Positions 1 through 64,000 are shown, counted from the stretch's first letter. The stretch is 64,000 nt of DNA from Cyanophora paradoxa CCMP329 (GCA_004431415.1 QPMI01000217.1:61556-125555), one strand, 5' to 3'. Numbers and translations are program-made. The notes: generated by a model from the sequence alone, not told the origin.

Positions 1-97
1 GAGGGGTGAGGGGAGAGGCGGGGGAGGAGGGGGGGGGGCCGGGGCGGGCGGGGGTAACATATGCCATGATCATTATGCCTAGTAGCATGCGATCATG

Positions 98-121
98 TAT
101 ATATATATATATATATATATA
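98..121. repeat. (TA)n microsatellite
   Basis: Run of TA dinucleotides visible directly. Confidence 0.9.
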
Positions 122-289
122 CGTATACATGTGATCATGGACTCTGAGACCAAGGGCGCCGGCGCCAGCTAGCGCTCGCGGTGCTACGTATACAGAGTGC
201 ATGCACTGCTGCATGCAGAGCCTAGCTGTAGATAATAATTATAAATCAATAATCATTAGTATGACTTCAACAGGCGCAGGGGACACGCA

Positions 290-2397
290 TCAGTCGAAGA
301 TGCGGAGGACATCCTTAACCTCGCCGCGGCGGGGGGGCAGGAGAGGCTTGCGGCATTTCGGGCACTCGTTCGTCCCCTCCTTGAGCCGCTGCACGCACGT
401 CGAGCAGAAGACGTGGCTGCAGTGCGGAAGAAGGCGCCGCTCTGTCGGGTCCCGCTCCTCCCGGCAGATCTGCGGCGCTGGAGTAAGACGCTTCTAGGCG
501 CGCCCGTCGGGCCGGGAGGCCGGGGCGGGCGCACGGGACACTCGTACGTTGCTGGGCCCTCAGTGCGCCTCCGCTTGACGCGCTCCTCGGCGAGAGCCTC
601 CGCCCGCTCCTCCGCGAGGGCGGCGACCTGTGCCTCGAGCCGCGCCGCATGCTCCGCCTCCATCCTGGCGCGCTCCTCGGTGCGCTCCTCGGCGAGGCCC
701 CTTGAGAGCCATCTTCCGCCGCTTGCGCGACTCCGCAGCGCCGCGTCCGCCGCCTCCAGCGCCGCCACCGCCCTCCCCTCGTGCGCCGCCCTCTCCGCCG
801 CCTCCGCCGCCACCCGATCGCGCAGTGCTGCGAGCTCGTCCCGCAGCGCCGCGACCTCGGCCACCACTTGCTCTACTCGCGCCGCCGGCTGCTGCTGGAC
901 CGCCGCCGGCGCCTGCTGCAATGCTGCCGCCGCCGCCGTCGCCGGCCGCAGAGGTTGCTGCTGGGCCGCCGATGCCGGCTGCTGCAGCACGGGCTGGGGC
1001 GCCGGTGGCTGTGCTGAGGGCTTGGAGCGCCGCCTCTGCCCCGGCTCTGCTGACCCCGACGCTGAGGCAACCGCAGCGGGGGCGGGGAGGGAGCGGAGGT
1101 GGGCGAGGGCGGCGGCTCCCGACACGCGGGCATGCTCCGGCAGGTCCGTGAGGGGGTTGCCTTCTACCTCCAGCGTCTCCAATTGCAAGCCCGCGAACTC
1201 CGGCGAGCTCTCAAATAGACGCAATCCCCAGATCTGCCCGATCTCCTTAGGCAGGGCCGCTAAGCGGTTGAACCTCACATCCAGCCGCCGCAGCTGCACG
1301 AGCTCTCCAATCTCAAGCGGCAGCGTCGTCAGCTGGTTGTAGCTCACGTAAAGGTATAGCAGAGCCGTCAGCTGACCGATCGTCGACGGGAGAACCGTCA
1401 ACTGGTTGTTATTTTGCTGGCTGGAGCCTAGAATCAGCTTCTGCAGGTTGGCGAGGTGACCGATCTCCGGCGGCAGTGCCGTCGGCTTGTTGCCGCTCAC
1501 GTCCAGCTTCTGCAGGGCCGCGAGCTGGCCGATCTCCGCCGGCAGCGCCGCCAGCTGGTTGTCGCCCACCTCGAGCTCCTTGAGGCTCGCGAGGCGCCCG
1601 AGCTCACGCGGCAGCGTCGCTAGCCCGTTGCCACACAGGGTAAGCTTCTGCAGGTTGGCGAGCTGACCGATCTCCGGCGGCAGCATTATCAGCTGGTTGC
1701 CGCTAATGTCCAGCTCCTGCAGGCGCCCCATCTGCAATACCTCCAATGGCAGGCCTGTGAGCTTGTTGCTGCTGACGTTTAGGACCTGGAGGTTCGCCAG
1801 CTGACCAATCGCCGGCGGCAGCTCTGTGAACTGATTGCGATCCAGAAGCAGCAAACGCAAGTTGGCGAGGTGCCCGATCTCCGACGGCAGCGCCGTTAGC
1901 TTGTTGCCGCTCAGCCACAGCTCTGGCAGGTTGACGAGCCAACCGATTTGCGGCGGTAGTGCTGACAGCATGTTGCGCGACACATCCAGTAGCCGCAGGT
2001 TGGCAAGTTGACTGATTTCCGCAGGCAGCGTGGTCAGCTGATTGATAGCCACGTCCAGGTACTGCAGGGCTGCTAGCTGACCGATCTCCTCCGGCAGCGC
2101 CGTCAGCTTGTTGGCGCCCACGAGCAGCTTTTGCAAAGCCGCCAGCCGACCGATCTCCGGCGGGATGGCTGCCAGCTGGTTGAAGTCGATGACCAGCGTC
2201 TCCAGACTCGTCAGCTTGGCGAGCTCCGCGCCGGGGATGCTCGTGAGTTTGTTGCCGGTGAGGCCTAGAACACGGACGTTCGCGGGGCCCGCGCGGTCGA
2301 TCTCTTCCGATGGCCACGCCGTGCGCTCAGATGTCCCACACCAGTCATCGCCAGCGAGGTCCAACTTGCCCTCGCTTGCTATCCAGCCGCTCTGCAT
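290..2397 (-). CDS. LRR - coiled-coil - C3HC4 RING protein (putative E3 ligase), 2 exons
   Basis: About 15 LRRs of roughly 23 aa (LxxLDVSxNQLTxLPxEIGQL). A GT-AG intron at 534-470 joins ...TYECP to ICREERDPTERRLLPHCSHVFCSTC...ECPKC...IFD* (stop 292-290). Confidence 0.9.
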
Positions 2398-2680
2398 TCA
2401 CACAGCGGATCTACGGCGCAGTGAGACGCGCGCCACGAGCGCTCGGGCGACGTGTATCCAAACACGAACCTGCAACGAGCATGAGCATGCAAATGCTCGA
2501 ACGTCCTAACGCCGCGATCCGCGCAGAAGCGAGCAGCGAGCTAGTGTACCCAGCGACGAGCGGCCGGGTTCGGCCCGCTGCTTACAGCGCTTCGTAGCAC
2601 TCCGCGTAATCACCAGCAGCGTCTCCATAGCGCAACGGCGATCCGCCAGGCACCGTCGTTCGCAGCCTTGAGTTCCCCAG

Positions 2681-5002
2681 ATGTCGGCGGGATTCGTCTC
2701 GCACGCGCCGCCGGCAACGGCTCGGCCCAGGCCGCCGTCGCTAGCGGAGCCGCAAGCGGGCCCTTCGCGCGCGTGTCCTTCCGCGCCGGCGTGCTCTGCG
2801 GTCGTCTTCACATACACCCGAGACACCGAGGTCGTCGTCTCGTGGACCGTCCTACCCGCGGTGTGCTCTACAGGCAACCGATCGAAGAAGCAGTCGCGGC
2901 GCCGGCGGGAGGACGACGATGACGGAGCGGAGGGCGCGCCCAGCGAGATGCCGCCGTGGCTCTGGTGGGGCGTCGGCGGGCTGGGAGGCCTGCTCGCGCT
3001 GGGCGCGACGGTGAGCTCGTCAGCCTCAGCTTGCGAGACGTCCGCTTATCGGGCCGCAGACGGGCTTCAAGTTCGGCCCGTCCCCCGACGACAGTGCTCG
3101 CGGCCCCGCCCTCTTTCATGCGGGCCAGCGCGGCTGATCGAGCGGCGCGGCAGACGCGCCGGCGATAACGTTGTCGGCGTTCAGCGTGGCGCGCCACGCC
3201 TACGACGAGATCATCCCGCTCTTCCAGCAGAAGTGGCTCCAGGAGACGGGCCAGCGCATCATATTCAGGAGAAGCTACGGCGGGTCGAGCCAGCAGGTGT
3301 GGGACTCATCTTTCGTCGTCTCGTGCCCTTCCCGACGAGCGCGCCGCAGTCTCGGGCCGTGCAGGACGGCCTGGAGGCGGACGTCGTGGCGTACGCCCTC
3401 GGCGCCGACATCACGAACCTCGAGAAGGTCGCGAATTCGATCCCGCCGTCAGCTCGATCGCTGAGTCCGCGTCGGGCAGATCGGGCTGGTGTACGCCGGC
3501 TGGGAGAAGCGCGCGCCGAACAACGCCGTCTTCGCGAGATCAGTGCGGCCGGGGCGCCGCCCCTCCCGCCCCCTCCGAACCGACGTCGCCGACGTCGACG
3601 GTGCGCCTCAGGTGGCGTGCCTGCTGGTGCGGCCGGGCAACCCGAAGGGCATCCACGACTGGGCCGACCTGGCGCGGGACGACGTCAAGGTCATCTTCTC
3701 CTCCCCCAAGACCAGCGGCGTCGCCCAGTGGTCCGCGACGGTGTACCCGGAGGAAGAAACCCGCGCACCCCGCTGAGGCGCCGCGCCGCAGGTGCTTCCT
3801 CGCCATGTTCGCCGCCTTTGAGCAGGCCACGGGCTCCCAGGAGGAGGCCGTCAAGGTGGGACCCTCGTCCCCCGCTTCCAGCGTACCCCCCTCACCCCAG
3901 TGACATCGTTTCAGATGCTCGGCCACGTCATCGTGAACGCCCCCATCCTCACTCGGGACGGCTCCGAGGCCCGGCGAGCCCCTCCCCTCCCCCCCCCCTC
4001 ACACCCTGTATCCCCCCTCTGACCGGGTACCGCGACGCAGGGAGGTCTTCCTGGAGGGCGAGAAGGGGGACGTGGTGCGCCCTCCCCCAAACCGACCTCG
4101 GATCTGAAGCGTCCGGGGCTCACGCACCCCTCCCGGGAGCAGCTGGTGACGTACGAGGCGGCGGCGGTGGCGTCGGGGATGAACGGCGGCAGCGAGCCCT
4201 ACGTCATCCCCGACGTCAACGTGCGGCCCCTCGACCACGGGCCGCGCCCGCGCCGCCTCGAACTCCCCTCTGACGGCCGGCCGCAGGTCTCCATCGAGAA
4301 CGTGATCGCGGTTGTGGACCGCAACGCCGAGAAGCACGGCGTGCGCGAGACGACGCCGCCCTTTTAGAGAATTCGATCGCCCGAGGGAATTTGATCGCCG
4401 CCAGATCCGGGAGGTGGCGGACGCCTTCCTCAAGTTCTGCTTCACGGACCCCGCCCAGCGCGTCCTCGCCGAGCACGGTGCCCGGCCCCCGCCCCCCTTG
4501 TCTTGTCTTTCTGTCAGGCCGGGCGCTGGCCGGCGACGAGGGGCGCTGAGGGGCGGCGGGGCGGCAGGGTTCCGGCCGGTGTCGGCGGCGGTGGCGAAGA
4601 ACGACTCGCACGCGCACCCCGTCGTGCACAGCCTCAAGTCCGTCAAGGACTTCGGCGGCTGGTGCGCCGCCCGCGACCGCTTCTTCATCGAGGGCGGCAT
4701 CTACGACGCCGTCCGCCCCCGCCCCGCCCCGCTCCAGCAGGCCCCGCCTGCGCCCGGCCTGACGGCGGGCGCAGGCGGAGCGGTGGGCGGACCACCTGCG
4801 CCAGGAGCACCGCCGCCACCGCTTCTCCTCCTCCTCCAGGCCCAAGCCGCCCCTCTCCCCGCCCCCGCCCGCCCCGCCCGCCCCCGCGGCCACCCCCGCC
4901 CGCCCCGCCCTCCCACTGCAAGAAGTCGACCCCCCAGCCCGCCCCAGCCGCTCGGCCCGGCCCGGCCGCTCCGCCCGCCGCGGCGCCCCGTCCAAGTCTT
5001 GA
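2681..5002 (+). CDS. sbp: Sulfate ABC-transporter substrate-binding protein (Sbp/CysP family), probably plastid-targeted, multi-exon
   Basis: Spliced exons give SYGGSSQQSRAVQDGLEADVV, VRPGNPKGIHDWADLARDDVKVIFSSPKTSGVAQW, GDVLVTYE, SIENVIAVVD, AEHGFRP and FGGWCAARDRFFIEGGIYD. The N-terminus MSAGFV... is followed by a hydrophobic WLWWGVGGLGGLLAL anchor. Confidence 0.88.
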
Positions 5003-5184
5003 AGTCAGTCTCATTGAATATTACGCACTATCTGCTGGCCGCCAGCCCTGGCACCCGCCCAGCTTCAACAGTGCCACGGTGCAGTGCTAGCGTTCTAGTA
5101 AGTTCGAAGTTATGGCAGACACCGTGCACGTGGCACTGCTCTACACAATCACCGAGGCGTTCAAAGAACAGCCAGGGAAATCAA

Positions 5185-6630
5185 TCAGCGATCGAAGATG
5201 GGAGAGACACCCGTGACGGGCTTACGGCATGTGGGGCACACTTTAGCGCCGTCCTTGGTCGCCAGGGTCTTCTGCGCGCAGGTCGCGCAGATGACATGCC
5301 CGCAATTCGTGAGGAGGCGCCGCTCCTTCGGGTCCTGCTCCTCGCAGCAGATCTGCGGCGCCGAGGTTGACAAGAAAGCGCTCATCGGACCGACAAGGCG
5401 GGCGCACGGGACATTCGTAGGTGGAAGGGCCTTCGAGGCGCCTCCGCTTGACGCGCTCCTCAACGAGGGCCGCTGCCCGCGCCTCGATCCGCAGCTCCTC
5501 CACTCGCTTCGCCGCCGCCTTGAGCCGCTCGGCCGCTGCCTCGAGCTCCGCCTCGCCCCACTGCTGATCGTTGGGCGCGGCCTTGCCCTCGTAGAGGACC
5601 AGAAGCAGCTCCAGCTCGGCCTGCCGCCGCTCGGAAAGGCCAAGGCGCTTGTCCTTCTCTGCCTCGAGCGCCTGTGCACGCTTCTGCTACGCCTTCGCCT
5701 CCTCGAGGCGCTTCTGGAGCTCCCCGAGCTCACGTCTCGTCGCCTCGAGCGTCTTCTGCAACTCCGCCTTGTCCTTCATCCCCCACTTGAGAGTATCAGC
5801 CTCCATTTTCATCTTCACCAGCCTGTAGACGTGCTCGGCTCTCTCCTTTTCGAGCTCCGCTAGTTGACTGCGCTGAACCGCGAGAGAGCGAAGGTAGACG
5901 AGGGCAGCGGCTCCGGACTTGCGAGCGCGCTCCGGCATGGTCGTGAGGGGGTTCTCTTCCACCACCAGACTGCGGAGGCTCGCGAGCTGCCCGATCGCCG
6001 GCGGCAGTGCCGTCAGCCGGTTGAAGCTAACGTCCAGCTGCCGCAGGGCCGCAAGCTGTCCGATCTCGGCCGGCAGCGTCGCCAGCTGGTTGCCGCCCAC
6101 CTCCAGCTCCGTGAGGTTCGCGAGGCGCCCGAGCTCAGGCGGCAGCGTCTCTAGCCCGTTGCCGCACAGGTTAAGCTTCTGCAGGTTGGCGAGCTGACCG
6201 ATCTCCGGAGCCAGCGTTGTCAGCTGGTTGAAAGCCATGTCGAGCTCCTGCAGGGCAGCGAGCCGTCCGACCTCAGGCGGCAGCGTTGTCAGCCGGTTGC
6301 TGCTCACGTCCAGCTCCTGCAAGGCTGCTAGCTGCCCGATCTCCGCCGGCAGCGCACCTGGTTGTTGCCCAAGCGCAGCTTCCGCAAAGCCGCCAGCCGA
6401 CCGATCTCCGGCGGAATGGCCGTCAGCTGGTTGAAGCAGAGGTCTAGCTCTTCCAGGTTCGTCAGCTTCGCTAGTTCCGCGCCGGGGATGCTCGTGAGCT
6501 TGTTGCGGCCGAGGTTCAGCACGCGGATGTTCGCGGGGCCCGCGCGCTTGATCTCCTCAGTCGGCCACGTTGTCCGCCCATCGCCTGACAAGTCGAGCTT
6601 CCCCTTGCCTGCAATCCAGCCCTTCTCCAT
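5185..6630 (-). pseudogene. Second LRR - coiled-coil - RING paralog, disrupted
   Basis: MEKGWIAGKGKLDLSGD... parallels the gene at 2397. It has a frameshift at ~6357 and an in-frame TAG at 5689-5687. The RING is split by an intron (5407-5353) at the same ECP|IC position. Confidence 0.75.
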
Positions 6631-6975
6631 GGTGCTGCGGCGCGTCGTGAGCCGCGCTGCGCTTCGCGAGCCCCGCATGAGCGGTGCGTGCGAACCTTGA
6701 CCAATGATGAGACTGCCATAAAGCTTTCGAATTCGAACTGCACATGCTTTCGAATCAAATTCGATTCGAATCAAATTCAAATTGAATTCGAACCTCGACG
6801 ATCGAACAGCTTGATCCAGCTCAAGAAGTTCGAAGCATACATCCGGAGGAGTACGTCCGATCGAACGTGGACAGCCTGGCAGAGCAGCTGCCTAGCTTTT
6901 TTTGCCAACGGGGTAGTGGATTCAGCTGTGACTTGCGGCGCGGATCGAGAGGCGCGCCGAGACTCGCGCGCGGCC

Positions 6976-8649
6976 AAGCTGGAGGAGCCGGAGGTTGCGG
7001 CGAGGGCTTACCGCTCGGGCCGGCGCGCCGACGAGAGCGAGGCGCAGGGAAACCTGGTCGCCGGCGTGCAGAACCACATCGCCGCGGCGCTCCTCTACCT
7101 GCAGGCGGCGGAGGCGGCCTCCTGCGACGGCCGCGTCGCCGACTCGCTCAAGGTGCCTCGAGGCGGTCGCCTGACCGCCCTCCGCCCGCCCGTGCGGCGT
7201 TGCAAGAGCGCGGGAGCAAGCTTTCTTGCGGCAGGTACTCGCGTACGGGCACGCGCAGCGGGCGCAGAACCTCAAGCGCCGCGTCGAGCTCTTCGTCGAG
7301 GCGGAGCGCCGCGTGCGGGCCGCCCCGCCGTCCCGCGCCGTGCACGGCAGCCGACGCGTCTCCTTCGCGCAGCGGGCTGCAGCGCAGGGGGCGGGGACGC
7401 GGGCGGTGACGGTGACGTCGGGGATCCGCGTGGAGGACCCGCAGTTCGTCCTCAGCGCCTCCGTCTCCCTAACGATGCCGGGCGTGCCGAGCACCAGCCC
7501 CGCTCCGCCGGCCGCGAGCGCCTTCCTCCACGTCGCCGCCGCGGGATCCGCGGGGCCGGCGGCGGAGGCGGCGGCGGACGAGGAGTTGCTGATCGAGTGG
7601 GCGGGCCCCGCGGCGGCGGCGCCCGAGGCGGCGGAGGCGGAGGCGGCGGGGGCGCCGTGGGGCCGCTTTATTCAGGCGGCAAACCGCCTCCTCGCCGCCA
7701 TCCCGCCCCTCTACCGCGCCCCGGCCCGCGCCGGCCCGCCGCCCGCCGCCGGCCCCGCACCCGCCCGACCCCGCAGCGTGCGCGCCCAGCGGCTCCACCC
7801 CAGCTCGCCCTTGATCCCGTCACAGCAGCCCCACCCCCAGCGGCGGCGGCGGCGGCGCCCTCGGGGGACGGGGAGGTCGCTCAGGTGAGCCTCGTCCTCC
7901 TCCCCTCCCTCCCTCCCTCCACCCTCACAGCGCGCCGGGCCAGCTGCGGGAGAGGTGGCGCGGCTGCGGGGGGCGCTGGCGGAGGCGGAGGGGCGGCTGG
8001 CGGCGCTGGGCGGGGAGCACGCGGCGCTGCTCGCCGAGCGGCAGCGCCAGCGCGACGCCCTCCGCGCCTCCGTCCTCGAGTTCCGCAGGCGCTCTGGGCC
8101 CGGGCGGGGCGTGGGCGGGGCGCCTGGGCGGGGGCCTCAGCGGGGCGGGGCGGGCGCAGGAGGTGGCGGCGCAGGCGGCGAGCATGCAGGCGCTCCCGTC
8201 GCCCGCCGCCTCCGTCGCCTCGCTCGCGCCGGCCGCCGCGCAAGACCCGAGGGCGAGGCGGGCGGGGGGAGGGGCCCGGGCGGGGGCTCTGGAGGCGCGG
8301 GTGCGGGAGCTCGAGGCGGAGCGCGCCGAGCTCCTCAAGCGCAACCGTGCGCCCGCCTCCCGCGCGAGGCCGCGGCGGGGCGCCGAGGCGGGCGGCAGGG
8401 GCGCAGGAGGAGACCATCCGCCGCTACCGCGAGAAGTGGGAGCAGGCGCGGCGGCCCCGCCCGCCCCACGTCCCCGCCCGCCGACCGCCCCGCGCACAGC
8501 TGAAGGAGAACGCGCGGCGGCGCAAGGCCGGCGGGGCGGCGGCGGGGCCCGAGGGCCCGCCCGGGCTCCCCGGCCCCAGCACCTCCGCCCCACCCGCCGC
8601 CCCCGCGACATCGGCCCCCGGGGCCGCCCCCGCCGCCCCACGGCCGTGA
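6976..8649 (+). CDS. NRBF2/Atg38-like protein (N-terminal MIT-like domain, C-terminal coiled coil), multi-exon; no in-frame ATG found
   Basis: AYRSGRRADESEAQGNLVAGVQNHIAAALLYLQAA...DSLK|VLAYGHAQRA resembles the NRBF2 MIT helix pattern. The C-terminal IRRYREKWEQ|LKENARRRK resembles fungal Atg38-type tails. Recognised from memory only. Confidence 0.6.
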   Translation, partial: KLEEPEVAARAYRSGRRADESEAQGNLVAGVQNHIAAALLYLQAAEAASCDGRVADSLKVPRGGRLTALRPPVRRCKSAGASFLAAGTRVRARAAGAEPQAPRRALRRGGAPRAGRPAVPRRARQPTRLLRAAGCSAGGGDAGGDGDVGDPRGGPAVRPQRLRLPNDAGRAEHQPRSAGRERLPPRRRRGIRGAGGGGGGGRGVADRVGGPRGGGARGGGGGGGGGAVGPLYSGGKPPPRRHPAPLPRPGPRRPAARRRPRTRPTPQRARPAAPPQLALDPVTAAPPPAAAAAAPSGDGEVAQVSLVLLPSLPPSTLTARRASCGRGGAAAGGAGGGGGAAGGAGRGARGAARRAAAPARRPPRLRPRVPQALWARAGRGRGAWAGASAGRGGRRRWRRRRRACRRSRRPPPPSPRSRRPPRKTRGRGGRGEGPGRGLWRRGCGSSRRSAPSSSSATVRPPPARGRGGAPRRAAGAQEETIRRYREKWEQARRPRPPHVPARRPPRAQLKENARRRKAGGAAAGPEGPPGLPGPSTSAPPAAPATSAPGAAPAAPRP

Positions 8650-8898
8650 CCGCGACCGCTTCTTCTTCACCCCTTCTCACCGATCCCCCTTCTCCTTCTC
8701 GACCACGGGCGCTCGTCCGTCTGGGGGACCCTTCAATTTGTGAATACTGTAAATACCAGATAGACGAGACATACTAATTATAAATAGACGGTACTATACT
8801 AGAGTACAATCGCAGTCGACGTCCGGTCCCAACTTCTCCACCGACTGCGATGCGGAGAGAGAGAGCGCGCTGGCCGTGCGCGCGGGGCCGGGCCGGGA

Positions 8899-10604
8899 CT
8901 AGGGCGCGGGGAAGGCGGGCGGCTTGTCGCTGCAATTGACCCAGGAGGGGACCCAGCCGCAGCAGGCGTCGAAGGGGCGCTTGACCTTGAAGAGGTCGTC
9001 GTGGGGCGCGATGGGCGTGCCGGCGCCGTAGCCCGCCCCCGCGCCGACGCGGCGGTGGGTGCCGAAGGCGGCCCCCGAGGCGTGCGTCATCCAGAGGAGG
9101 TCCTCGTCGACGTGGGAGCCGTCCACGCTCGAGTCCCACAGCCCGTCATCCCGCGGCGCCCGCCCCGCCCGGCTCCCCCGCGAGGCCGACGGCGCCGCGA
9201 GGTGCGCCGGCGGGGAGGGCGCCGGGGCCGGCCGGACGACGCGTAGCGCCCTTCCTCGGCCAGCGCCGCCCGCAGGTGCGGCGTCGGCGACGCGTTGCCC
9301 CGCCGGTCCGCCCCGGGCTCCGCGGGCGGCGCAAGGGGCTCCTCCCGTGGGGCCTGGTCGAGGGGGTCGAGGGAGGAGGAGAGGGCCGGGGGCAGGGCCT
9401 CGGCGCCGAGGCAGCCGTCGTCCTCGCCCTCGGCGAGGGACTCGCCGCGGGAGGGCGGCTCCCAGCCCCGCGCCGCCGCCTCCGCCGCCGCCATGTGCAC
9501 CCGCGCCGCCGCCTTCGGCACGCACTCCCCCGTCCGCACGTTGAACAGGTACTCTGCGGACCCGATCCCGCGTCGGATCGAGGGGCGTGGGGGGCGGGAG
9601 AGAGGGGTAGAGGGCGGACCGCGGCCGTCGGGCTCGACGTACTCGTGCCAGGTGGCGCGGGGCGGGGGGCCCCCCGCGAGGCGCTCCGCGAAGGCGGCCG
9701 CCGCGCGCGCCCGCACCGACGAGATCGCCGGCTCCTCCTGCCGGCTCGGGCCCGCCTCCGAGCCGCTCCGGATGCGCGGCAGCGGCTGCGCCGGCGCCCG
9801 CGCCCCCGCGGCGGGTCGCTGCCGGCGATCGCGAGGCCCTCGCGCGGGGGCGCGGCGGGCGGCTCGCCGGGGACGGCGGGCTCCTCGGAGGCCGGGGTGC
9901 CGAGGTCGGGCCCGTGCCAGACCTTGCGGGCGCGCGGCTCGGACTTGCGGACGCCGCGGGGCACGAGGCCGGCGTTGTCGAGGGCGGGGCTGTTGGGCCC
10001 GAGCGCCCGCTTCAGCGCCACCGCGTTGCGCGCGATCGCCGCCGTCAGCGCGTCGAACACGACGTCCCGCACCGGCGACCGCAGCACGCACTGCGCCGCC
10101 CGCGGTTGCCGCGCGCGAAAAGCGCGCAGGGGCCGACGCGGGGGGGGAGGGGGCTGACCTCGCTCGTCGTGCGCGAGCCGGCGTTGAGGATGAGGATGCG
10201 CATCACGTCGCTCCCCGTTTTCAGCACTTCCCGCACGGCGGCCAGCGAGTACACCAGCGTCGACGGGCAGCTCTTGAACAGGCCCGACTCGGCTCGAATC
10301 CACGCGAGCGCGGATCTGCACGCACGGGAGTCGGATTCGAGTGCACCATCCCCGCCGCGAACCCCAGCGGTCACGCACTGGAACACTAGGAGGTCGCCCC
10401 GCCCCAGCTCGTCCTCTGACGCGGGTTCAAGCAGCGCCGTGCCTTCGAAGGCTGCGAAGAGCGTTAAGAGAATAAGCGCGCGCCTAGACTGGCGATCTTC
10501 GCAAAACCACACATCTGCGCACTCTCAAGTAGGAATTCGTCATGCGGCAGGCCGATACTTTGCTTCAGCCTCCGCCTGTCGTCGTCGTCCGCAGAGGGCG
10601 GCAT
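8899..10604 (-). CDS. GRAM (PH-like) domain protein with a degenerate WW-like segment, multi-exon
   Basis: MPPSADDDDRRRLKQSIGLPHDEFLLE|AFEGTALL...GDLLVFQ|..IRAESGLF..TLVYSLAAVREVLK fits the GRAM pattern. A later segment TWHEYVEPD..YLFNVRTGEC is WW-like. Confidence 0.6.
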
Positions 10605-10832
10605 CTCGGAGCGGCGGCTAACTCCGAACGCGGGTGGTCGCGGGTGCCAGGGACTTGGGGGGAGTACAGTGAACAAAGTCGGCTCTCCGCATTCGAGCGT
10701 GGCACAGCTGACGCCGCCACGCGGGTGAAGCTCGCTCGGAGGAGCTAGGCTCGCTCGGGAAGCTTGCCCGAGGACAACCGTCCCGCCGAGGTACAAGGAG
10801 CCGAGTTTTCGGCGAAGTCGGCGGGAGGCACG

Positions 10833-13513
10833 ATGTGCTCCAAGATCGGTTTCGAGTGCGCTAAACGAGGAAGCTACGCTGCGCACAGAGCTGATCCGCC
10901 CCGACAGCTGCTACACGTCGTTCTACACATGCGGCGCTCGGACCGGGGATCTGTGCACGTCTTCTGACAAGGTGAGGCAGGAAGCCGCCACCACAACCGC
11001 CCGAGGCCGCCGAGAGCGGCTCGGAGCCCGACGCTCAAACTGACTGACTGCGGCCAGCGCCTCGATGGGATATCGACTGGTCCTTCGGCGGAGGCGAGGG
11101 CGATTCGGAGCTACCTCGCGACCTGCGGGCCGGAGAAGGCTTACTCCGACCTGATCAAGTGCGGCCCGCGCCGGCCGAGCCACACAGCCGTGTCCGAGCC
11201 GCCGTGCAGGAGCAACGGGCGCGGGGCGTTCCCCGAGGACCTGAAGAGGGCGCTGGCGAAGGAGCGCATCAGGAACGAGAAGCTGATGGAGCTCCTGCCC
11301 GCCCCGTCCGACGTCCGGACCTCTGCGGTCCGCATCGGCGACCTGCACGGCGAGTGGTGCGTCGCCGCCCCGCGCGGCGCCGCGCCGGCGCCCCTCCCTG
11401 CGCGCGACCCGCGAGCGCCTCAGGATCCTGCCGGACCCGAGGCACTCGACGCACCCGCCGGAGCGTGTCATCCTCTTCCTCCACCGGAGCCTCGTCGCCG
11501 GTCCGCGGCGCCCCGCGCCCCGCGCCGGCGCAGGGGCCCGCGTCGACCCCCGCGCAGGCTCCTTCCGGCCCTTCCGCGAGTTCCTCTCGGCGGTGGCCAA
11601 CCGCGGCTACTGCCGCGTCCTCGCCGTGCGCCCCCCGCCCCGCCCCGCCCCGCCCTCCCCGCGCACCGCCGAGCGCCGCGCCGGCAGTTCGACTACAGCC
11701 TGGCTCCGGAGAGCGTGTGGCCGGCGCAGCTGAACGACGTAATGCGCGTCTACGAGTGGCTCGTCGACGTCGCCCACGCCGACCAGATCGTGCGCCCCGG
11801 CCCACCGGCCCTCCCCCCGCTCGCTCGGCCGCCCGGGCCCGCCCTGACGCCCGCCCGCCCGCGGCAGGTGCTGATGGGGGACAGCGACGGCGCCGGCGTC
11901 GTCGCCCACGCCGTCGCCGCCATCCTCCAGTGAGCCCCGCCCCGCCCCGCCCCGCCCGGCCCCGGCCTGCCTTGCGCGGGGCGCCGTCTGAGCGGGGCCG
12001 GCGCAGGCGGGGGTGGCCGGCGCCTGTGGGGCGATCATGCTCTCGCCGATCATCGACTTCGGGTTCAAGTACGAGAGCGTCGAGGCAAACGAGGAGCGGG
12101 ACGTCGTCATGAGCGGGAAGAGCCTCCGCGCCTTCTACCGCGAGGTCGTCCTCGCCGGCATGCCCGTGCGCCCCGCCCCGCCCCGCCCCGCATGCTCCCG
12201 CTTCCCTCCCCGCCCGCCCGCGGGGCCGCCCTGCTGCTCGCTCGCTCACGGGCGGGCGGGGGCGGCGCAGGCGGACGCGGCGACGCTGCCGGCGCTGGGG
12301 GACCTGGCCCCTTGGCGCGACGTCCCCGTCCTCATCATCGCCGGCGGCGACGAGGCGCGCCGCCCCCAGAGGCCCCGCGAGCAATCCGTCCCCCGCTGAC
12401 GCCCCGCCCCGCGCCGCGCCCCCCGGCAGGTGGTGCTGGACGACTGCGTGCTCTTCGCCGAGCGCGCTACTGCCGCCGGCGTCGTCGTCTACCTCGAGGC
12501 CCGCCCCGCCCGCCCCGCCCCGCCCCGCCGCCCCGCCCCGCCCCGCTTCCCTTTCTAATGCTGTTCGCCGGGGGGCAGGTGAAGGAGGAGCTCTTCCACG
12601 GGTTCGCGGCGTTCTACCCGTACCTCCCCGAGGCCGACGACGCCCTCGAGCGCGTCGCCGAGTTCCTACACACCACCGGCAAGCACGCCCCCCGCGCCTC
12701 CGCCGCCCGCCCCTACGCCTCCGGCTCCGGCTCCGGCTTCCTCAACGGCGGCTCCGGCTCCGGCGGCCGCCCCTGGCGCATGACCGCCAACGGCGTCACC
12801 GCCGCCGCCCCGCCGCCGCCGCCGGTCGCCAACGGCACGAACGGCCTGCACCGCGCGAACGGGCGCCTCTCGGCGGAGCGGGCGCCCTCGCCGCCGCGGC
12901 AGCGGGGCTCGCAGGGCCAGCCGCAGTCGTGGCGGCCGGCGCCGGAGCCGTGGGAGCATGCGCCGGTGCGGCGCTCGTCGGGCGGGGACGGGCGTGGCGT
13001 GGCGCGGGCGCCGTCCCACGTGCTGGCGGGGCAGTACCCGACGGAGCCCGAGTCCGGGCGGTGGTGGGCCACTCGGAGGTCGTCTACGCGCGCCCCCCCG
13101 AGGAGCCCTTCTCCTTCTTCCGCCCCTCCGAGCCCGCCCCGGCCCCCGGCTTCGCCTCCCCGGCCGCCCGCGTCTGGTCCCGCCCCGAGGAGGCCCCCCA
13201 GGCCCGCTCCGCCCGCTTCTCCAGCGGGCCGGCCCCGCCCCGCGCCGCCGGCCGCCGCCGCCCCTCGGGGTCCTCCTCCTCGTCGTCGGACGAGGAGAAG
13301 CGGCGGGCGGTGCGCTTCGACTACCGCACGGGCGACATCCGCGGGGAGGCGCCGGCGCCCCGCCGCAACGACTTCATCCCGCCCTCCCTGCACCGCGCCA
13401 GCGTCATCGCCGAGCAGCGCCACTCCGCCGCCGACCGCACCCCCGGCGGCTACTACTCCCGCGTCGCCCCCGGATCCGACGACGCCGAGCGCTGGGGGCC
13501 CAACGGCCGCTGA
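10833..13513 (+). CDS. Alpha/beta hydrolase, HSL/Abhydrolase_3 esterase family, with a low-complexity C-terminal tail
   Basis: Exons give RVILFLH, DYSLAPESVWPAQLND, VLMGDSDG (nucleophile elbow), AIMLSPIID, PVLIIAGGDE|VVLDD and LFHGF...PEADDALERVAEFL. Start and tail frame are tentative. Confidence 0.82.
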
Positions 13514-13818
13514 GCGAGGACGGCCGCACGGGCCAGGCCAGCCGCCGGCCCCGTGTTAACTCGTACTTGCATCGACCCTTATGTACGCTCTTGCGCACTG
13601 TACGTGCCGGGAGTAATGCTATGATACTATATATTTGTGTGCGCATGGATCACTCGACGAAGCACTCCGAGCCTAGAGTCCGCGGCCGAGGCTCATCAGA
13701 CGTCGACCGCGGCGGACCGCCGGCCGCGGCCGAGCGCGACGTCGAGCGATTTGATCCTAGGGGGAAGAGGCCCGGAGGGGGTACTGTTCGCCTGCGTTGT
13801 CTTGTTCGCTGTTCGAAG

Positions 13819-14820
13819 ATGGCCGACGACGACGCATGGGGTGCGTGCGACCTGCCGGTCGAGGCGATACGCACCCGCGGCGCTCGGCCGCGCCGCCGCG
13901 CGCCAGTGGGTCGCGCGGAGCTGATCGATCCCGCCGCCGCCGCGCAGATGCGGATGACTTCACGCCGTCCGTGCCGGTTGTAAATGTGAAGCCTTCCTGG
14001 GAGGATGAGGAGGAGCCGGAGCCGGCCAAGTCGCCCGCGCCGAAGGCTGGCAGCGAGCCGCAGGCCAGCGGCAGCACCGTTAAGGAGGTGGTGAAGCCAA
14101 AGAAGGCGATGAAGGAGGCGATGAAGCGCGTGGAGGAGAAGAAGGGCGGCGCGTCGGTGGGCCGCGGTGCGCTCGCATCGGCGGCGGACTTCTTGGGCGA
14201 CGAGGTGGACCCCGAGCTGCGCCGGCTGCACCAGCAAAGGCAGCAGCAGGCCGCGGACTTCCAGAGCGCACAGGAGATGTTCGGCGATGTCGCCCTGGAC
14301 GAGAAGGTTCCGAAGACCGAGGAGGAGTTCAACAAGCTCGCGCAGATCCTCGCCGAGAAGCTCCAGCCCCTCGAGGTGCGCGCTGCTCGCGATCTAGATT
14401 CGAACCTTCTCTTTCTGCGCCGACGCGGGGAGCGCGCGCAGGCGAGCTTCCACTTCACCTCCTTCCTGAAGACGCTCGTGCGGCTGACGACCACGAGCCT
14501 CACCTCGGACAACCTGAAGGAGCTCTCGGCCTCCTGCACCGTCCTCATGAACGAGAAGCTCAAGGCCGAGAAGGACAAGAGCAAGAAGAAGAAGCGTGCG
14601 CGCGCCGCCGCCTCGGCCCCCGTTGGCTGGCCGGGCGCTCACGATGAGGCGGGGCGCAGCGGCGGCGGCGACGAAGAAGGCGTCTGTGGCGGTGGAGCGG
14701 ACGATGTACGACGAGGACGACGACTACGGCGGCGACGACGTGCGGCCCCGCCCGCGCCCGCCCCGCCCGCCCCCGGCCGCCCGCTCACTCGCCTCGGGGC
14801 CGCAGTACGACTTCATGTGA
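13819..14820 (+). CDS. EIF3J: Eukaryotic translation initiation factor 3 subunit J
   Basis: MADDDAW|DADDF, WEDEEE, PKTEEEF, LMNEKLKAEK and a terminal YDFM*, joined through short GT-AG introns. Confidence 0.88.
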
Positions 14821-15001
14821 GGCGCCGGCCGCTAGGCCTCCCCCATCGCTCTCTCCCCTCGGTCCCCCGCTCCTCCCCGACCACCCCCGCCCCAGCGCCC
14901 CTCCTCCCCCCGCCCCGCTTCGCTCGCATCCGCTAGATCCGTGCAGGCTTTTCATCAGTTTTGAAGCCGTCGAGGCCCCAAATGAACGGAGGCGCCTCCA
15001 T

Positions 15002-16659
15002 TTACATTGGGAGAAAGAAGCTGTACCGCGGCTCGTCGGGCGGGGCGGGCGCGGGGGGTCCCTCCCCGGCCGCCCGGCGGGCGCGGGCGCGGGCGAGGGC
15101 GGCGGGGAGGTCGCGGGGCCACTCGAGGGCGGAGCAGGAGAGGCCGAAGCCAGCGCCCGAGCCGGCGCTCCACCGGTGCGCCGGGGCCGGCCGCGGGCCT
15201 TCCCCCGCGCCCGCGTCGAGCCCCGCCCCGTACACCGCGTCCCCGACGATCGGGTACCCCGCCGCCGCCAGCTGCGCCCGGATCTGCCGGCGGGCGTGAG
15301 GGCCGTCGGGGAGGGCCCGGACAGGCGCCCCGCGCCTGGTGGCTGCGGCCGGTCCCCAGCTCGATCTCGAGGGCGAGCTCCCCCGGGCCCGCCCCCTCGA
15401 CGCCCAGCACCGTCAGCAGGCACTCCTGCCACGCCCCCTCCGCCCCGGGCTCTTTCCTCACCACCTGCGCCCCGCGCGCCTCAGAACGAGGGCGGGGCGC
15501 GGAGGATGGGGCGGGGCGGGGCGGGGCGGGGCGGGGCGGGCCTTGGGCGCCCGCTCGCTCTTCAGCATGTAGTGTAGCATGGGCCCGAGCGGGGGCCCGG
15601 GCCCGCCGGCCCTCACCCGCGCCCGGTATCGCTTCTGCACCTGCGAGGGGCGTCGACGTCGACGTCGGCTGAGAAAAGGGCGCTGGGCGTGGGGCGGGGC
15701 GGACGACGCCGAGGCGGGCGGCCTCGTTGAAGAGGGGCACGAAGGCGGGGCGCTTGCCCAGCACCAGGAGCCCTCCCGTCGGCTGGTCCAGCCGCGTCGT
15801 CACCAGCGCCGCGCCCCCGAGGCCCAGCAGCCGCCCTGCCGCGGCGCGCGCGCGCGCGGGGCTCGGGGCAGAGCAGGGGCCGGGCAGAGCTCAAGGCCTA
15901 GGGGGCCACGACCGCACCGACTTCGGCGGCGCAGTTCTCGTGAAGATTGTCGGTGGTGCAGTGCGTGGGGATGCCGCTGGGCTTGTCCAGCACCGCGAAG
16001 TCCTCCTCCTCGTGTAAGAGCCGCGCGCGCCAGTCCACCTCCCCCACGGGGAAGCGCTTCGGAGCCGCCGAGACGCGCACGTACGTTTCTGGCGGCAGCG
16101 CCGCATCCTCAGTCCACCGCTCGATGCGCTTGGCGGAGGGCGGCCTGCACCAGACGGCCCCGAACCGCACAAGCCACTCCGCCCGCGGCCGATCGCCGCC
16201 CAGCAGGCCCGCCACGAACTCGGAGAGACGGGCGCCCTGCGACGCCGGAACGAGCGCATGCCTTATGTCCATCGCCGGCTGCGCGTCCCCCGCGCCGCCC
16301 TCCATCTGCAGCCGCTCTCCGCTGCCGCTGGCCATGGGCGGGGTGTCGGGCCCATCGCCGGCCGCGGCTGCTCGAACACCCGCGCCCGTGTTGACGCTTG
16401 CGTAAGCGTACTGAGCCGCAGCGCGCCTCCTGGATCGCAGGCCGATCGCGCTGCAGCCGACGGGCCAGCAGGACGCGGCGCTCAGTCGGCGCGGCAGCCG
16501 CAGGCCGAGGGCGGCGGTGTGCGCGAAGGCTGCTGTTGCTTGCTGCGTGGCCGGTGTCTGTGGAGATCTCCTGACGCCAGCTGCAGGCGCTCTCCTCATC
16601 GGCCGGTCGTTCTCGCGCGGTACGTATACCCCGCCGAGCCGGCGCTCGGCGCTGGCCAT
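15002..16659 (-). CDS. RluA-family RNA pseudouridine synthase (organellar type), multi-exon
   Basis: AVLDKPSGIPTH, TTRLDQPTGGLLVLGK (catalytic Asp), QKRYRARV and LGTGRSHQ|IRAQLAAAGYPIVGDAVYG. Long N-terminal extension; start uncertain. Confidence 0.85.
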
Positions 16660-17011
16660 GGGCCGTGTTCTCGCGCGCATTCAGAGCTAACGCGCATGCA
16701 TATGGGTAATTATAAGACTTCGAGCTCGCGCCAGCCCCCGCGGACCTGCAGAGCGAGCGCCAGCGCTAGCGCTAGCGCTCGAATTCGAACTCGAATTCCG
16801 GGGCAGGAGGAGGCGGCGGCCCCGGTGGAGGAGGTAAGAAGGAGGAGGCGGCGGCCCCGGCCCAGATCTAAACGTCGGCCCAGCCGGCGCGTGCTGGCCG
16901 TAGGACGTCCGGCCGGCGCCCGGAGCCTGGAGCGGTACCGCAGGACCCCCAGCTCGAGTCCTGCCCATCGGCTGCGCATGCGTCGCGTCCGTTCGGCATC
17001 TCGACACGGGG

Positions 17012-18412
17012 CTACTGTATCTGGCGGCCGAGGGCGTTCTCGGCCTTGTTCTTGTGGTCGGCGACCTGCGGGCGCAGCTCGTAGACCGCCGACACCGCCC
17101 GCCGCTCCATCTTCGTGTACGAGCCCTTCAGGCCTGCGCCGCCGCCGCCGCCGCCGCCCAGCCGCCGTAAGATCAGGCGGGAGGTTTGGAGGCGCAGGGG
17201 GAGGCGCGGGCGAGGGGCCGCGAGCTCGAGGCGGGCGGCCGCTGACCGATGTAGTATATCCTCGTCGAGTCCGCCCCGAAGTTCTCGCTGAAGAACATCG
17301 CTGAGAGATCAAAGCCGCGCCCGCGGTCAGCCGGGCAGATCAAAACCGAACGGAAGGGCGCGCGGGGAGGGGCGGGGAGGGGAGGCGGGCGCACTCAGGT
17401 CCGTGACGTTCTGGAACTTGGCGATCCTGTGCACGTGCCGGGGTGCGGGGCCGGGGCGAGGGCGGGGTCAGGATCGGGGCGCGGATCTCGCGGGGCCGGG
17501 GCGCGCTTCAGAGGGTACTCGATGGCGCCCTGCGGGTCCGCCTGCAGCTCCACCTCCTGCGCCGCCGGCACCTGCCCGCCCCGCCCCGCCCCGCCCCGCG
17601 AAGCAAGTCAAGGCGCTGGCGCGCGCGGGGCGCGGCGTCGGCGGCCGGCCGCGCTCGCCTGCTCCGCGAGGCCGAAGTCCAGGTCCGCTCGGTTCACGTA
17701 AAGCTGCGCCGAGACCCCGCCGGGAGCGCGAGGTTCCGAAAGTTCAGACCATGCGCCCGGCGCCACGAGGCTCGCGCGCGCGCGGCCGCGGGCGCAGCGC
17801 GGCCACCTTCACTTTCGAGGGCGCGCTGCTGCCCTCGCCGATCACGCATATGGACTTCAGCTTGATGGCCCCTGTGAACTGTGTGTGTGCGCGCGGAGCG
17901 TCGGCGAGAGGACCCACGGGCCGCAGACGCGGGCGCGCACGGGAATGTGCAGCATGAGCTGCTCGTCCGCCGCCGATTCGAGGAACGAGGATCGGTCGCT
18001 GGGGGCCGAGCGTAAGCGTTCAAATTCATGTAGCTAACGCGCGCGCCCAGGGTGTACACGCAAGCTTGAGCCGGCGCCCCGGCACTCGGGCCGGCTCCGC
18101 ACGCTAGCTCTAGATCTGTGCGAGCGCGCGGCGCACCTCTTCTTTGCTAGCGTCTTGAACAGCTTCTGGCAGCTCCCCGCCACGCTCTCATTCAAGCATC
18201 GCACCTGCAGCGGTCAGCGCTCGATGGCCGGGATCCGCTGCACATGCGGGCTCTGCGGCGCGCTCTTCGCGGTGAAGCGTACCTGCCCGGGCGCTGCTCG
18301 TCAGGGCGCGTGCCCGCCCCCGCAAGGGCGCATGCACCTTCGTTGTGTCCACATAGCGGTTCAGCAGCTCCTCGCACGTCGCGCACGACGCCTCGTGCTC
18401 GCAGTCGCACAT
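17012..18412 (-). CDS. PITHD1: PITH domain-containing protein 1
   Basis: Spliced: MCDCEHE...YVDTTK|VRCLNES...|FLESAADEQLMLHIP|FTGAIKLKSICVIG...|KFQNV...SENFGADSTRIYYI|GLKG...VYELRPQVADHK...IQ*. Confidence 0.9.
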
Positions 18413-19536
18413 CCGGTTGCGTCCACAGTACTTCGCGCGCGAAGCTGGGCGTCAGTGTTTAAGCACTGTATCCGGCCCCCGGCCAGTTCGCAACCAAACG
18501 AAGCAGCCAGCAGACGGTGCAGACCACAGCAGCAGCCATGGCAGTGATGGCACCCAATGGCAAGGCCGTGCCGGTGAAAGTGGCTAATTCGAATCAGGCT
18601 GGCCAAGTCCGGGGCGCGGACGTTCGACGGTCTGCTGGCCCTGATCTGCACGCGCGCAGCAAACCGGGTTCGCGATCCGAAACACGCGAATGTCGGAGGC
18701 AGCCATGCAGCAGGCCTAGGCCAGAGCGGGCGATGCCGCAATCGACCCGACCTGCGTCACACAAGCTAAGCAACCCAGTGCAGTAGCACCGCAGCGTTTA
18801 ATGGAGCTTTCCGAAGTTCAACCTTCCCTCATGTACAGCCGCCGGCGGCGGCAGCAGTCGGCGGTCTCGCGGCGGCTCTAGAAGTCGGCAGCCGCATCAG
18901 GCGAGCCCAGAGATCGACTGGGCGTTCATACAAGTCACTATAGTTCGCGTGATTCGCAGTTTGCCAGCGCTTGTTCATTTCGCGTGGCGTACCCCCTCCC
19001 AAGTCATTCCCCCCTTTTGGTGAAGGCGCCACGCCGGACATCCCGTCGGCTCCCGTCGGCTCCCGGGACTTGGACGCTTCACGAACGCCTCCACAACCAG
19101 TTCTCAACCCGAACCGCTCAGCAGCCATGGCCTCCTCGTGCGTACGCGCGCCACGGGCGCAGCGTGGCACGCCGCCTCGTGATCCGCGGCGTTCTGAGTT
19201 CTTCCTTCGTAGAATGACTCGTGTGAACGAAAAAAACGACCGCAGCCCCGGCGTCGCGTCTTGCGAACGCTCCCATGCCGGTGCCCCCGTTCGCCTCCCC
19301 GTCCAAGCTGTCTCCTCGCGGCCCCGTGGCTGAATTACAGTCCTCGCAGTCAATCAGGCTTCAAAGCGCAGTCGTGGCGCTGCCGACGAGTGCACGGATG
19401 CCGGTGCCTCCATTCTCGCCTGCCCCGTCTGAGCGCTCGCGTCACGGCGTCGTGCTGATCCCCGACCCGCGCAGTCATCAACGAGCGTCCGAAGCGCAGT
19501 ATCGTCGCTGATCATAATGTTGGTGCTGATCCGGAG

Positions 19537-19980
19537 GTGCGCGAGGCGGGCGCTGGCGGGGAGGCCGAGGCGGCGCGGTCGGCGAAGAATGCCCGCCTCG
19601 AGGAGACGCAGGCCGCGGAGGGGGCCCCGGGGCGCGCGTCCCCGGCCCCGGCCCCGCGGCCGGCCCCGCCGGTGCCGGTGGAGGAGGAGGAGGGCGTGCC
19701 GGGCTCGCAGGGCTTCGAGGGGCCCGCCCCCGCCCCCGGCCCCGCCGCCCCATTGGCCCCGCAGGCCCCGGCGGCCGGCCCCTCGGGCGGGGGCGACGGG
19801 GGTGGGGACGCGCTCTACGAGACCGAGAAGGAGGCGCTGCTGGAGGAGTTGGTGCGGGAGGCGCTGCGCGCGGGGGGGCACGAGGCCCAGCTTGCCGAAC
19901 TCCATGCCCTCGACGCCCGCATCGCCAAGCTCCGCGCCGAGATCTCCGCCCTCGTCGCCGTGATCTGCCGCCCGCTCTGA
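19537..19980 (+). pseudogene. Partial duplicate of the 3' end of the gene at 23817-25144
   Basis: PAPPVPVEEEEGVPGSQGFEGPA...PQAPAAGPS...EKEALL is near-identical to 24820-25030. No matching 5' part is present. Confidence 0.6.
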
Positions 19981-20244
19981 GACCCACGCCCCTCCAGGCC
20001 CCAGCCCGCCTCCCCGGCTGCCTCCCCGGCTGCTCGCCCGCCTGGCGCCGGCAGGCTGCGTGACCTGCGGAGGCGCCCCGGGCGCTGTCGGATAGCCCCG
20101 CGTGCTGTGTTCTTCTCCCCGAGGGGGAGGGCTTGCGAGCCCGTGCCCCGGTTTGCTCTAGCCTCTCCAGACGATCATTTCGTTAACTAAGATTCGATGC
20201 ATATGATCTGGCCACTTAAGCCTTGAAGCCCACCCAGCAACAGC

Positions 20245-20985
20245 TCGATGAATATCGGATGCTATGACCAGCTGAGCCTCGGCGCCTCTCCGATCCCTTG
20301 CCAAGTTTGCCTAGCGTTCGATTCCCAGAGTCCTGTGATATGCATATGGTAGCTGTCCTCGCCGCGCCGTTCGGGCATCATGATCAGCCATGTAAATATA
20401 TCAACAACAAATCTTCTGTATAGTATCGTATACGTAGCACCAACTTAATGAAGAGGAACTTCGGAAAGGGCGTGGGTTGTCCGACGGTCGTCGTTAAAAC
20501 TTTGAAAACTTGAAACCGTTTTGAACGTTGGTAAACGTTAACGCCGTGCCGCAGTGCGTGTGCCCGGCGGCCACCAGTACTGGATCAGTGAAGCTCCTGC
20601 AGCGCGCCGGCCCGCCGCGGCGCCCCGGGGCCCCGTGATCATGAACCGTTGAACATGGCCTCCGGCCCGCATGCTATGATCAGCTGAGCGCTAGCTTGGG
20701 GCCTCTCCGATCACTAGGCATTGATAGCTGTCTTCGATTCGCCATTTCAACGATTCGGGCATCATCATCAGGCCATGTAACTTAGTAATTATATAAATAC
20801 ACCAACAATTGCAATTAATCTACTTTAGTACCAACTCGATAAAGCTTAAGGAAGAAAGGGGGGTGTCGTCGTTCGTGAACACCGTAAGTATACGTATACG
20901 CGAGCCACTAGTGCTGGCTCATGATCACTGAGTCAGTGAAGCTCCTGCTGCGGGATGGCCCGCCCCGCGAACATGGCCTCGACGG
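20245..20985. repeat. Degenerate tandem duplication (unit roughly 360-410 bp, about 2 copies) in intergenic/3' UTR DNA
   Basis: ATGCTATGA(C/T)CAGCTGAGC..GCCTCTCCGATC..TTCGGGCATCAT at ~20259 and ~20671; TCAGTGAAGCTCCTGC..GAACATGGCCTC at ~20585 and ~20933. Confidence 0.7.
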
Positions 20986-23084
20986 CGGCTCTCGCCTCAC
21001 GGTACTACTACGGTAGACGGACGCGTCGAGGGCCGCGCTGCCGTGCACTCTGACGCTCACTCTGACCTCTGGCCGAAGGCCTCGCAGGATCTGACGGAGC
21101 CCGCGCCGGTTCGCCGGGAGGGAGCGGGCCGGTGGAGAGGGCGCGGCACGCGCCGCGGCGGACCTCGAAGGAGCGGGTGGAGGGCGAGTCGAGGAGGGCG
21201 AAGACACAGAGGCTCTCTCTCGAGGGGCGGCAGCGCGACGATCGCATCCGCCTCCGCCTCCGCGAGGGGCCCCGCCACGTGCAGGCCGAGCCCCCGCAGC
21301 GCGCGTCGCGCCCCGGCGCAGGCCAGGACGCCTGCGAAGCCCCCGCCCCGCTCCGCCCGCTGAGTGCGGTCTGCACCCGCCGGCGGGCGAGCGGGTGAGC
21401 GGGGGCGGGGCGAGGCGGCGCGGGGCGCGCGGGGCGGGCGGGGCACGTGCGAGGTGGAGGAAGAGGGGCTCGAGGCGGGGCAGGGCGGAGAGGGAGCCCT
21501 CGAGGACGGCGAAGGCCGGCGCGGGGTCCCGCCGCCTGAGCTGCACGTGCACGTGGAGGCGCAGCTCCCGCGGGCTCGGGATCCGCCCCCGGGCGTCCGA
21601 CATCCCGTCCTCGGGGACCTGATCGTCCGCCGGATCGCTCGAGCTCGCCGGGGCCATTCAGCGCGTCGAGGGACTCGAGCTCGGGCATGCGGCTCAGCGC
21701 GAGGAGGGCCTCGGGCGGGGCCGCGGCGTACACCCGCCTGCCGCCGCTGGACCGTGCGGGGAACGCCTCATCCCTCCCTGCGCCAGCGTCGCTGAGCCGG
21801 CGAGAGCGCGGACCGCGCGCGGGGTCGGGCGCACGTGCACCTGTAGATGCCACTCTCCCACCAGGGGAGGAATTCGATGCTGCGGGGGCTGGCGCCGGCG
21901 GGCCCGTCGGCGAGCGCGGCGAGGCCGGCGGCGAGCTCGGCGCCGGCGCTCGCGCTGAAGCGGCGGCTGAAGAAGCTCCCTCCCTCCACGACCAGGCGCT
22001 CCAGGCGGCCCAGCGGGGCGAGGGCCGCCAGCGCCTCCTCCCGCGCCCTCTTCGCAGACGCGACGCCGACGGTGAGCGAGCGGAGGAGGGGGCAGGCGGC
22101 GGCGACGGCCGCCGCCGCCCCGGGGCTGAAGTCGGCGTCGAGGCCGCCGAAGGAGAGGTCGAGGGCGCGCAGCGCGGCAAAGGGCGCGAGGGCGGCCCGC
22201 AGCTCGGCGGCCGCCGGCCACGCCATCCAGCCCAGGCGGGGGTGCTCGCGATCGACGCCGCCAAAGCGCACGCTGAGGCGCTCGAGGCGGCTCGCCGCCC
22301 CCTCCGGCGGCCGCAGCGCACGCAGCAGGCCGAGCAGGATTTCGCGCAGCAAGTTCTCCGCCGCTTCGCTGGCCCTGGACATGCTCAGGAGCTCCACGGT
22401 CACGCCGCTGAGCTGCGCCCCGCCGCGCTGGCGCCGCGCGATCGTTCCGAAGAGACTGCACGCAGCTTCCACCGCTGCAAGTTGGCAGCTCTTCCGTCCC
22501 CCTGGTCCTTCCGTGTCGCTGCTCTTGCGGAAAGCCGAGATCCGGGGTAGCTCCGCCCGAAGTGCCACGCTGCAGCTGCAGCCGCCTCCGAGCCGGCGCC
22601 GCAGCTTGCCGCTTTCGAACAGCGCCGTCAACTCTCGGAACGCACGCTCGCCGGAAGGCTCCGACCCGCTGCCGCTGGCGAGCTGCTGCGCTGACTTGCC
22701 GGTGGCCCAGTCACTCGCATATGCATTTTCGCCCTTGGCCCATGGCCAACAGCTCGACGCTCGCAGCCGCCCACTCGGTCTCCTCCAACACTCGCCGCCA
22801 CCGCCTGCCATCGAAAGCTTTTAGCTACGTATACGAAGCAAGGGCGTCCTTCGAGGCGAAGCGCGCGGACCTGCACACGCCGCGCAGGGGCCAGCTTGCT
22901 CGCAGCCGAGCACCCTGAATACGACGCTCATGACTCCGTCAGGGAGTGTACTTATCGCCCCCGCATCCAGATCCGACGCGTCTGCTGGCGGATCCGACGC
23001 GTCTGCTGGCGATGGGTCCTCGACCCGGGCTCGCTTTGCTGAGCGCCGATCATTCCCTTCCGATCGCGACTTGCGCCCTGACAT
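20908..23084 (-). CDS. F-box / LRR-like protein with apparent frameshifts (pseudogene or assembly errors)
   Basis: ISTLPDGVMSVVFRVLG..WPLRRVCR|RWRRVLEETEW is F-box-like (needs a frameshift at ~22905). Later LRALDLSF, AAACPLLRSLTV, LGRLERLVV and LSRMPELESL repeats. Confidence 0.7.
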
Positions 23085-23816
23085 CGACGCCGCGCGCCCG
23101 ACTGCTCGTATCGATGCTGGTGCTCGACGGCTGCAGCGACGCGACGACTGCAGCGACGGCTGCGGCGACGCTCTGGCCATGGAGTATCCCTCCTCGGCCA
23201 GTTCGCAACTGAACACAAGTCCCGCGTCCGACGCAGTCAAGAGGAGAAAGCAACCGGCAACAATGGCGCCCAGGGCCTTGCCAGTGAAAGCCGCGCGTCG
23301 ATTCGCGCCGACCAAGCCGGCGCCCGAGTCTGAGTCGTGCGTCGCCCCGAGGCGCACGCTCCACGTTGCCGCGCTGAGGCACCGGAGCGCAGCGAGTCTG
23401 ATTACGATGATCAAGAGAACCGCGACAATGGCACTGGCCAGATTGACCGAACCGGTGCGTTCGCCCAGCATGACTGCCGCGGGAGCATTCACTTTGAGGC
23501 GCCGCGCTGATTCCCGGCCCGCGCAGCCAAGGGCGGCTCCACGAGCATTCGTAACTTTCACTCCAGCGACGGTACGCAGTCGCGTGCCTGCCCAGTCGCC
23601 GATGCGCATGCGAGCGTTTACCTCGAGGCCTAGGCGCCCGGCGCGCGCCGAGCTGATTCCGAGTCCGCGCACAGTCGACAAGGACTGGAGCTCCCACATC
23701 ATTCACAAGCGACCCAAGTCCCCTTGTGCGTTCCTTCCGGCCGCCCGCGGGAGCATTCGCCTCGAGCTTGCGCCGTCGACGCGCGCGCGCATGCGCATGC
23801 TTGGTTCAAACTGACG

Positions 23817-25144
23817 ATGAACGCAGATGAGAAGTGGACTCGGAGGGAGGTAGATTTGGTCAAGGATCTCGTCGAGCTTTACGAAGCGGAGACGTCGACG
23901 CGGGAGCACGCGGAGAGCTTCGAGAGCTTCGTGAGCCGCTGCAAGACGCGGGGCGACATCAATCCCAGGATCCAGGTCCGCCCGCCCGAGCGCGAGCCCC
24001 GCTCGAGAAAATGCGGAGCTGATCCCGCGCCGCAGGATCTCTGCCAGGAGCGCCCGCTGACGGCGATTAGAAGGCACGCCCAGGACCTGGGCCTCACCGC
24101 CGCGCTGCCGAAGAAGCGCGCCGCGGCCGCCCCGAAGACGGGCGCCGGGTCCGCCCCCGCCAAGAAGCGGAAGCGTGCGCTCATGCCCCTCGCGGCCGCT
24201 GCCAGCGCCCCTCACGCCGCACTGGCAGGCGGCGCCGGGGCCTCCAACTCCAACTCCCGCGCCCAGCAGGCGCCCGCTCCGGCCCCGGCGCCGGCTGCCG
24301 TCGCGCCCGCTCCGCAGACGGTCGCCCCGCCGCGCACCGCCCCGGCCCCCGTCGACCGCCGCGCCCTGACGGCGCCTCCTCCGATCTTCGTGCCCCGGGA
24401 TAAGGCAGCGCCTGCGGGCGCAGGCCCCGCCGGCAGGGGTCCGGAGGCCGCCCCCGCGGCTCTTGCCACGGCGAGCCAGCAGCGGGGCAAGCAGCCGGCG
24501 CCCCAGCCGGCGGCCGGCGCGGCGGCGGGCGCGGCCCCCGGCGGGGCGCCGGGGGCGCGGGCGGGGCCTGCGGCGGGGCCGAGGCAGAAGCTCGCCGTCC
24601 GCTTCGATGTCCCCTCCGACGACGACGAGGAGGACGCGAAGGAGGAGGAGGAGGAGGAGGAGGAGGACGCCCCGGGCCCGGCCTGCGCCCCGCCGGCGAA
24701 GGCGGCCCCCGAGGGGGTCCCGGGCGCGCGGCGCCGGTCCCGGCCACGCGCCCGGCCAAGGAGAAGGCCCCACTTCGCGCCCCGGCCCCGGCCCCGGCCC
24801 CGGCCCGCTCCGGGCCCCGGCCCCGGCCCCCGCCCCGCCGGTGCCGGTGGAGGAGGAGGAGCGCGTGCCGGGCTCGCAGGGCTTCGAGGGGCCCGCCCAG
24901 GCCCACGCCTCGGCCGCCCCGCAGGCCCCGGCGGCCGGCCCGTCGAACGCCGGGGGCGGCCCGGCGGGGGTCCCCCAGCGCTGGCGACGGGGTTGGGAAC
25001 CTCGCCTTCGACATCGAGAAGGAGGCGCTGCTGATGCGGGCGGCGGCGCTGCGCTCGCGGGCCGCCGCGGAGGCCCAGCTCGCCCACGCCGACACCCTCG
25101 CCGCCCGCGCGGCCGAGCTCCGCGCCAGGCTGCTCGCCCCCTGA
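23817..25144 (+). CDS. Protein with an N-terminal Myb/SANT-like helix, a Pro/Ala-rich middle, an acidic tract and a C-terminal coiled coil
   Basis: MNADEKWTRREVDLVKDLVELYE; intron near 23975-24035; frameshift(s) in the GC-rich middle; ends ...EKEALLMRAAALR...LLAP*. Confidence 0.5.
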
Positions 25145-25682
25145 GCTCGCCCGGCCAGGCCCCCCTCTCCGCCGCCTCAAGGCCTCCGACGCCCGTCGGA
25201 CCCCGAGCGCTCCGCCGCGGCCCGCGCCGGATGCACTGGTGGTCGTGATCTCGAGCGGCCATCATGGCATGGCTTCCGCCGGCCGCTTTCGAGCGGATCT
25301 TCGTGCCAGTCTCCTGTGAATCTTATATATTGAAGGCTCCATGAAGTTGTTTCTTTTTCAGTATTCTATTCAAGTTAGCGTTTCTTTGGCGCCTCGTTCC
25401 TTCGAGTTACGTGTTGGTGCAAATCGAGTGTAGTGTTAGTGCATGCGCACACCTTCCTTTCTAATACGTTGTTATTGTACATCGAGTGTTTCGGCGGGGG
25501 AGGGGCGCGAGCCCTTGCCCCCTTTACGTAAGCCGTGCTCATGGTCGCGATTAATATTCTAGGTGTCACAGAGTGTATGCCTGGTCGATGTATTAAAATA
25601 TCGCAGGTGTATAGGTTCGAATTCGCGGTGAGCAAGTTAAGTAAAGAGCGCAAAGACAAACTGATTGAAAGGAGGTGTCGAA

Positions 25683-28600
25683 CTACTGGTGAAAGAAAAG
25701 GAGCAAAGCGCGAAGAGGAAAGCTACTAGACTTAGACGCGGGATCCGGAGAAGCGGGGCGCTGGGAGTAGGCCTGGTACTTGGGGGCGCCGGTGTCGGGC
25801 AGGAGGGCGTAGGCGGCGACGCTGTCGTAGAGCCAGTGGGGGTTCACGAACTCGGCGGCCTCCAGCAGCGCGCGGGCCCCCGGGGGCAGCGCGAAGAGGG
25901 GTACGACGGCGTCCAAGTCCACCGCGAGGTCGCCCATCCCCGCCTCGAACGTCTCCGGCGATCGGATCACGTACGCAGCCCGCGCCCTCGTCGGCTCCGG
26001 CTCGAGGTTCGAGGTTCGAGCTCAAGGCCTCGGGCGCGGCGCGGGGGGCGAGGAGCGCGCCGCCGCCGGCCTCGACGAGGGCGGCGAGCTGCGCGCGGGA
26101 GGGGCCGTGGCCCGTGAAGCGGCCCCAGAGGGCGAAGAGAAGGCCCTCGAAGAGCCGCGGCCCCTGCTCGCCATCGCAATCAGGGTTCGGGCGGCGGGCG
26201 CTCGAAGCGGCCAGCAAGGGCGGCGGGCGTGCGCACCCCGGCCTCGAGGGCCGCGCGGGACTTGTGGGCGGCGCCGCTGTTGCCGCCCGATTTCCTGGTG
26301 TCGCCCTTGAGCTGGAACTGAGCCTCCGGCATCCACGTCCCGTGCGATTGGCAAGAGCGCACCCCTGCGCATGCGGCCCGTCAGCTCGAGCGGGCGGGGT
26401 CGAGGGGCGCGCGACATGGGAGACGCGGAGCGCACAGCCCTCAGAGACGACCCAGGCCCCGCGGGCGATTCCGCACAGGTATCGGAAGGTTGGGCGGCAA
26501 CGCCCGTTCTCCTCGTTGCAGACCACGTGAGTCACGTCGGGGCTCCAGCGGTCCGCGACGCGCGCCCCGCCACGCGCCTCCACCAGTTCCTTCAGCTTTT
26601 TCTGCGGCGGGCCTCATGATCAGGAAACGTAGGCAGGAAAAACGAACGAAATGAAGGCCCACTTTGTCATTGTCTGTGAGACAGCTGGTGAGGATGACGA
26701 ACGGGCGCGCCGGTTCGTAATCAGATGGCGTGTCATGGATCCGGTCCGAGCGTCGCCCTGTGAGACCAAATGGGAGAGCCGAGGAGGAGGCCGAGGAGGA
26801 GGAGAAGGAGGCGGCGGGCCTTTTGCCGCGGGGCGCGGAGGCGGCAGGAGGCTGCGAAGCAGGGGGCGGCCGCGGGGGGCGGGGGGCGGGGGCCGGGAGT
26901 CGGCCGGAGGCGGCCGGCCTCCCCTTCGGTCCGGGCCGGGCGCCGCGATCGCTGCCGCTGCCGCTACCCTCCCCCACAGAGCCGGCCCGCCTCTTCTGCT
27001 TGCCCTTCTCCTTTCTCGAGCCCCGGCCCCGGCGCGCCAGAACCGCCGGGGCCTGTCCGCTGTGCTCCGCGCAGTCGATGACGTGCTCTTCCTGCAACTC
27101 GAGTTCGCCGATCACGAGGCGGCCCGCGCGCGCGAGAAGCTCAAGGGAAATCGTCTCACCTCGTACATGGTGGGCCGCTTCGCCTGCTCGGCCATCGAAA
27201 GCCTCCGGACGCAGGGGTAGTGGTAGCGACGGCCGCAGCGGTCCGCCACGCAGCCGATGGCCGCGCCGGGCTGCCTGCAGGCCTCGTAGCTGCATTTCTG
27301 TGCAGGGTGTCGAAAACAGAGGAGGACCGGTGCACGATCAAGCGCACGATCTTTCGTGAGCGGTTGAACTCTTCGGCGAACATGGTGTACCCCCCCGTCC
27401 CGTCCTCGGCCACGTCGGGCGCCCACTCCGCGCAGTTCTCGTGCACGTAGAGTCCGATAACGTGTTTCTGCGAGTCCGCGTCAGCCGACGGTGAAGTCTC
27501 GACCGGGATCTCGGGGATGGAGTCAGGCTCGCCTTGTTGGTGGGGTCTAGCACCGCGTACGGGCCGAGCCCCTCGCCGCAGAGAGGGTCGGGGTCCTGCC
27601 CTTCCTTGGGCAGCGCGCCTCTGCAGAAGCAGCAGTAGCGCGTGGGGTCGTCTTCGTCCCCCTCCTCGTCGCTCGGCACCCACTCTTCGTCCTCGTGCAC
27701 AGACTCCTCGCCGCTCTCCACCCCCCCTCCGAGTCCACGTCCGCGAACATGAGGAAGGCCCAGTCGTAGTGCTTCAGGGCGCCCTCCCAGCGCTCCTGGA
27801 GGTGCCCCTGCAGGCTCCGGGTGAAGCCCTGCCGCCTGAAGAACTTGGACGCCGTCGCGTCCGCGAACGTCGCGAGCCAGCGGATGCCCTGCTCCCGCGC
27901 CTCGCGCCTGCCGATCCATCGAGATCAGTCCACGCTGGGAAGACGGATGGGAGGCCTAGGGGCCGGGATCTCACCGGAGCCCGGCGAGGAGGCCGGGGCC
28001 GATGCCGCGGCGGCGGGCCTGCTCCGCCACGCAGAGGAACGTGATCTCGGCGATGCGGCGCCGAGGCATCGGCTTGTAGACGACGGCCCCGACGACCTCC
28101 TTGGAGGGCGCCGGCCCCAAGTCGAACAGGCACCGGTGGAATCTGCGGGGCGGTCGTGAGGAGCTCGAGTCCGGAAAGCAATCTGCGGGGCGGGGCGCAC
28201 GGGTCGGCGATGACGCCCTCCACGTAGGGCTTCTTCAGGCCCGGGAGGGCGAGGTGGACGAGCGCCGCGACCTCCGCCGCCCGGGCCTCCCTCTCCGCTC
28301 CCCCCAGGTCCCCTAGACGGTGGAATGGGCGAGGGCGCTCGGGCGAGGCCGCCGCGGGCGCAGGGGGCGCGAGAGGGGCGGTCGTCGCCGGGCGGGGGGC
28401 GGCAGAAGCGGTGGGGGGTGCGCCGGCGTGCTCCGGGGCCGCGCCGGTGTCGGCCGCGCCGCTCGTCGCGGGCGCGGAGGCGTTGCCCAGCGGCCGGAGC
28501 GGCGCCCGCGCGGCGGCGGGGTCGTCGCGCGCCTTCTTTGCCGGCCGCTTGTTCGGGGAGCCCTCTTCGCGGTTCTCCTTCTCGGCGTCGGCGAGGAGTG

Positions 28601-29330
28601 GCGCGGCGCCGTCCCCGGCGCTGCGGACGGCCTCGCGGACGCCCGCCGTCCGTGACGACCGCGGCCCGGCGGCCACCGCGCCGGCGACCGCGCGGCACGA
28701 CGGCTCCAGTTCCATCTGCGCCAGGCCTGGAGAGAGTCAGTCGCGGGGGCGCGCGCCACGAGAGCACCGACGGGCGAGGGCACCTGCGGCGGGCCGCTCT
28801 GCGTCCTGCCGCCCTTCCGGCGGGTCAGCCGGACACCGCCGCGTGCGGAGGCGGCGAGGAGCTTCCTCCTCCACGTCGCCGATCGCGTGCGAAGGGCCCG
28901 GCCCGCCTGCCGGATCGTCGGCGTCAGCTCCGATGCCGGCGGGACGAGACCGACTGCTCACCGACGACCGCCTCGCTGCCGCGCGCAGCGGAGCCGCTCA
29001 CAGCCATCTCCAGCTGGAGGAACGCGCAAGCGATGTCGCGCATGAGCTGAACACCGCGCAGCGAGCCCCGGTCGAACTCGGCGCGGCAGCTGCGAGCGGA
29101 AGGTCGTGATCAGCGCTCCGACGCGAGCTTGTCGACTTTCTTCGATCAAATTGCGCGTGCGCACTTCGGGCACGTCAGCGTGTCGCAATGCGTTGGGCGC
29201 TCGATGCAGACGCTGCGCGAGCCGTCGGCCGCCGCGCTGCAAGGGCGGGCCGCGGGGTCGGAGGCACGTACGTGCAGCATAGGTGGTTGCAGGGTATATT
29301 GAGAACGTCTCGCACGACCACGTGACTGCT
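25683..29330 (-). CDS. BRCA1/BARD1-like protein: RING - GCN5-type acetyltransferase - extended PHD - tandem BRCT; first exon not identified
   Basis: RING: IPCNHLCCT|VCIE..TCPN|CRAEFDRGSLRGVQLMRDI. HAT: LPGLKKPYVEGVIADP, AEITFLCV..RRRGIG, TFAD..FFRRQGF. ePHD: CCFC..VHENCAEWAP..CSYEAC..GAAIGC..CGRRYHYPC..CAEH. BRCTs: WSPDVTHVV..TFRYLCGIARGAWVV, GPRLFEGLLFALWG, PHWLYDSVAAY. Confidence 0.82.
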
Positions 29331-29716
29331 AGCCGTGTGGGCGCGCGCTGCGGTCAGCCTGCGGAACGACCGCATGCGCAGGCCGCGGGGCCTCGCCGCT
29401 CAGCAAGTAGATGCAAACCTCACGGCCAGCCGTCACACGGCGTGAGGTTTGAGGTTTGCAATTGCAATTGATCATGAGGTCACCGGGTTTAAAATTTCGT
29501 GATGCATGCGCATGTGCACGTGATCATGACTCAGTGATCATGAGGTTTGAGGTTTTGAGGCATGCGCATGCGCGCGCGCCACGATGTGCGCATGCCGCAG
29601 TGCCGGCGCCGCCCCCCGGTCGACGTCCCGAAAGGGTACGGGGGCGCGAAGGTAAGGGGGCACTGTCGCTGTCGTCGCTGGAGCGCCGAGCGGAAAGCAT
29701 CGAGCGAGCGAACAAG

Positions 29717-29890
29717 AGTAGTATTCCGGTACCCCCGAGCGTACCGGAACGCGCCCGTCTCCAGCCGACGGCAGCGCCAGCGCGCGATGCGCACTCAGCA
29801 GTAGGCCGGTCGAGCACAGACCGTCCAGCTTGCCCGCCCTCCCCGCCCGACGCCCATGACCTGATGAATGTTGCTGCAGACAGCCCGCAC
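29717..29890 (+). repeat. Direct repeat copy 1 (174 bp; partner at 38229-38402)
   Basis: AGTAGTATTCCGGTACCCCC...GACAGCCCGCAC occurs at both sites with 3 mismatches. Confidence 0.95.
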
Positions 29891-31134
29891 GGCCCTCCCA
29901 TGAACCTCAGAGCATCCTCGGATGTCTCACGTGCCTTAAGCCTGCAGTCGAGCGGCGTGCTCGCTCAGGACACGGCCTCTTGCCCAAATCGCCTGCCGGA
30001 CATGCTCGCCCGAACCTCTGGACTGAATCGCTCGCCCTCTTCGCGTGCCCGACTACATGTTGGATCGATATCACTATCCCGTGCGCTAGCTAACCTGTGC
30101 CCGCGCCGCGCCGCACAGGTCACGCGCGTGCGCACGTCATCAGCGCCAACGGTCACTTGGCGCCGAAACCTCGGAGTCGCTTCCAAGCGTCTCTGGGGCT
30201 CTTGTAGAATCGCCTGGACTAGTAGGCGCATGCCGAGCCGCGCTAGAGACGCCGCGGGACGACCACGGCGAACGAAGGGGGGGTATAGATCACACTCTCG
30301 GCCCCTTCCGTACGCGAGCAGCTCTAGCTCTGCACGCCCGGCACTGGCGTTCACGCACGCCAACCCCTTCCAAGCACTCGTGGCCATGCGGGACGACGCG
30401 ATGCCTTCGGGAAGGGAAGGCGGGTCCGAGTGGCGCGGCGACCCACGTTCTCCGCCGCCGGACCCACAGGGCAAGCGTAAAGCAGATCAGCAGCAGCCGG
30501 TGGCTCGCACGCCGGCGAAGCGATCGCGCGCCGAAGCCGGTGGCTTACCTAACAACGTGAGCACGAACGCGCAGTTCTCCCGCCTGTACACAGCAAGTCT
30601 GATCTGCTCCCAACCACCGCAGGCCCTCGAACGGTCCCGCCAGTCCAGATCACAGGAACCCGAAAGGCCCTCGATCGCTGAGCAACGGGTGCCGCACGCG
30701 ACTCCTCACCAAAGATCGTTTCCTCGCGCTCATCGCCGACCATCGCAGAACGCGGCGCGCTCGGATGCCGGCTCCAGGATGAAGCCTCTAGGCCACCCGA
30801 CCGCGAACGTCGGGGTGCGCGTGTCGCGGCGTCCTCCCTTAGCCGCAGTGCACCGCCAACACGCGACGCAGCAATGGACGATGGAGACGGCGCGCGGGCG
30901 TGTCAGCTTCGGGGCATCGATAGCTGCGCCCGCGTCGCAGTGCACAGTCTTTTCTGGCAAGACAGAGGCAGGATTCTTCGTCGTGTGCCCCGAGCAGCAG
31001 TCACTAGCTTCTCAGAAAGCTGCAGGCTCAGTAGATCTAGGTCCCTGTCTAGATCTAGTCGCAATGCATGGCCTCCCTCGTACTCCCCTCCTAGCCAAAC
31101 GCCCGCCGAGCGAGAGGGACATACTGAGGGGACA

Positions 31135-34100
31135 ATGAACAATAACGTGAACACGGCGGGGGGGGCGCAACAGGGCCGGGCCGCGCCCCGTATAATTGAC
31201 CTCTTCCCGACGGACCTCTTCACCCACGCAAAGCTCGGCGCGCGGCCGCGCACGCTGAAGCGCCAATTCGACGCTAAGCAGGCCTGGCGGATCGCCACCT
31301 GGAACGCACGGTCGTGCTCGAGCGTGAACCACGTCGGCCACCTGCAAAAGTACATGAAGGACTGGGGATCAGCGTCATGGGCGTCCAATCACTTAACTGT
31401 ACCGCCGCGGCAGCCCGAGCGATGAGGCAGGCCATCGACGCCGGCGTCATGCTGACCTCGGTCCACCCTAGCGCGCCCCGCCGCGCCGAGCCGATGAAGA
31501 AAAAGAAGAAGAAGAAGAAGAACGACCCAAGGAGCCGTCTGCGCGCGGGTCAGGCGTTGCGCTGCTGCTGTCCGCGGACATGGCGAAGCACTGCTTCCGC
31601 ACCTACTCAATGCCGGGGCGAGTCGTCGGGTGCGAGCTGCGCTTCGCGGACAACGTGCAGGTCTTCGTAGCGAGCGTGTACCTGCCGCCGGGAGAAAGCC
31701 GCACCTCAGCGAACACGGAGAGCGCCCGGATCATCGAGTACATGCGAAACAACATCCTCGCCGACTGGGCGGCCCGACACAAGGCGCACCTGTTCCTGCT
31801 CGGTGACTTCAACAGCTGTGTCTGCCCGGCGACCGGCCGGATCCGCAACGCGCGCTACGCCAGCTCACACGAACCGGAGCATCGCTGGTGGAGAGAGCTT
31901 CTCAGCGAGAGCGCCTGGAACCTGCGCGACGCTGCGAAGCTGGCGGGCACGGACGATCAGATCACCTTCATCTTCCCCGACAAACAGCGCGGGCCGGACG
32001 AACCTGGGCCTGAGCCGCGAGGGATCACTGCGACGGGCCACCTGCGGACAGCTGCTCGGCTCGACTACATTCTCCAGTCCACGGCAGCCGGGGCCGGACT
32101 CCGGGCAGTTCAGGTATCCCCCCGCCACGCGCCCTACGAGTCCGACCACTTCCCGGTACTCGCCGAGTACGACAGGCGCGGACTCGGCCTCCAGTTCTCG
32201 TCCGGCCCGCCGCCCGCCCCCCAGCGCCCGCCTAGGTTCCAGTACGGAAAGCAAGCCGCTCTGACGAAAGTTCGGTTCAAGGAGCTCCTGGAGGCCAGCC
32301 TGAGCCGGACCAGCCCCGGCGCCGAATGCGTGGCAGCAATCCTCGACGAAATCGAGCGGGACGCCGCCGCGCCGCCGCAGCAGCGCCTGACCCGCCTCAG
32401 CGCCGCGCTCGACGGGGCGCTCGATCGAGTCAAGGAGATCGGCCAGTCCGCGGACTTCGGCATGTACACGCCCGCACGCAAGACCCAAAAGTTCTCTCGC
32501 AGGGGCCGGCCAGAGTCGGCGCTGCTCACGCGCGCGCAGGAACTCCGGCGCACCTGGGCGGCGGCGCGACACGGACCCGACTCCACGCCTCGCCGAGTGA
32601 GACACGCGCTATCGGACCTCCGCCTCGCCATCTCAAACCATAACCGTCGCATCTCGCAGCTCCCCGTGGAGAAACGGTCCGGCTATAGTCTCCTCCCGGC
32701 TCCACCCCCCTCTCCTCCTTTCTCAGCGCCGCAGCCCCGCTGGCTCGAGCACTACGATGTGTTCCTGGCATGGGTCTCGGCGCTCGACAAGAAGGTCGAC
32801 CTGCACATCCGCGGCTTCGAGACCAAGCGCATCCTGGCGAGCCGCGAACGCACGCGCCGCATGTTCAAAGTTGACCTCGCGCAGCACCTCCGACTGGTCC
32901 TGGAGGCGCCGGCTCGCCGAGGTATCACATCTTTCTCGTTCTTCGATGGGCTCGAATACAAAGTGTATGACTCCGAAGAGCAAGTCTGTCCCTTTGCCCG
33001 CCAGCACATGCACGCCTGGACCAAGCGCAGAGCACCCCTAACGGCCTGCCTCGACCCGCTAGGTCTCCCGCTAAGCGAATGCGCCCGGGACCCCCGCCTC
33101 TGGCAGCGACTGCACGCGCCGCGGGACGACATAGATGCAGCCCTATTCGATAGCCTACTGAATCGCACGGAGGACACGGAGCTGGGCAGAATCATTGGCT
33201 CGCTGAGAAACGGGGCGGCAGGGCCCTCGGGCCTCTCGAATGAAATGATTAAGATGCTGTGGAGTGACCCTGTCCTCCCCAGGAAAACGCTCGAAGAGCT
33301 GAAGAAAGCGGGCCTGGACACCTCGGCCCTCCAGTCCGAAAACAGAACGCCAACCTGCAGGCGGCTTCTACTGGTGACGGTCAACCTGATTCTAGAGCTC
33401 GGAGCTGTTCCTGAACCTCTGCTCTACGGAAATATCTGCCTGATCCCGAAGAGCGGAGAATGGGACGGGCACCCTGACAACGTCAGACCGATAACACTGC
33501 AAGAATGCGCCCTGAAACTGGTCACAGCTCTTCTCACGGATAGACTCTCCAGGATCATCCGAAAGAACGAACTACTGAAGGCGCAAACTACGCCTTTACA
33601 CGTGGTAAATCGACGGACGAGCCGCTCTACATGATGCGCGCATTACTTGAAGATGCGAAACAGTTCTCTAAACCGATCTACCTGCTCCTCCTTGACATCC
33701 GTCGAGCCTACGACAGCGTGAGCTGGCCCAGCATGGCGATGGCCCTCCGCCGCCTCCGCATCCCTGAGAAGTACATTCAGCTGTACGAACAGCTCACGAC
33801 GCGGCGCAAGGCATCGGTCCTCACCGGGTACGGCCCCACCGAACCGTTCGATGTCGAGTGCGGGCTTCCCCAGGGGGTACGGAATCGCCTATCCACTGGC
33901 TCATCTTTTACGATGTCTTCCTTACGGCCCTGCGCGAAGTCAGCGCGGCGGAGGGTACAACATACCGCATGGGGCCCGGGATCGCACCTCGCCCGGCCCC
34001 CCCGCCAGCTCACCGCCTCCGGGCTCACCTCCCCGACGTTGACTCGCCAGGGCAGGCCTACGCGGACGACACCGTGCTCATCAGCTCGTCCGCGCGGGGG

Positions 34101-37100
34101 GTACAACTGCATGCGGACCTGGTATCGGAATTCTTCTGGATCCACGATATCGCCCTGAACGCGAAGAAGACTGAGTTCACTTATAACAACGTATCTCCCG
34201 AGCCCAAACCGCCCCTCCTTGGCCCGCCCGGGGCCAAGGAGCGTGCGCACCACGTCCTGCCCCCGACGAAGCCCTTCAAGTTCCTGGGGGTCTGGTTTAC
34301 CGCGGACCTAAATTGGAGGCATCAGTTCGAAGCGGTCTACACGATGGCGCAGACCGCCTGCGCGATCCTAAAGAAAAAGAAGCTCACCGCAAAGGAAGCA
34401 GTGTACATCGTGAACAGCGTACTCATCCCGCGCATCACGTACGCCTGCAAGGTTGTCGCGTACACCGAGCGCCAGTGCGCCCAGATAGATACCCTGTGGA
34501 TGACGCTAGTCAAGCATCAGGCGCGCCTCCGCCGCTCGGCGCCCAACGCCCTAATATGGAGCCGCGGATTCTATGGGCTGAAGCGCCTGGCAGACGAGCA
34601 GCTCGCCATACACGTCCTAGACGAAACAATCCGCGCGAACCACCCGACGCTTCGCCCGTATCTCCTCCACCGCGTGTTCGCGGCGCAGGAAAAGCTATGC
34701 CTTCCTCTCCCCCCGTACTGCTATCCGAACCTAGATCCAGGCCCGACCCTCCGGCGCGATCATCTAGCCCTCGCTATAGCCCGAAATATGAATGCGGAGG
34801 GCTACATCCTCGACTCGGGAAGGTCGCACCTGACTCCGGCCCTCCCGCATCCTCGACTCGAACGAAGATTCGTCCTCACTACGCTTCTACCGCCAGCCCT
34901 CCTCCGCAGCGCCGCGCCGTTCCTGTGGGAACACGATCTGCTGACGGCGGCGGACATCACGGGCCCGGACGGGCGCACCGTTCTGGACTGGGCGAGCCTC
35001 TGGGGCAGCGGCCGCGTCCGCCAGCGTCTCGGCCGGGCGCCGTCGTGGTTCCCAGACTTCCTCCGCGCAATCTGCGAGCCCGTCCCGCCGAGGAAGCTCC
35101 CACGCTCCCTGCGCTTCCCCATGCACGTGCTCAAGCAGGGGGCGCGGCGCCAGCAGACGCTTTTCGAAGCGAACCTGATGAGCCCGCCGTACGTGGAGGG
35201 ACAGTTCGCCTGGCACCCGCAGGGCTACCTGACGCGCATCGTTAGCAAATGGGAGGAGCGCGATGAAGACGATGGGCGCCTCCGCGTGTACGTCCGCCTG
35301 GAACATTGGATCTGGCGCGACCGCACGATCCGCGACGGCGACGGGGAGGGCGCCGCCCGATTCTACAAGTGCACGATGCTCAAAGATGAGTGCGATGCGC
35401 GGTACACGACGGACGATGCGACAGCCAAGGCGGCGCGCCAGCGCTGCGACCACTCTGAGCCGGAGTCAGGCGCCTGCCAGTGGACCGAGGACTCTATCCA
35501 CATTCACCCGGCCCGCCTCCTCGAGCTAATCACCCCGGCGACCCGCACGCGGAAGCACGAACCGTACGCGGTTGTGAAGCTAGAGAGTCAGGAGTGGTGG
35601 ACCGAGTTCCGCACGACGCTCTTCCTTCCTCCGTGGGAACGCGATTGGGATTACGAAGCGGATCCCTCCGCGCAGCCCCAGCCGCCGTCGGGCTACAAGC
35701 AACGCCGCCCGGGTACAGTGCCACCGCGCACCGCACCGCCTGTATACCCGGATCGCCAGCCTCTCGAGCACTTTCTCATCGACCCGGAGCCCCTAGCCGA
35801 CCCGTTCTGGAACCTCGTAGCCCAGGAGCTTCGCCGCGAGGAGCTCCCCGCTGCCCGGCCCCCGAGAGTGGCGGCGACCGATGCCAGCACAACGGGGTTC
35901 GGATCCGAGGCGGCGCTAACGGCTTACGCGGGTGTCTGGACCCGGGACCACGAGCAGAACGCGGCGCACTCCCCAGCGGATCGGCAGCGGGAAGCCCAGC
36001 GCCGCAGCGAAGGTATACAGCTGAAAAACCAGCTGCTGCGTGAAGCCGATGCATGCGCAGAAGATGACGCCCCACAGGCGGCGGCCCTGCGGGAGCTCGC
36101 CGAAGCCATCCCCACGGACGGCAGCGACTTCTTTGTCGCCCCGTGCCCGGGCACTGTCAACAACAACAAAGGCGAGCTCCTCGCCGTCCTCACGGCCTTC
36201 TTAAAGTCGCCCGAGGGCTGCACAGTTAAGACAGACAGCTCGACGGCGATGTCACTCATCCGCCGCTCTGTCCTGCACCGCGCTGACTCGACGGTCCGCA
36301 GCGGCCTTCGCACCAACTTCTCGCACCATCTGCGAGCGGCTGCAGAAGTCCATCAGCACCGCAGAGCCCTCGCCGCCGCCGCCGGAAGGCCACCCGCCGA
36401 GGTCCGCGTACAGAAGGTGAAGGCGCATCAGAAAGAGTACACTGACCGGCCTGCGCCTGTCGCCCCGGCAGAGCCCGAGACGGACAGCGATGCGGACGAC
36501 TCCGGATCGTACGTGTCCTACCTCTCCGCCCCGGACGACCTCCCCCCGAGCCCTCTGACGCCGAGCTTATCGCCAAATTCGGCGAGGGACAAGGGGTGTA
36601 CGCCGGGCGCCCGAACCCGCTTTCGGGCGCTTATAACTACCTGTCCGAGCACATCCGTGCGCGCACTGCTCACCTCCGCCGCCGCGAGACTCGACGCATT
36701 CTCCACCAGATCGAACGTCAGACCCGCAAGGCGCGCCGGGAGGAACGCCAGCGCCGTCGAGACGCGCTCGCGGCTCTCGGGCCCCACGTTCCCGCCCTCG
36801 CCGGCCTCCCGATCGCCCAACGCATGGAGAGGGTACTGAATGATGCGTACGACCGGGATAACCACCGAGCCGACCGCCTCGCCGCAGCGGCGCTCGCCCT
36901 GCACCCCTGCGCCCCGTTCTCCAAGGTCTGCAGCGATGGCCACGGCCTCAATGCCTGGGCTGACGTCAAGAGCGCCACCTGGCAGGCAGATCCCGCAGTC
37001 GCATCCGACCCGCCGTCTCGGCTGCCGCAAAACGTGCATGGCTAGCACGGCGTGAGCCCCTCTTTCCCCCGGCGGGTTCGAGTTCGTCCTCCTCTTCTCA

Positions 37101-39299
37101 CCCCCCGCAGGAGCCTGGAGGGGTACGACTCCAGCAGAGCGTACCGCGTCGAGTCCGACCCCCGGCCCACGTCCGCGCCGTCTGCGAAATGCGTAACTTC
37201 GTGCGGCTGACGTCGCTTGAATCCTCGTGGCTCGGCGCCCCGGCCGACCGGGCACGGCTCGCGCGCGAATTCCGTAAGCAAGGCGCCTCCCGCGACGCGT
37301 CAGCCCCGTTCAATGCCCGCCTTGCGCAGCTCACCAAATTCAGCATGGAACTCGCGCCCCTCCTACCTGTCCGTGCCCGCGATGCCCCACACCTCTACGG
37401 CAACATCAACCCGCAAGGCCTGTGCGTACGCCCTGGGTGCGCTCGCGTCGCCGACGCCTCCGGCGGCCCCATCCCGGCACCCCCCTGGGCACCGAGGCGC
37501 GACCCAGGAGCCGCCGCAACCGCAGACCGCGACCCCCCGCCGGCGCTCCACAGCGCGAGTCAACCCGAGACCCACGACCACGCCTTCGGCCTTTGTTCGG
37601 CATCGCAAGCGGCCCGGCTCGCTATGCAATCCAAGATTTACAACCTCCTCCACACAACGATCACCACGCAGAGACTAAAGTCGGCCGCAACGAGGTACGA
37701 GCTCCCGGACGGCCTGAAGTCGGACGGCCTGTTCCTCCGCGACCTATTTCCCGCCTTCGCCCTCGCTGACGAACGCCGCTGGCGTCAGACCGTGCACGAA
37801 CGCTCGCGACCCGGGCCTGTACCCCCCACCTCCGTGCCTGTCTCTACGGCTCCCCCTCCCGCTGGCTGACTCACGGACAGGCCCTTTTCACCGACCTCTC
37901 GCACGACTCGCCCCGCCTGTCCGTCCGGCTGCTCCTCCCCCGCAGTCTGGTCCCGGCCCTCGAGTACCTTCATGTCCGCGCCCCCGCTGCTCGTAAATGC
38001 GCGAACGGGATCTTTGATGTACTTGTGACTGGGCTCCAGGAGATTTGGCAGGCGCGAAACTCGGACGTCCAAGCCTGGCAACGCCGCTGTGGCCTCAAGC
38101 GTCGGACTCTGACGGCGCCCCGACCCCCGCCAGCAACAGACCCCGCGGCCCGCCGAAGAAGCCGCCGCGCCCGGGAGACACGCCCCCAGCCGGACCCGAA
38201 CCCGCAGCCCGCACCCGTAGTGCCGGTCAGTAGTATTCCGGTACCCCCAAGCGTACCGGAACGCGCCCGTCTCCAGCCGACGGCAGCGCCAGCGCGCGAT
38301 GCGCACTCAGCAGTAGGCCGGTCGAGCACAGACCGTCCAGCTTGCCCGCCCTCCCCGCCCGACGCCCATGACCTGATGAATGTCGCCGCAGACAGCCCGC
38401 ACAGCCCGCCCACGAACCCCAAAGCAACCTCGCGATCGGACGCCCCTCCCGTGAGCTCAGCCCCCAGCTTAACCCTCCACCCCCCTGAGCCCCCAGCGCC
38501 TCACCCGCCGGAGCCCCGGCACTCACCTTGCCCGCGCCCCGACCCGCCCGCAGCCCAGCCCGTGGCCCCCCTGCCGCCGTCCGAAGAGGTCCGCCTAGCG
38601 TGGGCACAGACCCGACCCGGCCCGCTAAAGCCTGCGCAGGAAGTACTCCGACAGATCTCCTCGCCGCTGCTCGGTACCTCGGGCAGCATCAACGTCACGA
38701 GGAGATCTCTCAGTCGGCTCAATGGTGAGACCTGGTTAGACGACGAGACCGTTGTCTTCTACCTCGCCCTCCTCGCCCAACTCCCTGCCCTGGCCCGCCG
38801 TCCACTAATCTTTGACTCGCTTGAGTACCCTAACCTCTCCGCGCCAGGCCGAGGCCCCCAGCGCCTTCACAACAAGCTGGTAGCCCGCGGGTCAGCCCGT
38901 TCGACTTCGATGTTCTGCTCTTCCCGATCCACTCACCGGGCCACTGGACCTTCGCTGCGATCCACGTACGTGACCGTCGAGCCGAACTCTATGATGCCTA
39001 CAACCTGCCAAACGCAGAGTCGGCTCGAGAGAAGCTGGCCCCGATTCTCCGCTGGCTCCAGCTCGAGCGCCGGGAACGCAACCTTCCCTCAGACGACCCA
39101 CCGCCTGGCCGCTTGCATCGGCCACCAGGTACCCCATCCCGAACAACGGGACCGCTTCAGCTGCGGTGTAATTGTCTGTGCCCTGGCAGACGCCCTGGTC
39201 CGGGGCCAAGAAGACGCGCTCACGGACCCCAACTCGCCCTTCGATGGCAGCAGTCGGTGCTGCGCCCACTGGCGCAGCCTCATCCTCACCGAATCCTAG
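31135..39299 (+). CDS. LINE ORF2 polyprotein (APE-RT-RNase H-ZnF-Ulp1), broken by several frameshifts
   Basis: APE: IATWNARS, SVYLPP, LLGDFN, RLDYIL, SDHFPV. RT: RPITLQE, LDIRRAYDSV, GLPQG..SP, AYADD, FKFLGVW. RNase H: ATDAS, NNKGELLAV, KTDS, KVKAH, NHRADRLA. ZnF: CVRPGC..ETHDHAFGLC, then IWQARN. Ulp1: WLDDETV, GHW, YDAY, EQRDRFSCG. Confidence 0.9.
38229..38402 (+). repeat. Direct repeat copy 2 (inside ORF2, upstream of the Ulp1 domain)
   Basis: Matches 29717-29890. Confidence 0.95.
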
Positions 39300-39726
39300 C
39301 CACAAGCCAACGGCCCCAGCACCCGGACCCGGCCCCAGAGGTCCGCCCCAGCCCCCTCCGGCTCCGGCTCCACCCCCGCCGCCGCGAGCCCCGGACCCCC
39401 GCCCCCCCACGCCCGCCCCGCCCCCGCCTCGCCTCGCCCACCTCCGACAGGCCGACCGGAGGCGACAGGCCCTTCCTCCCGACTAGGTGCCGGCACAGCT
39501 CGACCCGGCAAGGGCCGTGGCAAAGGTCGCGGCAGAGGGACGACCGTGGCGATGCGCCCCCTCCAATCCTACTTCCGGTCCGCGGTCGGTCTCTCCCCGT
39601 TCCCCCGGCCCCGACTCGCAACTGCCCCTCCCCCTCCGGACTCCCCGCCGCCCCCGCCCCAGCGGACCCTCCGCCACCCCGGCCCCTCCCCTCGCCCGCC
39701 CGACCGGCCCCTCCACCGTCCCCGGC

Positions 39727-39918
39727 CCCGTCTCCCCCCCCTTCCCCCCAGCCCCCTCCCCCCACACCCCCAGCCTCCTCCCCCTCCCCGCAGCCCAGCC
39801 CCGCTACCCCGCCGCCTCACCGTGGCCCGTCTCCCCCCCCTTCCCCCCAGCCCCCTCCCCCCACACCCCCAGCCTCCTCCCCTCCCGCAGCCCAGCCCCG
39901 CTACCCCGCCGCCTCACG
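39727..39918 (+). repeat. About 95-100-bp C-rich tandem duplication in the LINE 3' region
   Basis: CCCGTCTCCCCCCCCTTCCCCCCAGCC...CCCCGCCGCCTCACG/C occurs twice in tandem. Confidence 0.85.
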
Positions 39919-41611
39919 CGCCGCGAGCGTGAGCTGGCCGCCCTCCGTGACTCGGCCGGCTTCACCTCCGCCCGCAACAATCTTCTTGCACGTGGAGACC
40001 GCGGAGCCCGACGTGCAGGTCCGGCTGTCCCAGCCCCTGATCCACAGGACCGCCCCCCCCGGACTCCCCGCCTCGGCGAGCCTCTCTGACCCCCCACACC
40101 GCCGTCACCCGTCGAACCGCAAGACCGGCCCCGCCCCGCCAGCCCCGCGCCCCCGCCGCCGGGCCCCCCACCACCGCCGGCACCGCCCTCGGTCCCCGCA
40201 CCACCGCCCCCATTCGAGTTTTCCGCCCGCGCGCGCCAGCTCCACCCGAGGCACTCCCGCCCCCAGACCGATGTCCCCTCTGCCTACACCCCCTGGGCCG
40301 TCACCGCCGCCTCCACCGAGCCCCGTACCCCCTTCTCTGCCCCCCAAGGTACCACCCCCTGCTCCACCGCGGCGACCTCATCCAGTCCCTCCTCATGCGC
40401 ATGCGGCGGTTGTGGGCGAGGACGGCGGCGGCCAACAGGAGGAAGAGCGAGGAGCGCTTCACGCTCGCCCGATCTCGTCGCTTGCACGTGAGCAGCCCCT
40501 TCCCCCTTCCACAGTGCCCCGCGTGACGAGAGGGGTGTAGATTTGATCGGTCCTCGCGCGGGCGGGGAGTGAGGATCGGATGCGCGGCAGTGCGCGCTCA
40601 CGCCCTGAAGCTGCGGCCCCTCGAAGGCCGGCCCCAACACGCAAAGGTGCGCCCGCGCCGTCCGCCCACGCGCAAGCGCGATTCCTGCGCTTTGCCCTGA
40701 CTGACCCGCCGGCGGCGCGGCAGGCGGCGCCTCCTTCCGGCGGGGACGGGTGTGCATCTCCACTGCAGGCGGCAGCTCGGCGAGGGGTGGCGCCTGCCGC
40801 CCCGCCCCGCCCCGCCTCCCCGGCCCCCTGCGCTCCGCGGCGAGGCGGCGCCCGGCGCGCGCCTCGGGGGCCACGGGCGGGGCCCGGCGCGGAGAGAACG
40901 GCGCCCGTTGCTCCGCCCCGCCACGCCGCCCGCCGGCGCCCGCCGCCCCGTCTCGCGCCTCGTCGCGCCCGCGCACGTGGCTGGGCCCCCCCGTCGCGCC
41001 CGTGCACGTGGCTAGCGCTGGGCTCTAGATCTCTCCCCGGCGCGGCCCGGAGCCGCCGCCGCGCCGCGCCGCGCCGCTCAGTGTCACAGTGTGGGGCACA
41101 CGTATATATATACGTGCACATGTACTCGTATTTCAATTAGAAAAAGCGGAAGTGAACGCGATGCACCAAGGCTCTGCGCGTGCTACAGTTCCGCAGCTGC
41201 GCCGTGCGCCGATCAGCACGGGCATAGGCGAGCAAAATAACCACTAGCTTCACAGATCGATACAAATCTGACATAAAGAAGTGGATGCATAGACCGAGGC
41301 TGGAATACGTAAACAAGAGGCCTAAGCGGTCGTGGGGGTGACGGGAATCTCACTATACTCAAAGAAACTTTGCAAAGAAAGGGGCCTCTTTATTTAAAGG
41401 GGTCGTGCTCGAAGGGGGGCAAAAAGCTGCAAACTTATCTGGTAGAAACTACAACTAGAATCGGGGGCTGCGCCCGCGAAAAGGGCGCGAAGAAAATTCG
41501 AACAAGATCCATGGGGTGCTGTTGTTTACAGGAGGGGCGCGGGCGTGCCTGGGCCCGGCCCGGCCCGGCCCGACGAGGCCGTCGGGGCGCGGGGCGGGGG
41601 CGGGGCGGGGG

Positions 41612-43935
41612 CTAGACGTCCATGGCGAAGAGGGGCGCCTCGGGGTGCTCGAAGGCCGGCGGCGGCGCATCGTCGTCGAACAGGAAGAAGTCCGCCTCGT
41701 CCTGCCCGGGGGCACGCCGCCTCAGCGCCCGGCCGGCCGGCGGGGCGGGGCGGGGCGGGGACGGGCGGGGCGCACGTCGCGGGAGCGCTTGTTGCCGTTG
41801 GCGCGGGCCCCCCCTCCGCGACGGCGACGGCGGCGAGGGCGGCCGGCGAGGCCATGCGGACCGTCTCGTAGTGCACGAACCGCCGCCGCTGCTCCGGCGG
41901 CACCGGCGCGACGACCGCCGGCAGCGGCGCCGCCGCCGGCACCGACGCCGCCGCCGCGGCGGCGCCGCTGGGGAGGGCGGGCCGCCGGCGCCCGAGGAGG
42001 AGCCGGAGCGGGAGCGGGCGGAGCGGGGGAGGAGGCGGAGAGGCGGGCGGGGGCGGAGTGGTGCGGGGGAAGAGGGCGGCGAGCTGCTGGCGGTTGACGA
42101 CGACGGGAATGGGGAAGGGCATGACCCACTGCACGAACGGCGTCGTCGGCTTCCCATCCGGCAGCTCAAGCCCCGGCAGCACCGCCGTCGCAGCAGCAGC
42201 AACCGCCGCCGCCGCCGACTCCGCCGGGCCAAAGCGTGGGAGGCGGCCGCGGGGGCCGGCGGGCCGGGCCGGGGCCGGGGCGGGGCGGGGCGGGGCAGGG
42301 CGGGGTCCGGGGCGGGAAGGTGGGGCGAGGGGGCCTCGTGGTGGTGGAGGGCGTCCCAGTCGAGGAGCCCCTGCAGCGGCGAGAGCGGCCCCAGCGACCA
42401 CGCCGCCTCCCCGCCTCCGCCTCCCCAGCCGCCCCCGCCGCCCCCGCCGACGAGGACGAGGACGAGGACCCGGCCGCCGCGGCGGCGGCGTGCGGGGGCG
42501 GCGGGGGAGGGGCGCCTCGTGCGGGGCGCCGGGGGCGGCGTCGGCGAGGAACTCGGCGGGGGACTGGTCGGGGAGGTCGGCGACGGCGGCGGCGGCGGCG
42601 GCGGCGGCGCGGGCCTTGATGTCCGCGAACTGGCGGAGGCGCATCTGCCCGAAGTGCTGCGAGACCTCCTCCACGGGCAGCGACGCCTCCAGGAAGTGGC
42701 CCAGCGGGATCTCCCCCGCCGCGTGCTTCGAGCGCAGCTGCCGGAACTCCGGCGACGCCATCGTCGTGAACATGATCTCGTCCTGGTAGGCCGCCGGGTC
42801 CACCTTGGGCGACGTCCCGCCCCGCGGGCCCGGGGCGCCGCGGGCGCGCGAGGGGGAGGGGAGGGGCGTGGCGGGGCAGGGGGGGACGAGGGCGGCGAGG
42901 GCCTCCGGGGAGAGGGAGGAGCAGAGGTCCTTGAGGGCGGAGGCGCAGGTCCTGAGGGCGGTGCGGGTGGCCTTGGCGTGGACGGCGCGGAGGAGGAGCT
43001 GGAAGGGGTTGGAGCCGGCGTACATCTCGTGCTGGTGGAGGAACGTCACGTCGCTGTGCACGGCCCCGCCCTCGGCCGCCACCGGCGTCGCCACCACCGC
43101 CACCAGCGTCGTCTTCGCCGGGATCGTCTCCTCGCTGCGCCGTCGGGTCAGCGGGGCGGGGCGGGGCGGTGGGGAGAGGGGCGCGGGGCTCGCCTCGGGG
43201 GCAGGCCGTGGACGAGGTTGCGGAGGGGCTGGGAGAGGAGCACCCAGGAGCGGGCGCCGCCGACGACGTCGGAGCCGCCGTCGGCGCGGACGCAGGTGAG
43301 CATCTTGTACTCGATGGGCCGGGAGACGAAGGAGGACATGACGGCGCGGTCGAGGAACATCTCCTCGTCCTCGTTCACGCGGGGCAGGGCCTCGAGGCGC
43401 TCGAAGGACTTGAGCGTGGGGACCCAGCACTTGCGCAGCTCCAGGTCCTCGCTCGCCACCAGGTGCACGAAGGAGCGCGGGTCCACCGCCGCCCGGAACG
43501 TGCACTTCTGCGACAGCACCGGCTCCGCCGATATGTTCCTGCCGGCCGCGGCGGCGGGGGCGCGGGCGGGGCGGGGCGGGAACGCGCGGTCGGCGGCGGC
43601 GGCGCCACGCGGGCGGCGGCGGGCCGGCAGCGGCGCACCTGGCGACAAGCTCGAGGCCGGCGGAGCTCTCCTTGTCCGTCGCCCACTCGTCCGACGTCGC
43701 ACACGCGTTGAGGGTGCGCACATCGTACCTGCGGCCGGCCCCGGTCACTCGGCGGGCCGGACCGGGCCGCGGCGCCCGCTCATCGACACGGCTTAGGCGG
43801 AGCTATCGCGCTGCTCGAAAGAGACTGGAAGCGGGATCCGCGGCGCCCGCCGGTTCCCAGTTCGACCCCGCCGAACGAGCCCGGACGCACCAAAGGAGCT
43901 CGAGCTGCGCGAAAGAAGGTCAGAAGGCACGCCAT
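41612..43935 (-). CDS. START/SRPBCC-like lipid-binding domain protein with a low-complexity C-terminus, multi-exon; start tentative
   Basis: DEWATDKESSAGLELVAR, DLELRKCWVPTLKSFERLE, FVSRPIEY, WVLLSQP and SDVTFLHQHE resemble the START fold. Exons are joined by consistent splice sites. Confidence 0.5.
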
Positions 43936-46196
43936 CGCACGCTCGGAAGTGCTCGGCCGAAGCGGGCCACGTGTGCAGTCGAACGTCGAACGCTAAGGCG
44001 AGCCGGCCGCGGCGGGGGCTGCGAACCTGTAATCGGAGGCGCTCGTGAGACAAGCTCTGCATCCTCTCCCCGGTGCTCGCGTCGCCGGTGGCCCCGTTGG
44101 CGCTCGCCGCGCCAACTCGCTGCTCTCCGGCTCAGGCCTGTTCGCTACGGTGCAGAAAGCCAGAACGGCCTTCCACGCTCTACGTGATCCGGACTGATCG
44201 CTTGCTAAGCCGGACTGATGAGACAGAGAACAGCCGCCGACCTCGGCCAACCGCCGATGGCGAGAACAGCCGACCTTCGAGCGGGCCGGGCTGGCGCCGG
44301 CTGGGGCTGCGCTCCTGCCTGAAGAAAGGCTCCTCCAACCTTCAGCGCGCGCGCACGCCGAAGGCGCTTCTTTCGATCGACGCGCACGTCGCTGTTGGCG
44401 CCGCGAGTCCGCGACGAACGTCCGACGGTCGACCGCACTCGCCGACCGGACGTCAACTCGACGAGTCGACCCTCGCACAGGCCTAGGCGGCACAGCGCTA
44501 GCGCGGTGCCGGGCACTGCCGGCGTGCCACGGTGCCACGGTGCCGCGCCCCGGGCCCGCGGTCGCGGTCCCGGACTCCCGGTCCCTGATCACGAAATCGA
44601 TCGACTTCGATAGTCGGAACTTCGGAAGCCTCGAGGCTCGAACTCCGACCGACCGGGTAAACAACCCAGCTGCTTCTGAACGAGCGGACGCGGTTTTGCG
44701 AGGTTTTGCAAGCGTGTACCCCTTCAAAGGCTTCAAGTATAAACCGCCGAAATCGGCGCCGATCGCGAGCTCTTTGTGAAGTTGATGAGCCCGTGTCCGG
44801 GTATATAAAACTTTCATAAACAAATTTTGTAAAGCTAGCGCTTATACAAATTCAAAGCACCATCATCACTGATTCATCACTCGAGCTCGGAGAGCCTCGG
44901 AAGCTAGTTGGAGCACTCAACGGAACCTACTTGGAGGCTCTGGAGCCTAAATTTTGAAAGTCTTTTTTCTTTAAAAATCTTTTTCTGGTGCATTAACTAG
45001 TACACGTAACTGCCGGCAACACAGGCTGGGCCCACAGGCCCCACACTAGTACTAGAGCTGTGCTCGCTGGGGGGGGCCGGGCCCAGCGGCCGCTGAAGCC
45101 CGGCGAGCGGCGCCCGTCGATGGCCCGTCGCTGAGGTGGGGGTACCGCCAAAACCTGTCGAAAAACTGCTGAAAACCAACCGAAAACCTATCTGTTCCGT
45201 TTAGTTTATTTCGTACAAGCTGTACATGTCGGCCTTGGGGAAAGGAGAGGCCCTTAGGTCTGTTGGTTTGATGTGACGGATTTCAAAAAGCGAAATTCGC
45301 ATAAATGAACAGACCTACTACCCCATTTTCGACCCTGGGGAACACGATGGCCGGGCCCGTTTTCCTATGAGAGGTCTCTAATGGGGAGTAACAGCACCTC
45401 GAAAAGCACATAAAAGCATTTTCCCGGAAAAAAAGAGAAAGCGCAAATCACATTGGCCTTCCAAGTCGAAATTTGAAAATTATTAATTTGAAGAGGCCAC
45501 ACCCCATTCGCTAGGAGATAATTTACAAATTAACGGAGCCCCACGTGGCCGCCCAGCAAATTTGTATGAGACAGGGTCGTGGCGTGCCACGAGGTGGGTT
45601 TTAAATATACTTGATGCGTTAGCTGAAAGATTATCAAAATAAACAATTTAGACAGAGCCTTATTACTGCGAATTACATTTAAATGATTCATAGATAATTA
45701 TATATTAACCACTTCCACTTGTGCAAAAAGCGCCGAAACTTGCCCGAAATTTAAAGTCGTTTTCATTCAGCTGAGACGACCAATGGGCCCCTCGGAGCCT
45801 GTAGTCGCGATCGGTACAATTGCGGCCGATTGGGCCCCGCATCGATATCTGTACCCCTTGCCGAGTGGACCCCCCGGGCCCTTGTTTCTCCTCCCCCCTC
45901 CCCCGTAACCGCGCGCGGTTGCGGGCCCCCGTTTAAAAACAAAGAGCTGCCACCCTCACGCCTTGAAGCCCCAAGACCCAAGGCCACTCCTGCTCCGCAG
46001 GGACTCGCTTGTTAAGATGCGCGCGTTCGCAAATGCAGATTTAATGCTTAGTTCCGCGAGCCATCTGTCAATTTCTGCGAGATAGAGGCCAGCTGCAAGC
46101 TGCTTTTGGGCGAAGCGGAGCGCCTGGATGCTCGAAAACAGTCGAAATTTAGCAAGATTGATCGGCTATTTAGCAAGTAGTCTATGGCTGGTAACG

Positions 46197-46377
46197 GTAC
46201 TGCGCAGTGCGCATGCCCAGGCCGGCGGCCCGGCCGCGGGCCGGCGGCGGCAAGCGCAGTACCGACTAGTAGTAGTCTATAGCTAGCAACAGTACTGCGC
46301 AGTGCGCATGCCCGGGCCGGCGGCCCGGCCGCGGGCCGGCGGCGGCATGCGCAGAACCGTAGTATACGTACTAGTCT
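46197..46377. repeat. About 95-bp tandem direct repeat (2 copies)
   Basis: GTACTGCGCAGTGCGCATGCCC(A/G)GGCCGGCGGCCCGGCCGCGGGCCGGCGGCGGCA at 46197 and 46292. Confidence 0.9.
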
Positions 46378-48224
46378 GCCCGACCATCGGACTCTGCCGC
46401 CACGTGCACAATCGATATTATGCAAATGCATACGAGGCCTCGATGACGCCTCATGTATTTGTAATTGTACGTACATGTAACTTAGCTATAGTAACTTGAT
46501 TTCATTTTCATGATTATATATGTAACTTAGTACTAGATACCCCCCCGGGAGCGCGACGGGAGCGCAAAGTACGACGTGCCGGGATAGCGGCGACCACTGG
46601 GCCCCCGCCGAGACCCTGGAGCGCGTCGAAAGACCTCCCGCAGCCGCCCGTGCACCGGGGCAGATCCCCGCGCAAGCCCTCGTCGATCGGCGATCTGGCC
46701 GCCCCAGACCTTCTCGATAGCTTCCTTACACAGCCAGCGTAGCCGGCAGCCCGACCCCCAGCGAGCGTATCTCCGCCCGCGCATCCCGTCGCGCTCTCGC
46801 GGATTCGCATCATCGGGCGGGTCGCTTATCGGGCGGATCATCGTGGTCATGATCAGCGCGGGCATGCGCGGGGATCATGGCCGCGCGGGGCCGGTCGCCC
46901 TGCCCCTGGCCACGCACGCGTACGATAGCTGCTTCCGGTAGCTGCGCGCGCCCTCAACATGCACATATCCTCGCGAACCCAGGACCTGCCGCGCAAACCC
47001 TTGCCCTGCAGCTGCTGGGCCCTCGCCGACACATCCCCCGCGCGCAGGCCACCGGCCGCGGGTTGCCAAGTTGCAGCACGGGCGCGGGCGCAGCACGGGA
47101 CGTCAAGTGGCGCCTCTTCCGCTGGGAGCTGGCTGGGACCGAGCACAAGGCTCAAGAACAGGGAGCGATCCTTGCCCTGCTGCGCAAATCATTTGCCGAG
47201 TCCTAGGACCTTGCTGACACGTCGCGCGCATGCGCAGATCACTGATCCGCGGCCGCCGGGCGCGGGCGCGGGCGCGGGCGCTCGACGAGTCATCTACGCG
47301 GCCCACGTGTTCCGGTGCGGCGATCCCGCCCAGCACATCGCGGCGCTCCACCCCCCGGAGCTCGCCCCCTATTCCCCCCGGCGCCGGCGAGCCCCTAGGC
47401 CCCTCCCCCAACCACGACCTAATAACTGCGCACGCCTCTTGCCGCTTCGTTACTATGAGCGCCGCATGCATGCCGCCCGCTGTCTGAGCATGTGGAACCG
47501 TGGCGGGGACGCTCGGAACCCTCGCACAAAGTAGTGCGGGGGGAGATTCCGACGGATTTTCCGGCCCGCAGTCAGACATGGCAGCCTCCGAGGCTCCTCC
47601 ATTCACTTGCTCGCATCTGAGCTGCAAGGCCGCTGCCTGGGCCTTTCCCTCTCCCTATTGCGGGTCTGGGATCCGTTGCCGCGCATGCACGCCGCGTTAT
47701 GCATATATAGGGGCCCCAGTCCAGTACACTCCATCGATGCATCCCACTTCGCGGCCACTCCACATGTACATTCCCGAGCTCTATAGCTACCCCTCCACTC
47801 TCTAGCTAGCCTAGCCTCCTCCGTACACTGCAGCTATCTCTACCTGTAGGGCGGCGCCTCGCCGACCGCCCATGACTGTCGGCCTCCCCGGTCGCTGAGA
47901 TAGGGAAGCGCCTTGGAAATACACACGACCCCCGATGGGGGTCCCCTCCGTGAACTTAGTACTAGTAAAAAATCCGATGATCCAGCATGCCGCAGTGCGC
48001 ACTGCGTATGCATACAGTGCCATACACTAGTACTACGGTACTGTGACACATGTACACTGTACAAATCTCGATAATCCGACGATCCGCTTTCGAATTCGAA
48101 TCTTCGAGGCTCCATCTTAAAGCTTTGCATACGCTTTGTAATTGAATTTGAAGCTCGAATCGAGTTCGTTTGAAAAAGAAACGGTTCCTCGAAGCACGTT
48201 TCGTTCCTCTGGGCCTACCGTAGT

Positions 48225-48258
48225 ACGGATCCGGATCCGGATCCGGATCCGGATTCGG
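48225..48258. repeat. (CGGATC)n hexamer microsatellite (palindromic GGATCC phase)
   Basis: About 5 tandem copies visible. Confidence 0.9.
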
Positions 48259-48582
48259 GAATCCTCTTTAATTTTCCGAAATCGATCGAGACTCATATGC
48301 ATTGAGAGGCGTGGAACTTCGAATTCGGAGCCTTGATCATAACAAACGGTACGTACGGTTTCATCCTCCTAGCAGCCTGCGGGGGTACGTATACGCTGGC
48401 GCCGAGTTGGAGGTCCGAGTTGGAGGTCTCACACCGATGCTAGTATACAGTGGTTTGCAAGTTGCAACTTCGGCGCCCTAGCCTAGCCTTTGATCGCATC
48501 TGATCGCAGAAGTACTGCGGCAGCGGCGCGCGCGTCTCTAGATCTAAATTTCCTCCGGAATCCGACAACTTCTCGATCAGCC

Positions 48583-49338
48583 ATGGTGCGTACGTAAACG
48601 CGTATATATCAACCTTACGCTTTCTTCAACTGTTCTCGAGCCCGCGGCCGTCAACTAGCACGCGGATAGCGCGAGCGCTAAAGCAATAGCTAGCCCCGCG
48701 GGCCGAGTCGCTAAATTAAAGCGTCGCTATTAAGCTTGTAACCGCCGTCTTCGCGATCCGCGGCCATGGATCAAGCTCGCGCGCGCGCGCGTGCACGTTT
48801 TGCTCGGCCATCGCTAATCGCTGCGCGCCCCGCGGCCGGCCCGCAGGCCTCGCGGGACGCAGTCATCAACTTCTGCCGCAGCCAAGGCCTGCAAGGCAAC
48901 GCTTACGATCAGTGCCTGCGCACTGCGGTGAGTGCGGTCAATTCTCACGTCTAGATCTGATCTGTATACGAATTATTTGTTCCGACTCGCGATATCGATT
49001 GGCGACCAGGGTACCAAGTCCGCCGGTGTTGATATGGCGTCCGCGACGGCCTTGCCGCCGGGCTTTGGCTCGCGGTACATTCTGGACGCCTCGGAGCAGA
49101 CGGTGCCCTACTCGGCGGAGGCCTTCGACGCGTCCCTCGACGCCGACAACGTCGCCCTCGCCGTCGTGCGCCCCGGCCGCGGCCCGACCCGCGGCGCCGA
49201 GTGATACTGACGCCTGCCCGGCCCGGGCCGCGGGGGGCGCAGGAGGGGGACGAGGCTGCGCTGCCGGCGGACGAGGGCGCCGCCGCCGCCGACTTCGGCT
49301 TCGGCGCCGAGGCCGAGGGCGACGCCCGCCTCCTCTAG
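48583..49338 (+). CDS. Small spliced acidic protein of unknown function (about 110 aa)
   Basis: ATG|gtgcgt at 48583, then exons ASRDAVINFCRSQGLQGNAYDQCLRTA|GTKSAGVDMASATALPPGFGSRYILDASEQ...|EGDEAALPADEGAAAADFGFGAEAEGDARLL* with canonical splice sites. Confidence 0.5.
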
Positions 49339-49904
49339 ACCCGCTTTAGCTTCGCTTCCTGGCCGCGCGCGGGGCCGGCCGCAGGACGGCGCGAAGCTTC
49401 AGACCTGAACATGTTCGAATTTTCAATTAATCCAATTAATCTTCGGTCGACAGTTCTCCACTGCCCTTTCACCTCAAAAAGCCTCCTCTATGGATCTAGA
49501 CCCGCTTCCTGGCCGCGGGTCCCGCGCGGCTCGGACACCATAGATCTGGACCCGCTCAATCCGATCCAGCAGATTATACCTCTGAAGTTTTCTTGCGCAT
49601 GCGCGTGTGTCGCGGTACAATGCGGATGCGGGGGGCAGTTCCCGGGGACTAGGGGCTCGCGGGGACTAAGGGGGGCCAGGGCGGGGCGGGGCGGAGGGAG
49701 GGGGCGGGAAAAGCTGCCCGGGGCCTGGGGGTAGAGTGCGTGTTTCTGAGGAGGGGTTCGTGGCCCAGTGGGGGCCAGGGGCGCTACATAGACGTCGAGA
49801 TAGGGAGCGGCCAGGCGCGGCTGCAATTCGCCCGGGGCGGTGGATCTGTACACGGGGCGGGGGACACGCGGGGGGCGGCGCTGCGCCGCGGGGCGCGCGG
49901 GGGC

Positions 49905-52900
49905 CTACGGGAAGGTGAAGGCCTGCGGCGGCTCCGGCTCCTTCTCCTCGGGCCCCGCCGCCCCCGCTGCGCCCGTGTCGGCTACAGTGCACAGGGGCGG
50001 CGCGGCGGGGCGGGGCGGGGGAGCGGACCGGCGGCGGGGGCCTTGAGGTCGACGAGCTCGACGGGCTCGCCGGGCTTCAGGTCCCGCAGGAGCACGACGC
50101 CGGCCGCCCGGCCGCGCGGCACCGGCCGGTAGCGCCCGCCCTCGGGCCACGCCACGTGCTTCTCCTGCGGGGGCACCACCCGCGCCGGGTTGCTCAGCTG
50201 CTCGCTCGTCGCCTCCGGCGCCTTCTTCTCCTCCTTCTTCTCCTTCTCCTCCCCCTCCTTCTGCAGGCCCCACCCCGGCGTGAGCGGCGGGCCGCGGCGG
50301 CGCGGGGAGGGCGGGGCGGCCGCACGCGCTCGCCCTCCTCGGCGCTCGTGTCCATCGCGTCGCCCCGGTGCCGGCGGCGGCGGCGGGGGCGGCGGCGGCG
50401 GCGGCGCCGACGAGGACGCCGCCGGCGCCTTCTCCGCCTCGCGCTTCTCCTGCAGGAGCGTCATAATCAGCGGCGGGGCGGGGCGGGGCGGGGCGGGGCG
50501 GGGCGGGCGGGGCGGGCCTCCTTCTTCTTCTTGGCCTCCTCCTCCTCCTTGAGCTTGCGCTCCTCCTCCTGCTGCTGCCGCTTCAGGTCCGCCACCGTCA
50601 TCGACGACGCCGCCGCCTGCCCCGCCCCCTCCATCAGCCGCCAGGACGCGGGCGGGGGGCGGGGGCGGGGCGGGGCGGGCCTGCTTGGCGCGGGCGCGGG
50701 CGCGGGCGGTGACGGAGAGGACGGCGGTGGGGGCCTTGGCGACGGCGGCGGCCGCCGGGGGGGCGGCCGGCGGCGGGTACGCGAAGAGCGACGGCCGCGC
50801 GTTGCTCGTCACCTCGAACTTCGGCATCTGCGGGGGCGGCCGGGCGAGACGCCGGCAGCGTCAGAGCCGGGACGGAGGGCGGGGCCCGGGGCTTGGGGCC
50901 TGGGAGGCGGGGGGCGCGCCTTGAGGTCCGCGTTGAGGCCGATGAGGGCCGTCGGGGTGAAAGTGAGGCTGACCATGTGCACCAGGGGGTACCAGTACCA
51001 GAACTGCGTGAAGATCGCCATCCCCACGATCGCAGAGAGCCGCCGGTGGCCCGCCTGCGCCACGCCCCGCCCAGTCATGTGCCGGGAGGGGCGGGAGGAG
51101 GGCGGGGGCGCGGACGCGGGAGGAGAGGGCGATGGTGGCGTTGCGGCCGCCGGCGTCGATGATGCCCGAGGCGAGGATGGCCCCGAACTTGGTCATCACG
51201 TCCTCGTGCTTGTCCGCGATGACGCGCTCGAAGAGCTTGCGCGCCGCCGCCGCCCGCGGGTTGGACGACGGGCTCGCCTGCACCAGCACCATCGCCAGCG
51301 CGAGGAGCGCGCCCTGCCGCACGAAGTCGACGGGGTCGCTCGCCATCGGCTCGAGGAGCTCGACCGCCTCGGGCAGGGCCGTCCCCGCGCAGGAGATGCC
51401 GACGGCGAGCGTGGCGCCGTAGCGGACGTGCGGGTTGTACGACTCGGCGAGGAGCTGCACGATGCGCGGGCACTGCTGCGGGACGCGGAAGAGGAGGAAG
51501 CCGAGGGCCGTGACGGCCGCCCGCCGCACGTCGTCGGAGACATCGGAGACGGCGGCGTGCAGCAGCCGCCGGATCGCCGAGTTGTTCGCCGTGCCGCAGT
51601 ACGCGAGGCCGATCGTGTAGGCGCCGCCGTAGCGCAGGATGGGGTCCTTGTCGCGCGAGAGCTGCTCGATGAGGACGTCCGCCTCCTCCTCGCGGCCGTA
51701 CATGACGAGGGCGATGCCCATGGCGAGCCCGCGGATGATCTTCTCGTGCTGCGTCTCGTGCGCGTACGTCAGGAGCTCCTCCACCGCCTTGCCCGAGGCC
51801 GAGCCGAGCATGACCATGCCCATGGCGAGGCCGGCCGCCTCGCCGGCGACGGCCGAGTCGGAGAAGAGGACGCCCTTGAGCTCCTCGTAGACCTCGTCGT
51901 TGCTCGTCGTCATCGCCGCGAGGCCGAGGCCCAGGCAGGCGCCGTGCTGCACCGTCTCGTTCGTCCCCGCGTTCCGCAGCGCGTCCCGCAGGTACTGCAC
52001 GATCCCCGACCTGGGCCCCAGAGGCGCCCGCCCGCCCCGTCAGATTCGGAGCTCAAGAGTCCGGGGCGGCGCGGCGCGGGGCGGCGCACCCGTGGTTGGC
52101 GTGGATGAGCCCGAGGGCGTACAGCGCGCCGCCCTCCGAGAAGGGCGACCCGCTGCGGGGCGGGCGGTGAGCGAGGGGGGCGGTGGGAGCGAGGTGGAGG
52201 GAGGTGAGTGCCGTACCCCTGGGCGCCCGAGGGGAGGTAGGGCGCCAGGACCGACAGCGACTCCTTGACGTGGCCCTGCAGGGGTACGGGGTCAGAGGGG
52301 CGGGCGGGGGAGGACGGAGGGGTACAGGTCGGGAAGGGGGGTACTCGCCCTGTGGATGACGCCGAGGCCGGCGGTGGCGGAGAACTTGGCCCAGTTGGTG
52401 GCCCGCCCTGCGTGCCCCGCCCCGTCAAGAAAGGAAAGGAAAAGAAGGAAAGGAGAAGAAAGGAGGGGGCGGACCGAGCCAGTCGAGGTTCTCGCGGAGG
52501 AAGGCGTCGACGGTGGTGCCGGCGTGCATGAGCGCGTTGCAGAAGATCGCCGCGCTGTGGCACACCGCGTTCCGCGACTCCACGGCCGCCTGTGGGGGGA
52601 AGAAACGATCAGAAAGAGGGGCGACGGGAAGGAGAGAGGCGAGCGAAGCGGCGGGCCTTGATGTTCTTGAGGATGAGGAGGTCGGCGTGGTTGTGGCGGT
52701 ACAGGAACTCGAGGTGGAGGGCGACGCTCAGCTCGCCGCTCAGCACGCTCTTCAGCTTCGCCAGCCGCTCGAGGTACCCCGCGTCCTGCTCCTCCGCCTG
52801 CGCCCCGCGCCGGTCAGGGGAGGTGGACGGGAGAGAGGAGGGGGGCAGAAGGGCTTGCTCGCCTTGGGCTCGACGGCCATGGCGTCGCCCTCCTTCTTCT

Positions 52901-54293
52901 CCTCCGCCTCGCCCTCCTTCTTCTCCTCGGCGCCCGCCTCCTTCTTCTCCTCCTTCTTCTCGAAGTTGGGGAGGAGGCCGCGGACGCTGATGAGGAACTG
53001 CTGCAGCTCGTTGTCGCACAGGTCGAACGCCACCTGGTACGCCAGCAGCGCCTCGTCCTGCCCGGCGGCGCGGCGTCGGCGCGGCGGAGCGGGCGGAGCG
53101 GCGAGGCAGGCTGAGAGGGGGCGGCGGGGCGGGGCGGGGCGCACGCCGCCGGCCTTGACGAGGGTGTTGAGGACGTCTGCGACGGCGGCTGCGTCGTCGA
53201 GGAACATGAAGCACTGGCAGATCGCCACGTAGTCCGGCTCCGCCTGCGCCCGGTGCAGCTTCACCACGACCTCCAGCACCTGCCCCGCCCCGCCCCGCCC
53301 CGCTCAGCCGCCGGAAAGAGAGGAAGGGGGGCGCGGGGCGCGGGGCGGGCGCCTTCTGCCGGAACTCGCGGCTGGCGACGAGGTTGAGGGTCAGGTCGAA
53401 CGCGTACGAGAGGAGCGCCGGCACGTCGTTCGACGCCTTGATCGCCGCCTCCACCTTGTCCAGCCGCCTCGCCTCCAGCGCGATGCCGATCGCCTGCCGC
53501 CCCGCGTCGGCCGAGCCCCGGCACGCGGACCCCGGACCGGCCGGAAAAGTGGGCCCACCTGCTTGTACTCGCCCTCGCGGAAGCAGCGCTCGAACATGCG
53601 CTCGACGATGTTCTCCAGCCGCGCGTCGATGGGCGCGGCAGCGTCCTTGGCCGCCTCCTGCTGCTTGATCCGCAGCGCGATGTACTCGTCGATGCACTTG
53701 GCTGCGGCGCGCGGGGAGCGGCCGGGCGGCGCGGCAAACGGTCAGAGAGGGCCAGTGCAGGCAAGCAGCGCCGCAGAGGGGAGGAGCTGGACGCACCAAC
53801 GAGGGTCTGCACGTACTCATTCTTGACCGACACATCGAAGAGGTTGCCGGCGCCCAGCGCGTACGTGAGAGCATCATTGAACTCTCCCAGGTGATAGAAC
53901 ACCTGAGGGTGAGCGCGATGGTCAGGGCGAACCGGACGTACGGTCATGCGGGGCGTGGACCTTGGAGGCCACGAGGGCCGCGAGATCGCGGTGCGAAAAC
54001 CTGTCGTCCTCGTACAGCGACTCGCTGCGCGGCGGCCCATCAGCGAGGTGCGCGGATGAGGCTGAATGAGTGGGGTCAGGCGCACATCTTTGCGATGGAG
54101 TCTGCGGGCGCACAGAGGGCATACGCGCGTCAGCAAGGGCCCCAATGACTCCCAGAGAGAGCGCCGCACCGGCTATCTCATGCCAAAACGAGTCGACGAG
54201 GTCATCCAGCCGCTTCAGCGCGTGGTACTGCAGCTGGGGGTCTGTCTCGTCCAGCAGCGCCAGCACGGGCGCGGCAGACGACAGGAGGGCCAT
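49905..54293 (-). CDS. RPN2: 26S proteasome non-ATPase regulatory subunit 1 (Rpn2), multi-exon
   Basis: [16 protein letters not shown]..., [38 protein letters not shown] repeats ([33 protein letters not shown]), [17 protein letters not shown] and EPEPPQAF. Confidence 0.97.
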
Positions 54294-54457
54294 GGTCGAG
54301 CCGCTTCGCAGGCCGACCGACTTTTTTTGACTGGGGATACTGGTTTTCCGAATCGAAAACCGCGGGAGGGCGAACGCAGCAGCCCGCCAGCCTCCGCGCT
54401 AGATAGCCGGCTCCGGCACAGGCCAGCGGTCCCAGGAGGACCGGCGCAGTCGCCGCG

Positions 54458-55794
54458 ATGGTCGAGGTCTACGTCGACTACGTTAAGCGGCGGTACCTGG
54501 CGCCGCGCTTCTCCCTCGCCTACGCCTTCGATCGCCTCTCCATCGCCTTCATCATCATCATCACCTACATCATCGCCTACAGCACCCACTGTGCGCTCCG
54601 CCTCGCTCGTGGGCCCGCCTGCGGCTGACCCGCGCCCGCCAGCCTTCTGGGTCAAGGAACAGGCCTACAGGGAACAACCCATCGTCCGCTTCAAGGCGCA
54701 GTACTTCGTGACCCTCGCGGGCCAGGATAGCGCGGCCGGGAACGAGCTCTTCGAACTGTACCTCAGCGACGATGCCTACGTGACGAGCCTGCTGGCGGAC
54801 CACACGCGGGCGACGGAAATACGAGTGCGCGCGCTTAGCTACGCCGCCCGTCCGGCCCGCCGCCGACGCCCCCGGGGCGCAGGCGCAAGAGGACGACCCG
54901 AACAACGACGGGCGGGTGGACGCGATCCAGATCTACATGCGGGTGCCGCTGAGGCCGACGGAGGCCGTGCGCCAGATCAAGGGCCTCTTCTTCTTCGACT
55001 TCCAGCTCGGCGTGCGCCCCCGCCCCCGCCCCGCCCGCCCCGCCCCGCCCGCTCCGGTGCCGGCGCCGCGAGCTTCGCCGACGCGGGCGGGGCGCAGGAC
55101 TACGCGAAGCTCCGGATGGAGTCGGCGGCGTACCTCGCGGGGGACACGGCGCTGGCGCCGGCGCAGCTGCGCGTGACGGGCGAGCTGAAGCTGGAGCAGC
55201 GGGGGCCCTTCTCGCTGCGGCAGCCGCCGACCCTCTTCAACACGCCCGTGATGCCCGTGTCGAACAACACGGGCGCCGCGAACCTCCGCCTCTGGGACAT
55301 CCTCGCCAACTACACCACCCGCAACAGTCCGCCCGCCCCGCCCCGCCCGGCCTCCCGCCCGTCCCGCCCAACACGGGGGCGGCAGCGACGACGGTGCTGG
55401 AGCCGCAGTACTGGACGTGGGTCCCCCGCGCCGCCCCCGGCGACTTCGAGCTCTTCCTCACCGTCCGCGTGCCCCCCCAGACCGTCCGGTCCGCCCCTCC
55501 GCCCCCCGCCCATCCGCCCGCTCCTCCGCCCGCCTCAAAGGGGAGGGCAGGTACCAGCCGGAGGTGTGGGAGGTGCTGAAGTTCGCGTGGATACAGTACG
55601 CGGCGGTGCTGCTCTTCGTCTGGTACCTCACCTCCGTCGCCCGCGACTTCGTCTTCCGCAACCAGGCGCCGCCCCGCCCCGCCCCGCGCCCCGCCCCTTG
55701 CGCCCCGCCCGCTCTGCGCGCCTGACGCGGGCGGGTCGCGCAGCTGCTGGACACGCGGGTGGTCACCGAGGCGATCAAGCCGCACCAGTTCTAG
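54458..55794 (+). CDS. TMEM231: Transmembrane protein 231 (ciliary transition zone, MKS module)
   Basis: MVEVY..RRY, first TM helix, FWVKEQAYREQPIVRF, DPNNDGRVD, LRMES, GELKLEQR and YQPEVWEVLKFAWIQY. Confidence 0.92.
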
Positions 55795-56244
55795 GCCCGC
55801 CCGCCCGCCCGCCCGGGGCCCCGGTGCTGCCTGGAGCCAAGGCGCCGACCCTCTTTGAATCGGCGCCGACCTCTCTCCCACCCCTCCTTCAGCTCCGCCG
55901 TTCTCTCGCGATACCATCGCCCTCGCAACTGGTTCTCGCTTTACCTGCTTCCAACTCATAATCAATTTACAGCACATCACAGCTAATTCGCCAGGGGATG
56001 TGTGCACTGACACGCCTCTAGGATGCGTCGCCAGGGGGGTGGGGAGGGGGGCATAATAGGATCTGTGACAGACAGGTGGCCCTCCACGCGCCTGTGACAG
56101 TCTAGATCTCTCCAGGGCGGGGCGAGGGGCACTCTAAAGATAGCACCGCACGCGGGCGCGCGGCGCGCGATCGACGACGAAAACATCAAACGCGCCCCTG
56201 TCCTCCGCACTGCGGCCCGGTATCCGGTGCGCACGAAGGAGCTC

Positions 56245-56537
56245 GAGGCGCGTCGGCTGCCGCGCACGGCGCGGGGCGGCGGGGCGGCTCGCACGCGGCG
56301 CTCCGCCTCGACGAAGAGCTCAACGCGGCCGCGGCGTTTGAGGTTCTGCGCCCGCTGTGCGTGCCCGTGCGCGAGCACCTGCCGCAAGGGAGCTCGCCGC
56401 CGCGCCCTCGCAGCGCCGCACGAGCGGGCGGAGGACGGTCAGGCGACCGCCTCAGGCACCTTGAGCGAGTCGGCGACGCGGCCGTCGCAGGAGGCCGCGT
56501 CCGCCGCCTGCAGGTAGAAGAGCGCCGCGACGATGTG
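56245..56537 (-). pseudogene. Intron-containing fragment of the NRBF2/Atg38-like gene
   Basis: HIVAALFYLQAADAASCDGRVADSLK-intron-VLAHGHAQRAQNLKRR matches 7075-7360. Confidence 0.85.
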
Positions 56538-56568
56538 GACGGCGATGTGGAGCTCGGCGCTAGCGCTG

Positions 56569-56621
56569 CTCGGCGCTCGCCGCTCGCCGCTCGCCGCTCG
56601 GCGCTCGCCGCTCGCCGCTCG
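56569..56621. repeat. (CTCG[C/G]CG)n heptamer tandem repeat
   Basis: About 7 copies, lying between the gene fragment and the HSP90 start. Confidence 0.85.
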
Positions 56622-56681
56622 TCTCCTCCCCGGTACAGGTTTCAAGGGCAAAAAAAAGGGAAGTTTCGGGTCCTTCCGGCG

Positions 56682-58247
56682 ATGGCGTTCGTCACTGGCG
56701 TTCCTGCCGCACTCGCCGGCTCCTCCCGGCTCGCCATAGATGCGGCCTCGCGGACCCAGCCACAATCTGTCGCTCACGCGGCGCGCCGCAAGGTGACCGC
56801 GGCGTACACGTATGCCGCCTCCCAGACATTCGGGTCGCGCTTCCAGTTCGATTCCACGTCCTCTCGTCGCCCTGCACGTGGTCCGCGGCGCGCCCGTGCT
56901 CACCGGAAGCCGTTTTCACCCTCGCCAGCAGCGGCTAGCTCGGACCGGAACCCGTTTTCCATCGTCTGTGCGAAGGCTGAAACGCCCGAAAAGTTCGAAT
57001 TCCAGGCCGAAGTCAACAGGCTCATGGTGCGCCCCGATTCTTCTCGAGCCTCGCGGGCAGCCGCACGCAGCCCCAGCGCCCGCGTAGCTCCGGCGCGCGG
57101 TGCCTAACGATGCGCTCTCAGGACCTCATCATCCACTCGCTCTACTCGAACAAGGAGATCTTCCTCCGCGAATTGATCTCGAACGCTTCGGATGCGCTTG
57201 ACAAGGCGAGCCGCAGTGGGCCGCTCGTGCAGGCGTGCGCATTCGGCTGAATCTATTGCGCACAGGTCCGCTTCCTCGGCACGCAGCGCGAGGGCCTCCT
57301 TAAGGACGGCGAGGAGCTAAAGATCGGCATCCGCGCGGACAAGAACGCGAGGACGCTCACCATCTCGGACAACGGCATCGGCATGTCGAAGCAGGAGCTC
57401 ATCGATAACCTCGGGACGATCGCGCGCTCCGGTACCTCCAAGTTCATCGAGTCCATCAAGGAGTCCGCGCGGCCCGCCGCCTTCCCCGCCTGCCTCGGCT
57501 GCTCAGACGTGCGCGCGCGCAGGGGCCAGAACGACATGAGCCTCATCGGCAAGTTCGGCGTCGGGTCCGCGCTCTGCCGGCCGGCCGCCGCCCGCCGGGC
57601 GCCCGCCTGAACTCCGCCCCGCGCAGCTTCTACTCCGCGTACCTAGTCGCGGACCGGGCGACCGTCGTCACGGTGCGCCTTTGCGTGCTCCTCCCGACGG
57701 TCCGCGGCTAACGCGGACAGCGAGCAGAAGAGCGCGGACGAGACGCAGCAGTGGAAGTGGGAGAGCGCGGCGGACGGCACCTTCACCGTGGAGGAGTGCT
57801 CCTCCCCCAAGCTGGTGCGAGGGGCCCGCGGCGGCGGCCTCGAGCTCGCCCGCCGCCTGAGGGCTCGGGCGGGCGCAGGAGCGGGGCACGTCGATCGTGC
57901 TGCACATCAAGGAGGACCAGGCCGAGTTCCTGGAGGAGTCCCGCCTGCGGCAGGTCATCAAGCGCTACTCAGAGTTCATCAACTTCCCCATCTACCTCTG
58001 GACCTCCTCCGAGGCCACCAAGACCGGCGAGGGTCCGGAGGCCGCCCCGCGCCGCTCCCCGGCCCGCCCCCCGCTCACCGGCCCCCGCAGACGGGAAGGA
58101 GGAGAAGGAGACGGTGCACGAGTGGGAGCTGCTGAACCAGAACAAGCCCCTCTGGATGCGCTCGCCGAAGGAGGTCACGGTGCGCGGGCCGCCTCCCTTC
58201 CGGGGCGGGGTCTGCGGGGCGGGGGCCGACGGACGGCCGCGGGGCGC

Positions 58248-58278
<31 letters not shown>

Positions 58279-59745
58279 GGTGCCTTCAAGGACTTCTACG
58301 ACCCGCTCGCGTGGACGCACTTCTCGGCGGAGGGATCCGTCGAGTTCCGCTCCATCCTCTTCCTCCCCGAGCGCGCCGGCTTCCAGGCCGACGAGGACTG
58401 GCTCCGCAAGAGCCACTCGATGAAGCTCTACGTGCGGCGGGTCTTCATCGCCGACGAGTTCGAGGAGCTCATGCCCCGCTACCTGAACTTCGTTCGCGGC
58501 CTCGTGGACTCGGAGGATCTGCCCCTCAACGTCTCCCGCGAGATCCTCCAGCAGAGCCGCGTCCTCCGCACCATCCGCAGCCGCCTCGTCCGCAAGGCCC
58601 TCGACATGATCAAGGAGGCGGCCGGCAAGGGGGGCGAGACGTACGACAAGTTCTGGGCGAGTTTCGGCCGCAACATCAAGCTGGGGGTCATCGAGGACTC
58701 GGAGAACCAGAAGGAGCTGATGGAGAGCCTCCGCTTCTTCTCCTCCAAGTCCAAGGAGGGGGTCACCTCGCTGGCGGACTACGTCTCGCGGATGAAGGAG
58801 GGCCAGAAGTCGATCTACTACATCGCGGGGGAGAGCGTCGCGGCGATCGAGCGGGCGCCCTTCCTCGAGCGGCTGCTGGCGCGGGACCTGGAGGTGCTGT
58901 ACTTCGTGGACCCCATCGACGAGCTCATGATGGGCCACGTCTTCGAGTACGCCGAGAAGCCCTTCGTGAACGTCACGAAGGAGGGCCTGGAGCTCGACGG
59001 CGAGGAGGAGGAGAAGAAGGAGGAGGGGGCGGACAAGGAGGAGGAGGAGTCGATGAAGGAGGTCGTCTCGTGGCTCGAGAACCACCTCAAGGGCCGCGTC
59101 CAGAAGGTCAACCTCAGCAAGCGGTCCGCCCCCCCGCGCCCCCCCCCCCGCGCCCCGACCGATCGCTCGCGGGCCCCTCGGCCCGCCCGCCCGGCTTGGC
59201 TCAGCGCCCCCGCAGGCTGGAGCAGAGCCCGGCGGTCGTCGTCACGGGCATGTTCGGCTGGTGCGCGCGCGCGCGCGGGCTCGCTGCGCCCCTGGCCTGC
59301 TGCTGCTGCGGGGGCTGACGTCGACCCCGCGCGCCAGGACGGCGAACATGGAGCGGATCATGAAGGCGCAGACCATGAACGACGGGAGCAAGCTCAAGTG
59401 CGCATGCGCCGCAGGGGGCCGTCTGCGGCCGTCTGGGGGCCCGCAGTCCTAACCCAAGCGAACAGCGGGCTGATGAACCAGAAGATTCTGGAGATCAACC
59501 CGAAGCACAGCCTCATCGCCCGCCTCGCCGACCGCATCAAGGTCCGCCCTCGCGCCCCCCCCGCCGCCCGCCGCGCCCCGGGCGCTGGGCGAGCGCGGGG
59601 CGGGGCGCAGGAGGAGCCGGAGGGGGCGGGGACGGGGGACCTGGCGGACGTCATCTTCGAGACGGCGCTGCTCATCTCCGGCTTCTCCATCGACAGCCAG
59701 GCCGAGTACGCCGCCCGCGTCTACCGCCTCCTCGAGCGCTCCTGA
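56682..59745 (+). CDS. HSP90C: Plastid-type HSP90 (HSP90C) with transit peptide, multi-exon
   Basis: MAFVTGVP... extension; [13 protein letters not shown]|[44 protein letters not shown]|[23 protein letters not shown] and LEINP. No MEEVD or KDEL end. Confidence 0.93.
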
Positions 59746-60129
59746 GCCGAGCGCTCGCCCGAGCCCGAGCTGCGCGCGGGGCCCGCTCTAGATCTCCCCT
59801 CGATCTTTCACGTACACGGAATGCGATAGCTGTAGTTGCGATCCCTTAGATAGGTGCTTTGCTTTAAAGGTAGTCTCTGATCATTTTGTTAGCGCTAGCG
59901 GGACCAATTTCAAGCGCTTAGGCGGTCCGCCTGACGTACTACGATAGTTCATTGCAATCTGACCGCGCTTCGCTGGCGCGGCGGCTTGCAATTGGATTGA
60001 ACGGGCCACACGCTAAATACTTCACGGGCCTCTAGACCTCTAGATCCGAGTTTGCTGAATAATTCACGAGCCTCTGGGCGCAACCTACGGGGGGGCTACG
60101 GGGGCATGCACGCGGGGCGGGCGGGGCCC

Positions 60130-61720
60130 TCAGCGGGCGCCCTGCTCGACGTGGTAGACCGCCCGCAGCGCGAACCGCTTCCGCGCCTGCCCCCGGCGTG
60201 AGCGGCGCGGGGGGGCGGACTCGGGAGGGGCGGGGCGGGGCGGACGGGCTGCTTGGAGCCCTCCGGGGCGCTGGGGTCGGCGGGGGCCTCGTCGGGCCCC
60301 GCGAGGCCCCGGATGTAGTCCCCCGCCTTCAGGGAGTACGACTGCGCCGAAAGTCAGGGGGGTACGCGGCCGGGGCGGGCGGGGGGCGCGGACGGAGGCG
60401 GTGCTTTCGGGGACGACAATGGCGCCCGCCGGCGGCCCGTGCACGTACCCGTACACCTGCCCCCCCGTCAGCGCGCGGGCCGGGGCGGGGCGGGGCGGGG
60501 CGGGGCGGGGCGGGGCGGGTGGGGCGGACCTGGAGGACGAGGCGGAGGCCGCCGGGCGTGTCGGCCACCAGCCCGTGCACCTGCGCGGCGGCTCGGCCCG
60601 GCGGGGCGAGGGCCGGGCGGGGGCGGGGCGGGGGCGGGCCTGCTTGGCCTCGTCGGCGCCGGCCCGAGGAACGAGTCCGTCGCGTCGTGCGGCGGCACCG
60701 GCCGCGCCGCGTGGCCCCGCGCCGTCTGCGAGCAAGCAGCTCGGGCGGGGGCCGGGGGGCGGGGAGGGCGCGACGCACGCCGACGTCGATGAGGTAGAGG
60801 TTCGGCTCGGCGGAGGGCCCGCCCTCGCCGTCCCCTCGTTGCCGGCCGCCGGCGCCGTCAGCTCGAAGCAGCCGCCCGTCACCGCGTCCCGTCCCAAGGC
60901 CGAAGCGCGCGGCCACCGCCGGCGCGACGGCCACCTGCCGCCCGTCCGACGCCTCCACCCGCAGGCCCGGCCGCCCCCACGCCCCGCTCCGCACCGTCCC
61001 GGACACCGGCCGCCCGCCGCGGCCGCGGCGCCGCTTTAGCCTCCGCCGCCTTGGGCGCCGCCACCGTGGGTCCGCCCACTCGATCAGCAGCTCCTCGTCC
61101 GCCGCCGCCTCCGCCGCCGGCCCGCGGACCCGCGGCGGCGGCGACGAGGGGGAAGGCGCTCGCGGCCGGCGGCGCGGGGCCGGCGCTCGGCACGCTCGGC
61201 ATCGTCACGGAGACGGAGGCGCTGAGGACGAACTGCGGGTCCTCCACGCGGATCCCCGACAACACCGTCACGTCCGCGCCCCTGCCCTCCGCGCTGCGGC
61301 CCGCTGCGCGAAGGAGTCGCGTCTGCGTCCGCGCACGGCGCGGGGCGGCGGGGCGGCCCGCACGCGGCGCTCGGCCTCGACGAAGAGCTCGACGCGGCGC
61401 TTGAGGTTCTGCGCCCGCTGCGCGTGCCCGTACGCGAGCACCTGCCGCGAGGGAGCTCGCCGCCGCGCCTTCGCAGCGCCGCACACGCGGAGAGGGCGGT
61501 CAGGCGACCGCCTCGAGGCACCTTGGGCGAGTCGGCGACGCGGGCGTCGCAGGAGGCCGCCTCCGCCGCCTGCAGGTAGAGGAGCGCCGCGGCGATGTGG
61601 GGCTGCACGCCAGCGACAAGGTTTCCCTGCGCCTCGCTCTCGTCGGCGCGACGCGCCGACAAGTCGCAGGCAGCGAGGTTGATCAACGGCAATCCGGTAG
61701 CCCGCTGGCGAAAAAAGCGC
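60130..61720 (-). pseudogene. Chimeric locus: NRBF2/Atg38-like 5' half joined to exons with two Rho-RNA-binding-like OB-fold segments; several frameshifts
   Basis: 61720-61035 aligns to 6893-7655. Downstream exons read VAVAPAVAARFGLGTGDAVTG and VYGYVHG..IVVPESTAS|SYSLKAGDYIRG...KRFALRAVYHVE. Confidence 0.55.
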
Positions 61721-61850
61721 CGTCATATCGTGCTATTTAGCTAAAGATCTCAACTTTCCACAGGCGCGGCCGGGCGAGGGGGCGTGCGCGGTGCACGTGC
61801 AGGTCCGTACTCCGAGGTGCGCTTGGTGTACTCGTTGCTCAATTTCGTTA

Positions 61851-62565
61851 ATGTGTCTTGACGTGTCCACCGCAGCAACTCGTGGCCCGCTGGGCATGTG
61901 CGTCTCGGACGTGTGCGAGTGGCTCCGCTCTCTCGAGTTCCATAACATCATCCTGGAGGCGGAGAATGCGCAGCTCCGCCAACGCCTCGCGGAGGCAGTG
62001 GCACAGCGGGATCTTGCGATGGCGCTGGAAGCCGAGAATGCGACGCACTGGAAGGCACTGGAAGTCAAGAATACCGATCTCTGCACGCGCCAGGCCGAGC
62101 TCGAGGGGCGGCTGGCGCTCTACGAGGGCGGGGCGGGGCCCAGCGGGCAGCAGTGGGGCGAGGCGGAGCTCGAGGCGGCGGCGGACCGACTCAAGGCGGC
62201 GGCGGGGCGGGTTGAGGAGCTGCGGATGCAGCGGCGGATCGAGGCGCTGGCTGCCGCTCTCGCTGAGGCGCGAGCAGCACCTCTCGCCGAGGAGAGGGCT
62301 TCCGCTCTTGCTGCCACATTCGAATGCCCCGTGCGTCACTTCCCCTTGCTGCTGCGGTCCAAGTTCATGCTTCCGAGTCCTGATGTGACGCTCGCTCTGC
62401 GCATCCGCGTTTCAGATCTGCTTCAAGAGAAAGGACCGGGGGGAGCGGCGGGCCCTGCATCCATGCGGCCATGTTCTTTGTGCGACCTGCACTCCGAGGG
62501 TCACTGATCGCGAGTGCCCCAAGTGCCGAGGGTCAATCACGGGATTCTCTCCGGTTTTCGATTAA
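61851..62565 (+). CDS. Coiled-coil - RING protein of the same family as the LRR-RING genes, with a SAM-like N-terminal remnant and no LRRs
   Basis: LYEG..QQWGEAELEAAA.RLKAAA.RVEELR is shared with 5490-5600. Intron 62331-62415 at ECP|IC; RING ICFKRKDRGERRALHPCGHVLCATC..ECPKC..FSPVFD*. Confidence 0.75.
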
Positions 62566-63029
62566 GCTAGCGCTCATGATCGCTTTCAATCTCTTGTAGA
62601 TTAGTGCATTCTATGATGATTCGTTTTTCCCGTTTTGTTTTGTTGCTTTCCATATATATGGATACAAATACATGTTTTCGTTTTGTCCGCGTGTGCATGC
62701 GCGCGATTGCTCGCAGGAGGCCGCGGGGGAACCGGTGCCGTACGCGTCGTGGGACCGTCCACATCCACATGCGCATGCGTGATTCCACTACAGCAACCTG
62801 CTGCGCATGCTGAAACCTGGCAGCATGAAGAATATTAATTCACGTGCCTCTGGGCGCAATGTAAATATTAAGGTTCAACAATTACCGCCCCGTCGCGCTA
62901 GGTCCGACTGGAGGGGGCACCGTCCGACTGCTCTACATGCTCTGCTCTGCGGCGCCGACCTGCCCTAGCTAGCGGCGAGCTATTATGAAGGAGCGGTGTG
63001 GAGTCGAGTCTGTCCTTGGCCCTGCAAGA

Positions 63030-64000
63030 GGGGGCAGGGCGGGGCGCTGGAGCCGGAGGGCGGGGGCGGGGCGCTGGAGCCGGAGGGCGGGGGCGGGGCG
63101 CTGGAGCCGGGCCGGGAGGCGGGGCGGGCGCTGGAGCGGGGGCGGGGGGGCGTGGAGCGGGCGGGGGGGCGCTGGAGCCGGGGGGCGGGGCGGGGCTGGA
63201 GCGGGGGGCGGGGCGGGGCGCTGGAGCGGGGGCGGGGGGGCGCGGAGCCGGGGCGGGGCGCGCTGGAGCGGGGGCGGGGCGGGCGCTGGAGCCGGAGGCG
63301 GGCGGGGCGGGCGGGGGCGGGCGGGCGCTGGAGCCGGGGCGGGGCGGGCGCTGGGCCGGGGGGGGCGGGGCGTGGAGCCGGGCGGGGGCGGGGCGCGAGG
63401 GGGGCGGGGGGCGCTGGAGCGCGGGGGGGGGCCGGGGCGGGGCGCCTGGAGCCGGGGGCGGGGGCGGGCGCGCTGGAGCCGGGGGGGGGGCGGGGCGCTG
63501 GAGGGGGCGGGGCGCTGGAGCCGGGGGCGCGGGCGCTGGGCGGGGCGCTGGAGCCGGGGAGGGCGCGGGGGCGGGGCGCTGGAGCCGGGGGCGGGGCGGG
63601 CGCTGGAGCCGGGGGCGGGCGGGCGCTGGAGCGGGGCGGGGCGGCGCTGGAGCCGGGGGGGGCGGGCCTGAGCGGGGGCGGGCGGGCTGGAGCCGGGGGC
63701 GGGGGCGGGGCGCTGGAGCGGGGGCGGGGCGGGGCGCTGGAGCCGGCGGGCGGGCGGAGCGGGGCGGGCGGCTGGAGCCGGGGGGCGGGGGCGGGCCGGA
63801 GGCGCTGGAGCCGGGGGAGCGGGGCGGCGGCGCTGGAGCCGGGGGGCGGGGCGCTGGAGCCGGGGGCGGGGGCGGGGCGCTGGAGCCGGAGGGCGGGGGC
63901 GGGGCGCTGGAGCGGACGGGCGGGCGGAGGGCGGGGCGCTGAGCCGGGGGCGGGGGCGGGCGCTGGAGCCGGGGGGCGGGGCGGGGCGCTGGAGCCGGGG
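63030..64000. repeat. G-rich minisatellite with a GGGGCGCTGGAGCCGG core, running off the window end
   Basis: Dozens of copies of GCGCTGGAGC(C)GG separated by variable G/GGGGC runs. Confidence 0.93.

What the first reader, a model, noticed from the sequence alone, without database searches (positions are those of the whole stretch)
25683..29330. BRCA1/BARD1-like gene carrying an embedded GCN5-type histone acetyltransferase domain
Seen: splicing of short exons that the ORF track misses gives a C3HC4 RING (PCNHLCCT|VC...TCPN|CRAEFDRGSLRGVQLMRDI). Next comes a domain at ~28290-27750 with GCN5/PCAF hallmarks in order: LPGLKKPYVEGVIADP (cf. LPRMPKEYITRLVFDP), AEITFLCV (catalytic Glu retained), RRRGIG (acetyl-CoA loop), TFAD..FFRRQGF (cf. 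TYAD..YFKKQGF) and LKHYDWAFLM (cf. IKDYEGATLM). An extended PHD and two BRCT repeats follow. Established: RING-ePHD-2xBRCT is the architecture of plant BRCA1/BARD1, and I know of none carrying a HAT domain. Inference: one protein could couple phospho-mark or chromatin reading to both ubiquitylation and acetylation at DNA damage sites.
Basis: partly seen in the sequence, partly recalled or inferred. Interest (0 to 1): 0.88.

Follow-up and report, generated by a model that had tools for sequence, protein, structure and literature searches.

The report
Broken copy of acetyltransferase-bearing BRCA1 gene
The alga Cyanophora paradoxa has an unusual BRCA1-like DNA-repair gene with a histone acetyltransferase built into its middle, but the copy at this locus is recently broken (still transcribed, no longer able to make the full protein), while a second copy elsewhere in the genome looks complete.

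Summary
The domains are real; the intact one-protein reading fails at this locus. Minus-strand exons encode RING, a GCN5-type HAT (E 7e-17 to Tetrahymena GCN5, fold TM 0.86, catalytic Glu kept), ePHD and two BARD1/BRCA1-like BRCTs; seven introns are seen spliced in RNA-type runs. Three lesions were missed: (1) a one-base frameshift at a G7 run (27721-27727) just after the HAT, stop at 27547; (2) a 7-nt tandem repeat (26007-26020) shifting BRCT2; (3) no first RING Cys pair, with the probable first exon cut off by LINE DNA at 29717. Short-read DNA and RNA contigs carry both frameshifts. The public model (tig00000903_g5527) hides them with two introns that spliced RNA retains. The organism is Cyanophora paradoxa. 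A paralog about 50% identical (tig00020560_g11090, 1247 aa) has the complete RING-HAT-ePHD-2xBRCT chain; I found that chain in no other organism or paper. The scan noted this architecture before on other DNA of this genome (s1-511153, s1-539343). Verdict: a recently disabled duplicate of a real, lineage-specific BRCA1-GCN5 fusion. It shows the fusion is old and was under selection in two copies.

The parts
29717..29920 (+). LINE-internal DNA (96% identical to 38229-38432) abutting the gene's probable first exon
   Evidence: repeat D4; junction; depth jump and loose ends at 29717
29654..29716 (-). Remnant of exon 1: N-terminal RING-flanking helix plus first Cys; no in-frame ATG upstream, second Cys missing
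   Evidence: best six-frame match in the window to P0002 aa 1-26 (score 38, next 34, of 6390 windows). Weak score, right place and strand
29327..29653 (-). Former intron 1 or 5' region, packed with palindromic micro-insertion scars; the annotated ATG (29373-29375) lies inside one scar
   Evidence: 16 distinct scars in 29327-29716, shuffle mean 0.16
29272..29325 (-). RING exon 2 (third Cys, His, next Cys)
   Evidence: its introns are predicted, not seen in RNA
29165..29212 (-). RING exon 3
   Evidence: predicted
28962..29089 (-). RING exon 4 (last Cys and C-terminal flanking helix)
   Evidence: 21/40 identical to P0002; downstream intron spliced in X1
28784..28906 (-). Exon 5, linker
   Evidence: both flanking introns spliced in X1
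28201..28726 (-). Exon 6: low-complexity linker, basic NLS-like patch shared with P0002, start of HAT from about 28340
27975..28142 (-). Exon 7: HAT core with catalytic Glu (codon 28046-28048) and acetyl-CoA loop RRRGIG
   Evidence: upstream intron spliced in X2
27533..27907 (-). Exon 8: HAT C-terminal part, then acidic linker and first Cys pair of the ePHD in a different frame
   Evidence: contigs X4 27699-27908, X2 27533-27739, X1 27533-27711 show no intron inside
27721..27727 (-). G7 run: site of frameshift 1 between HAT and ePHD
   Evidence: DNA contig 26962-28395 and two RNA contigs cross it with no gap
27547..27549 (-). Premature stop of the RING-linker-HAT frame
27348..27467 (-). Exon 9, ePHD
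   Evidence: spliced in X1 and X4; 26/38 identical to P0002
27160..27297 (-). Exon 10, ePHD
   Evidence: Pfam zf-HC5HC2H; spliced
26663..27091 (-). Exon 11: end of ePHD, linker, start of BRCT1
26436..26601 (-). Exon 12, BRCT1
   Evidence: Pfam BRCT E 9e-7; introns predicted
26237..26364 (-). Exon 13, end of BRCT1 and inter-BRCT linker
   Evidence: downstream intron spliced in X1, X2, X4
25683..26163 (-). Exon 14, BRCT2 and ancestral stop; split over two frames
26007..26020 (-). 7-nt tandem repeat: likely site of frameshift 2 in BRCT2
   Evidence: spliced X1 contig 25937-26162 and DNA contig 25200-26039 carry it

Best explanation
The locus is a recently disabled, still transcribed duplicate (unprocessed pseudogene in the making) of a Cyanophora BRCA1-like gene with the order RING, GCN5 HAT, ePHD, tandem BRCT. 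Shown: the domains, the splicing, two frameshifts, the missing first RING Cys pair, and a complete paralog model. Inferred history: a GCN5 catalytic domain without bromodomain entered a plant-type RING-ePHD-BRCT gene; the fusion duplicated long ago (copies now about 50-60% identical per domain); both copies stayed under selection; this copy then lost its 5' end to LINE DNA and took two frameshifts. Inferred mechanism of the intact protein (about 0.55): BRCT and ePHD dock it on phosphorylated or marked chromatin at DNA damage, the RING adds ubiquitin, and the HAT acetylates nearby histone lysines with acetyl-CoA and the Glu general base, replacing recruitment of a separate SAGA-type HAT. This copy yields at most a low-level 485-aa HAT with a non-folding RING and no targeting domains, probably subject to nonsense-mediated decay.
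For: Frames. Lesions in short-read contigs: DNA contig 26962-28395 has no gap; RNA contigs 27699-27908 (X4), 27533-27739 (X2) and 25937-26162 (X1) have none. The out-of-frame segments align in register with the paralog on both sides of each break. The public model bridges exactly these two places with introns 27621-27683 and 26001-26076 that remove conserved residues and that spliced contigs retain. Recent decay: no in-frame stops and GC3 0.92 before against 0.90 after the first break (p 0.47); no palindromic scars in domain-coding sequence although four sit in introns. The species is reported as probably haploid (PMC6704402), which makes a hidden intact allele less likely. Paralog complete by Pfam; its RING is nearest BRCA1 and its BRCTs nearest BARD1/BRCA1.
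Against: All reads are assembled contigs, which drop rare forms. The RNA contigs cross the G7 run with only 22 and 12 letters on the short side, below the tool's 31-letter rule, so the DNA contig carries most of the weight, and it may be the data used to polish the assembly. 'RNA' is the tool's guess, though spliced joints support it. Frameshift 2 is fully crossed by one RNA run only. The exon-1 remnant match is weak. The paralog's DNA could not be fetched, so its intactness rests on a predicted protein. The runs may all descend from one isolate.
Confidence: 0.75

Rival explanations
1. The lesions arose only in the long-cultured laboratory lineage. In wild Cyanophora this copy is intact and pairs with the paralog through the RING helices as a BRCA1/BARD1-like heterodimer in which both partners carry a HAT. 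This overlaps with the best explanation on the present state and differs on how recent the loss is and what the gene did.
For: Few lesions, no stops, high GC3, all ePHD ligands and the HAT Glu kept. The BRCT1 phospho-pocket has diverged here (Gly to Cys, Lys to Arg) but is canonical in the paralog, as expected if partners specialised. RING-flanking helices are conserved.
Against: Three separate lesions and a scar-saturated 5' region suggest more time than decades of culture. No second strain or species was available; two metagenome scans found no relative.
Confidence: 0.2
2. The gene is alive as a shortened, free-standing HAT: translation from ATG 29375 gives a 485-aa protein with a basic nuclear signal and a whole GCN5 domain, and only the RING and the C-terminal readers have been dropped.
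For: The first frameshift falls just after the last HAT strand; the HAT exons are clean (GC3 0.98-1.00) and spliced; the model folds as GCN5.
Against: The HAT is no better conserved against the paralog than the out-of-frame ePHD and BRCT parts. The ATG sits inside a palindromic scar. The stop lies upstream of six introns. Contig coverage is low and patchy.
Confidence: 0.1
3. Recoding or minor splicing restores the long protein: polymerase or ribosome slippage on the G run, or occasional use of the two annotated introns, gives HAT-ePHD-BRCT products.
For: G runs are slip-prone (my own knowledge); both annotated introns have GT..AG ends and typical lengths; contigs hide rare forms.
Against: Two independent rescues are needed. 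The annotated introns delete the first ePHD Cys pair and a conserved BRCT2 helix, and three RNA runs retain the first of them. The RING would still be broken.
Confidence: 0.06
4. The frameshifts are assembly errors and the gene is intact.
For: The assembly is long-read based and lesion 1 is in a homopolymer (PMC6704402).
Against: Short-read DNA and RNA contigs from three studies match the window letter for letter at both sites; a 7-nt repeat is not a homopolymer error; the RING defect is separate.
Confidence: 0.04

Closest known systems
Cyanophora paradoxa tig00020560_g11090.t1 (P0002, EukProt EP00741)
   Same: Same domain order; 45-68% identity exon by exon, 57% over the HAT; shared basic patch in the linker.
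   Different: 1247 aa with all eight RING ligands, one frame and a canonical BRCT phospho-pocket; this locus is broken in three places.
Plant BRCA1 and BARD1/ROW1 (Arabidopsis)
   Same: RING, extended PHD in front of tandem BRCT (PMC11014961); RING nearest human BRCA1 and BRCTs nearest BARD1/BRCA1 among solved structures.
   Different: No acetyltransferase domain is described in them.
GCN5/PCAF (KAT2) histone acetyltransferases
   Same: Whole catalytic domain: E 6.6e-17 to Tetrahymena GCN5, TM 0.86, catalytic Glu and motif A loop kept.
   Different: About 27% identity; no bromodomain; the conserved Asn of the ADN motif is replaced; embedded in a BRCA1-like chain.
Arabidopsis BCP2 (At2g41450)
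   Same: GNAT domain and C-terminal tandem BRCT in one protein (PMC9791218, PMC11014961).
   Different: N-terminal GNAT, no RING or ePHD; function unknown; it did not appear among homologs, so the pairing is probably independent (not tested by tree).
Plant IDM1/ROS4-type PHD-GNAT acetyltransferases
   Same: Chromatin-reading PHD next to a GNAT HAT; nearest clusters by language-model features (0.96 and 0.89).
   Different: No IDM1_C Pfam hit; sequence and fold point to GCN5; PHD precedes GNAT in IDM1 (my own knowledge); no RING or BRCT.

Membership tests
Plant-type BRCA1/BARD1 | N-terminal C3HC4 RING with eight zinc ligands | tested here: not met
   Six ligands only; no splice path restores the first pair; no RING Pfam hit for P0001. 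Met in paralog P0002.
Plant-type BRCA1/BARD1 | Helices flanking the RING (dimer bundle) | tested here: inconclusive
   C-terminal helix in exon 4; N-terminal helix only as a remnant at 29678-29716 with no start codon.
Plant-type BRCA1/BARD1 | Extended PHD in front of the BRCTs | tested here: met
   Pfam zf-HC5HC2H; ligands kept. Present in DNA but out of frame with RING-HAT.
Plant-type BRCA1/BARD1 | C-terminal tandem BRCT of BRCA1/BARD1 type | tested here: met
   Best solved matches BARD1 and BRCA1, E 6e-9; BRCT2 is frameshifted.
Plant-type BRCA1/BARD1 | BRCT1 phosphoserine pocket (Ser-Gly, Thr-x-Lys) | tested here: inconclusive
   Ser and Thr kept, Gly to Cys, Lys to Arg; canonical in P0002.
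Plant-type BRCA1/BARD1 | All domains in one reading frame | tested here: not met
   Two frameshifts, stop at 27547-27549.
Plant-type BRCA1/BARD1 | E3 ligase activity, heterodimer formation, role in repair | not testable with these tools
   Needs biochemistry and genetics.
GCN5/PCAF (KAT2) | GCN5-type GNAT fold | tested here: met
   pLDDT 86 model; top 44 Foldseek hits are GCN5/PCAF, best TM 0.86. A GCN5 homolog was in the alignment used for the model; sequence alone gives E 6.6e-17.
GCN5/PCAF (KAT2) | Catalytic glutamate | tested here: met
   AEITF aligns with the FAE motif of GCN5.
GCN5/PCAF (KAT2) | Motif A acetyl-CoA loop Q/R-x-x-G-x-G | tested here: met
   RRRGIG.
GCN5/PCAF (KAT2) | C-terminal bromodomain | tested here: not met
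   No bromodomain in P0001 or P0002: a GCN5-derived domain, not a GCN5 orthologue.
GCN5/PCAF (KAT2) | Histone acetylation activity | not testable with these tools
   Needs an assay.
IDM1/ROS4 | IDM1_C-type GNAT domain | tested here: not met
   No PF23209 hit at E 0.01; only feature-level likeness.
BCP2 | N-terminal GNAT plus tandem BRCT without RING or ePHD | tested here: not met
   Domain order differs (PMC9791218). Direct sequence comparison with BCP2 not done.
Duplicated (unprocessed) pseudogene | Disabling lesions in a gene that keeps its introns | tested here: met
   Twelve introns between exons 2 and 14, seven seen spliced; two frameshifts and a broken 5' end.
Duplicated (unprocessed) pseudogene | Intact paralog in the same genome | tested here: met
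   P0002 complete as a protein model; its DNA not obtainable.
Duplicated (unprocessed) pseudogene | No functional protein made | not testable with these tools
   A 485-aa HAT-containing frame remains open.

The most novel reading that the evidence does not exclude
Glaucophytes of the genus Cyanophora run DNA-damage signalling through a BRCA1/BARD1-like pair in which both subunits carry their own GCN5-type acetyltransferase, so one complex reads damage marks and writes both ubiquitin and acetyl marks; the laboratory strain has lost one partner at this locus and is a natural mutant.
Probability: 0.2. Interest if true: 0.75.

Novelty: new variant of a known kind. Interest (0 to 1): 0.5.

Why it matters
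In animals and plants, acetyltransferases reach DNA breaks as separate complexes from BRCA1 (my own knowledge). A natural BRCA1-GCN5 fusion, kept with catalytic residues in two long-diverged copies, is evolutionary evidence that the two activities can work together at one site. It offers a single-chain protein on which coupling of ubiquitylation and acetylation can be tested; the protein to study is the paralog tig00020560_g11090. This locus also matters as a caution: the public 932-aa model is a gene-finder rescue of a broken gene and should not be counted as a second functional protein.

Tried and rejected
Homolog searches with the paralog's HAT, its ePHD-BRCT half and a two-sequence profile returned only the two Cyanophora proteins with HAT plus BRCT. 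These searches are word-based, length-limited, and twice capped at 8000 candidates; they even missed plant BRCA1, so they are weak evidence of absence. The exhaustive search of 1.84 billion representatives used one 53-aa exon and gave the two copies, three ordinary GCN5-like proteins and one spurious repeat protein. Two metagenome scans found nothing. No contig is on record for P0002, so no dN/dS. Paper searches found no BRCA1 with a HAT and nothing on Cyanophora BRCA1; one review was not held. Rejected: an intron or alternative acceptor in exon 8 that restores the frame; a mini-exon at 29437 with a GC donor supplying the first Cys pair (no usable acceptor); the gene's missing start at the far side of the LINE (no target-site duplication of 9 nt or more). 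No tree was built: too few GCN5 and BRCA1 sequences were retrieved. Joined searches used only the stored database proteins P0001 and P0002; exons were joined in a script only to follow frames and count codons to the first stop.

Full report
Observation. The region 25683-29330 holds a minus-strand gene of short exons in a 70% GC eukaryotic genome. Exon-by-exon Pfam scans give GNAT, ePHD and BRCT hits, and both HAT exons match GCN5 structures first. Three RNA-type runs show seven of the introns spliced (CT..AC or CT..GC on the plus strand), and the DNA-type run shows none. The locus is therefore a real, weakly transcribed, spliced gene.

Identity. A search of 1.84 billion representatives with one HAT exon returned this locus's own public model (P0001, 932 aa, tig00000903_g5527.t1) and a second protein (P0002, 1247 aa, tig00020560_g11090.t1), both from Cyanophora paradoxa in EukProt. 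P0002 has RING, Acetyltransf_1, zf-HC5HC2H and BRCT hits in that order. Its RING is nearest human BRCA1, including the flanking helices (E 1e-11), and its BRCT pair is nearest BARD1 and BRCA1. RING-ePHD-BRCT is the plant BRCA1/BARD1 layout (PMC11014961). The HAT of this locus matches Tetrahymena GCN5 at E 6.6e-17. Its model (pLDDT 86) superimposes on GCN5 at TM 0.86, with the catalytic Glu and acetyl-CoA loop kept and no bromodomain.

Following the RNA-supported splice sites, the RING-linker-HAT frame stops at 27547-27549. The ePHD begins in another frame of the same exon. Alignment to P0002 places the switch at a run of seven G at 27721-27727: the HAT frame matches before it and the ePHD frame after it. 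BRCT2 is split the same way around a 7-nt tandem repeat at 26007-26020. A short-read DNA contig covers 26962-28395 letter for letter and another covers the repeat. RNA contigs cross the G run without a gap in two runs (short-side flanks only 22 and 12 letters), and a spliced contig crosses the repeat in one run. The public model avoids both breaks by introns 27621-27683 and 26001-26076, which delete the first ePHD Cys pair and part of BRCT2. Spliced contigs retain the first in three runs and the second in one. The models came from AUGUSTUS, and the species is reported as probably haploid (PMC6704402).

The 5' end. The RING has only six ligands. The best match in the whole window to the first 26 residues of P0002 lies at 29680-29726 on the right strand (score 38 against 34 for the next of 6390 windows): a weak score in the expected place. 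It stops exactly at 29716, where a 204-nt piece of LINE-internal DNA begins (29717-29920, 96% identical to 38229-38432). No in-frame ATG precedes it, and no one- or two-intron path gives a complete RING. The order of these 5' events is not resolved.

Age of the damage. The two copies are only 45-68% identical per exon, so the duplication is old. Yet the ancestral frames have no stop codon, GC3 is 0.92 before and 0.90 after the first break, all ePHD ligands survive, and scars sit in introns and the C-terminal tail but not in domain-coding sequence. Both copies were therefore selected for a long time with the HAT in place, and this one was disabled recently. Its BRCT1 phospho-pocket had diverged (Gly to Cys, Lys to Arg).

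Mechanism. Shown: domain content, splicing, lesions, a complete paralog model. Inferred from known BRCA1 and GCN5 biochemistry: the intact protein docks on damaged chromatin through BRCT and ePHD, ubiquitylates through the RING and acetylates histone lysines through the HAT (about 0.55). This copy can make at most a 485-aa protein with a broken RING and a whole HAT, from a transcript whose stop lies upstream of six introns. Best reading: recently disabled duplicate (0.75). Rivals: strain-specific loss of a working heterodimer partner (0.2, overlapping the best reading), a live truncated HAT (0.1), recoding or minor splicing (0.06), assembly error (0.04).

Comparison and novelty. It works like plant BRCA1/BARD1 plus GCN5, but this locus fails membership as a functional BRCA1/BARD1 (incomplete RING, no single frame) and as a GCN5 orthologue (no bromodomain). 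HAT plus tandem BRCT is known in plant BCP2 (PMC9791218), and PHD plus GNAT in IDM1-type proteins. The four-domain chain turned up only in the two Cyanophora proteins and in no paper; those searches have limited reach. The scan reported the same architecture earlier on other DNA of this genome, probably the P0002 locus, which I could not verify. I rate the architecture a new variant of a known kind and this locus its broken second copy; interest 0.5.

Limits. Contigs only, no raw reads; no second strain; no DNA for the paralog; no tree.

Noticed in passing
window 29372-29627: Extreme density of palindromic micro-insertions (word, flipped word, word; with or without C and G): 16 in 390 nt against about 5 per kb in the gene's introns and 0.2 per kb in the LINE ORF. 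Why this spot is a hotspot is unexplained.
   Followed up: partly
window 29870-30700 (+): Abundant plus-strand spliced transcript (introns 30045-30118 and 30557-30622) in multicopy DNA at the 5' side of the LINE, head to head with the BRCA1-like gene; its promoter might drive the residual transcription of the broken gene.
   Followed up: no
window 29717-29920 and 38229-38432: 204-nt direct repeat, 96% identical, of LINE-internal sequence; the left copy forms the junction with the gene. No target-site duplication found.
   Followed up: partly
window 31580-39299 (+): LINE with an endonuclease-like ORF (weak Pfam Exo_endo_phos, E 0.002) split over several ORFs; subject of other findings.
   Followed up: no
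window 29414-29456: 11-bp hairpin and a twice-occurring AAACCTC tandem (29444, 29542); a similar GAACCTC tandem forms the BRCT2 frameshift.
   Followed up: no
window 25200-25935: A 1069-nt RNA contig at higher depth overlaps the 3' end of the gene and runs towards the convergent plus-strand gene at 23724-25034; possibly overlapping 3' ends. Strand not known.
   Followed up: no
window 40390-41050 (+): Intron-like GT..AG segment (about 40648-40724) and short coding-like pieces just beyond the LINE; may be a gene or gene remnant. It does not look like the missing 5' end of the BRCA1-like gene.
   Followed up: partly
window 27468-27532: RNA-confirmed GC-AG intron among otherwise GT-AG introns of 50-75 nt.
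   Followed up: yes
other piece of this genome (note s1-528712): A GCN5-like domain fused to a PARP-like domain was noted elsewhere; GCN5 domains may have been inserted into more than one DNA-repair gene in this alga. It did not appear in my homolog searches.
   Followed up: no
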